From Azolla caroliniana (taxonomy: Eukaryota > Plantae > Polypodiophyta): a stretch of 64,000 bases of DNA. The notes under the pieces were generated by a model. The model was given only the letters and a program-made list of their open reading frames with translations. It was not told where the DNA came from and did not search any database. The stretch lies in the NCBI GenBank assembly GCA_043228905.1, contig JBHGNT010000020.1, positions 8,804,001-8,868,000 of the forward strand, in the 5' to 3' direction. The position numbers and the translations under genes are program-made. Of this stretch, positions 1-64,000 are shown in pieces. Position 1 is the first letter of the stretch. Every line of letters starts with the position of its first letter.

Positions 1-1515
1 GTCCGTCGTCTGCTCTATGTCCGACCTTAGCTTATAGGTAGGTATGGTCCTTGTCCTCCGAGCGGGGTCTTCGACACCAACCTTCACGGGCCGAACCGTT
101 TCTTCAACTCGTATGCTTGGCTCCCCTTTTCGGCTTGATTCTCGTTCCTCCGTTTGTAAAGGTCGACTCGTCTCCACATCGTCCTTCTTTTTCGCGTTCC
201 TTGTTTCATGTCTTTTTGATGGCCCTTGCTCTTCTATTCTCTTTCTCTTTTCTTCAACGAACACCTCGTGGTTGTCGCACATCACCACTGCGAGTATGGT
301 GTTGTCGTCCATCAGATCCGACCACCCGGTTATGCATTGCACGTTTCGGTCCGCAAGCTCTACCTCGTTCGATGTGACTTTTCCCTTCTTCTCATATTCG
401 AGAATGGAAGTCCAAAACTTTGCTCCCGCTCTAGCAGCTTCAGTCTTGTCTTTCCCGACTCTTATTCCGGCCGACGCAGCATAGTGCATCGCATCCACAT
501 GAGTCGCATCGGCATCCTCCATAGATTTCTTCATTCCTCCTCTTCCGAAATTCACCCATAGGGGTCTTCTAGTCTCGCTTGAGCAGATCATGTTGTCCTC
601 TATGTATACGATATTTTGTCGAATCGCCTCTCGAAGGCTCGCACAATCCCTTCTCATGTGGTCCATGCTATCGCACCACACGCATCTAAAGGGTTCTTTT
701 CCTTTAGGGCCCCGACGATTCATGTTGGCTAGCGTGACCTTCTCGAACTTCTTCGCTAGCTCTTCAATGATGTCGTCATCAATCTTCTTTTCTTCCACGT
801 TACTTTGTCTCGGCGGCTCAGCTACTTTCGGCGGTCTTGCTTTCTCCGTGGTAGTCGGTCCCGTCAAGTCGGTGTCATCAACCCATTGGCGACGCTTGTC
901 GAGCCTATTGCATGCCCGCTTCACCTCGATCCAGTCTGCTACGAGCCCATTTGCTTGGGTATCATCTTCGAGAAGAGTCCCCAACTCCCGTCTATCCTTT
1001 ATGTCCACGGCCTTCAAGAAGTACAAAGTCTTGTCCTCTTCAAGCAATACTTGGTCCGTATTGGGGAGACGACTAAACATTTGGTCGAATTCGTCGTACA
1101 GCCTCGAGACGCTCATCTTCTTATTCATCTTCTCTATCCACTTCATCAGGGCATGTCAAGTCATCCTCGTTGAGTCTTCAGTCACAAACTCCGCTAGTAT
1201 CGTCTTCTCGAATTCGGACCATGTTGTCTTTCCTTCTTGAAGCTCGATGACGCGTCTTTGGATGTTGTTGGCGACAACTCTCTTGAAGCTTGCGATTTGA
1301 CGTGCCTCGGACACGTCCCTTTGATTCATCTCCCTCTTATATGCATCAAGGAACTTCGTAATGTTCCTTCCATCGAATTGGCCCTCGAGCTCTATGACAC
1401 GATCGACAGCCTTCTCCACGCTCGCGTCGTTGTCCCGAGATCTCATCATTTGCTCGACGATTAGCATCATCCTTTCGAGCTCTCCTGCTTGGTTGCTTGA
1501 GGACGCCATCTCCAA
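1..1515 (-). pseudogene. Gypsy-A gag with in-frame TGA at 1156-1158
   Basis: ORF MEMASSSNQAG...FDGRNITKFLDAY is the same as 53330-53689. The frame continues after the stop and includes a CxxC...H...C knuckle. Confidence 0.85.
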
Positions 1516-1550
1516 GTATTAATCTCAACTTGATCCTTCCTACCGCCTCT

Positions 1551-1568
1551 TTCACGTCGGGTTCACCA
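1551..1568 (-). promoter_or_regulatory. Primer binding site complementary to tRNA-Trp
   Basis: Plus strand TTCACGTCGGGTTCACCA matches, from memory, the 3' 18 nt of plant cytosolic tRNA-Trp including CCA. It lies 8 nt inside the 5' LTR. Confidence 0.85.
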
Positions 1569-1576
1569 CTTTATTA

Positions 1577-2567
1577 TGTCGTGAAGATCTGTCACTACGC
1601 GCGGATCGTGAGGCGGAACCGCCGGGGTTCTGGACCAGAAGGATTTAGAGTCGATACAAGCTTTGGCGAGAAAGCACTTAAGATAGATTGGGAAAGAGAG
1701 AAGATGAGATTACACAATTGATTTGATAACGAATTTCTTGTTCTTAATTTTCATAAAAAAAACCGTGTTTTTCTCCTCCCCCTTCCCTCTTTTATAGATG
1801 CTCTCATGCATATGATGCATGTGAGGGTACAAGACATGCATAAATTGCATGTTTGTCATTTGGCGCTTAAGTATTACATGTGGTGCATGCTAACCATGTC
1901 ACTCATTTTAGTTCTCATGGATGAGAATTTACATGGAAAAGTACAATGATAGAAATATAATTTCAACTAAATATCATGGCTTAATTGTAAGCCATTTGAC
2001 TCCTAACTTGGAGGTGCAAGGTTCGAATCTATACTTGCCCTCTTTGTATATGTAAATATGTATATATTTTTATATATTTTTATATATGCCGACGCCGACG
2101 CCGGATGCCGACGCCGACGTCGGATACCGGTGCCGCATGCTGCCGCCAGATTGCCGTCAGATGCCGTCGGATCATCGCCTCCATCGCCGGTCCAGTTTTG
2201 GTTGGCCAATACCCTTTTCGAGTAGCTAGCCACCTCCACTCTAAGTTCAAGTTACCTTGAACTCTCTATGCTCCACATATAGACACAAAGATAATATCTT
2301 TTGCTCCACCTTATATATGATGAGAGCCGTATTTGTCGTGCCTATGTGGGATATCACAATTTTCTCTTTTCTTTTCACAAACTTTATACCCTCATATCTT
2401 GACATTTAGTTGTCTATTTCTCGTGTAATAAAGTGCATTCGAAACCTCCATCATTTTGTACTTAGATATTAAAAATGTTATCTTCACAATTACTTTATTA
2501 CGTGATTCATACTCGATTTTGTACGTTTTATGGGATTTTCACACCATTGCCGAAAATCTTCACGACA
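1577..2567 (-). repeat. Gypsy-A 5' LTR
   Basis: TG...CA ends with a 12-bp terminal inverted repeat TGTCGTGAAGAT/ATCTTCACGACA. Followed by ACGT (target-site copy). Confidence 0.95.
1970..2040 (+). other. tRNA-derived (SINE-head-like) segment with Pol III A and B boxes inside the Gypsy-A LTR
   Basis: A box TGGCTTAATTG at 1977, D-arm GCTT/AAGC, CTCCTAA loop, B box GGTTCGAATC at 2020. Also at 11596-11666 (-) and ~54145-54215. Confidence 0.6.
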
Positions 2568-4534
2568 ACGTGTGCATTTTATGTGTTTAAGGTCAAGTTA
2601 GTCTAGGATTATTGTATTGTTTATACCTCTCCCCCATATGTACATGTCCCCATTTAACTGGTATTCCTTTGTATATGAAGAATGTGTAAAATTTTGCCTA
2701 GAACCTAGGCTAACATATGATGACCTCATACCTAACATATGGGAACTAGTGAAGAATGGTATTAATCCCTTCATGAAGCTAGGAAAGCTAATGATAATCT
2801 TAATTAAGATGTAATTAATAAAACACATGATCCTAGCCTCTTTCATAGAAAATGTGGCCGATCTAGCATAAGACTCCAATCTAACATTGGTAATGAACAC
2901 ATAAACATGAGCCTTTCTTGAATGATCAATGATGTGATAATCTAACAACCTAATCAAACGTTTTCATTCGATCAAAGATTCTCACCAAGGTGATGATAAA
3001 ATGAGGTAGTTTGCATATTTATATCTTGAGTCAAAGACCCCTTGATCACCACTTACATGCTTACGTGTGGCAAACCATGCTAGGTTGTCTGAGACTATAG
3101 GGTAGTTATCCTTCTTGATTTATATATTTATTTATGATAGACTATTCCCATTTGGACCTAAAGCTATGTCCGTAACAAATAATTATTGAATTCATGCCAT
3201 GAACTTTGAACCCAAGCTTGAACTTGCCCACAACTAAAAATTGTTTGGTTACCATGTCTTAGATATTAAACAATGAATGTCATGGTTTTCCAACAAAAGT
3301 TTAAGAAATAGCAAAATTAATTACATTAAGTCAATGTTCTCCTTATAATATTCCTGGTGCATGTGGGACACAATGACCTCATTATTGACCCCATGTTCTT
3401 ATATTGAAGGTTCCACTAAATAAGCTTTCTTCTTTGAGAATAAAAAATACTTTTTTCTTTGTGCAAGTACAATCCTAGACACGTCAATGTTAAAGGTTTT
3501 TAATTTCTATAAACATTTGAAGTGCTTTAAGAATTACATGAAAAGAAGGATATCATCATTTGGAGTAGGTAATGTACTATCAATATGTTAAAATGCGTGT
3601 GTTTGTATATTAAAAATCTTATAGAAACATTTATGTTAAAATGTGTGTGTATACTTTGGAAATATTCTATAAACATTTGATGTACTTGAACAATAGAAGA
3701 AACATATATTATCATCAACAATCATGCATGATGTACCATAGATATGCTCTAGGAAAACACTCGAAAAGTAGGGAATCAACTTTATTGGACCCATTAATCC
3801 ACTTTCCAATCACAAGTTACAAGTTACGACCATAGATTGACATTTACGTGATATTCGTGGTATATGCCATGCGTGATATTCGCGAATACAAAATGTCCCC
3901 AAGAATATTATAAAACCATTAGTTTTTCAAAATAAATTTACATAATAAAAAATATTTAATTCACTAAAAAATTAATTAATATACTAATAATTAATTAATT
4001 AATTATGCTCACTAATAATTAATTAATTCACTATTAGAATGGTATTCCTTATAAACCAGTATGCTATTCCGTGAAGTATCCTCAACAAATTAGGAGGAAT
4101 TAATTCACTAACAATTAAATAATTAGGGTTTCTACAAAACCTTGAGTTTGTAGGCTGAGAAGAGGAAATATGGTTGCAATTAGGGTTTTGACTAAAATTT
4201 CGGGTTTTCAATTGAAACCCTAATTTTCAGACCGAGAACAAGATACAAGGGAGGTGAGGATGTAGGAGTCATGTAGGATGGAGGGGGACGCGTGGATGAG
4301 GCATCACGCACACGATGCAGGGGGAGGCGAGGATGTAGTGTAAAAAAAATGCTTTTGTTTTAAAAAAAAAAACAAAAAAACGAATACTTTTAGAAGCATT
4401 CGTATGCGTATTTGTACTATGCATTTGTGGGTCCTTCCCCATGAATGCGAATATGTCAATCTATGATCACAAACAAATACCACTACATCAAATGGGTGAA
4501 CGCAAAAAATGTGCTTTATGTAAGGGCACCCTCT

Positions 4535-6333
4535 TTCGCCACAGGCAGCGGTTACAACAGAGGCAACGACCTCTTTCTCTCTCTCTCTCTCTCTCTGTAC
4601 AGTTACACACACTCTCTATTCTTGCACCAACAAGAATGACAACAACAACAACAACAACAGTAATAAGAGTTACTAAAAGTTTGCCCTAAGTCATATTTAT
4701 ACTAATATGACTTTTCGGCTATTTACAAATGTAGCCGCGATGGACTATCTAAAAACATATTTACTAATATGTCTCTTCATCCGGTTCTCTGTAACCGGGT
4801 AGTCCTCATCCGGTCTTCCCCGGGTCTGCATCATCCGGCTCTCCGTAGCCGATTACTCCTCATCCAGTTCATACCGGGTCTACACCATCCGGCCCTTTGT
4901 AGCCGGGTACTCCTCATCCGGTCTTCACCGGGTCTGCATCATCCGGCTCTCCGTAGCCGGGTACTCCTCATCCGGTCTCCCTTCCCATCCGGAGTTTGTT
5001 CATCGGCACTGTTCTTCTCCCTTCCCATCCGGAGGGACCTGTCTCCCAACAAACTCCCCCTTCACTCCGGCATGGGGTGTCTTACTAGTCTGATTCTCTT
5101 CCGACATGCATCCAGCTTGTTGGGTATCAGCACTTTGGTCAGCATATCTGACCCGTTCTCGGCCGTGTGGATCTTCATCAACGCGAACTCCTGGTCATCT
5201 ACTCTTTCCCGGATCCAGTGATATCTTCGCTGGATATGCTTCGTCCGAGAATGGTAGGCCGCATTCTTAGCAAGGTGGATGGCACTTTGATTGTCGCAAT
5301 AGAGTCGGTATTCCTCTTACCGGATACCGAGCTCTCGGATGAAGTCCTTCATCCATAATATTTCCTTGCCGGCTTCCACTGCCGCCATGTACTCCGCCTC
5401 TGTGGTTGACAATGCAACCATCTTCTGCAGCCTCGACTACCACAAAACGGCTCCCCCTGCATATGTCATTACATACTCGGAAGTAGACCGGCTGGTATCC
5501 ACATCAACCGACATGTCTGAATCGGTGAAACCGTCAAGTTGAGGTATTCCGGAGCCGAATCGGAGACACATATTTGAAGTGCCCTTCAAATATCGGAGTA
5601 TCCATTTGACCGCGTTCCAGTGCTCCTTGCCGGGATTGCTCATAAACCGGCTCACCACTCCGACTGCGTATCCTATGTCCGGTCCGGTACAAACCATTGC
5701 GTACATCAAGCTCCCGACGGCAGAGGCATATGGAATCTTCATCATATCCGCCTTCTCTGCTTTCGTCTTCGGGCTTTGCTTACCGGATAGCTTGCAGTTT
5801 GCCTGAAGTGTCGATCCGACCGGTTTTGCTTTTGACATGTTGAATCGGTGAAGCACCTTTGTCACGTACTTCTCCTGTGACAGCCATAATTGCTTCTTTG
5901 ACCGGTCCTGAATGATATGCATCCCAGCATCTGTCTTGCCGGACCCAAGTCTTTCATTGAGAAGGTCCGGTTGAGAGCCTTCTTCAGCATCCGTATTTTT
6001 ACTTGGTCACGTCCAACGATCAACATGTCATCCACGTACAGAAGGAGTAACAGGAAGTCGCCTCCTTCGAACTTCTTCACAAACACGCAGTGATCGGCCT
6101 GCGTCTTGTGGTACCCTTGAGCGGTCATGAAGGAGTCGAACTTCCGGTACCATTGACGGGGAGCCTGCTTCAGTCCGTACAGGCTCTTCTTCAACCGGCA
6201 TACCAGGTGCTCCTTCCCTTTCTCCACGAATCCTTCTGGTTGCTGCATGTAGATCTCCTCTTCAAGGTCGCCGTGAAGGAATGCCGTCTTCACGTCCAAC
6301 TGCTCTACCTCGAGGTCCATGCTTGCTGCTATA
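4535..6333 (-). mobile_element. Truncated Ty1/Copia (3' LTR remnant 4535-5051, PPT, RNase H/RT fragment)
   Basis: QLDVKTAFLHG, SLYGLKQAPRQW, LLYVDDML, IPYASAVGSLMYAM motifs. The LTR ends CCCAACA next to AACTCCCCCT (PPT reverse complement). Confidence 0.92.
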
Positions 6334-7018
6334 CAACAATCGGCAACAAGAATAATATTGACATGACCACAAGAAGTGTGACAAGAAAACCAGGCAACAA
6401 CTGACAACTGAGGAAGCAAGGGCTCAACAACAACCACCCACTAATCAAGAACGAATCCCTACTACGCAATAAGAATGAAGTAGAACACAAGAGGAAAATA
6501 CGACATCCTCACCACCCCATTCTAAAGAAAAGAGTTGGTTAGCTTCGCAACAAGCCGACAGAGAACAACAAAACTAGGAAACAAGCCGACCGACAAAAAA
6601 GAATTGTTTTGGAAAGAAGCAGTCGACCGGCCAAGAGCAACAAGGAGAAGGAACAACAACTAATGTCGAATCAATCGACTATGTTGAGAGGGGCACTATG
6701 GATAAAGGCAAAGCATTGGAAATATCCCCAAATGAAGTATTAGCTATACCCGACATACCACCACCAAGTCATGAAATAACGACCATATTATGATTTGGCA
6801 CATCTTACGAGCTTGTGGATTGGTTAACTAAACACTTGCAGTTCACTTCGTATCAATTGGCGCAGGAACACAAGGACCGGGAAATGATCCAATGCGCACT
6901 ATTAGGCGAAACGGAGCCTAAGGACGAGCAAGAGCTATAGAGAATCGGCTGACAACAGGATCTCAGGAATAAAGGGGCGGCTATTCCAATGCCTCCTATG
7001 CATATAGCTTTGGTCATA
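6334..7018 (+). pseudogene. Fragment of Gypsy accessory (post-integrase) ORF homolog, module copy 1
   Basis: Same sequence as 38530-39210, whose N-terminal extension aligns to ORF3 of Gypsy-B. Confidence 0.6.
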
Positions 7019-9025
7019 GCAGATAAAGGGACAGACTCTAACATGTATTGATGTGTAGGGTTTCCCTGTTCCGCACAAAATATGGTTTTGTAGTTAGGTG
7101 AAACATCTATCGTATAATGTGTGAAGCGTGAGCCTCCACATTTGTCCCTTGTCAAGACACATTGGCATTGCAAAAACGCCTCATTTATAGAGGAATCTAG
7201 TGATGCATCATGAAGCAAGTGTCTCACATCCCATCTACCAAACCATTTTTCTTTATCTTGCATCCAATCGGAACACAAAATTTTGCTTTTATGCGTCTTT
7301 TGGATCTTTTTGCTTGCTTCCCATGCAAATCTAGGAAGTCGATGTGAGGGACTTTTTTGAGCCTTAAGCATGTATTCAACAACCCTTTCCATGGCCATGA
7401 TCTCAATGGGAAGCGAGCCAGTCTCAAGGAGGAGGGTGTAGGGCGTTTGTTTCTTAACTTGTAGAAACTTTGTAAGAAAATGTCTATGGACCTTTTCAAA
7501 CTCTTTCCACGTAGATTTTGGGATGCTATGGCCCCATACTTCCACCCCATAGAGAAGGACCGATGTCACCAAAGTGTCGAAAAGATATTTCTTGAGGACC
7601 CAACACTTAATAGCTCCAAGATTGCATGTGTTGTCAAATGCATACATAGTATGCTCGCTTACCCGCCTCTAAGCGGTGTGTAGCACATTCATTTATCATT
7701 TGCAAGAACTTCAAGGCCAAGATATTTGAAGCTTTTCACATATTCAAGTGGCTCACTATTGTACATAATGCATGGTTTATCTTTTTTTATTTTTCACAAG
7801 CATAATCTTTGTTTTAGAGCTATTGACACATAGTTTACGATGCACGGAAAATTTTTCCAATGACTTCATAAGCTTTTGTGCATTTCCTAAAGTATTTGCA
7901 AAAAACACTACATCATCTGCATATAGCAAAAGCGTAATCACAACATCCCTAATGACAACTTCTTCAACACATTCTTCCTGTGCAAACTTGGTAACCATTT
8001 CTTCCAATTCATCAATGCATAGACCAAATAGTGTTGGTAAGAGTGGGCATCCTTGCTTAACACCAATAGTGCTATTAAAAAAATTTGAAAGTCTATATCT
8101 CATACACACACAACATATAACCTTCTGATAAATTCGAGAAATTACAAGCATATATTCACTTGGCACCTCAAGTTCTTCCATTCGCCTCCAAAGATGCTCA
8201 CGAGGTACCATATCAAAAGCTTTCTTGATGTCTACAAAGCAACAATATAAACCTTTACATCTAAGGTGACTTTCCTCTATTAATACTCAAAGGGTGAAAA
8301 GGTGATCAATGGTATTATGGTGTTTTCGAAAGCCAACTTGTCCATAAGCTCTCTTACCATGTTTTTTAGCAAATACACTTATCTTTGATTCATTATACAT
8401 CCAAATAGTTTTGCCATTAATGAGGCAACCATCATGGTACGATAGTTGTTTACATTGTTTACATCTCCACCTTTATGTAAAGGTTTGATCCAATTTGTAG
8501 TCCAATTATACGGCATACCATGTTGCAATGCATCATTAAACATATCACTTATCCATACATATGTTTCCTTTCACGTCCATTTGAGCATTTTAGCCTTTAT
8601 ACATTGAAGATCACTTGCCTTTCGAGAGGCCAATTTCTTAAGTCCTATGCATAAAAGAAAGGAGACATATGTGAAAGAGAACCATAACAAATCATCTTTC
8701 CGGCAAGAGATAATTCATATAAATTCATACAATGCATAGACAAGTCCTGAAGAGTTAAGTCACCATAACTCTCAACATGTTTCCCCTTTAGATTTCCCCA
8801 AAATTTGTCACATGCATGTGCTTTCTCTTGCGTTTGGATAAATTGTTGAGTAACTTCCCATATTCTTCTCTTTCTCTGAATAAGCCATTTATACTCATGC
8901 AAATGCTTTTGGTAATTTTCTTTATCCTTAACTATATCCTAAATCATAAGGCACTTTCGAGCTTCACGACATTTTTTATCAAACCATTTTTTCCTAAATT
9001 TCTTGGTGCATTTCCCCTTATCAAA
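7019..9025 (-). pseudogene. Non-LTR (LINE) reverse transcriptase fragment, module copy 1
   Basis: KWFDKKC, KAFDMVPREHLW, GVKQGCPLLPTLFGL, LLYADDVV, FKYLG motifs. Contains stops and frameshifts; no endonuclease seen. Confidence 0.9.
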
Positions 9026-9250
9026 ACTACAACGCATGTACCATAGGAAACGATTGCATATAATGGAAGCCCGAATTGGTTTGTTATAAATGTCAAGTCG
9101 ATTGCCCAAGAGTTGTTTAGGGTCAACCGCTCACACATTTCCAATATCCATTGTTTAGTCCATTGTTTAGGGTCCACCGCTCACACACATCAAATAGGTC
9201 ATCGTTGCAACAACTTATGACATTGGGGTGTGCTGGCAAATGGTACACAT
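9026..9250 (-). pseudogene. Short fragment of a second MULE-type transposase
   Basis: SWAIDLTF(I/K)TNQFGLPLYAIV resembles the D-x-T-F-x-T-N...LPL first-catalytic-Asp motif of MULE/FAR1-type transposases. Confidence 0.55.
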
Positions 9251-9563
9251 CTTCGTCTTCATCATCTTCTTCAGAGAAAGCACCTTCTTTCAACCTCACA
9301 ATGCATTATTTGGCTTTCATTGATTAATCCTGAGTTGCAACATGCTTTGAGAATGCTTATAAATGTAACAATATTAAGGAAGATACCATTAGATTGCATC
9401 TTTTCAAAGCATTCAACTGCTTCTTCAGATTTTCCATATGTAACTTCTCACCCATTCTTCTCAACATAGAGCTACAATTCTCAAGCTTAGATCTTCTTTG
9501 ACACATTTGATTCATCTCCTCTTCTTTCCTTTTTAAGGCCTCAATGCATCTAAGAAGAGAATT
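9250..9563 (-). repeat. Segment Y (inverted relative to 36626-36935)
   Basis: Reverse complement of the 36.6-36.9 kb segment. Also at 31270-31583 and 41470-41852. Confidence 0.9.
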
Positions 9564-9595
9564 TCTGACCGCATTGAAGACGAGAATATCCCAAT

Positions 9596-9951
9596 TTCAC
9601 AACTCTATCAAATATATTCCTTGCCTTTTCTAAGCTTTCACAAGTCGAATACAGGTTGACTAGTGCATTTCCAATTGTAACATTTGAGTCCAGACCATTT
9701 TTGAGAATTTGATCATAAATGAGTTGTCCTTCTAAAGCTTCGATCATTGTGCATGATTTTAGAACAGATGAGAATATAAAGCTACTAGGTTTTACGTGCT
9801 TCTTTTGCATTTTCTCAAATACCAATAATGCCAAGAGTCCATAGCCATTCTGGCCATATCCAACAATGAGAGAACCCCACAAGACAACATCTTTCTTGGG
9901 TGAGATGTCAAATAATTTCTGAGCCTCTTGAATAGCTCCATGATTCGAATA
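9596..9951 (-). pseudogene. PLS-class PPR fragment (truncated copy of 31616-32740)
   Basis: WGSLIVGYGQNG...FSSVLKSC...IGNALVNLYSTC. About 1.5 kb is deleted relative to copy 2 at ~9951. Confidence 0.85.
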
Positions 9952-10541
9952 TAGTTACTCAAATGTTTATTTTCATTTTCTTTTGTCAAACAACAATCAT
10001 GAAGAGTGAAACAACAAAGATTCTGCATTTATATCTAATTTTAGGCGAATTTCTTCCTTTTTCCCATACAATAACATTCTGCACAAAAGAACAATAGTTT
10101 CCACATAGTTACTACTATATTTCTCTCATATAAGAATGACGACTACTAGCATTAGACATACATAAGGATAAGTAGCAAAAGCACAAAGAACATTGTACAA
10201 TAGCTACTAATGTTAGATGAATTTATTCTCAGTTTCACTCATACAAAACAAAAGTATTTACTGCCAATCTCAAATGAATTTATTTCCAATTTTATTCTTA
10301 TAACAAATCATCGTAATGATTCTTACTACTAATTTCACATAAACCTCTTCCATTCCTTTCCCATACGAAACTAGTTACAATGAAATACTTACCTGTCCAT
10401 CTCTTACTTATACACAAGAACATCAAATATGTGTAATTCCAAATTTTACCAATCCAATACAAAAAGTGTAATTCCAAAAATATCCACAAAATCAAATATA
10501 TCTATCGACTCAACAAAATATCTAATAATGCACAATCATGA

Positions 10542-13375
10542 CTAAATTGGGGCCCTACAACTGCGAGCATTGGGTCCTTTCCTACGACACCTTCAACAAC
10601 GATGTTCTTTCTTCTTTGTGCCTTCTTCTATTGTGCGTATACGTTTGGTTTTTAGACGTCCCGGAGGTCTTTGTGTGGCTGGTGGTAACATGCCTGGAAC
10701 AAAATTATCATGCGTAACAACAACAGGAAATATTGGCTTCTTGTAAGTATCAAAATATGATTGCAACAAATATGCCTTGTGTGCAAAAGATTGAACTCTT
10801 TCTTTTCGAAACAAAATAGCGGCCGCTGCATGTGCACAAGGTAATCCCATCTCCTGCCATTGTCCACAAGTACATATCTTCTTATCCACCTAAACAATCC
10901 TAACATGTTTCGGAGTATGGATCTCAAAAACATCATTAGTGGATGGCAAAATACGATATAGTCTTCCATCTTGTATGGATTCTATAATAAATTTCTCTGC
11001 ATATCCAACCAATGCATTATGTGTTATCTCTCCATTAACCAATCCAGTACGTTGTCGTGAAGATTTTCGGCAATAGTGTGAAAATCCTATAAAACGTACG
11101 AAATCGAGTATGAATCACGTAGTACAATAACTGTGAAGATAACATTTTAAATAGATTTAATATCTAAGTACAAAATGATGGAGGTTTCGAATGCACTTTA
11201 TTACACGAGAAACGAACAACTAAATGTCAAGATATAAGGGTATAAAGTTTGTGAAAAGAAAAGAGAAAATTGTGAGATATCCCACATAGGCACGACAAAT
11301 ACGGCTCTCATCATATATAAGGTGGAGCAAAAGATATTATCTTTGTGTCTATGTGTGGAGCATAGAGAGTTCAAGGTAACTTGAACTAAGAGTGGAGGTG
11401 GCTAGCTACTCGTAAAGGGTTTTGGCCAACCCAAACCGGACCGGCGATGGAGTCGGTGATCCGACGGCAATCCGACGTCGGTGATCCGACGACATCCGAC
11501 CGCAATCCGGAGTCGGTATCCGGCGGCGGCACCGGTATCCGGCGACTAGATAAAATAAATATATAAATATATATACATATTTACATATACAAGAAGGGCA
11601 AGTATGGATTCGAACATTGCACCTCTAGGTTAGGAGTCAAATGGCTTACCATTAAGCCATGGTATTTAGTTGAAATCATATTTCTATCATTGTACTTTTA
11701 CATGTAAATTCTCATACATGAGAGCTAAAATGAGTGAGATGGTTAGCATGCAGCACATGTAATACTTAAGCGCCAAATGGCAAACATACAATTTATGCAT
11801 GTCTTGTACCCTCACATGCATCATATGCATGAGAGCATCTATAAAAGAGGGAAGGGTGAGGAGAAAAAACACGGTTTTTTTTTATGAAAATTAAGAAGAA
11901 GAAATTCATTATCAAATCAATCGTGTAATCTCATCTTCTCTCTTTCCCAATCTATCTTAAGTGCTTTCTCGCCAAAGCTTGTATCGACTCTAAATCCTTT
12001 TGGTCCAGAACCCCGGCGGTTCCGCCTCACGATCCGCGCGTAGTGACGGATCTTCACGACAACGTGCTTTAGAAGTTTCTCCATTAACCCTCCTTTCATA
12101 AAACCATGACATTATCTTCTTGCGTATCAATTCCATCATCCCTAGAATAGGCATAGCTCTAGCCTCTAACAACCATGCATTTAGGGACTCGGCAATGTTA
12201 GATGTCAAGTGTCCAAACCTTTTCCCTCAAAACTTACATGTAGCCCAATGTGAGGGGTCGGCGATGCTCATTAGCCATTCAGTTGCATTACTATTTAAAG
12301 TACGAATTTCTCCAATGATAACATCAAAGTCTTGAGTATTAGTTGCATCTACAGCTTTCCACAACATCCCCAATAGTTGAGTGCTTTTAAAAGCTTTTCT
12401 AAAATTGTCTCATAAATGGCGCATGCAATATCCATGTGATGAATCATTGCCAAACACCAACATGACACCATCCACTAAACCCTTTTGTCTATCTGAAATA
12501 AACGTTAGTGGATCTGTGTGTCAAAGAACATCCTTCAAACTTTGAAGAAACCAACACCAATCATCATCATTCTCTACTATTACTACACCAAATGCAATCG
12601 GAACAAAGCACCTTGTGCATCGATGGTAGTAGCCGTGAGAAGGATTCCTAGGTATTTTCCTTTCAAATGAGTTCCATCTAGACCAATTATTGGTTTACAA
12701 TGCATGAAACCATTTATGCTTGCATTGTAAGCAATGAATATGCGAAGAAAGCGGCCTTCAATTGTTTCTTGAAAATGTGCCACACTACCAGGATTAGCTT
12801 CTAAAATGTTTTGGCAATAATTTCGAAGATTTTGATATGCAAATACATGTTCCCCATGGATTTGAGCATGTGCACTTTCTTTTGCTTTCCACGCTACCCT
12901 GTAAGAGATAGTGACGCCTTTTTCACGACGCACATCACCAATTAGTTCCTTTGGTGTGTATGTAGGATGATCTTTAAACTTCTCCAATGTTGTTTCAGCC
13001 AATCATTTTGAGCTTACTTCTTTGTTCCCTAAGTGTTGAGTGCCACCACATTTATGTTCTTCCCTATTCTTCTTGATTTGGCATTTTGGAATTCCGTCAA
13101 TACAAGATGCATGCAACCTCCATCGCCATCCAGAATTTTTGCATGCAATTGTTAATCTAGCAAAAGTCATGTGAGCACAAATTTAAGATTAAAAGTCAAG
13201 CGAATGTAAAAGCATATGAGTGCAAAATTCATGTGAACCTTGTTTTATCCGACTTGATCACTCTTAGCTCAACATGAGAGCCAATTGCATCATCTGTCAC
13301 AGTTTGTCGAAGCTCCTTCAAAGAGTCAAATTGCCTTCCCTCCACCAAAGCCATTCTATGAGAGACATCAAACAT
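10542..13375 (-). pseudogene. MuDR/MULE transposase copy 1, interrupted by a solo LTR
   Basis: MuDR DBD (EGRQFDSLKELR), IGLDGTHLKGKY, TSNIAESLN, SWIM CTCGQWQ..LPCAH, C-terminal zinc knuckle. Multiple stops. Confidence 0.93.
11053..12061 (+). mobile_element. Gypsy-A solo LTR with 4-bp TSD ACGT
   Basis: TGTCGTGAAGAT...ATCTTCACGACA flanked by ACGT (11049-11052, 12062-12065). The empty site CCAGT-ACGT-GCTTTAG is present in MULE copy 2 at ~34586. Confidence 0.96.
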
Positions 13376-13411
13376 CGAAATGAGAGCGAGATAGAGAGAA
13401 GAAGAAGAAGA

Positions 13412-13680
13412 AGAAAGCATTGGATCTATACAAAACGATGAGAAACGTTGATGTTTCTTCTTCACATCCAAATGAACATACTTTTGTTGCTTTACTCAAG
13501 GCTTGTATAAGGTTAAGAGACATGAGAACAAGTTTTCATGCACATGTAGAATGTGATTCGAGAGGTTTCCTACATAGTGATATCTCATTGGCTACCACTT
13601 TGGTTGATACATATGCAAAATGTGGCTCAATCGAGAGAGCTAGACAAGTTTTCGATAAATTACATGTTAGAGATACAATC
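13412..13680 (+). pseudogene. PPR fragment (divergent from transposase start)
   Basis: PNEHTFVALLKAC...TLVDTYAKCGSIERARQVFDKL. Copy of 35940-36228. Confidence 0.85.
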
Positions 13681-13763
13681 TTTGAGTGCCACCACATTTA
13701 TGTTCTTCCCTATTCTTCTGGATTTGGCATTTTGTACCTCCTTCAATACAAGATGCATGCAAC

Positions 13764-14435
13764 TGATGGGAACTGATCGTTCCTTATGCGCAACGCTCGG
13801 CCACAACCGAGATTCTTTTCATACACAGAAAACGAGAAATGAAGCGCTACACAAAGGAGAGGAAGATACACAGGAGGTTAACGTGGAAAATCCCAAACTA
13901 GGGAAAAAAAAAAAACCACGGCAGCCCACAGGCTGCAAACTGTCACTATGTATGAATGTACAAAAAAGTGAGTTCACGGAGGCAACGACCTCGGACTCAC
14001 GATCTTCGCCACAGGCAACGGTTACAACAGAGGCAACGACCTCTTTCTTTCTCTCTCTCTCTCTCTCTGTACAGTTACGCACACTAATCTCGTGTAATAC
14101 AAAAAAATGACAACCACAAACAATATTAGTTTGCCCTAAGTCATATTTATACTAATATGACTTTTCGGCTATTTACAAATATAGCCACGATGGGCTCTCA
14201 GAAACATATTTACGAATATGTCTCTTCCTCCGGTTCATACCGGGTCTGCACCATCCGGATCTCCGTAGCCGGGTACTCCTCATCCGGTTCGTATCGGGCC
14301 TGCACCATCCGGCTCTCCGTAGCTGGGTACTCCTCATCGAGTTCATACCGGGCCTGGATCATCCGGCTCTCCGTAGCCGAGTACTCCTCATCCGGTTCAT
14401 ACTGGGTCTGCATCATCCGGCTCTCCGTAGCCAGG
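13764..14435 (-). repeat. Copia LTR, left part, with 54-bp tandem repeats
   Basis: Homologous to 27619-28342. Broken after CCGTAGCCAGG by Gypsy-B sequence. Confidence 0.92.
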
Positions 14436-14449
14436 ACGATTCCTGCAAA

Positions 14450-17400
14450 GTGCAGAGGACAACCGGGGGATGGATGTCTAGACCAAACGACGACCACATC
14501 ACCGAACGAGGGAGACGATACACCGAACGCGAGCAACGACGGGAAGCCCTACAGCAAGCCGTCGACGAGATCCGGCGGGATCGGTCATTCTCCAAAACTC
14601 TTCGGAGAGTCGCAGAAGAAGCACTACAGTTCCGGGTTCTGCAAATCCCCGACGAAGGCAGTAGCATAACAAGCCTGCAAGAGGCGGAAACGATACTGCA
14701 GACGCTCGCCGTGGGCGACGGGGACTCGGAAGCATTCGCAACACTTGAGGCGGAGTCGGAAAGCGACGGAAGCGTTGCATCCCGGTATAAAAGCAGCCAC
14801 GACACACCAAACGACCGGGAGGACGAGGGGTCGGAAGACTCAGTAACACCGGCGCCAGAGGAAGAAATAACCCTGGAATTCGGTGACCGGCAACCGCCGA
14901 GGAAGGTTGACCGGATACCAACAACAACCGCGAGGGAACCGAAGGAGCGGATACCGACAACACCCGCGGAGGAACCAACGGACCGGACACCGGCAACACC
15001 CGCGGAGGAACCAAAGGTTCTCACACCAACGCCAACAGCAGACAGAGAACGGAGGGAACAGGAAAGTCAGTTGGACGACACGATGCCGTACCCATACCCA
15101 AAGTACCGGGATGAGGCCGACGCGGAGGCACACGTGTACGCATTCCTCCAAACATGGGAAGCCAACCATATCTCCCAAAGACTGACGGAGCCCGAAGCCG
15201 AACAATCCAAAATCGCCGAATTCGGCATAACCTTAGAAGGACCGACGGCCCAATGGCACGCAAAGCACTTACCAGGCACCTTTGCCACATTCGATGCCTT
15301 GAAGGCCAGATTCCTCAGGTTTTTTCCCAGACAATTTGAGCAAAGGGAATTGGTCGGGCAGTTCTACACCACCCGGCAGGAAGAGAACGAGACTATGCCA
15401 CAATTCATCATTCGGTTCCAGACCCTGCACAGCCAACTAACAAGAGCACCACACGAAGACGAAGCCAAAGCAGTCTTTCTGGCCGCACTGAAAGAGCCGC
15501 TTCGAACAATGTGCGGAGTCCTTGATTTCCAAACCAGCACAATGGACCAAGTTATTGATCGGGTTTTAGAAATGGACAAGACTAGCCCCTTCTTGTCGAT
15601 GGGGATGTTACACCGGGCACTCCCAAAAGAGGAAGACCTGAGGTTCCGACATGCCTAAATTCGGGGCACTCAACAGTAGACTGCACCTTGCGGACACAAT
15701 GTGTGATCTGCAACTCTCGAGCCCATACAACGGACCGATGCGAATACAACCTGTTAAATCGGCAGGCAGCACCGGTTCGACACATAGAACCGCGCAATCA
15801 GAACCCGGACGAGGATCGATTCCGGAGAGACGACCGCTACCAACGCGAACGCGGTAACCGATACGCTGATAGAAGACGCGACAACTATGACCGAGAGGAG
15901 AGACGCAGAGATAGCTACCCCCGGGACCGGTACGACAGAGACGAATCCCCGGAAGACGACAGACGCGGAGAAGAGAGGCGACAAGGATACGCTGATAGAA
16001 GACGCGACAACTATGACCGAGAGGAGAGACGCAAAGAAAGCTACCCCCGGGACCGGTACGATCGAGACGGAGCCCCGGAATACGACCGACGCGGAGAAAA
16101 GAGGCGACAAGGGAACCGAAATTTCCGACGGAATCAGAAGCGTGGATTTTTCCGAAGAGAGGAACGTCGGGAGGCAGCAAGGAATGACAACCCGGTATCC
16201 GTACCAGATAACCGAAAAACCGAAGACGACCGCCGGAGCATACCCACCCTCCAAACCGGGGACAAAGGAGAAACGAGCAACAGTCACAAGGTGTACTGTT
16301 ATTACTGCCGCAAGGAAGGCCACTATAGTAACCAATGCCCAAGCAAAAGCTATGACAAGCAGCCGGAAGTCAACATGGTTACAGCCGAAATAACAGAAGT
16401 ACAACAGGTCACAACCCGGTCAAAGGGAAAGACCGCCGAGTGGGAAGCCCAGGAGGCAATCAGAAAACAAGCGGCACAATGGATCAAGGAGGCCAATGAA
16501 CAGAATGCGGCAGAAGTAAGAGACCAAAATATGCCAAAAGACGAAGAAATCATACAGCCAGGAGAAAACCCGACGTGGCAAGCGCTACAGGACTGTCAAA
16601 TCGTGCTGCCGTTAGCACGACTACTACAGTTAGTGCCACGATTTACGGGAGATCTACAGGCATCCGTCAGCAAACCGAAGCCGACGCCAGCACCGACATT
16701 CTTCTCCAACCCGGAGGAAGGACCAGCGGTGGTCGATACAAGTAGCCCGGCGATCACGACAATCGTGAAAGGAAAGGAAATTGCTGGAACGATTATTGAC
16801 GGAGGCTCCGGGGTAAATGTCATCAGCCAACAGACATGCAACGACCTGGGCATCCGGGAATGGGAACCATGCCCCTTCTGGTTACGCATGGCGGATACTA
16901 GCTCAGTCCGACCGACCGGGCTTATCCGGGATTTGGAAATCACGATCGGAGGCCACGTATTCCGGATATCGGCCGTGGTGCTGCAGCTGAATGTACAAGG
17001 CGCGTACCCCCTACTGCTAGGACGACCATGGCTGCGAACGACGCATATCAAGCAGAACTGGCAAAAGAACATGATCACATTCCGGCGAGGGAAAACAAAG
17101 GTACGAGTAACGACGCAACCACGGGTGATCACCAGTAAGGAAGCAACTCCATTGTATGCGGAAAGCATTAACATGTTGGAGGGATTACTGGACGAGGAAG
17201 TCGAGCGGTACCTCGAGGAACACCCACGAATCGTCCCACTATTTGAGGTGGATATCACGGCGGCAGTAGAACCGTACATTACGACGCCGGAAGAACCGGA
17301 CCAAGCGGCGATCCGGGAACTACGACAAGCGCAGGAATCCCTAGAGAGGGAAATGACGATATCCCAGAGGGTAAAAGCATCCCAACTCGAGGAGGTGGAC

Positions 17401-20286
17401 CTCGGCACAGCAGACAAGCCCCGACCGGTAAATGTTGCAAAGGAATTGCCGAAGGATGAAAAGAAGGCAACGGTAGCATTGTTAACAGACTTCAAGGATG
17501 TGTTTGCGTGGTCGTACGAAGACATGCGAGGGTTGGACCCCCAACTCTATCAGCACCAAATTCACCTAAGTACGGACGCGAAACCGATTGCTCAACGCAG
17601 GTACCGGATGAATCCAAATTATGCGGCAAAGGTGAAGGAGGAAATTGATAAGCTCCTCCGGGTCGGATTTATCCGACCGGTCAATGCGTTTCCACTACCA
17701 TTTACGGACGGGGTGTTAGATGCGGTAGCCGGGCACGAAGTTTACAGCTTCCTGGATGGATTTAGCGGCTACAACCAAATACGAATGAACCCGGCCGACC
17801 AAGAGAAGACAGTGTTCATGACGGAATGGGGAGTGTTCGTCGCGGTCGTGATGATGTTCGGACTAAAGACGGCTCCAGCGACCTTTCAAAGGATAATAAT
17901 GGAAATTTTCGAGGAATATATCCCCGGTTTTATGCAGGTCTTCCTTGACGATTTCGTGGTCTACAGCCGGCACGGAGAGCATCTCAATCACCTCCGGCTG
18001 TGCTTGGAGAAGTGCCGCGAGTACCGATTGAGCCTGAATCCGGCCAAGTGCGTCTTTGGAGTGGCAAGCGGCAACTTGCTAGGGCACGTGGTGAGTAAGG
18101 AAGGAATCGCAGTAGATCCGGATAAAGTCAAGGCGATTCTCGATGCACCAGCACCAAGTAACGCAAAGGCTTTAAGCCGGTTCCTGGGCCAAATAAGGTG
18201 GCATAGCCGGATGATACGGCACCTCGCGGACTTCGCTACACCGTTACATACCGCCGTACATAGGGTACCCTTCCTATGGGCAGAGACGGAGGAGGAAGCC
18301 TACAAAGCATTGAAGGTCATGCTGTCGCAAGCTCCGGTGGTGCAACCGCCGGATTGGAGTAAAAGCTTTCACGTCTTCGTCGACGCGTCGGACGTAGCAA
18401 TCGGCAGCGTTCTGATGCAACTCACAGAGCCAAAATGGTACCGACCGGTGTACTACGCAAGCCGGAAACTCTCAAAAGCCGAACGGAATTACTCTACGAC
18501 GGAACGCGAGGCATTGGGAATGGTGTATAGTGTCACAAAGTACAGGCACTATCTGCTCGGAAGGAAGTTTTCCTTCCATGTCGACCATTCGGCACTACTC
18601 TACCTGGTCTCGAAGGCATCCCTGACGGGAAAAATTGCACGGTGGACATTGCTACTACAGGAATTTGAATTCGACATTTTCCACCGACCCGGGGCGCAGC
18701 ATGCGGTAGCGGACTATCTAAGCAGACTTGAATCCGGAGAAGCAGGGGACGGCGTCCAGGATGAGTTTCCCGACGCCGAATTGTTCCGGATCACGACGAA
18801 ACCGGCAACGGATACAACGGTAGCCGACGAAGACACATGGCTAACTGAGATGCACCAGTTCCTGAGCACCGGAGTTCCCTCGGACAACATGGACCGCGAT
18901 GAAAGGAAAAGGGTAGCAGTAAGAAGTAGACATTTCTGCTTGGTTGGAGACACCCTCTATCACAAGGGGGCAGATGGCATCTGGAGACGAGCAGTGCGGA
19001 GCGATTAGAAGGATCTAATCCTCAGGGAAGCCCACTGTGGAATTGCCGGCGGGCATTATGCCGGCGACGCAACCGCTCGGAAAATATGGCAGAGCGGACT
19101 GTGGTGGCCGACAACCCTAAAAGATGTCGTGAAGTATAGCAAAGAATGCGATTTGTGTCAACGACTGGGCCAACCCACAGAGCAGGCCCGGATGCCACAC
19201 CACCCGGTCTTGGCCTTAGAACCGTTTCAAAAGTGGGGGTTGGACTTTGTCGGTCCCTTCAAACCACCGGCAATGCGAACCGAAAATCGGTATGTCATAG
19301 TGGCGACCGACTATTGCACCAAATGGGTAGAAGCAAAGGCCTTACGGGACAACACGGCCGCTTCCACGGCAAAGTTTCTGTACGAATGGATATGGTGCCG
19401 GTATGGATGCCCGATCGAGCTTATAAGTGACCAAGGAGGACATTTTCTCGGGCAGGTAGTAGAAAGCCTGACGTCATTTTACGCGGTGGTACATAAAAAG
19501 AGTACACCCTACTACCCTCAAGCCAATGGACTAGCAGAATCAACGAACAAAACTCTGCAGAACATCCTACGAAAAATCGTCAACGAGAACCGGACCGACT
19601 GGGATACCAAATTGCAAAGCGCGCTATGGGCGTACCGAACAACGTACAAAACCAGCATCCGGACAACCCCGTTCCGACTAGCATTCGGGTTAGAAGCGGT
19701 CATGCCGGTAGAGTTCCAGATCCCCAGCTTACGGATTCAAGTAAAGGAGCGCTTAAGTGAGAACGAGTCCGAACAAATCCGACTGGCAACGCTGTTGGAA
19801 TTAGAGGAAAACCGAATAGCCAGCTTACTACAACTCGAACTGGAGCAAAGGAGGAGAAAAGCCTTCGTGGACCGACACCGGCGTGGCTATGAAAAGGAGT
19901 TCGAAGTCGGGAAACCGGTGCTACTATTCCAGACAAGGATGGGGAACATGCCGGGAAAGTTGCGGTTTCGATGGACCGGACCGTTCTGGATCACCAAGGA
20001 GTACAATGGGTCGTATCAGCTCGACACGTTGTCTGGAGATGTCATCGGCAAGTGGGCAAATGGATTTCAGCTAAAGCCGTATAAAGGAAATATGCCAGCC
20101 AACCCGTTCAAGCGAAACCCGGAAATCCGGCAAGATGAGGAACCGACACCGACAGACGCTACTGAAGACATTCGGACCGAGGAAGAACCGACACCAATAC
20201 TGGCAAGGACCATCCCGGAAAACCGACAGAAGGATCCGGTATCCACACGAACCGACCTGAACAAATCGGGGGGGACTAGCAAATGA
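14450..20286 (+). pseudogene. Gypsy-B gag-pol polyprotein (disrupted)
   Basis: Gag, zinc knuckles (CYYCRKEGHYSNQC), PR IIDGGSGVN, RT YSFLDGFSGYNQI/FLDDF, RH VDASD...NYSTTERE, INT GHY/CDLC/WGLDFVGP/SDQG/NGLAE/WTGPF. Frame break at ~15650, in-frame RT deletion at ~17683, TAG at 19006. Confidence 0.93.
15860..16111 (+). repeat. 126-bp (42-aa) tandem duplication in R/D/E-rich gag region
   Basis: The YADRRRDNYDREERR...RRQG unit occurs twice, starting at 15860 and 15986. Confidence 0.9.
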
Positions 20287-20504
20287 CGTGGTCCAAGCAA
20301 AATTTAAAAAAAAAAAGAAAAAGAAAAAAAGACGTGGGCAGAATCGACGCGAATCATCGTAATGATGGGGAGATCACAAGAGGTGGGAGCGCCACCATGC
20401 AACGAAGAGCCGCCATGCATTAAAGAAGGACGTGTGCGGACTTGCTATTTAAAGCAGGGAACGTGGGTACTCACACGCGGCAAACAAGAAAGGACATACT
20501 AATT

Positions 20505-22990
20505 ATGGCGGGAGAAGAACATGCGCAGGAAACGAAAAAGGACGGCTCGAGGCACAACCCACTATATAAGACACAGGCCTGCGAAGGGCTCACTTTTCAC
20601 GAATTTTCCTACATACAGGCGCAGAAGCACAGAAGAGCGACCCGACGCACAGAGCACACACAGCGCGATCCCGAACAACAGGCAGCAGACGAAGAATTCG
20701 AAGAAATGGTACTGTCGGAAGAGGCACCCCAATGGATGAGGGAGAACGGGTTAAAAGGATTGCTGCGGATCGCCGACGCTCCACCACACGCAGAACCAGA
20801 GCAGGCGGTAGCATCGATCGACATATCAGAAGTCACGGAAGGAGCGGTGCAGGCACTCACGGGGATCAAAGCAGGAGGACTGCAAACAATCGAAAACCCT
20901 TCCAGTGAAATCCTGTTCGAATATTTCGGGGAATACTCTATCAGCAGCAAGGCGTACCGAACGCAGGGCGGAGAGAACCTGCTGTTCGGAGAAGTGGCCC
21001 GCGCTATGATGGAATACGGATTCGTGAATCCCTGTCCCCCAGCCATAGCCAAGTACCGTGCAGCATTCTTGATAGCAGCGTACGAGGGCTTACAAATAGA
21101 CTCGCTCCATTTCATAACCGAAGGATTGAAGGAGGCCATCAAAAATCTGGTGGAAGGAAAAAAGCCATGGGCCGGGATAGCACAGTGGCTAACGGTGTTA
21201 GTCCCACCGGTACTCCCCATCGCACAAAAGAAAAGAAGTCGGCAGGAGACGACGCCGAAAAAGGTCACAAAGCGCCGACAGATCTTGGAGAAACACACCC
21301 CCGGATGGACCCCGCAAGAAGCAGAACAGCAGGGGGAAGGACCATCCCGACAGCAACAGGAACCGGCAACAAAGACAAAACCGGCAGGTAAAGGCAAAGG
21401 GAAAGCGGCCGAGGAGGAACTGGTAGCGCGCAAACCAATCCATATAACGTTGCGACGGCCGGAACCGGAACCAGGGGTCTCTAGACAAAAGGTTCGTCTG
21501 GTAACCGCACCGGAGGAGGAAACGGAAACAGAAGACTCATCCGAACCACTGGTAAGACTCCCAGCAAGACAAGGTCGGGAGAAACGGGCGAAAGGACCGG
21601 CTCCACCAGTGGACAGAACTCAGCAGAGGGCGCAAGGACCATCTCCAGTAGCCGAGGCGGAAACAGCACCGGAACCCGTACCCAGGGAAGCAGCACCGAC
21701 ACCGGTTGGGCCGGACCTCAGAAAACCGGTCATCCCAGAGAAGAAGAAGGAACGAGCGCCGGAGCCGGAGCCAGAGCCAGAGAAGAGGCCGGAAAATCAG
21801 CCTGGCTTAAGTGAGCAAGGCCACCCCGAAATCGGAAGAACAAAGCCACAATGGCTGAGATGGCTTTCGGAGCAGTTATCGGGAGTAGCGGACCAGTTAG
21901 AGAAAGAAGAAACGTGTCGGCAACAGCTGACGCATACAACAACTCAGGAGTTGGTCGCGCTCCGAACACAGATCGAGGAAATGCAAGGGGAGCTGTTGCA
22001 GGCAAGGTAAGGAATTCAACAAGCACAAGCTGTCACCGAGCCGGTCGGGACAACAAGGAAGCAACCAGAACCAGAACCGGAACCGGTAGCCTTGCAAACC
22101 GGCCCTGAGACCGAAAAAATAATAGAAACCTTACGAGAGGAGTTACAAGCTCAGGAGGCATTAAGGGAAAGAGAAAGGGAGCAGCGGAAAGCGGTGGAGG
22201 ATGACAGACGAAAAATGGAAGAAGGCCTCCGGAAAGGTGGAGCCGCTAATGACCGACTGCAAGAAGAAAAAGAGAAGCTGCAGAAGGAGAAGGACCGACT
22301 ACGTCGACATGCCGAACAAGAGATAGAACGACTGCAGGAAGAACTCCGACAACAGAAGGACCGGGACGATCGGTTAAGAGCTCAGGCAACCCGACGCCTG
22401 AAGCAGAAGACGGAGGACTTCGACCGTCTCTACCGAGATCACAAGCAGGCGGAGTCGGACAACAAAAAACGAGCAGCAAACTACGACCGGCAAATAGAGA
22501 AGCTGAAAGAGCAGCTCAAAGAGACCCGATTAGACCTGGCTAAGGCGATGGATGAGGTCAGTGCCAACAAGGAAGCATTGTCGGCGGAAATAGCCCAAGC
22601 AACGGAGAGAAGGAAGGAATTAGAGACGCTAAGGCGGGAAAAGCTGGACCTGACCAAGATCAGGAATGAAGAAAAGGAAAAATCGACCTTCACGATCAGC
22701 AAACTGCAGAGTACCTATGAAAAGCAGAAAGCAGATTACGAGGCCCAGGCTCAGATAATGGCCGACATTATAAAACGGGAAAGGAAGGAAAAGTAGGAAG
22801 CTTATGCGCATGCTAAGGCAGGAGTTGACCGGATCAAGCTCATCATGTCAGGATGGAGTACCCGAGCTCAAGCAAGTATCAACAAAAGTACGGAAAAGCT
22901 ATGGAAGGAGTGGTCACAACAGGCAGCCGAGCTGCAGACACTCCGAGCGGATGCCGAGAATCGGAAGAAGACCGGTGACAGGTTCTATAA
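20505..22990 (+). pseudogene. Gypsy-B extra ORF3: conserved N-terminal domain, Pro/Glu linker, long coiled coil
   Basis: ORFs 20442-22010, 22092-22796 and 22845- are all in one frame, split by two stops, and truncated at 22990. TATTTAAA at 20446. Confidence 0.8.
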
Positions 22991-23157
22991 CCGGTTCATA
23001 CCGGGTCTGCATCATCCGGCTCTCCGTAGCCGGGTACTCCTCATCCGGTTCATACCGGGTCTGCATCATCCGCCTCTCCGTAGCCAGGTCCACCTCATAC
23101 GGTTTCCCATCAGCCCTGTTCTTCCCCTTTCCCATCGGAGGGACCTATCTCCCATCA
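22991..23157 (-). repeat. Copia LTR right part followed by variant TSD ACAAC
   Basis: Resumes in the 54-bp array and ends CCCATCA. Followed by the same MULE flank as 28413 onward. Confidence 0.88.
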
Positions 23158-23491
23158 ACAACCTCCATCGCCATCCAGAATTTTTGCATGCAATTGTTTA
23201 TCTAGCAAAAGTCATGTGAGCACATATTTAAGATTAAAAGTCAAGCGAATGTAAAAGCATATGAGTGCAAAATTCATGTGAACCTAGTTTTATCCGACTT
23301 AATCACTCTTAGCTCAACATGAGAACCAATTGCATCATCTGTCACAGTTTGTCGAAGCTCCTTCAAAGATTCAAATTGCCTTCCCTCCAGCAAAGCCGTT
23401 CTATGAGAGACATCAAACATCGAAATGAGAGCGAGATAGAGAGAAGAAGAAGAAGAAGAAAGCATTGGATCTATACAAAATGATGAGAAAA
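23158..23491 (-). pseudogene. MULE transposase 5' fragment (duplicate)
   Basis: LEGRQFESLKELRQTVTDDAIG. Matches 13114-13447. Confidence 0.88.
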
Positions 23492-23543
23492 TGTTCTTCC
23501 CCTTTCCCATCCGGAGGGATCTGTCTCCCAACAAACTCCCCCT

Positions 23544-26500
23544 TCACTCCGGCATGGGGTGTCTTCCGGTCCGATCCTCTTCCAGCATGCATCCCGCTTG
23601 TCGGGTGTTAGCACTTTGGTCAGCATATCTGACCCGTTCTCAGCCGTGTGGATCTTCGTTAGCGTGAACTGTTGGTCATCTACTCTTTCCCGGATCCAGT
23701 GATACCTCCGCTGGATATGCTTCGTCCGGGAATGGTAGGCCGCGTTCTTAGCAAGGTGGATGGCACTTTGACTGTCGCAGTAGAGTCGGTATTCCTCTTG
23801 CCGTATACTGAGCTCTCCGATGAAGTCCTTCATCCATAAAATTTCCTTGCCGGCTTCCACAACCGCCATGTACTCCGCCTCTGTGGTTGACAACGCAACC
23901 GTCTTCTGCAGCCTCAACTGCCACGAAACAGCTCCCCCTGCATATGTCATCACATACCCGGATGTAGACCGGCTGGTATCCACATCAGCCGACATGTCCG
24001 AATCGGTGAAACCGTCCAGTTGAGGTTTTCTGGAGCCGAATCGGAGACACATATTTGAAGTGCCCTTCAAATACCGGAGTATCCATTTGACCGCATTCCA
24101 GTGCTCCTTACCGGGATTGCTCATAAACCGGCTCACCACTCCAACTGCGTATCCTATATCTAGTCGAGTACAAACCATTGCGTACATCAGGCTCCCGACG
24201 GCAGAACCATATGGGATCTTCATCATATCCGCCTTCTCTACTTTCGTCTTCGGGCTTTGCTTACCGGATAGCCTGCAGTTTGCCGGAAGTGTCGATCCGA
24301 CCGATTTTGCTTCTGACATGTTGAACCGGTGAAGCACCTTTCTCACATACTTCTCCTGTGACAGCCATAGTTGCTTCTTTAACCGGTCCCGAATGATGTG
24401 CATCCCCAACATCTATCTTGCCGAACCCAAGCCTTTCATTGAGAAGGTCCGGTTGAGAGCCTTCTTCAGCATCCGTATTTTTACTTGGTCTCGTCCGACG
24501 ATCAACATGTCATCCACGTACAGGAGAAGTATCAAGAAGTCTCCTCCTTCGAACTTCTTCACAAACACGCAGTGATCGACCTGCGTCTTGTGGTACCCTT
24601 GATCGGTCATGAAGGAATCGAACTTCCGGTACCATTGACGGGGAGCCTGCTTCAGTCCGTACAGGCTCTTCTTCAACCGGCATACCAGGTGCTCCTTCCC
24701 TTTCTCCACGAATCCTTCTGGTTGCTGCATGTAGATCTCCTCTTCGAGGTCGCCGTGAAGGAATGCCGTCTTCACGTTCAGCTGCTCTACCTTGAGGTCC
24801 ATGCTTGCCGCTATACTCAGCACCATCCGGATGGAGGTCATCTTTACTACCGGGGCAAATATCTCGTCAAAGTCCACGCCCTTCTTCTGCTGGAACCCCT
24901 TCACCACGATCCTGGCTTTGTATCTCGGGGGGTTGCCGGCATCTCCCGGTTTAACCTTGTACACCCACTTGTTTCGGAGTGCCCGCTTCCCTTTCGGCAA
25001 CTCCACCAATTCGTACGTACGGTTCTCATGCAGGGAATCCATCTCGTGCTGCATGGCACTTAACCATTTTCGGCTGTGGGTGTCATCCTTCGCTTCTTTG
25101 AAGCTTTCCGGCTCCCCCTCATCGGTCAGCAGAACATGCTCTGCATCCGGAAATCGCCGGGGGGCCCTTCTCTCTCTGAGAGGATATCTCCGTCTTCGGG
25201 CTTCGGTAACCGGCTCCTCCATTTGCTCTTCATCCGAATCCGATTCGGGGTCTTGGCCAGTTCCGATTTCAGCTTCCTCTACTTCTTCTTCAACTGGTTT
25301 GGTATCCTCACCGTAACCGGCTGGTTCCTCGAGTGCTAACCGGTCTCTTGCCGGTTGGGTCTGCTCATCGTAGAGTCTATCCTTACCAGTCGACTCAGAG
25401 TTCATTATCTTCTTCTCCGACTCCCAGTCGGCGAGCGTCTTGTCCTCCATGAAGATAATATCTCGACTCTGGAATACCTTCTTGTCGATCGGGTCCCACA
25501 CTAGGTAGCCGAACTCATCGTCACCGTAACTGAGGAATATGCATGGCCGGGCTTTGGATCTAACTTTCCTCTCCGGTCCTTTGCTACATGCACGTACGTG
25601 AGACACCCGAACACCTTCAGATGCCGGTAGGACACTTCCTTACCGGTCCATACTCTTTGTGGCGTGTCTCCGTCCAGGGGTACTGAGGGTGATCGGTTTA
25701 TCACGTATGTCGCCGTCGACAGTGCCTCAGCCCAAAACTTCTTGGGTAGGTTTGCATGCGCTAGCATACCCCGGACCCTCTCCATTATGGTCCGGTTCAT
25801 CCTCTCGGCCAGTCCGTTTAGTTCCGGCGTCTTCGGCACGGTAAATTCGAGCCGGATTCCCTTCGAGCGGCAGTACTCCTCGAACTGCCCCCGGTACACT
25901 CCTCCATTATCTGCTCGAACCGCCTTCAGCTTCCGGCCGGTTTCTCTTTCCACTCTCGCGTGGAGCTCTTTGAAGACGGATAGCACCTGGTCCTTCGTCT
26001 TCAGTGGTGTGGCCCACAGCTTCCGAGTGTGGTCATCTATGAACGTCACGAAGTACTGCGCTCCGGCATGTGACTTCGTGTCTACTTGACACACATCTGT
26101 ATGCACCAACTCCAGTGGTACATTACGTCTCATCGGTGGCCTTGGTCGGAAAGAGGTCCGGTTTCGTTTACCGGCCAGACAATCAGTGCACTTCTCCAAG
26201 TGCACATTCTTCACTGGAATGAGGTTGTCGTCTGCAAGACTCTTCATCCCCTTCTCGCTCATATGACACAGTCTCTTGTGCCAAAGCTCACCGGCAGTGT
26301 CGGATGGCACGTTCACTTCTTCCGGACATAACCGGGCATTCATCAGGTACAACGTGTTTACCTTCCGGGCCTGAGCCACAATCAGGCTCCCTTTGCTGAA
26401 CTTCATGACACCGTTCCGGATGCTACCCGTGTAGCCTTCATCATCTAGCCGACCGGCTGATATCAGGTTCAAACGAACTTCCGGAACGTGTCGGACATCC

Positions 26501-27588
26501 TTCAACAACAACTTGCATCCGGTTGGTGTTGTCAGCCACACGTCTCCTATGCCGACAATTCGGCATGTCCCTTCATTTCCCATCCGGACACAGCCGTGAT
26601 CACCGGCTGAGTAGGATGAGAAGCATTTCCGGTCCGGGGTAAGGTGGAACGACGCTCCGGAGTCTACCACCCAGGTCATCTCGTCGCCGGCAAGGTTTAT
26701 CTCACACTCCTCGGTGATGAGCATCAACTCTTCTTCACTTGGCGCGATTGCCGTCGTCCCCTTCCGGTCAGGCCCCCTCCGGTCTTTACCGTTCCGGTCC
26801 GGGGTCCGCTTCGAATCGGTACCGTCGGTCTCCTTATCTTTTCAGAAATGCCGACAGTTCTTTTGGAAGAGTCCCGGCTTGCCGCAATAGAAGCAAGTAA
26901 GCCTCCCCCTTGACTTTGACCGTGTCCCCGACTTCTCCCGGTTCTGAGGACTACGATTTCTTTGTCTTCCGTGTTCCGATTCGGTAAGGAGCACTTTGGA
27001 GTCGGAGCTCGTATCTTTATCTTTCCGACGCGCCTCCTCATCTAGCAAGCTCGACTTTACTCTTGCTAGGGATAACCGCTTTCCTTCCAGCCCAGCGTTG
27101 CCCAAAGTGACAACCAACGTCTCCCAGCTATCCGGGAGGGAACCGAGCAGGAGTAGCGCAAGTACCTCATCAGCGAGAGGTACTTCCAATGAAGTTGCCT
27201 GGTGGATCAGCCCCTGTAAGGCATTCATGTCCTCCGCCATGCTGGAGCCATCTTGGTACCGGAGTCTTACTAGCTTCCGGAATACCGACACCTGGTTAAC
27301 AGCATTTTCGTTCTGAAACATTATGTCGAACTTCTCCCAGAGCTCATGACCCTTGCTCTCTTCATTGAAGTTGTTGTAGAGGCTCATGTCGATGAAGCAC
27401 TGTACGTACGCCGTTGTCTTCATGTGCATCACCTCCCATATCGCGGGGTCGATTTTGTCCGGTCTCTTGTCCCCGAACTGAACCGGCAGCCAGAGGTCTT
27501 TAACCACGAGCATATCCCTCATCTTCGACTTCCACACTGAATAGTTGGAGCCGATGAGCTTGAACATGCCGCCAAACGATTCGTCCAT
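23544..27588 (-). pseudogene. Copia gag-pol (gag, PR, INT, RT, RNase H) with frameshifts
   Basis: MDESFGGMFKLIGSNYSVWK, CFYCGKPG, WVVDSGASFH, LWHKRLCHM, ELVHTDVC, NGLAERMNRT, YVDDML, ALSTTEAEY, HIQRRYHWIRE. Confidence 0.95.
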
Positions 27589-27604
27589 TTTCTGTGTTGA
27601 TTTC

Positions 27605-27616
27605 GCTTTGATACCA
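27605..27616 (-). promoter_or_regulatory. Copia PBS (tRNA-iMet type)
   Basis: TGGTATCAAAGC, one mismatch to TGGTATCAGAGC, 2 nt inside the 5' LTR. Confidence 0.85.
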
Positions 27617-27618
27617 CT

Positions 27619-28412
27619 TGATGGGAACTGATCGTTCCTTATGCGTAACGTTCGCCACAACCGAGATTCTTTTCATACGCAGAAAACAAGAAATGAAGTG
27701 CGACACAAAGGAGAGGAAGATACATAGGAGGTTAACGTGTAAAATCCCAAACAAGGGAAAAAAAAAAACCACGGCAGCCCACAGGCTGCAAACTGTCACT
27801 ATGTATGAATGTACAAAAGAGTGAGTTCACGGAGGCAACGACCTCGGACTCACGATCTTCGCCATAGGCAGCGGTTACAACAGAGGCAACGACCTCTTTC
27901 TCTCTCTCTCTCTCTCTCCATGTACAGTTACGCACACTAATCTCGTGTAATATAGAAAAATGACAACCACAAACAATATTAGTTTGCCCTAAGTCATATT
28001 TATACTAATATAACTTTTCGGCTATTTACAAATATAGCCACGATGGGCTCTCAGAAACATATTTACGAATATGTCTCTTCCTCCGGTTCATACCGGGTCT
28101 GCACCATCCGGCTCTCTGTAGCCGGGTACTCCGCATCCGGTTCGTACCGGGCCTGCACCATCCGGCTCTCCGTAGCCTGGTACTCCTCATCCAGTTCATA
28201 CCGGGCCTGCATCATCCAGCTCTCCGTAGCCGGGTACTCCTCATCCGGTTCATACCGGGTCTGCATCATCCGGCTCTCCGTAGCCGGGTACTCCTCATCC
28301 TGTTCATACCGGGTCCCAATCATCCGGCTCTCCGTAGCCAGGTCCACCTCATACGGTTTCCCATCGGCACTGTTCTTGCCCTTTCCTATCCGGAGGGACC
28401 TGTCTCCCAACA
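27619..28412 (-). repeat. Copia 5' LTR with (CT)n and ~5 x 54-bp repeats (28083-28342)
   Basis: Unit CCGGTTCATACCGGGTCTGCATCATCCGGCTCTCCGTAGCCGGGTACTCCTCAT; TG...CA ends. Confidence 0.95.
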
Positions 28413-28780
28413 GCAACCTCCATCGCCATCCAGAATTTTTGCATGCAATTGTTAATCTAGCAAAAGTCATGTGAGCACAAATTTAAGATTAAAAGTCAAG
28501 CAAATGTAAAAGCATATGAGTGCAAAATTCATGTGAACCTTGTTTTATCCGACTTGATCACTCTTAGCTCAACATGAGAGCCAATTGCATCATCTGTCAT
28601 AGTTTGTCGAAGCTCCTTCAAAGAGTCAAATTGCCTTCCCTCCACCAAAGCCATTCTATGAGAGACATCAAACATCGAAATGAGAGCGAGATAGAGAGAA
28701 GAAGAAGAAGAAAGCATTGGATCTATACAAAACGATGAGAAACGTTGATGTTTCTTCTTCACATCCAAATGAACATACTT
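28413..28780 (-). pseudogene. MULE transposase 5' fragment (right flank of Copia insertion)
   Basis: Matches 35638-36010. Confidence 0.88.
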
Positions 28781-29000
28781 TGGCACATCTTACGAGCTTG
28801 TGGATTGGTTAACTAAACACTTGTAATTCACTTCGTATCAATTGGCGCACGAACACAAGGACCGGGAAATGATCCAATGCGCACTGTTAGGCGAAACTGA
28901 GCCTAAGGATGAGCAAGAGCTGTAGAGAATCGGCTGACAACAGGATCTCAAGAATAAAGGGGTGGCTATTCAAATGCCTCCTATGCATATAGCTTTGGTC

Positions 29001-31015
29001 ATAGCAGATAAAGGGAAAGACTCTAACATGTATCGATGTGTACGGTTTCCCTGTTCCGCAAAAAATATGGTTTTGTAGTTAGGTGAAACATCTATCGTAT
29101 AATGTGTGAAGCGTGAGCCTCCACATTTGTCCCTTGTCAAGACACATTGGCATTGCAAAAAGGCCTCATTTATAGAGGAATCTAGTGATGCATCATGAAG
29201 CAAGTGTCTCACATCCCATCTACCAAACCATTTTTCTTTATCTTGCATCCAACCGGAACACAAAATTTTGCTTTTATGCGTATTTTGGATCTTTTTGCTT
29301 GCTTCCCATGCAAATCTAGGAAGTCGATGTGAGGGACTTTTTTGAGCCTTAAGCATGTATTCAACAACCCTTTCCATGGCCATGATCTCAATGGGAAGCG
29401 AGCCAGTCTCAAGGAGGAGGAGGAGGGTGTAGGGTGTTTGTTTCTTAACTTGTAGAAACTTTGTAAGAAAATATCTATGGACCTTTTCAAACTCTTTCCA
29501 CGTAGATTTTGGGATGCTATGGCCCCATACTTCCACCCCATAGAGAAGGACCGATGTCACCAAAGTGTCGAAAAGATATTTCTTGAGGACCCAACACTTA
29601 ATATCTCCAAGATTGCATGTGTTGTCAAATGCATAGTATGCTCGCTTACCCGCCTCTAAGCGGTGTGTAGCACATTCATTCCATCTATCATTTGCAAGAA
29701 CTTCAAGGCCAAGATATTTGAAGCTGTTCACAAATTCAAGTGGCTCACTATTGTACATAATGCATGGTTTATCTCTTCTTTTTTTTCACAAGCATAATCT
29801 TTGTTTTAGAGCTATTGACAATTAATTTACGATGCATGCAAAAAATTTCCAATGACTTCATAAGATTTTGTGCATTTCCTAAAGTATTTGCAAAAAACAC
29901 TACATCATCTGCATATAGCAAAAGCATAATCACAACATTCCTAATGACAACTTCTTCAACACATTATTCCTATGCAAACTTGGTAACCATTTCTTCCAAT
30001 TCATCAATGCATAGACCAAATAGTGTTGGTAAGAGTGGGCATCCTTGCTTAACACCAATAGTGCTATTGAAAAAATTTGAAAGTCTGTATCTCATACACA
30101 CACAACATATAACCTTCTCATAAATTCGAGAAATTGCAAGCATATATTCACTTGGCACCTCAAGGTCTTCCATTCGGCTCGAAAGATGCTCACGAGGTAC
30201 CATATCAAAAGCTTTCTTGAAGTCTACAAAGCAACAATATAAACCTTTACATCTAAGGTGACTTTCCTCTATTAATACTCAAAGGGTGAAAAGGTGATCA
30301 ATGGTATTATGGTGTTTTCGAAAGCCAACTTGTCCATAAGCTCTCTTACCATGTTTTTTAGCAAATACACTTATCTTTGATTCATTATACATCCAAATAG
30401 TTTTGCCATTAATGAGGCAACCATCATGGTACGATAGTTGTTTACATTGTTTACATCTACACCTTTATGTAAAGGTTTGATCCAATTTGTAGTCCAATTA
30501 TATGGCATACCATGTTGCAATGCATCATTAAACATATCACTTATCCATACATATGTTTCCTTTCACGTCCATTTGAGCATTTTAGCCTTTATACATTGAA
30601 GATCACTTGCCTTACGAGAGGCCAATTTCCTAAGTCCTATGCATAAAAGAAAGGAGACATATGTGAAAGAGAACCATAACAAATCATGTTTCCAGCAAGA
30701 GATAATTCATATAAATTCATACAATGCATACACTAGTCATGAAGAGTTAAGTCACCATAACTCTCAACATGTTTACCCTTTAGATTTCCCCACAATTTAT
30801 CACATGCATGTGCTTTCTCTTGCGTTTGGATAAATTGTTGAGTAACTTCCCATATTGTTCTCTTTCTTTGAATAAGCCATTTATATTCATGCAAATGCTT
30901 TTGGTAATTTTCTTTATCCTTAACTATATCCAAAACCATAAGGCACTTTCGAGCTTCACGACATTTTTTATTAAACCATTTTTTCCTAAATTTCTTGGTG
31001 CATTTCCCCTTATCA
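29001..31015 (-). pseudogene. LINE RT fragment, module copy 2
   Basis: Paralog of 7019-9025. Preceded by an accessory-ORF piece (28779-29000) and followed by the MULE fragment and Y. Confidence 0.9.
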
Positions 31016-31615
31016 AAACTACCACGCATGTACCATAACAGGATCCCAATTCCAATTGGGTTGGGGGCAACGATTGCATATAATGGAAGCCCGAATTGGT
31101 TTGTTTTAAATGTCAAGTCGATTGCCCAAGAGTTGTTTAGGATCAACCGCTCACACATTTCCAATATCCATTGTTTAGTCCATTGTTTAGGGTCCACCGC
31201 TCACACACATCAAATAGGTCATCGTTGCAACAACTTATGACATTGGGGTGTGCTGGCAAATGGTACACATCTTCGTCTTCATCATCTTCTTCAGAGAAAG
31301 CCCCTTCTTTCAACCTCACAATGCATTATTTGGCCTTAATTGATTGATCATGAGTTGCAACATGATTTGAGAATGCTTATAAATGTAACAATATTAAGGA
31401 AGATACCATTAGATTGCATCTTTTCAAAGCATTCAACTGCTTCTTCAGATTTTCCATATGTAACTTCTCACCCATTCTTCTCAACATAGAGCTACAATTC
31501 TAAAGCTTAGATCTTCTTTGACCCATTTGATTCATCTCCTCTTCTTTCTTTTTTAAGGCCTCAATGCATCTAAGAAGAGAATTTCTGACCACATTGAAGA
31601 CGAGAATCTCCCAAT

Positions 31616-32740
31616 TTCACAACTCGATCAAATATATTCCTTGCCTCTTCTAAGGTTTCACAAGTCGAATACAGGTTGACTAGTGCATTTCCAATGATAA
31701 CATCTGACTCCAGACCATTTTTGAGAATTTGATCATAAATCAGTTGTCCTTCTAAAGCTCCGATCATTGTGCATGACTTTAGAACAGATGAGAATATAAA
31801 GCTACTAGGTTTTACGTGCTTCTTTTGCATTTTCTCAAATACCAATAATGCCAAGAGTCCATAGCCATTCTGGCCATATCCAACAATGAGAGAACCCCAC
31901 AAGACAACATCTTTCTTGGGTGAGATGTCAAATAATTTCTGAGCCTCTTGAATAGCTCCATGATTCGAATACATATCGACAACAGAGCTTCCTACAATAG
32001 CATCAGAATTCATCCCACTTCTAATGACTTGATCATAGAGTATTAAACCCTGCATTGTATCCCCAATAGTGCTACATGCCTTGAGAACACTTGCAAGGAT
32101 GGCATTGTTGGGCTTGATAGTGCCCTTTTGAATCTCTTGGAAGTGCTCAAGGGTAGAATGACCTTGATTATGTCGAGTGTATGAACAAATCAAGGCATTC
32201 CATATAGCCACAACTTGAACTGGTAAGCTATCAAATACCTTCTGAGCTTCATTTAAGCTACCAAAATTCCCATACATGTCAATCAAAGCACTAGAAACAA
32301 TCGGATCTGATATATGCCCCATTCTAATGATCTGATTATGTATATATTTGCCATGAACAATGGATTGAATGCTACCACACGCTTTTAAAGCACAGACAAA
32401 TATAACTTTATCTGGAACAATATTAGACATGACCATTTCATTATAGAGTTGAAGTACAACATTGCCATAGCCATGTTGGGCATATCCAGAAATCAATGCA
32501 CCCCATGAAATAATGTTCCGGTTTTGCAATATGTCGAATGTTCTTTGTGCCTCCTCAAGGCTCCCACACTTGGCATACATATCAATGACTGCACTTCCAA
32601 TCAACATAGCTGATTCAAATCCACTCTCGATTAACTCACCATGAATCAACCTTCCTTGCCTTATTGAAGCCTCATTGCTACATGCTTTCAATGTGGTTAG
32701 AAATGTGACTTTGTCCAGTTTCTCATCTTGTTCATGTAAC
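31616..32740 (-). pseudogene. PLS-class pentatricopeptide repeat gene fragment
   Basis: About 370 aa of uninterrupted P-L-S repeats (DMYAKCGSLEEA, SWGALISGYAQHG, PDKVIFVCALKAC). No targeting peptide or E/DYW domain; both ends are fused to unrelated DNA. Confidence 0.88.
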
Positions 32741-34078
32741 GTCTTGTCCACAATTTTATATGGTTGCAGAATCTCCCAAAGTAGCACATCACAATCTTAC
32801 GCTACCTCAATGTAGGCTTGCTAATTGCTAATGTAAACATGATGTGGAGCATATAAGGCCTATCGATCGGCATCATGAACAGCAATTCAGTAGGTTTGCA
32901 TCAGATTCGCCAAGGATGGTTCATCATGATCTCTCCATTAATCCAAAGGATGACGGGGATATGAGTAGTGGAGAACTATAGTGGCTAGTAATTATTCGAC
33001 AATTCATAAGAATTGTAGGATAGAGTTTCTAGGTTTTCCAAATCCTATTCATGTGAATGCTTAGCACAAGAGTTTCATGTACTAGATAATCATGGATAAA
33101 ATACAAAACGTTTTCCAATCCCTTGATTGCAGAATAATTCCGTACACTTACTAGCCAAGCATTCCTTGGATCACAACTTCTATATCATCTAATAATTCAA
33201 AAGAATCCTAAGTAACGATAGTAGGCTTTACAATCTTTGAATATGAATGTATACCATAGTACTACAGAGATAAAAAAATGCAGAAGAATAATATGCACAT
33301 ACTACTAATATCGGATGAATTTCTTCCATGTTTTTTGTCACATGAAAACATAGTGTTAGCACAAGCTACTACTAATCTCGTAGAGTTGTCCCCCTTTCTT
33401 CTATAGTTAATCATTTCCTCAGACAAATTTTCTCCATTTCATTTGCACACACAACATTAAGAAGGAGTCAAAGCACAAAAATTTCGTACAATAACTCAAA
33501 TGTATATTTTCATTTTCTTTTGTCAAACAACAATCATGAAGAGTGAAACAACAAAGATTCTGCATTTATATCTAATTTTAGACGAATTTCTTCCTTTTTC
33601 CCATACAATAACATTCAGCACGAAAGAACAATAGTTTCCACATAGTTACTACTATATTTCTCTCATATAAGAACAACGACTACTAGCATCAGACATACAT
33701 AAGGATAAGTAGCAAAAGCACAAAGAACATTGTACAATAGCTACTAATCTTAGATGAATTTATTCTCAGTTTCACTCATACAAAACAAAAGTATTTACTG
33801 CCAATCCCAAATGAATTTTTTTCCAATTTTTTTCTTATAACAAATCATCGTAATGATTCTTACTACTAATTTCACATAAACCTCTTCCATTCCTTTCCCG
33901 TACGAAACTAGTTACAATGAAATCCTTACCTGTCCATCTCTTACTTATACACAAGAACATCAAACACGTGTAATTCCAAATTTTACCAATCCAATACAAA
34001 AAGTGTAATTCCAAAAATATCCACAAAATCAAATATATCTATCGAGTGAACAAAATATCTAATAATGCACAATCATCA

Positions 34079-35900
34079 CTAAATTGGGGCCCTACAACTG
34101 CGAGCATTGTGTCCTTTCCCACGGCACCTTCCACAACGATGTTCTTTCTTCTTTGTGCCTTCTTCTATTGTGCGTATACATTTGGTTTTTGGACGTCCCG
34201 GAGGTCTTCGTGTGGTTGGTGGTAACATGCCTGGAACAAAATTATCATGCGTAACAACAACAGGAAATATTGGCTCCTTGTAAGTATCGCAATATGATTG
34301 CAACAAATATGCCTTGTGTGCAAAAGATTGAACTCTTTCTTTTCGAAACAAAATAGCGGCCGCTGCATGTGCACAAGGTAACCGCATATCCTGCCATTGT
34401 CCACAAGTACATATCTTCTTATCCACATAAACAATCCTAACATGTTTCGGAGTATGGATCTCAAAAACATCATTAGTGGATGGCAAAATACGATATAGTC
34501 TTCCACGTTGTATGGATTCTCTAATGAATTTCTCTACATATCCAACCAATGCATTACGTGTTATCTCTCCATTAACCAATCCAGTACGTGCTTTAGAAGT
34601 TTCTCCATTAATCCTCCTTTCATAAAACCATGACTTTATCTTCTGGCGTATCAATTCCATCATCCCTAGAATAGGCATAGCTCTAGCCTCTAACAACCAT
34701 GCATTTAGGGACTCGGCAATGTTAGATGTCAAGTGTCCAAACCTTTTCCCTCAAAACTTACATGTAGCCCAATGTGAGGGGTCGGCGATGCTCCTTAGCC
34801 ATTCAGCTGCATTACTATTTAAAGTGCGAATTTCTCCAATGATAACATCAAAGTCTTGAGTATTAGTTGCATCTGCAGCTTTCCACAACATCCCCAATAG
34901 TTGAGTGCTTTTAAAAGCTTTTCTAAAATTGTCTGATAGATGGCGCATGCAATATCCATGTGATGAATCATTGCCAAACACCAACATGACACCATCCACT
35001 AAACCCTTTTGTCTATCTGAAATAAACGTTAGTGGATCTGTGTGTCGAAGAACATCCTTCAAACTTTGAAGAAACCAACACCAATCATCATCATTCTCTA
35101 CTATTACTACACCAAATGCAATCGGAAACAAAGCACCTTGTGCATCGATGGTAGTAGCCGTGAGAAGGATTCCTAGGTATTTTCCTTTCAAATGAGTTCC
35201 ATCTAGACCAATTATTGGTCTACAATGCATGAAACCATTTATGCTTGCATTGTAAGCAATGAATATGCGAAGAAAGCGGCCTTCAATTGTTTCTTGAACA
35301 TGTGCCACACTACCAGGATTAGCTTCTAAAATGGTTTGGCAATAATTTCGAAGATTTTGATATGCAAATACATGTTCCCCATGGATTTGAGCATGTGCAC
35401 TTTCTTTTGCTTTCCACCCTACCCTGTAAGAGATAGTGACGCCTTTTTCACGACGCACATCACCAATTAGTTCCTTTGGTGTGTATGTAGGATGATCTTT
35501 AAACTTCTCCAATGTTGTTTCAGCCAATCATTTTGAGCTTACTTCTTTGTTCCCTAATTGTTGAGTGCCACCACATTTATGTTCTTCCCTATTCGTCTTG
35601 ATTTGGCATTTTGGACCTCCTTCAATACAAGATGCCTGCAACCTCCACCGCCATCCAGAATTTTTGCATGCAATTGTTAATCTAGCAAAAGTCATGTGAG
35701 CACAAATTTAAGATTAAAAGTCAAGCGAATGTAAAAGCATATGAGTGCAAAATTCATGTGAACCTTGTTTTATCCGACTTGATCACTCTTAGCTCAACAT
35801 GAGAGCCAATTGCATCATCTGTCACAGTTTGTCGAAGCTCCTTCAAAGAGTCAAATTGCCTTCCCTCCACCAAAGCCATTCTATGAGAGACCTCAAACAT
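34079..35900 (-). pseudogene. MuDR/MULE transposase copy 2 (full length, two in-frame stops, GT-AG intron 35682-35763)
   Basis: DBD, LDGTHL / ISDRQKGL / CMRHL / NIAESLN catalytic motifs, SWIM, CGRCRGKGHNARSC. Splicing AG|GTTCAC...CTAG|A restores KTRLTIAC. Confidence 0.93.
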
Positions 35901-35939
35901 CGAAATGAGAGCGAGATAGAGAGAAGAAGAAGAAGAAGA

Positions 35940-36228
35940 AGAAAGCATTGGATCTATACAAAACGATGAGAAACGTTGATGTTTCTTCTTCACATCCAAA
36001 TGAACATACTTTTGTTGCTTTACTCAAGGCTTGTATAAGGTTAAGAGACATGAGAACAAGTCTTCATGTACATGTAGAATGTGATTCGAGAGGTTTCCTA
36101 CATAGTGATATCTCATTGGCTACCACTTTGGTTGATACTTATGCAAAATGTGGCTCAATCGAGAGAACTAGACAGGTTTTCGATAAATTACATGTTAGAG
36201 ATACAATCTCCTGGACTTCATTGATTGT
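35940..36228 (+). pseudogene. PPR fragment
   Basis: ALDLYKTM...FVALLKAC...YAKCGSIE...DTISWTSLI. Confidence 0.85.
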
Positions 36229-36563
36229 GTTTGAAAGACTACCCAAAGAAGAGAATCACATGTTAGAGATACAATCTCTGTCAGCAGTTGGAGAGAATCA
36301 CATCTCTGTCAGCAATTGGAGAGATTGAAGTCAACCGATGAAGGTGGATATTTTAGTATTCCATGGCTTTGCCAAGCTATGAAAGAAGTGGTTCTTTCTA
36401 CACATGGATATGCAGAGGTATTTATCCCTGATCTTCAACGGGCTCTTGCAGAAGGTGATTTCAAATAGTTAGATGAATACTTAGATGACAAAGCTTCTTG
36501 GCATTTGCTGAACTCTCCGAGATGCCATCTCAGAAATAAAAACCTACGATTCTTACGTTGATC

Positions 36564-36935
36564 TAGTTATACATAGCTTCTCACCACATACAGTTGGTTA
36601 TGAACCTTACCTGAGAAGATCTAAAAATTCTCTTCTTAGATGCATTGAGGCATTAAAAAGGAAAGACGAGGAGATGAATCAAGTGGGTCAAAGAAGATCT
36701 AAGCTTGAGAATTGTAGCTCTATGTTGAGAAGAATGGGTGAGAAGTTACATATGGAAAATTTGAAGAAGCAGTTGAATGCTTTGAAAAGATGCAATCTAA
36801 TGGTATCTTCCTTGATATTGTTACATTTATAAGCATTCTCAAAGCATGTTGCAACTTAGGATCAATCAATGAAGACCAAGTAATGCATTGTGAGGTTGAA
36901 AGAAGGGGTTTTCTCTGAAGAAGAAGAAGAAGAAG
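36564..36935 (+). repeat. Segment Y, forward copy (degenerate ORF-like)
   Basis: Inverted match to 41470-41852, 31270-31583 and 9250-9563. Confidence 0.9.
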
Positions 36936-37037
36936 AAATCTTTGAAGGATACAGGAAAAAGAGAAATTAGTAGAAAAAGGGGATTGAATAATAAAAGAAG
37001 AAAGAGCAAACCTAATAATAGAGAAATGACTACATAT

Positions 37038-37040
<3 letters not shown>

Positions 37041-37078
<38 letters not shown>
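37041..37078 (+). repeat. (CA)19 microsatellite
   Basis: Read directly from the sequence. Confidence 0.95.
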
Positions 37079-37084
<6 letters not shown>

Positions 37085-37196
37085 TCACCTGATGAAGACG
37101 ATTGATGATGAACAAGAAAGAAGAGAAAGACTACCCATAGAATCGCTAAGTAAAGAATTTTGTGTTTGACGAGTATTTTGATAAATATGGCTTGTA

Positions 37197-37325
37197 TATA
37201 TTTGAGTGTATATTTACTTTATAGAGTGTATTTTTTTGGACATAGGGGTAGTTTGGTAAATTTGAAACTTCCAAGGGCATTCTGGTAAATAGACAAACTT
37301 CCAGGGGTATCCTGGTACTTTTCCC
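37197..37325 (-). mobile_element. Candidate Mutator terminal inverted repeat
   Basis: Minus strand begins GGGAAAAGTACCAGGATACCCCTGGAAGTTT with internal TACCA...CCC..GGAAGTTT subrepeats. Lies upstream of the transposase; flanked by TTAAAATTA. The partner TIR was not found in this window. Confidence 0.65.
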
Positions 37326-37334
37326 TTAAAATTA

Positions 37335-37800
37335 TTCAGAGTACCATCATTGGAGCTGAATTGTGATAAGCAATCTTGTACAAATCTAGCGCGAAATCCA
37401 AAGATGAGCGACAATATTTGACATGTCTCCTTTAAGAATCATTTCTTACGAGACTTAATCGAGGATAAAAAGATAGAATTAAAGTTCACACCATCAACCT
37501 CGATGTGGGCCGATTTTAAGACAAAAGCACAACACATTGTATTGCAAGGAAATAGGATCTCTAAATATTTCTAAATTCAAAGAATAAAGCATGATGCTTT
37601 GATTATTTGATTAGGTGGGAGTGTTAAATTAGAGAATAATAAACAATAATGTATATGGTCTCTCATCTAGGAGACACGTGAAGAGACATAGTGTCTCATG
37701 GGAAAGCCCACGGTTGGCAACTACTTGTTGTATCGTTGTACATTTTGTTTCATTAGAATCGAATCAATACGTTAAGTCTATACAAATCTGTTACACTATA
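37335..37800 (+). mobile_element. Old Copia remnant (RNase H end, PPT, LTR start)
   Basis: ARNPKMS...HFLRDLIEDKKIELKFTPSTSMWADFKTK, then AGGTGGGAG|TGTTA. Duplicated at ~41989-42455. Confidence 0.7.
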
Positions 37801-37877
37801 TTCTATTCCTATACTTCTACATTTTAATATGTACATCATCATATGTCTTCATTAATCCTAAAAGAATTTGATGGAGG

Positions 37878-38138
37878 TTATGCATGGGTGGTTGGGCTGA
37901 AGAGGTTGGCGATGGCCGAGGAGCGGAGCACAGAGAGGGCATCGGGTGACACAAGGCAGCGTGGAGTTTTGTACTGTGTGATCGTGGCGCCACTCAACAT
38001 GAAGCGGTCTACGAGGCGCGAGAAAGTGCCGCGTTGCACAATGCACAACTCCAAGGCACCGATTGTCCCCATTTTCCTTGACGTGACATACCCTGCCTCC
38101 ACAAATCAGCGGTCCATCAATGCGGCGCAATCCACCAA
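37878..38138 (-). pseudogene. Duplicated 3' end of the GH3 gene
   Basis: 37197-38138 duplicates 41851-42792; EAGYVTSRKMGTIGALEL...QYKTPRC. Confidence 0.95.
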
Positions 38139-39212
38139 TGAAATGGATGTGGTAGAGACAGATGTTCTCAAGTCATATTTTGGAGAGTATTCTCCTTTTG
38201 CAAAAGCATACAAATCACAAGGGGGTAAAGATATTTTCTTTCATGATGTCACAATATTTCTCTTGGAAGTGGCTTGTGTAAGCCCAAGATCTTACTGCAT
38301 GCCCAAGCAAAGGGCAAGATTCATTATAGCAACGTATGACGTATAGGAAATCGACTGGGGGTACATTACTGGAATTGCGCTTCGAGAACAGTTGCATGGA
38401 GTTAGGAAAGGGAAACCCATGAAACCGATTTTTGCACAATGGTTAACTATATTATGCCCAATGCCAGTACACACTAAGGGACGTAAGACCTCGAAAAGGG
38501 AAAAGGGGCAGTCTTCACAGGCATTGCCACAACAATCGGCAATAAGAATAATATTGACATGACCACAAGAAGTGTGACAAGAAAACCAGGCAACAACTGA
38601 CAACTGAGGAAGCAAGGGCTCAACAACAACCAGCCACTAATCAAGAACGAATCCCTACTACGCAACCAGAATGAAGTAGAACACAAGAGGAAAATACGAC
38701 ATCCTCACCACCCCATCCTAAAGAAAAGAGTTGGTTAGCTTCGCAACAAGCTGACAGAGAACAACAAAACTAGGAAACAAGCCGACCGAGAAAAAAGAAT
38801 TGTTTTGGAAAGAAGCAGTCGACCGGCCAAGAGCAACAAGGAGAAGGAACAACAACTAATGTCGAATCAATCGACTATGTTCAGAGGGGTACTATGGAAA
38901 AAGGCAAAGCATTGGAAATATCCCCAAATGAAGTGTTAGCTATACCCGACATACCACCACCAAGTCATGAAATAACGACCATATTATGATTTGGCACATC
39001 TTACGAGCTTGTGGATTGGTTAACTAAACACTTGCAATTCACTTCGTATCAATTGGCGCAGGAACACAAGGACCGGGAAATGATCCAATGCGCACTATTA
39101 GGCGAAACAGAGCCTAAGGACGAGCAAGAGCTGTAGAGAATCGGCTGACAACAGGATCTCAGGAATAAAGGGGCGGTTATTCAAATGCCTCCTATGCATA
39201 TAGCTTTGGTCA
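38139..39212 (+). pseudogene. Gypsy accessory-ORF homolog fragment (longest copy)
   Basis: YFGEYSPFAKAYKSQGG...RARFIIATY...AQWLTILCP aligns without gaps to ORF3 at ~20904-21210. Confidence 0.75.
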
Positions 39213-41222
39213 TAACAGATAAAGGGATAGACTCTAACATGTATCGATGTGTACGGTTTCCCTGTTCCGCAAAAAGTATGGTTTTGTAGTTAGGTGCAAA
39301 ATCTATCGTATAATGTGTGAAGCGTGAGCCTGCACATTTGTTCCTTGTCATGACACATTGGCATTGCAAAAAGGCCTCACTTATAGAGGAATCTAGTGAT
39401 GCATCATGAAGCAAGTGTCTCAAATCCCATCTACCAAACCATTTTTCATTATCTTGCATCCAACCGGAACACAAAATTTTGCTTTTATGCGTCTTTTGGA
39501 TCTTTTTGCTTGCTTCCCATGCAAATCTAGGAAGTCGATGTGAGGGACTTTTTTGAGCCTTAAGCATGTATTCAACAACCCTTTCCATGGCCATGATCTC
39601 AATGGGAAGCGAGCCAGTCTCAAGGAGGAGGAGGGTGTAGGGCGTTTGTTTCTTAACTTGTAGAAACTTTGTAAGAAAATGTCTATGGACCTTTTCAAAC
39701 TCTTTCCACGTAGATTTTGGGATGCTATGGCCCCATACTTCCACCCCATAGAGAAGGACCGATGTCACCAAAGTGTCGAAAAGATATTTCTTGAGGACCA
39801 ACACTTAATATCTCCAAGATTGCATGTGTTGTCAAATGCATAGTATGCTCGCTTACCCGCCTCTAAGCGGTGTGTAGCACATTCATTCCATCTATCATTT
39901 GCAAGAACTTCAAGGCCAAGATATTTGAAGCTTTTCACATATTCAAGTGGCTCACTATTGTACATAATGCATGGTTTATCTCTTCTTTTTTTTCACAAGC
40001 ATAATCTTTGTTTTAGAGCTATTGACAATTAATTTACGATGCATGCAAAAAATTTCCAATGACTTCATAAGATTTTGTGCATTTCCTAAAGTATTTGCAA
40101 AAAACACTACATCATCTGCATATAGCAAAAGCATAATCACAACATTCCTAATGACAACTTCTTCAACACATTCTTCCTGTGCAAACTTGGTAACCATTTC
40201 TTCCAATTCATCAATGCATAGACCAAATAGTGTTGGTAAGAGTGGGCATCCTTGCTTAACACCAATAGTGCTATTGAAAAAATTTGAAAGTCTATATCTC
40301 ATACACACACAACATATAACCTTCTCATAAATTCGAGAAATTGCAAGCATATATTCACTTGGCACTTCAAGTTCTTCCATTCACCTCCAAAGATGCTCAC
40401 GAGGTACCATATCAAAAGCTTTCTTGAAGTCTACAAAGCAACAATATAAACCTTTACATTTAAGGTGACTTTCCTCTATTAATACTCAAAGGGTGAAAAG
40501 GTGATCAATGGTATTATGGTGTTTTCGAAAGCCAGCTTGTCCATAAGCTCTCTTACCATTTTTGTCAGCAAATACACTTATCTTTGATTCATTATACATC
40601 CAAATAGTTTTGCCATTAATGAGGCAACCATCATGGTACGATAGTTGTTTACATTGTTTACATCTCCACCTTTATGTAAAGGTTTGATCCAATTTGTAGT
40701 CCAATTATACGGCATACCATGTTGCAATGCATCATTAAACATATCACTTATCCATACATATGTTTCCTTTCACGTCCATTTGAGCATTTTAGCCTTTATA
40801 CATTGAAGATCACTTGCCTTTCGAGAGGCCAATTTCTTAAGTCCTATGCATAAAAGAAAGGAGACATATGTGAAAGAGAACCATAACAAATCATCTTTCC
40901 GGCAAGAGATAATTCATATAAATTCATACAATGCATAGACAAGTCATGAAGAGTTAAGTCACCATAACTCTCAACATGTTTCCCCTTTAGATTTCCCCAA
41001 AATTTATCACATGCATATGCTTTCTCTTGCGTTTGGATAAATTGTTGAGTAACTTCCCATATTGTTCTCTTTCTCTGAATAAGCCATTTATACTCATCCA
41101 AATGCTTTTGGTAATTTTCTTTATCCTTAACTATATCCAAAACCATAAGGCACTTTCGAGCTTCACGACATTTTTTATCAAACCATTTTTTCCTAAATTT
41201 CTTGGTGCATTTCCCCTTATCA
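39213..41222 (-). pseudogene. LINE RT fragment, module copy 3
   Basis: Paralog of 7019-9025 and 29001-31015. Confidence 0.9.
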
Positions 41223-41850
41223 AAACTACAACGCATGTACCATAACAGGATCCCAATTCCCATTGGGTTGGGGGCAACGATTGCATATAATGGAAGCCCG
41301 AATTGGTTTGTTTTAAATGTCAAGTTGATTGCCCAAGAGTTGTTTAGGGTCAACCGCTCACACATTTCCAACATCCATTGTTTAGTCCATTGTTTAGGGT
41401 CCACCGCTCACACACATCAAATAGGTCATCTTTGCAACAACTTATGACATTGGGGTGTGCTGGCAAATGGTACACATCTTCTTCATCTTCTTCTTCTTCA
41501 AAGAAAACCCCTTCTTTCAACCTCACAATGCATTACTTGGCCTTCATTGATTGATCTTGAGTTGCAACATGATTTGAGAATGCTTATAAATGTAACAATA
41601 TTAAGGAAGATACCATTACATTGCATCTTTTCAAAGCATTCAACTGCTTCTTCAGATTTTCCATATGTAACTTCTCACCCATTCTTCTCAACATAGAGCT
41701 ACAATTCTCAAGCTTAGATCTTCTTTGACCCATTTGATTCATTTCCTCTTCTTTCCTTTTTAAGGCCTCAATGCATCTAAGAAGAGAATTTTTAGATCTT
41801 CTCAGGTAAGGTTCATAACCAATTGTATGTGGTGAGAAGCTATGTATAAC

Positions 41851-41979
41851 TATATTTGAGTGTATATTTACTTTATAGAGTGTATTTTTTTGGACATAGG
41901 GGTAGTTTGGTAAATTTGAAACTTCCAAAGGCATTCTGGTAAATAGACAAACTTCCAGGGGTATCCTGGTACTTTTCCC
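41851..41979 (-). mobile_element. Candidate Mutator TIR, second (direct) copy
   Basis: Same as 37197-37325, with the same flank. Confidence 0.65.
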
Positions 41980-42531
41980 TTAAAATTATTCAGAGTACCA
42001 TCATTGGAGCTGAATTGTGATAAGCAATCTTGTACAAATCTAGCGCGAAATCCAAAGATGAGCGACAATATTTGACATGTCTCCTTTAAGAATCATTTCT
42101 TACGAGACTTAATCGAGGATAAAAAGATAGAATTAAAGTTCACACCATCAACCTCGATGTGGGCCGATTTTAAGACAAAAGCACAACATATTGTATTGCA
42201 AGGAAATAGGATCTCTAAATATTTCTAAATTCAAAGAATAAAGCATGATGCTTTGATTATTTGATTAGGTGGGAGTGTTAAATTAGAGAATAATAAACAA
42301 TAATGTATATGGTCTCTCATCTAGGAGACACGTGAAGAGACATAGTGTCTCATGGGAAAGCCCACGGTTGGCAACTACTTGTTGTATCGTTGTACATTTT
42401 GTTTCATTAGAATCGAATCAATACGTTAAGTCTATACAAATCTGTTACACTATATTCTATTCCTATACTTCTACATTTTAATATGTACATCATCATATGT
42501 CTTCATTAATCCTAAAAGAATTTGATGGAGG

Positions 42532-44781
42532 TTATGCATGGGTGGTTGGGCTGAAGAGGTTGGCGATGGCCGAGGAGCGGAGCACAGAGAGGGCATCGGG
42601 TGACACAAGGCAGCGTGGAGTTTTGTACTGTGTGATCGTGGCGCCACTCAACATGAAGCGGTCTACGAGGCGCGAGAAAGTGCCGCGTTGCACAATGCAC
42701 AACTCCAAGGCACCGATTGTCCCCATTTTCCTTGACGTGACATACCCTGCCTCCACAAATGAGCGGTCCATCAATGCGGCGCAATCCGCCAACACGTCTG
42801 CTTGCGATATGACCCGTTGAGCTCCCATAATTGCCAGCTCGTGGTGGCTCGTGCCGTCGTATGCATGCACCTTCTTAGATGATTTTGCACATTTGTCCGC
42901 CTCGGTCGGCACTACTTCGGGCTCTCCTCCTTGAACCTCCCAGAAGACCACGTAGTGACCCGGCGTGGTCGTTCTGTCCGCGTAGCTCGTATAGTCCACC
43001 AGCTCCATGGTGCTCCTGCTCGCCTCCGCCAACTGCTTCGCCGCCCGGTCCACGACAGCTTTCAGGTCTTTCTCGGTGATCTTGTCGATGTTGAGACTGA
43101 GCATCACATTCTTCCGACAAACATACGCCACTTGTGGAGCATTGTTATAGAACCCGGTGACTCGCACGATGTCACCGAGACGGTACCTGTAGAGTCCCCA
43201 AGCCGTGGTCATGACGATTTCGTATTCTTGCCCAACTTTCACGTCGGTAAGTCCGACTGGCACTCCTTCGTCGTATGCCGCCAGGGCTGCACCCCCGCCA
43301 TTCGACATGTCGTTGATATGAGTGGATCGCGTCCTGCTCAAGGGAATGAACTCGAAGAATGCGAGCGTGGGCAAGATTGTGAAGGAGACATCGGTAGGTG
43401 TCGAAGTCGGGCCAATATTGACACCGATCCAGCCTTCAGTGGCGGCGTAGTCAGCGGACACGAGGGGTACGGCCCCGCCCGTGTAAAACTCGAGCTTCTC
43501 GACATACACCTCCATGGCACCGGTGAGGATGGACAGCACGTACTTGCAGCGCGGCCACAGGATGCGTACCGCGCCCTTCCAAGCACCGCCGGAGCCGAGA
43601 GCACGTTTCGAGGTCAAGCTGCGGCACTTGCTGGCGATCAAGTCCGCGAGCACGGGATTCGGTTTACGGAGGAGGATGTGGTCTTCCATAGCCGCCCGGA
43701 GGGTCGGGTCGGTGATCTTCTCGTTGAGCTCACCGGTGCGGATATCGTGGCAAAGGCTGCGCCACTCGGTCTCGAGTGTCCGGAGGGCTTCCACGAGTGT
43801 GAACGCGAAGGGGGCGCTGAGGACTTGGACCTCGTGCGCGTGGAAGAGGCCACACAGGAGGTGGCAGTACATGGATTGCCGGCAGTCGGGTGCGAGGATC
43901 ACGTCTTGGGGACTACACGATTGGAAACCGCTCTTTTGCTGCCTCATCCGGAATGCATCGGCACGGATCATGTGAGTGGTCGCAGTCCCGGCCTTCAAGC
44001 CGCCTTTGGTTGTCGAGAATTTCCCGCAGAAGAGGAATTCCAGGATCCGGGATCCTCCGTCCACCGGATAAATCCTGCAGATCACATCACAGATCACACC
44101 ATTAATATCTGATGAATTGAATTAGGCATTTTGAAATAGTTTTGAAACAGCAGTGAGTGAGTGAGTGAGTAGTTAATCAGGTACCGGTGCAGGTACTAAA
44201 GATTGGTTTTTAAACTTAATTTAACAAAAAAAAGTAATGATTGGAACAGGAGCTCACCCTTCTCGAAATGCTGCAGCAATGCTGGCTACCTCCAGAGTTC
44301 CTTCCTTGAGTCCTTCGTGATACAGAAGATACTTGGCTCTGGTATCAGTCGTGCCAGAGCTCAGACACAGGCCTTGGACAGGGGCTGCCGTGAGGAGGCC
44401 CCCTGGTGGCGATCCTTGGTTCCCATGCTCCGCGATCCTTTCAATGAATGGCATGATATCGGGGTGAGTAATGAGAGGAACGGTCTTCTTGAATCCATCA
44501 ATGTAATCGGTGGCGCCGCCGCCTACTACTTCAGATGCTGAGCCGATCGATGATGATGATAATGCTTCGATCCCTTGGAATTGTTGCAGATATTCGCAGC
44601 ACGCATTGTCTCGGATGATGGAGCGGAGCAAATCCGATTGAATCTCGGCTGCGTTCCTCGTGATATCTTCGAATCGATCGAGGACGGGCTGGAATCGATT
44701 GGTCTTATGGAATGGCGAGACGGGATCCGAATGAGAATTGGGAGAGAAAGAAGAAGAAGAAGAAAGTGGGCGGCCCGGCAT
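42532..44781 (-). CDS. GH3: GH3 acyl-acid amido synthetase, group I (JAR1/GH3.10-like); join(44781..44258, 44074..42532), 688 aa
   Basis: LSSGTT P-loop, ADYAATEGWIGVN, GLYRYRLGD, PGHYVVFWE, QYKTPRC. A phase-2 GT-AG intron joins the two ORFs in frame (524+1543 = 2067 nt). The start codon choice is inferred. Confidence 0.93.
44075..44257 (-). other. GH3 intron
   Basis: GG|GTGAG donor, CTGCAG|G acceptor, AT-rich. Confidence 0.85.
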
Positions 44782-44959
44782 GGTGATGAAGGCGATTTGG
44801 GAATTTCGATCGTCGATTGCGATTCAAAAGTGATGAGGAAGGCGATCAGGAGATCAAATGAGGTTACAATGAGAGGCCGATTTGGGGCTTGATTGAGTGA
44901 GTGAGTGAGTTGAGTGATGAGCATTAGCCACTCTGATTTGATCTGATCTGCTGCTACTG

Positions 44960-44967
44960 TATTTATA
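44960..44967 (-). promoter_or_regulatory. Putative GH3 TATA box
   Basis: CCTATAAATA on the minus strand, ~180 nt upstream of the ATG. Confidence 0.6.
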
Positions 44968-46914
44968 GGCGGGCGGAACTCCTTTCCTTTTCCTTTTCCT
45001 TTTCCTTTCCCGCGTTGTCACCATCACTTCTTACTTCTTACTTTCTTTTCTGCGTTGTGCTGCAGTGTTTGGGGGGAACTAACCGTCAACGCCCTTCTTT
45101 CCTCCTCAAAAGCGTTTGTGTTGGCCAGTTCCACCTTCCTTTCTTTCTTCATCAAAAACCCACTCTCTCTCTCTCTCTCTCTCTTTGTCGCCTCTACATT
45201 CTTTTTCCCCCTTTATATACATATCAATATGTATTTGTATCATGTATGTATAGTGAGTGCTAAAGCTACATATATCAATATGTCTTATACATTATGATAT
45301 ATGTACATACATATGTATTATTAGCTTTGTACTTGCCACCCTCTCGCCAACAAGCAAGGTGTGCGCGCGAACTCAATCCTTAGCTACACTTGTCCCTCTA
45401 ACTTTATCTTCAAATAATTAGGCCTGCGTAATGTCAAAGAATTGATAATAGAATTTAGAGGCAATCAACCTTTGACTAGACTTCACTTAAACCTATTGTG
45501 GATTCCATGCTCCTTCTATGCCACCTAGATGAGCATAGACTCACACTATGAAGTAATGTAAAACGTTTCTACTAAGAAATCATAATGTATGGATTTGAAT
45601 GCAGTCTCCATTGAAGGCATAGCTAGTTGTCGAAAAACTAAAAATGGCTTAAAAGCGACTCGCATGTACATAGTCTCACATTGTGCATGGACCTTAATCT
45701 TGCTCCTACATCTTTGGTTACTGTTAAGAATCTCTCACTAATCAATAAACCAAATAAAAGTAAAAGAAAGGTGAATATATATATTGGATAGAAGAACCCA
45801 ATCCTACCAATCATCGTTGGGCTATGACCAAGACATAACCAACCTACCGTCGACGTTCCATATCGACTAATATTAGGATGACGAGTACCTTGGAAGAGGT
45901 AACACAATCGTCATGAAGAACGCCTAGCTCATACCACTAGTGTCTCAAGATTTCAGCCTTCCAATGTAATGTGTTTTATGAGGATAGTTAGATCTCACAT
46001 CTATTCTTCTTCTTAGGCCCCTTGAATAGACGTGCTTTTCTAAAAGACTCTCATTCATGGTTTGTCAAGATCATGATAATCCATACACCTATCATTCTCT
46101 TTATCTAATCATATTAGTCCCTTTCTAACATTTGTGAATATAGCCTTCACTTATGTTCTGTAAATATTAGTACCTACTCTTAACTACATAATAGTTAGCA
46201 ACTAATCATCATTTAAAATTTGTGATTTTGATGGAAATATCTTAATTTCATATTTTTCGTATAATCCATCATTTTCAATCCATTGGAGTCTTGCATTTGT
46301 TTTACTAATATATATACTCGCATGCTACCTCAAGCAAGTGAAGTATGATTAATTTTAGGAGTACTACTAGTCGTGATTTTCTCTAAATATTGAATGAGTG
46401 TAACAAGAAATCATTTTAAAATAAGTGCTACAAACCGAAAATAATATAGACATCCAAGGAAAAGAAAAGAAAGAAATGATATATCAGCACCACTAATCAA
46501 GAAATTCGAAAGTTTGGGCATTATCACAAGATCGTTGAAACTTCCAATAGTCAAGTTTTCTAATTTCCTAGGACACAATAAAGTTGGGACAAATTTTGGT
46601 ATTTTTTACCAAATTTCTGGCATTTCGACAAGTTAGTTTGACACATGTTTGCTTTGTAGATTTCCAACCCTTGATTAAAAGTGTTGGAAATTCATACACT
46701 TTTTACAATTTCAAAACTTCCCATAGGAAACGAGGCTTAGGAAAATTCTGTCATCAATGAAGTGTTGAAACTTTTTACGAGGCACAAGCACCATATCGCA
46801 TTGGAGATTATCACCCACCAAAATGACCAAATAAACCTTCATGTGCAAAAGTGTAAGGTGGAAAGTATTGCCTCTACAGTCAATATGGATAGGAGGTATT
46901 CATCATTGATTTGT

Positions 46915-47615
46915 TACACGTGTGCATTTTATGTGTTTAAGGTCAAGTTAGTCTCGGATTATTGTATTGTTCATACCTCTCCCCCATATGTACATGTCCC
47001 CATTTAACTGGTATTCCTTTGTATATGAAGAATGTGTAAAATTTTGCCTAGAACCTAGGCTAACATATGATGACCTCATACCTAACATATGGGAACTAGT
47101 GAAGAATGGTATTAATCCCTTCATGAAGCTACGAAAGCTAATGATAATCTTAATTAAGATGTAATTAATAAAACACATGATCCTAGCCTCTTTCATAGAA
47201 AATGTGGCCAATCTAGCATAAGACTCCAATCTAACATTGGTAATGAACACATAAACATGAGCCTTTCTTGAATGATCAATGATGTGATAATCTAACAACC
47301 TAATCAAACGTTTTCATTCGATCAAAGATTCTCACCAAGGTGATGATAAAATGAGGTAGTTTGCATATTTATATCTTGAGTCAAAGACCCCTTGATCACC
47401 ACTTACATGCTTACGTGTGGCAAACCAGGGTAGTTATCCTTCTTGATTTATATATTTATTTATGATAGACTATTCCCATTTGGACCTAAAGCTATGTCCG
47501 TAACAAATAATTATTGAATTCATGCCATGAACTTTGAACCCAAGCTTGAACTTGCCCACAACTAAAAATTGTTTGGTTACCATGTCTTAGATATTAAACA
47601 ATGAATGTCATGGTT
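46915..47615 (+). repeat. AT-rich segment X carrying the empty Gypsy-A target site
   Basis: Matches 2568-3287 and 54783-55502. Here GTTAC-ACGT-GTGC has no LTR. Confidence 0.9.
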
Positions 47616-47721
47616 GTTCAACCACCGGATTGGACCAAAGACTTTCATGTCTTTATCGATGCGTCGGATATAACAATTGGGAGTGCATTAATGCAATTAT
47701 TAGAAACCAATTTGTATTGAT
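47612..47721 (+). pseudogene. 110-bp Gypsy-B-related RT/RNase H fragment
   Basis: VVQPPDWTKDFHVFIDASDITIGSALMQL versus VVQPPDWSKSFHVFVDASDVAIGSVLMQL at ~18338. Also at 57024-57133 and 61111-61220. Confidence 0.8.
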
Positions 47722-47967
47722 TGACGGGAACTGGTCGTTCCTTATGCCCAACGCTCGGTCACAACCGAGCTTAGAATGATACACAGAAAACGGGAAATAA
47801 AATGCGACACAAAGAAGAGACGAGGTACACAGGAGGTTTACGTGGAAAACCCCAAACTAGGGGAAAAAAAACCACGGCAGCCCACAGGCTACAAACTATC
47901 ACTATGATGGAATGTACAACCATGAGTTCACTGAGGCACCGACCTCGTGCTCACAAATCTTCGCCAC
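47722..47967 (-). repeat. Copia LTR fragment (TGACGGG subtype) fused to Gypsy-A LTR
   Basis: Matches 57134-57380, then switches to Gypsy-A LTR sequence. Confidence 0.88.
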
Positions 47968-48462
47968 CAGATTGCGGTCAGATGCCGTCGGATCACCGGC
48001 TCCATCGCCGGTCCAGTTTTGGTTGGCCAATACCCTTTTCGAGTAGCTAGCCACCTCCACTCTAAGTTCAAGTTACCTTGAACTCTCTATGCTCCACACA
48101 TAGACACAAAGATAATATCTTTTGCTCCACCGTATATATGATGAGAGCCGTATTTGTCGTGCCTATGTGGGATATCTCACAATTTTCTCTTTTCTTTTCA
48201 CAAACTTTATACCCTCATATCTTGACATTTAGTTGTCTATTTCTCGTGTAATAAAGTGCATTCGAAACCTCCATCATTTTGTACTTAGATATTAAAAATG
48301 TTATCTTCACAATTACTGTATTACGTGATTCATACTCGATTTTGTACGTTTTATGGGATTTTCACACTATTGCCGAAAATCTTCACGACATCCACCCCCA
48401 CCAAACCGCACGTCCTCCGGTACGTGCCAAGAAGAGAAGAAGTGAGATTTCGGCTACGATGA

Positions 48463-51400
48463 TCAATTAGATTCCTTCATGTCTTCATTTTCATCCAGCC
48501 TATTATGTTCATCGTCGAGGTAATCGAGATCAGGATCCTTGTCTTGTCTTTTCTTGAAAAGCTTTACTCTTTTCCCCGCAATGGGTACGGCCAACCTTGA
48601 TCCGTCTAGTTCCGCAAGGTGGTATGTGGCATTATCGTTGGCACTTGTCACCACATATGGCCCAAACCATCTTCTTGCGAACTTCCTTGTTGTACTATGT
48701 TGATTGTCAAGGGTGCTATCGTAAACTAAAACCCAATCCCCTTCTTCAATCTTCTTGGGACGAAGTCGATGCGTGTTGTCGAACCGAACTTTGTTCTTTA
48801 CTCGGGCTGCCTTCATCATCTTTCGCGCTTTTTCTAAATCTTCAGGTCTTCTTTCAAGTTGCCTTATCCGCGCCGCTAATAACTCTTCTCGGCTCATCTC
48901 GTTCCCCCACGGTATCGCTACCCATGAGGCGATCGTCCTTTCGATGGGCATAATCGGCTTTTGTCCATACATAAGCTCCGTCGGCATATACCCTATCACC
49001 GAGCTATGTGTCGTTCTATCGGCCCACAAGGCATAGGGTAATAGTCGTGGCCAATTCCCAACTCGACCGTTGCATGCCCGTACGATGGCTTTAACGATAG
49101 GTCCATGCCCTCGCTCGATCTTCCCATTTGCTTCCAGATTGTAGGCAGTCGTGAGGGAGAGCTTCACGCCTAGTCTTTCGAAGAGCTCCGTCGCTTCGTG
49201 CGCGTCCAACTCCCCTCGGTCGGCCACTATCTTCCCTACACATCCATATCGGCAAACAACATCTTCAAGTAGAAATTTGCAAACGGCTGAAGTCGTCTTA
49301 TTTGTCAAGGCTCGTCCTTCCACTTGATTTGTCAAGTCTTCCCTTGCCAACGCTAAGTACTTCATTTGTCCCACTCCCATTGGCATCGAGACCAGATCCA
49401 CCATCCATTTGAAGTGTATGGTGAGTGGGTATGTCGGCTTTAACTCATCACGATGACGTATATTTGAATATACTTGGCAAGTTTCGCATGTGGACACGAA
49501 ATGGAGTACATCTTTGTACATGCTTGGCCACCAGTACTTCTCCTTCAACTTTTCGAACGTCGCCCATGTTCCTCTATGACCTGCCCAAGCACTCTCGTGG
49601 AATTCGGTCATTAGCGTCTCTTGCTCTTCTTTCTTTACCACCACTCGACGTGGTATTCCTGTCCTTCTTTTTGGATGTCGCCAAAGGAATCCTCCCTTCA
49701 AGAAGTATCGGTAAGCTTTCTTTCGGATTCGTAGGGCCTCCTCCTTTGTCAACGAAGCATCGGTCGTCAATGTTCTTAGGAATCTACCGATGAGTAACCA
49801 CTCTCCTTCGTATTCGTTCTCGTATCTACGGTCACGTAAATTGGTTTCCCTTCGGCATAGTCGGCCTTCCTTAGTGCCGGAGCTTCAAGAAGCAGTTTCT
49901 TTAATCTTTGCATCGCCTCTGTGTGCTCGTCTCGCCATTCAAACTTTATTCTTTTCTTTAGTAGTCCATATAACGGTCCGGCGACATGAGCGTAGTGAGG
50001 AATCCATATATGGTAAAACGCGCATGCTCCAAGGAACCTTCGAACCTCCGTTTGGTTTTCGCATTCTTCTTTCATGTCTTGGATTGCGTTCACTTTGGAT
50101 GGCGAGGGCTTCCGGCCGTATGCTCCACACAAGTGACCTACCACCAAGATCTCCGGTTGCCCGAATGCGGATTTTTCTCCCGAAAATGTCAAATTCGCAT
50201 CTTCGAGCCTTTGAAGCACCTTCTCGCAATCTTTCATATGATCCGCAACGAACTTTCTACAACCTTCCTTATCTTTCGATTCATCTTTCTCCTCATCCGA
50301 ACATCCTTTTATTGGAATATCATCCAAGAATGGCATCGTGATGTCCGGAATGCAATCCTTCAAGACTTTATTCATGGCATTCACCATATGAGCCACCGAG
50401 TTCGTTGCGCCTTGGGGTAAGGTACACATCCGCACAAGCCCGATCAGAGTCCTCATGGTTGTAATGTCCCGACTGTCGATCGCCAATTGGAATTGGTCAT
50501 ATCCGGAGTAGAGATCGCCAATGGAGTAGATGGACCGGCCCGCAAACGCTTCGGCAAATTCGTCCACGCTCGGACCGATTCCGGCATTTCGAATTGTCAC
50601 CTTGTTGACGGGTTGAAGATCTTGGATGAATCGCAATGATCCATTCTTCTTCGGCACCGTGAACCACCTATTGGAATAAGGAGCATTCGACGGTTCTAGA
50701 ATTCCCATACTCACCTTCTCCTTTAAGAGCTCGATCAGCTTCGGAAGGTGTGCTCTCGGAACCGGTATCGGTTTCAAGTTCCAAGGCACATGAGGCACCG
50801 TGAAGATCACCATTGGCTCTATAACCTTTGGGTCGACGCATCCGATTTCTCGTGGGAAGAATGCGAAAGCCTTCCCATGTCTCTCAAGCATATCGCGAAA
50901 CATTCGCTCCTCTTCAGGGAGAAGGAAATCCTCCTTTCCAACTCGTAGCTTCCCCTTCGTCTCTTTGGTGAAGTCATGACCTATCTTCTTTGGATCTCTT
51001 AAGCTTGGATCGTTAGCGACTTCCTTCATCTTTTGCCAACTATCTTCCGGTAGCGGAACCGCAACTGGCTTGATCTTCTTATCCACTGTTTTATATTTCG
51101 TGTTGATGTCAGCTTCATTCATCGAGATGCCACGACGGTATTCATCGATGATAGCGTACATGTTGACGGAGTTAACCGAAATCACACGTTGGTTGTGAAG
51201 ATAGCTCAAGTCCACGACGTCCTCGATTTCGCCGATGGTGTCGTTAAATGAGGCTTCTTCCATAATATGAGTCACGAACTCTCCTTCTTCTATTATGTTC
51301 TCTTCTTTCAGCATCTTCTCGAATTCTTGTATCCGGCTCTTGTGCTTCTTGTCGGGTAGTACTAGTTTACATGCGCCACTAGGTGTGACACATGTTGCTT

Positions 51401-51494
51401 CTCCTTGCAATCCACGTGCTCTTCTTTCTTGTGGGGTCTTGTGATTGCTCGGACTATTTGTGCCCCATGCTTCAATAGTCCGCTCTAAAAATCC
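48463..51494 (-). pseudogene. Gypsy-A pol (RT, RNase H mostly deleted at ~49820, integrase)
   Basis: DLYSGYDQF, LPQGATNS, PFLDDIPIKG. INT motifs HESAWAGHRG/CETC/VDLV/ADRGE/NGKIE/WFGPY. No chromodomain. Confidence 0.92.
51432..51494 (-). promoter_or_regulatory. Predicted -1 programmed ribosomal frameshift signal
   Basis: G_GAT_TTT immediately before the ORF1 TAG, a 5-nt spacer, stem CGGACTATT/AATAGTCCG, and loop TGGGG complementary to downstream CCCCA. The -1 frame is open into RT. Confidence 0.8.
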
Positions 51495-53689
51495 GAGGAT
51501 TCGCCTCCGAGACTATCTCGATTCCTTTCATGATTGGCTCGCACTGTTAGGAATTGGACCGATCTTTGGTTGTCAAGACTCTTTATTCGTGCGAAGGCTG
51601 CTCCATTATCGAACACTTTGGTCTCCATCCGAGATGATGTGATATAAGGTTGCCCTAGGATGACAAGATGCGATGTCGATTCTTGTACGAAGAAGTGTTG
51701 ATCCATCTCCACATCCCCGATCGTGACTTTGACATTGGGACAAGCTCCGTACAAGTCCTCCGTAGACTTTGTTGCCGCGCGAATCTTCCATCTGTGGTTT
51801 GTATTAATTGGCCATCTTCCCTTTTTGTAGAAGTCGGTTGACATGAGGTTGATCTCCGAGCCGTGGTCGATCAAGGCTACGACGGTCTCTTTCTTCTCCC
51901 CGATCTTCACCGGCGTCTCCGTTGTCGCTCGTGCCCAATGAGGTCGAGTGTAGTGGCTGTCCACCATATCTTCATCGATTTCGTCTCTTGCCATCGTTAT
52001 GGCATTCGTTTTTGCTTTCTGCGGCTTCTCTTCTTCCTCGTCCGATTGTTGTCTCTTTCTCTTTACAAGGTCCACGATCGTGTCATGGAACTCCTTCTTC
52101 GTAATGCCAAGCAATTCCCTCAAGGACAAAGTTACATGGCTATCAAGAACTCGTTCTTCGAGAATCTTCTTTAGGTCCGTCGTCTGCTCTATGTCCGACC
52201 TTAGCTTATAGGTAGGTATGGTCCTTGTCCTCCGAGCGGGGTCTTCGACACCAACCTTCACGGGCCGAACCGTTTCTTCAACTCGTATGCTTGGCTCCCC
52301 TTTTCGGCTTGATTCTCGTTCCTCCGTTTGTAAAGGTCGACTCGTCTCCACATCGTCCTTCTTTTTCGCGTTCCTTGTTTCATGTCTTTTTGATGGCCCT
52401 TGCTCTTCTATTCTCTTTCTCTTTTCTTCAACGAACACCTCGTGGTTGTCGCACATCACCTCTGCGAGTATGGTGTTGTCGTCCATCGGATCCGACCACC
52501 CGGTTATGCATTGCACGTTTCGGTCCGCAAGCTCTACCTCGTTCGATGTGACTTTTCCCTTCTTCTCATATTCGAGAATGGAAGTCCAAAACTTTGCTCC
52601 CGCTCTAGCAGCTTCAGTCTTGTCTTTCCCGACTCTTATTCCGGCCGACGCAGCATAGTGCATCGCATCCACATGAGTCGCATCGGCATCCTCCATAGAT
52701 TTCTTCATTCCTCCTCTTCCGAAATTCACCCGTAGGGGTCTTCTAGTCTCGCTTGAGCAGATCATGTTGTCCTCTATGTATACGATATTTTGTCGAATCG
52801 CCTCTCGAAGGCTCGCACAATCCCTTCTCATGTGGTCCATGCTATCGCACCACACGCATCTAAAGGGTTCTTTTCCTTTAGGGCCCCGACGATTCATGTT
52901 GGCTAGCGTGACCTTCTCGAACTTCTTCGCTAGCTCTTCAATGATGTCATCATCAATCTTCTTTTCTTCCACGTTACTTTGTCTCGGCGGCTCAGCTACT
53001 TTCGGCGGTCTTGCTTTCTCCGTGGTAGTCGGTCCCGTCAAGTCGGTGTCATCAACCCATTGGCGACGCTTGTCGAGCCTATTGCATGCCCGCTTCACCG
53101 CGATCCAGTCCGCTACGAGCCCATTTGCTTGGGTATCATCTTCGAGAAGAGTCCCCAACTCCCGTCTATCCTTTATGTCCACGGCCTTCAAGAAGTACAA
53201 AGTCTTGTCCTCTTCAAGCAATACTTGGTCCGTATTGGGGAGACGACTAAACATCTGGTCGAATTTGTCGTACACCCTCGAGACGCTCATCTTCTTATTC
53301 TTCTTCTCTATCCACTTCATCAGGGCATGTCAAGTCATCCTCGTTGAGTCTTCAGTCACGAACTCCGCTAGTATCGTCTTCTCGAATTCGGACCATGTTG
53401 TCTTTCCTTCTTGAAGCTCGATGACGCGTCTTTGGATGTTGTTGGCGACAACTCTCTTGAAGCTTGCGATTTGACGTGCCTCGGACACGTCCCTTTGATT
53501 CATCTCCCTCTTATATGCATCAAGGAACTTCGTAACGTTCCTTCCATCGAATTGGCCCTCGAGCTCTACGACACGATCGACAGCCTTCTCCACGCTCGCG
53601 TCGTTGTCCCGAGATCTCATCATTTGCTCGACGATTAGCATCATCCTTTCGAGCTCTCCTGCTTGGTTGCTTGAGGACACCATCTCCAA
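51485..53689 (-). pseudogene. Gypsy-A ORF1: gag + aspartic protease, one in-frame TGA (53330-53332)
   Basis: CVWCDSMDHMRRDC knuckle, ALIDHGSEINLM protease, ILGQPY; ends ...SSDF*. Confidence 0.9.
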
Positions 53690-53750
53690 GTATTAATCTC
53701 GACTTGATCCTTCCTACCGCCTCTTTCACGTCGGGTTCACCACTTTATTA

Positions 53751-54782
53751 TGTCGTGAAGATCCGTCACTACGCGCGGATCGTGAGGCGGAACCGCCGGG
53801 GTTCTGGACCAGAAGGATTTAGAGTCGATACAAGCTTTGGCGAGAAAGCACTTAAGATAGATTGGGAAAGAGAGAAGATGAGATTACACAATTGATTTGA
53901 TAACGAATTTCTTGTTCTTAATTTTCATAAAAAAAACCGTGTTTTTCTCCTCCCCCTTCCCTCTTTTATAGATGCTCTCATGCATATGATGCATGTGAGG
54001 GTACAAGACATGCATAAATTGCATGTTTGCCATTTGGCGCTTAAGTATTACATGTGGTGCATGCTAACCATGTCACTCATTTTAGTTCTCATGGATGAGA
54101 ATTTACATGTAAAAGTACAATGATAGAAATATAATTTCAACTAAATATCATGGCTTAATTGTAAGCCATTTGACTCCTAACTTGGAGGTGCAAGGTTCGA
54201 ATCTATACTTCCCCTCTTTGTATATGTAAATATGTATATATTTTTATATATTTTTATATATGCCGACGCCGACGCCGGATGCCGTCATCGGATGCCGACG
54301 CCGGATACCGACGCCGGATACCGGTGCCGACGTCGGATACCGGTGCCGCATGCTGCCGCCATATTGCCGTCGGATGCCGTCGGATCATCGGCTCCATCGC
54401 CGGTCCAGTTTTGGTTGGACAAAACCCTTTTCGAGTAGCTAGCCACCTCCACTCTAAGATCAAGTTACCTTGAACTCTCTATGCTCCACATATAGACACA
54501 AAGATAATATCTTTTGCTCCACCTTATATATGATGAGAGCCGTATTTGTCGTGCCTATGTGGGATATCTCACAATTTTCTCTTTTCTTTTCACAAACTTT
54601 ATACCCTCATATCTTGACATTTAGTTGTCTATTTCTCGTGTAATAAAGTGCATTCGAAACCTCCATCATTTTGTACTTAGATATTAAAAATGTTATATTC
54701 ACAATTACTGTATTACGTGATTCATACTCGATTTTGTACGTTTTATGGGATTTTCACACCATTGCCGAAAATCTTCACGACA
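53751..54782 (-). repeat. Gypsy-A 5' LTR
   Basis: 12-bp terminal inverted repeat; followed by ACGT. Confidence 0.95.
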
Positions 54783-57133
54783 ACGTGTGCATTTTATGTG
54801 TTTAAGGTCAAGTTAGTCTAGGATTATTGTATTGTTTATACCTCTCCCCCATATGTACATGTCCCCATTTAACTGGTATTCCTTTGTATATGAAGAATGT
54901 GTAAAATTTTGCCTAGAACCTAGGCTAACATATGATGACCTCATACCTAACATATGGGAACTAGTGAAGAATGGTATTAATCCCTTCATGAAGCTAGGAA
55001 AGCTAATGATAATCTTAATTAAGATGTAATTAATAAAACACATGATCCTAGCCTCTTTCATAGAAAATGTGGCCGATCTAGCATAAGACTCCAATCTAAC
55101 ATTGGTAATGAACACATAAACATGAGCCTTTCTTGAATGATCAATGATGTGATAATCTAACAACCTAATCAAACGTTTTCATTCGATCAAAGATTCTCAC
55201 CAAGGTGATGATAAAATGAGGTAGTTTGCATATTTATATCTTGAGTCAAAGACCCCTTGATCACCACTTACATGCTTACGTGTGGCAAACCATGCTAGGT
55301 TGTCTGAGACTATAGGGTAGTTATCCTTCTTGATTTATATATTTATTTATGATAGACTATTCCCATTTGGACCTAAAGCTATGTCCGTAACAAATAATTA
55401 TTGAATTCATGCCATGAACTTTGAACCCAAGCTTGAACTTGCCCACAACTAAAAATTGTTTGGTTACCATGTCTTAGATATTAAACAATGAATGTCATGG
55501 TTTTCCAACAAAAGTTTACGAAATAGCAAAATTAATTACATTAAGTCAATGTTCTCCTTATAATATTCCTGGTGCATGTGGGACACAATGACCTCATTAT
55601 TGACCCCATGTTCTTATATTGAAGGTTCCACTAAATAAGCTTTCTTCTTTGAGAATAAAAAATACTTTTTTCTTTGTGCAAGTACAATCCTAGACACGTC
55701 AATGTTAAAGGTTTTTAATTTCTATAAACATTTGAAGTGCTTTAAGAATTACATGAAAAGAAGGATATCATCATTTGGAGTAGGTAATGTACTATCAATA
55801 TGTTAAAATGCGTGTGTTTGTATATTAAAAATCTTATAGAAACATTTATGTTAAAATGTGTGTGTATACTTTGGAAATATTCTATAAACATTTGAAGTAC
55901 TTGAACAATAGAAGAAACATATATTATCATCAACAATCATGCATGATGTACCATAGATATGTTCTAGGAAAACACTCGAAAAGTAGGGAATCAACTTTAT
56001 TGGACCCATTAATCCACTTTCCAATCACAAGTTACAAGTTACGACCATAGATTGACATTTACGTGAAATTCGTGGTATATGCCATGCGTGATATTCGCGA
56101 ATACAAAATGTCCCCAAGAATATTATAAAACCATTAGTTTTTCAAAATAAATTTACATAATAAAAAATATTTAATTCACTAAAAAATTAATTAATATACT
56201 AATAATTAATTAATTAATTATGCTCACTAATAATTAATTAATTCACTATTAGAATGGTATTCCTTATAAACCAGTATGCTATTCCGTGAAGTATCCTCAA
56301 CAAATTAGGAGGAATTAATTCACTAACAATTAAATAATTAGGGTTTCTACAAAACCCTGAGTTTGTAGGCTGAGAAGAGGAAATATGGTTGCAATTAGGG
56401 TTTTGACTAAAATTTCGGGTTTTCAATTGAAACCCTAATTTTCAGACCGAGAACAAGATACAAGGGAGGTGAGGATGTAGGAGTCATGTAGGATGGAGGG
56501 GGAGGCGTGGATGAGGCATCACGCACACGATGCAGGGGGAGGCGAGGATGTAGTGTAAAAAAAATGCTTTTGTTTTAAAAAAAAAAACAAAAAAACAAAT
56601 ACTTTTAGAAGCATTCGTATGCGTATTTGTACTATGCATTTGTGGGTCCTTCCCCATGAATGCGAATATGTCAATCTATGATCACAAACAAATACCACTA
56701 CATCAAATGGGTGAACGCAAAAAATGTGCTTTATGTAAGGGCACCCTCTCTCTTCATTAACTTAGTAAAACAAACACTCTCTCACTAGAGCTATAGAAGC
56801 TCATGAGTCATGGGGAATGTGGAAACTCATTAGTTATGTGTAATAGAATATGATTCTATGACACATAATTAATGTGTAGAAAGTAGTGTTGACTTTTGAC
56901 CTTTGAATGTTCATACATTCTCAAGACACCATTACATACAGCGGTCCATTGAAATGGGTTTCAATGGACGACTACCGAGTAGGATGCTTATGATTCATTA
57001 AAACAAATGTTGTCTAAAGTAACGGTTGTTCAACCACCGGATTAGACCAAAGACTTTCATGTCTTTATCGATGCGTCGGATATAACAATTGGGAGTGCAT
57101 TAATGCAATTATTAGAAACCAATTTGTATTGAT

Positions 57134-59172
57134 TGACGGGAACTGGTTGTTCCTTATGCGCAACGCTCGGCCACAACCGAGCTTAGAATGATACACAGAA
57201 AACGGGAAATAAAACGCGACACAAAGAAGAGACGAGGTACACAGGAGGTTTACGTGGAAAACCCCAAACTAGGGGGAAAAAAACCACGGCAGCCCACAAG
57301 CTACAAACTATAACTATGATGGAATGTACAACCATGAGTTCACTGAGGCAACGACCTCGTGCTCACAGATCTTCGCCACAGGCAGCGGTTACAACAGAGG
57401 CAACGACCTCTTTCTCTCTCTCTCTCTCTCTCTCTGTACAGTTACACACACTCTCTATTCTTGCACCAACAAGAATGACAACAACAACAACAACAACAGT
57501 AATAAGAGTTACTAAAATTTTGCCCTAAGTCATATTTATACTAATATGACTTTTCGGCTATTTACAAATGTAGCCGCGATGGACTATCTAAAAACATATT
57601 TACTAATATGTCTCTTCATCCGGTTCTCCGTAACCGGGTACTCCTCATCCGGTCTTCCCCGGGTCTGCATCATCCGGCTCTCCGTAGCCGAGTACTCCTC
57701 ATTCGGTTCATACCGGGTCTACACCATCCGGCCCTTTGTAGCCGGGTACTCCTCATCCGGTCTTCACCGGGTCTGCATCATCCGGCTCTCCATAGCCGGG
57801 TACTCCTCATCCGTTCTCCCTTCCCATCCGGAGTTTGTTCATCCGCACTGTTCTTCTCCCTTCCCATCCGGAGGGACCTGTCTCCCAACAAACTCCCCCT
57901 TCACTCCGGCATGGGGTGTCTTACTAGTCCGATTCTCTTCCGGCATGCATCCAGCTTGTTGGGTATCAGCACTTTGGTCAGCATATCTGACCCGTTCTCG
58001 GCCGTGTGGATCTTCATCAACGCGAACTCCTGGTCATCTACTCTTTCCCGGGTCCAGTGATATCTTCGCTGGATATGCTTCGTCCGAGAATGGTAGGCCG
58101 CATTCTTAGCAAGGTGGATGGGACTTTGATTGTCGCAATAGAGTCGGTATTCCTCTTACTGGATACCGAGCTCTCGGATGAAGTCCTTCATCCATAATAT
58201 TTCCTTGCCGGCTTCCACTGCCGCCATGTACTCCGCCTCTGTGGTTGACAATGCAACCATCTTCTGCAGCCTCGACTACCACAAAACGGCTCCCCCTGCA
58301 TATGTCATTACATACTCGGAAGTAGACCGGCTGGTATCCACATCAGCCGACATGTCTGAATCGGTGAAACCGTCAAGTTGAGGTATTCCGGAGCCGAATC
58401 GGAGACACATATTTGAAGTGCCCTTCAAATATCGGAGTATCCATTTGACCGCGTTCTAGTGCTCCTTGCCGGGATTGCTCATAAACCGGCTCACCACTCC
58501 GACTGCGTATCCTATGTCCGGTCCGGTACAAACCATTGCGTACATCAAGCTCCCGACGGCAGAGGCATATGGAATCTTCATCATATCCGCCTTCTCTGCT
58601 TTCGTCTTCGGGCTTTGCTTACCGGATAGCTTGGAGTTTGCCTGAAGTGTCGATCCGACCGGTTTTGCTTTTGACATGTTGAATCGGTGAAGCACCTTTG
58701 TCACGTACTTCTCCTGTGACAGCCATAATTGCTTCTTTGACCGGTCCTGAATGATATGCATCCCAACATCTGTCTTGCCAGACCCAAGTCTTTCATTGAG
58801 AAGGTCCGGTTGAGAGCCTTCTTCAGCATCCGTATTTTGACTTGGTCACGTCCGACGATCAACATGTCATCCACGTACAGAAGGAGTAACAGGAAGTCGC
58901 CTCCTTCGAACTTCTTCACAAACACGCAGTGATCGGCCTGCGTCTTGTGGTACCCTTGAGCGGTCATGAAGGAGTCGAACTTCCGGTACCATTGACGGGG
59001 AGCCTGCTTCAGTCCGTACAGGCTCTTCTTCAACCGGCATACCAGGTGCTCCTTCCCTTTCTCCACGAATCCTTCTGGTTGCTGCATGTAGATCTCCTCT
59101 TCAAGGTCGCCGTGAAGGAATGCCGTCTTCACGTCCAACTGCTCTACCTCGAGGTCCATGCTTGCTGCTATA
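57134..59172 (-). mobile_element. Truncated Copia (3' LTR 57134-57890, RH/RT fragment)
   Basis: Paralog of 4535-6333. Fused at 59172 to an accessory-ORF fragment (59173-59771). Confidence 0.92.
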
Positions 59173-59766
59173 CAACAATCGGCAACAAGAATAATATTGA
59201 CATGACCACAAGAAGTGTGACAAGAAAACCAGGCAACAACTGACAACTGAGGAAGCAAGGGCTCAACAACAACCACCCACTAATCAAGAACGAATCCCTA
59301 CTACGCAATAAGAATGAAGTAGAACACAAGAGGAAAATACGACATCCTCACCACCCCATTCTAAAGAAAAGAGTTGGTTAGCTTCGCAACAAGCCGACAG
59401 AGAACAACAAAACTAGGAAACAAGCCGACCGACAAAAAAGAATTGTTTTGGAAAGAAGCAGTCGACCGGCCAAGAGCAACAAGGAGAAGGAACAACAACC
59501 AATGTCGAATCAATCGACTATGTTGAGAGGGGCACTATGGATAAAGGCAAAGCATTGGAAATATCCCCAAATGAAGTATTAGCTATACCCGACATACCAC
59601 CACCAAGTCATGAAATAACGACCATATTATGATTTGGCACATCTTACGAGCTTGTGGATTGGTTAACTAAACACTTGCAGTTCACTTCGTATCAATTGGC
59701 GCAGGAACACAAGGACCGGGAAATGATCCAATGCGCACTATTAGGCGAAACGGAGCCTAAGGACGA

Positions 59767-62700
59767 GCAAGTACAATCCTAGACATGTCAATGTTAAAGG
59801 TTTTTAATTTCTATAAACATTTGAAGTGCTTTAAGAATTACATGAAAAGAAGGATATCATCATTTGGAGTATGTAATGTACCATCAATATGTTAAAATGC
59901 GTGTGTTTGTATATTAAAAATCTTATAGAAACATTTATGTTAAAATGTGTGTGTATACTTTGGAAATATTCTATAAACATTTGAAGTACTTGAACAATAG
60001 AAGAAACATATATTATCATCAACAATCATGCATGATGTACCATAGATATGTTCTAGGAAAACACTCGAAAAGTAGGGAATCAACTTTATTGGACCCATTA
60101 ATCCACCTTCCAATCACAAGTTACAAGTTACGACCATAGGTTGACATGTACGTGATATTCGTGGTATATGCCATGCGTGATATTCGCGAATACAAAATGT
60201 CCCCAAGAATATTATAAAACCATTAGTTTTTCAAAATAAATTTACATAATAAAAAATATTTAATTCACTAAAAAATTAATTAATATACTAATAATTAATT
60301 AATTCATTATGCTCACTAATAATTAATTAATTCACTATTAGAATGGTATTCCTTATAAACCAGTATGTTATTCCGTGAAGTATCCTCAACAAATTAGGAG
60401 GAATTAATTCACTAACAATTAAATAATTAGGGTTTCTACAAAACCCTGAGTTTGTAGGCTGAGAAGAGGAAATATGGTTACAATTAGGGTTTTGACTAAA
60501 TTTCGGGTTTTCAGTTGAAACCCTAATTTTCAGACCGAGAACAAGATACAAGGGAGGTGAGGATGTAGGCGTCATGTTGGATGGAGGGGGAGGCGTGGAT
60601 GAGGCATCACGCACACGATGCAGGGGGAGGCGAGGATGTAGTGTAAAAAAAATGATTTTGTTTTTAAAAAAAAAACAAAAAACGAATACTTTTAGAAGCA
60701 TTCGTATGCGTATTTGTACTATGCATTTGTGGGGTCTTCCCCATGAATGCGAATATGTCAATCTATGATCACAAACAAATACCACTACATCAAATGGGTG
60801 AACGCAAAAAATGTGCTTTATATAAGGCCACCCTCTCTCTTCATTAACTTACTAAAACAAACACACTCTCACTAGAGCTATAGAAGCTCATGGGTCATGG
60901 GGAATGTGGAAACTCATTAGTTATGTGTAATAGAATATGATTCTATGACACATAATTAATGTGTAGAAAGTAGTGGTGACTTTTGACCTTTGAATGTTCA
61001 TACATTCTCAAGACACCATTACATACAGCGGTCCATTGAAATGGGTTTCAATGGACGACTACCGAGTAGGATGCTTATGATTCATTAAAACAAATGTTGT
61101 CTAAAGTAACGGTTGTTCAACCATCGGATTGGACCAAAGACTTTCATGTCTTTATCGATGCGTCGGATATAACAATTGGGAGTGCATTAATGCAATTATG
61201 AGAAACCAATTTGTATTGATTGACGGGAACTGGTCGTTCCTTATGCGCAATGCTCGGCCACAACCGAGCTTAGAATGATACACAGAAAACGGGAAATAAA
61301 ACGCGACACAAAGAAGAGACGAGGTACAAAGGAGGTTTACGTGGAAAACCCCAAACTAGGGGAAAAAAAACCACGGTAGCCCACAGGCTACAAACTATCA
61401 CTATGATGGAATGTACAACCATGAGTTCACTGAGGCACCGACCTCGTGCTCATAGATCATCGCCACAGGCGGCGGTTACAACAGAGGCAACGACCTCTTT
61501 CTCTCTCTCTCTCTCTCTCTCTGTACAGTTACACACACTCTCTATTCTTGCACCAACAAGAATGACAACAACAACAACAACAACAATAATAACAGTTACT
61601 AAGAGTTTGCCCTAAGTCATATTTATACTAATATGACTTTTCGGCTATTTACAAATGTAGCCGCGATGGACTATCAGAAAACATATTTACTAATATGTCT
61701 CTTCATCCGGTTCTCCGTAACCGGGTACTCCTCATCCGGTCTTCACCGGGTCTGCATCATCCGGCTCTCCATAGCCGGGTACTCCTCATTCGGTTCATAC
61801 CGGGTCTGCACCATCCGGCCCTCCGTAGCCGGGTACTCCTCATCCGGTCTTCACCGGGTCTGCATCATCCGGTTCTCCGTAGCCGGGTACTCCTCATCCG
61901 GTCTCCCTTCCCATTCGGAGTTTGTTCATCGGCACTGTTCTTCTCCCTTCCCATCCGGAGGGACCTGTCTCCCAACAAACTCCCCCTTCACTCCGGCATG
62001 GGGTGTCTTACTAGTCCGATTCTCTTTCGGCATGCATCCAACTTGTCGGGTATCAGCACTTTGGTCAGCATATCTGACCCGTTCTCGGTTGTGTGGATCT
62101 TCATCAGCGCGAACTCCTGGTCATCTACTCTTTCCCGGATCCAGTGATATCTTCGCTGGATATGCTTCGTCCGAGAATGGTAGGCCGCATTCTTAGCAAG
62201 GTGGATGACACTTTGACTGTCGCAATAGAGTCGGTATTCCTCTTGCCGGATACCGAGCTCTCCGATGAAGTCCTTCATCCATAATATTTCCTTGCCGGCT
62301 TCCACAACCGCCATGTACTCCGCCTCTGTGGTTGACAATGCAACCATCTTCTGCAGCCTCGACTGCCACGAAACGGCTCCCCTTGCATATGTGATTACAT
62401 ACCCGGAAGTAGACCGGCTGGTATCCACATCAGCCGACATGTCTGAATCGGTGAAACCGTCAAGTTGAGGTTTTCCGGAGCCGAATCGGAGACACATAAT
62501 TGAAGTGCCCTTCAAATATCGGAGTATCCATTTGACCGCGTTCCAGTGCTCCCTGCCAGGATTGCTCATAAACCGGCTCACCACTCCGATTTTGTATCCT
62601 ATGTCCGGTCGGGTACAAACCATTGCGTACATCAAGCTCCCGACGGCAGAGGCATATGGAATCTTCATCATATCCGCCTTCTCTGCTTTCGTCTTCGGGC

Positions 62701-63252
62701 TTTGCTTACCGGATAGCTTGCAGTTTGCCGAAAGTGTCGATCCGACCGGTTTTGCTTCTGACATGTTGAACCGGTGAAGCACCTTTGTCACGTACTTCTC
62801 CTGTGACAGCCATAATTGCTTCTTTGACCGGTCCCGAATGATATGCATCCCCAACATCTGTCTTGCCGGACCCAAGTCTTTCATTGAGAAGGTCCGGTTG
62901 AGAGCCTTCTTCAGCATCCGTATTTTGACTTGGTCACGTCCGACGATCAACATGTCATCCACGTACAGAAGGAGTAACAAGAAGTCGCCTCCTTCGAACT
63001 TCTTCACAAACACGTAGTGATCGGCCTGCATCTTGTGGTACCCTTGATCGGTCATGAACTTCCGGTACCATTGACAGGGAGCCTGCTTCAGTCCGTACAG
63101 GCTCTTCTTCAACGGGCATACCAGGTGCTCCTTCCCTTTCTCCACGAATCCTTCCGGTTGTTGCATATAGATCTCCTCTTCGAGGTCGCCATGAAGGAAT
63201 GCCGTCTTCACGTCCAGCTGCTCTACCTCGAGGTCCATGCTTGCTGCTATAG
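59767..63252 (+). repeat. Tandem duplicate of ~55678-59172 (segment X + Copia 3' end)
   Basis: Colinear and slightly diverged. The junction at GCAAG is a microhomology. Confidence 0.9.
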
Positions 63253-64000
63253 TCAGCACCGTCCGGATGGAGGTCATCTTTACTACCGGGGCAAATATCT
63301 CGTTGAAGTCCACGCCCTTCTTCTGCTGGAACCCCTTCACCACGATCCTGGCTTTGTATCTCGGGGGGTTTCCGACATCTCCGGGTTTCAACTTGTACAC
63401 CCACTTGTTTCGGAGTGCCCGCTTTCCTTTCGACAGCTCCACCAATTTGTACGTATGGTTCTCATGCAAGGAATCCATCTCGTCCTGCATGGCACTTAAC
63501 CATTTTCTGCTGTGGGTGTCATCCTCCGCTTCTTTGAAGCTTTCCGGCTGCCCCTCATCGGTCAGCAGAACATGCTTTGCATCCGGAAATCTCCGGGGGG
63601 CCCTTCTCTCTTTGAGAGGATATCTCCGTCTTGGGCTTCGGTAGCCGGCTCCTCCATTTTCTCTTCATCCGAATCCGATTCGGGGTCTTGGCCGGTTCCG
63701 GTTTCAGCTTCCTCTACTTCTTCTTCTGCCGGTTCGGTATCCTCACCGTAACCGGCTGGTTCCTCGAGTGCTAACCGGTCTCTTGCCGGTTGGGTCTACT
63801 CATTGTAGAGTCTATCCTTACCGGTCGACTTGGAGTTCATTATCTTCTTCTCCAACTCCCAGTCGGCGAGCGTCTTGTCCTTCATGAAGATAATATCTCG
63901 ACTCCGGAATACCTTCTTCTCGACCAGGTCCCACACTCGGTAGCCGAACTCATCGTCACCGTAACCGAGGAATATGCATGGCCGGGTCTTTGGAATATAC
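61221..64000 (-). mobile_element. Copia copy (3' LTR 61221-61977, PPT, RT-RNase H ORF 61988-63490, continues off the right edge)
   Basis: Open 500-aa RT/RH frame with a small deletion. Frameshift near 63630. Confidence 0.93.

Follow-up and report, generated by a model that had tools for sequence, protein, structure and literature searches.

A candidate programmed −1 ribosomal frameshift between protease and reverse transcriptase in Phygy-like Ty3/gypsy retrotransposons

A Phygy-like family of Ty3/gypsy retrotransposons, one copy of which lies in a 64,000-nucleotide stretch of Azolla caroliniana DNA (the window), probably joins its Gag–protease (PR) frame to its reverse transcriptase (RT)–RNase H (RH)–integrase (INT) frame by programmed −1 ribosomal frameshifting, a reading to which we give a probability of about 0.87. 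Judged from the aligned sequences, the slippery heptamer, the stop codon behind it, the 5-nt spacer, the hairpin and the frame offset are all kept across the family. Recoding of this kind had been proposed for RT–INT in an earlier note on this DNA, and the comparisons described below support it.

In the proposed mechanism, ribosomes translating ORF1 would meet the heptamer G_GAU_UUU with a hairpin or pseudoknot at the entry channel. The majority would terminate, releasing Gag-PR, while a minority would pause at the hairpin, slip back one base after Asp-Phe and read Leu next. The shifted ribosomes would then cross a linker of about 125 residues to make the full Gag-PR-RT-RH-INT polyprotein. Slippage may occur in tandem, or may involve tRNA-Phe alone with the stop codon in the A site; the product would be the same either way. 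The stop adjoining the heptamer may prolong the pause, an effect reported for pea enation mosaic virus (PEMV). Protease would thus be made one-to-one with Gag, with RT and integrase rationed.

In the window copy, which is read on the minus strand, ORF1 ends TCG (51496-51494), GAT (51493-51491), TTT (51490-51488), TAG (51487-51485), base for base as the earlier note had it. The heptamer contained in this ending is an imperfect form of X_XXY_YYZ and a known non-canonical shift site; it sits in the 0 frame inside a 28-nt overlap between ORF1 and pol. The −1 frame opens six codons 5′ of the heptamer and has no stop from 51512 to 49776, with RT inside it (Pfam match). Five nucleotides past the heptamer begins a perfect 9-bp stem (51482-51474 with 51458-51450), closed by a 15-nt loop. 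Both the stop-free −1 frame from the heptamer into RT and the perfect stem had been read correctly beforehand. Slippery-type heptamers number 557 on the two strands of the window, and nine of them have a perfect 9-bp stem behind; eight of the nine are A/T-run sites on the plus strand, and the sole minus-strand one is the ORF1/pol junction. The features of the element are collected in Table 1.

Table 1. Features of the Phygy-like element, its frame junction and related copies in the window
Feature	Positions	Strand	Basis or remark
5′ LTR, 1032 nt, 10-nt terminal inverted repeats, ACGT before	53751..54782	-	sequence comparison
Primer-binding site	53726..53742	-	sequence
ORF1: Gag, DUF4100 region, aspartic protease, ~732 codons	51485..53683	-	broken by in-frame TGA
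Aspartic protease	51647..51913	-	weak match to Pfam PF13650, E 0.02; DHGS invariant in 36 aligned sequences
Pol frame: 28-nt overlap with ORF1, ~125-codon linker, RT, start of RNase H	49776..51512	-	−1 to ORF1
Slippery heptamer G_GAU_UUU	51488..51494	-	sequence; same in 16/18 junction-spanning relatives
ORF1 stop, adjoining 3′ side of heptamer	51485..51487	-	TAG here; TAA, TAG or TGA in relatives
Stem 1, 5′ arm, behind 5-nt spacer	51474..51482	-	folding, alignment of relatives
Stem 1, 3′ arm	51450..51458	-	folding, alignment of relatives
Loop G-run, putative 5′ side of pseudoknot stem 2	51463..51467	-	four G invariant in 17/17 aligned sequences
C-run, putative 3′ side of pseudoknot stem 2	51432..51436	-	conserved, without compensatory change
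Deletion point, ~460 nt of RNase H gone relative to L010	49819..49821	-	comparison with L010
Integrase: zinc-binding, core and SH3-like parts	48463..49820	-	profile matches
G-rich polypurine-tract-like stretch before 3′ LTR	48391..48402	-	sequence
3′ LTR, ends after 428 nt, 97.2% identical to 5′ LTR	47963..48390	-	sequence comparison
Solo LTR of the same family, ACGT on both sides	11053..12061	+	4-bp NCGN target duplication
Second partial copy (flank, 5′ LTR, gag) in segmental duplication	1..2585	-	window ends before its junction

The element has the two LTRs, primer-binding site, polypurine tract and domain order (GAG-PR-RT-RH-INT) of Ty3/gypsy, with RNase H largely deleted in the window copy; domains and LTRs together confirm the earlier description of a Gypsy element with its junction between protease and RT. 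RNase H is present in the related loci L007, L010-L012, L014 and L025. The window copy is dead, with an in-frame TGA in gag (53332-53330) as well as the RNase H deletion, yet its frameshift signal is intact. Two segmental duplications involve this locus: positions 1-2585 repeat the element's flank, 5′ LTR and gag at 97.4% identity, in-frame stop included, and 46918-47600 holds that flank with no element inserted, an empty ACGT site. At 47900-47963 the cut 3′ LTR runs into a repeat that is also found at 57379 and 61466, beside Copia-type RT fragments. Elsewhere in the window (4748-61941), a 54-nt tandem unit forms several clusters, with 17 family members, apparently inside Copia-type elements, and the minus strand at 42532-44823 holds a gene for a GH3 family acyl-amido synthetase (Pfam GH3, GH3_M, GH3_C), likely auxin- or jasmonate-conjugating.

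The available portions of Neumann et al. 2019 (PMC6317226) give the Phygy clade, among the non-chromovirus Ty3/gypsy elements, a 4-bp NCGN target duplication, a tRNA-Trp primer in 81% of elements, a length of 7656-9968 bp, and no chromodomain, extra domain or extra ORF; in REXdb its ORF organisation is entered as ‘ND’, and the clade is called specific to Physcomitrella. In target duplication, size and domain content our element appears to fit this clade. ACGT flanks the solo LTR, occupies the empty site and precedes the 5′ LTR of the main copy, which no longer has its 3′ flank and shows ACGT on one side only. The inferred full length of about 7.9 kb (2 x 1032 + 5360 + ~460) falls within the Phygy range. 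The coding region fills the interior, with no extra domain or extra ORF, and no chromodomain match was found in the integrase region. The primer-binding site (53742-53726) probably matches plant tRNA-Trp; the window contains no tRNA gene to compare it with. Physcomitrium proteins are among the close ORF1 homologues, and those homologues that carry a species name belong to Physcomitrium patens, Riccia sorocarpa, R. fluitans and Adiantum nelumboides. Because the tRNA-Trp match is only probable and the RT tree covers no Phygy reference, the name Phygy-like is used here. In contrast to Phygy as listed, Gag-PR in this family overlaps RT-RH-INT in the −1 frame, and relatives also occur in Riccia and Adiantum.

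The offset and the heptamer recur among relatives. There are 25 distinct related loci, 24 from metagenome contigs and one (L025) from genome contigs; L026 and L027, on the same contig as L025, and L028, a gag-only piece, are not counted as distinct. Eighteen of the loci span the junction and seven do not. Wherever a locus extends into RT (15 loci, protease identity 58-93%), RT is in the −1 frame, and GGATTTT is followed directly by TAA, TAG or TGA at 16 of the 18 junction-spanning loci; since the 24 metagenome loci belong to one accession series and about four lineages, and the junction-spanning loci to about five, these counts are not independent. The alignment of relatives that the earlier note had named as a check on the offset has come out in its favour. 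One of the two exceptions, L009, has AGATTTT and a broken stem in a rearranged locus; in the other, L017, a deletion took the heptamer, the stop and the 5′ arm of the stem, and a stop follows about 30 codons later. At L017:1255-1363, where coverage is low, this short deletion sets the linker in frame with protease, and a second frame break and a stop come after it. L025 (G001:C92) is probably a Phygy-like plant contig binned into a cyanobacterial metagenome assembly; among 401 prokaryote genomes around G001, a match was found in G001 only. Searches of viral contigs with a single-protein or an alignment query returned no relative.

In the relatives the nearest upstream block in the −1 frame lies 2, 6 or 18 codons before the heptamer, leaving only a small overlap in which the frame could be switched. 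Over the 370 nt past the stop, the −1 frame has no stops and each other frame has 6-13, in eight of eight sequences tested. At four loci (L007, L010, L011 and L012) ORF1 runs uninterrupted through 745-771 codons and the −1 frame meets no stop before the locus ends; the junction is thus their only break.

Constraint at the junction also extends to the third codon positions. NNG GAT TTT forms the last three ORF1 codons in all five lineage representatives. At upstream conserved residues of the same five, the third base is invariant in 5 of the 15 columns with two-fold degeneracy and in 2 of the 32 with a higher one, and the product of these third-base rates puts the joint chance of an invariant NNG GAT TTT at roughly 0.007. 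Variants were also sought in contigs of reads from four runs in two studies (organism codes A, C, D and E, with 287, 83, 105 and 192 pieces); no RNA data set was listed among the sequencing runs, of which X19 is flagged as probably DNA. In these contigs, which drop rare variants and include two listed pieces with gaps, the variants at a frequency of at least 2% near the junction comprise 17 substitution entries and no indel. The heptamer and both the G-run and the C-run are free of listed variants at that frequency, and the sole stop-codon variant yields another stop. A wider scan of 1001 bases gave at least 120 substitution entries and, among the variants listed, one rare insertion, at 51540.

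The RNA downstream of the heptamer is predicted to form a hairpin. A 48-nt piece containing stem 1 folds at −15.9 kcal/mol (z = −4.7), equalled by none of 200 shuffles; longer pieces fold less distinctly (81 nt, z −1.5; 88 nt, z −2.5). In a gap-free alignment of 17 junction sequences, 13 of them distinct and with L013 and L017 excluded, stem 1 is paired in 94.9% of cells, against 35-56% for slid controls. Both sides have changed at four of its nine pairs, mostly owing to the one distant locus L025, where a 12-bp stem of sequence unlike the others stands at the junction. The covariation score is reached by none of 500 shuffles, a control that ignores relatedness. A spacer of 5-6 nt followed by a predicted stem of 8-12 bp is found in the window copy and at 15 of the 16 loci folded, the exception being L009. 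The hairpin is well supported, by prediction and by covariation. A search of Rfam with the junction RNA gave no match at E up to 10.

The H-type pseudoknot suggested earlier has fared less evenly. The loop TGGGG (51467-51463) and the downstream CCCCA (51436-51432) are complementary in the window copy as claimed, but across relatives only the four G-C pairs hold; the fifth pair (U-A) is unpaired in 4 of the 13 distinct sequences. Over the 17 junctions stem 2 is paired in 87.7% of cells and has compensatory pairs at none of its five positions, so the covariation looked for in both stems is present in stem 1 and absent from stem 2. The position of the C-run is constant within one base and the residues that it encodes vary (Thr-Pro, Ser-Pro, Ser-Leu, Pro-Leu or Pro-Gln); in L025 the matching C-run is displaced 9 nt further downstream. 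Pairing of the grade of stem 2 is present by background in 7-40% of other 40-nt windows. Of 16 pol proteins whose N-termini are long, 9 have Trp-Gly or Arg-Gly, the residues encoded by the G-run, close to their start. With stem 1 conserved and compensated, and stem 2 conserved without compensatory change, the pseudoknot is plausible and not established; we lean slightly towards a structure held by the four G-C pairs.

Protein collections offer a second view of the junction. Among 120 ORF1 homologues listed, 115 reach the end of protease, and in 98 of these ORF1 ends no more than six residues from DF (89), GF (6) or VF (3). The ending is exactly DF in 64 of the 115 and DF plus five residues in 24. 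The residue before DF, GF or VF is in no case (0/98) one whose codons are unable to end in G; the background for this rule, about 29% of nearby residues, was drawn from a set of 97 homologues. The remaining 17 comprise 14 eukaryotic gene models that run on and three proteins that stop short. For pol, 120 long homologues were compared, 81 of them plain ORF calls. Protease is carried by none of the 66 calls with an RT score of at least 550 bits and by 4 of the 15 weaker ones; among the relatives compared, the refuting condition set in the earlier note, protease and RT in one frame in most intact members, did not hold. A FastTree phylogeny of RT (113 sequences, a Colletotrichum protein as root, 8 short rows excluded) appears to place the four protease-bearing calls outside the main clade, near fungal entries.

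Splicing offers the best-surviving alternative to frameshifting, although we consider it improbable. An Ogre-like intron, removed from some transcripts, would join protease to RT, and the heptamer and hairpin would be otherwise employed, for example in splicing control. The RT of Ogre elements is described as being expressed in this way in the accessible text of PMC6317226, and among eukaryotic gene models 32 of 39, including those of Riccia and Physcomitrium, do join protease to RT. The 24 long gene models, however, break off from protease anywhere between query positions 103 and 148 (of 151) and resume at many separate sites, and not one of them continues past the complete terminal motif into the linker. 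Such scattered joins are as expected of predicted introns bridging a frameshift. Nor do the ORFs leave room for a spacer: they overlap, and the −1 frame is stop-free from heptamer to RT.

Two further rivals, both very unlikely and about equally so, dispense with either the slip or the ribosome. Pol might be made alone, with translation starting at an internal codon or on a subgenomic RNA, and ORF1 simply ending where it does; gene callers do report a separate pol ORF of some 1020-1280 residues. The −1 frame, however, has its first Met at codon 9, 19, 41, 61 or 112 depending on the lineage, the frame is open upstream of it back to the heptamer, and the invariant heptamer is left unexplained. 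Alternatively, RNA polymerase might slip on the five T of the heptamer/stop region and add a base, bringing some transcripts into frame. These five T are indeed invariant in 17 of 17 aligned sequences. A run of five T is nevertheless short for transcriptional slippage, conservation extends to the G-G-A before it and to a hairpin at a distance suited to ribosomes, and roughly one homologue in four has its stop five codons later. Finally, a 1-nt indel private to one dead copy, beside a hairpin that arose by chance, for which the decay of the window copy and the existence of distant single-ORF relatives might speak, is contradicted by the offset shared among the related loci (four of them without any other break), by the four runs in which no indel is listed and by the unfused pol ORF calls, and can be all but dismissed.

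Single-ORF relatives occur at a distance (P0182, P0372, P0373 and P0377). P0182, with 46% protease identity, has one open Gag-PR-RT-RH-INT frame and keeps Ala-Asp-Phe at the usual place of the shift, so part of the Asp-Phe conservation could be at the level of protein. It lies just outside the main clade and represents either an ancestral state or a copy with an added base. In a more distant ORF1 set of 134 listed proteins, 73 reach the end of protease. Endings of the terminal DF or GF type are found in 32 of these, none of which violates the G rule; the other 41 include gene models, fragments and a few proteins with NF or EF. GF endings, such as the six in the closer set, would fit a canonical heptamer, G_GGU_UUU. 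Three distant ORF1 proteins (P0188, P0214 and P0227) end Glu/Ala-Asn-Phe, which could be encoded by the canonical A_AAU_UUU. In distant members the heptamer at this position may have been exchanged for another (G_GGU_UUU, possibly A_AAU_UUU). Whether the whole Phygy-like lineage of mosses, liverworts and ferns uses an umbravirus-type G_GAU_UUU pseudoknot shift after protease, one that either pre-dates the split of these plant groups or has spread between them, we regard as an even chance on the sequences compared.

Within the literature searched, a clade-wide overlapping −1 frameshift after protease would be new among plant retrotransposons. The open-licence texts covered held no description of the Phygy-like post-protease junction, and database entries or supplements could hold one. 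In PMC7466625 no ORF layout is given for RLG2 and RLG3, and the term Phygy does not occur. A search of the ESM Atlas with the linker returned an unnamed best match (score 0.87) and offered no lead. If the frameshift is real, it would fill the entry for Phygy that REXdb marks as not determined; if it also extends to the whole lineage, an RSV-like strategy (RSV, Rous sarcoma virus) would have been reached independently from single-ORF relatives of the fungal kind. Annotation pipelines would be seen to take the junction for a decay mutation or to invent introns, as the differing joins of the 24 gene models suggest, so that intact members are likely miscounted as dead. At about 65 nt and with natural variants to hand, the junction would also be a convenient small cassette in which to study −1 frameshifting, and what a directly following stop codon does, on plant ribosomes. 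It raises the question of how a particle with one protease per Gag avoids premature self-cutting.

Among plant elements, the closest parallels in layout are found in PMC6317226, as far as its available text goes. Ogre and Retand (Tat) share a coding region split into GAG-PROT and then RT-RH-INT; in Ogre, however, the two parts are separated by a spacer of about 274 nt that has proved to be an intron, and in Retand by one in-frame stop. An additional aRH domain is present in both, whereas the close pol proteins of the present family contain the RT, RH and INT families only, and neither is listed there as having overlapping frames. Tcn1 and Selgy, from seed-free plants, do have two overlapping ORFs in different frames (PMC6317226, Additional file 5), but their overlap lies between GAG and PROT, upstream of protease, as it does in some SIRE elements. 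A 2016 review, in the part available, cites a 2003 survey (Gao et al.) for only two plant element types with separate frames, both of them +1. For Arabidopsis Copia elements splicing is the strategy described in the accessible part of PMC5580714. The portions available of PMC5014426 and PMC4139406 neither support nor refute a link to Yarrowia Ylt1 or Candida Tca3. Membership of Ogre was considered for our element and rejected: its ORFs overlap, its linker is open and no aRH family is listed. The earlier note had most plant LTR elements with a single gag-pol frame; a break between protease and RT is nothing exceptional in plants, as Ogre and Retand show, and it is the overlapping −1 version that is new in the literature searched.

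The shift sequence of RSV differs from G_GAU_UUU. The likeness between the two systems lies in their layout: in RSV and its relatives (ASLV) protease is made with Gag and a single −1 shift reaches RT and integrase (PMC12789967, PMC5009743, both available in part). RSV protease is placed in Gag by PMC12789967, while the wording of PMC5009743 has it released from GagPol. RSV is an unrelated retrovirus with an envelope gene, its stimulator is a pseudoknot and its frameshifting has been measured, at about 5%; the Phygy-like pseudoknot is a candidate only and the shift is predicted from sequence.

In its signal, the Phygy-like junction most resembles those of PEMV and other umbraviruses. The available text of PMC4737148 describes a tested −1 site in PEMV RNA2 in which G_GAU_UUU precedes a spacer of 5 nt and a stop, of whichever type, lies close by, and reports that changing the stop to a sense codon lowered frameshifting more than three-fold; the claim that some plant RNA viruses use GGAUUUU is borne out, for PEMV and for other umbravirus sites. 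Heptamer, spacer length and a stop close behind are shared with the Phygy-like family. In PEMV, however, the stop lies 3 nt past the heptamer, whereas the Phygy-like stop is usually adjacent to it, and the PEMV stimulator is a long bulged hairpin with long-distance pairing, in contrast to the predicted 9-bp hairpin or local pseudoknot of the Phygy-like elements. The product of the shift in umbraviruses is the RdRp; in the Phygy-like family it would be RT.
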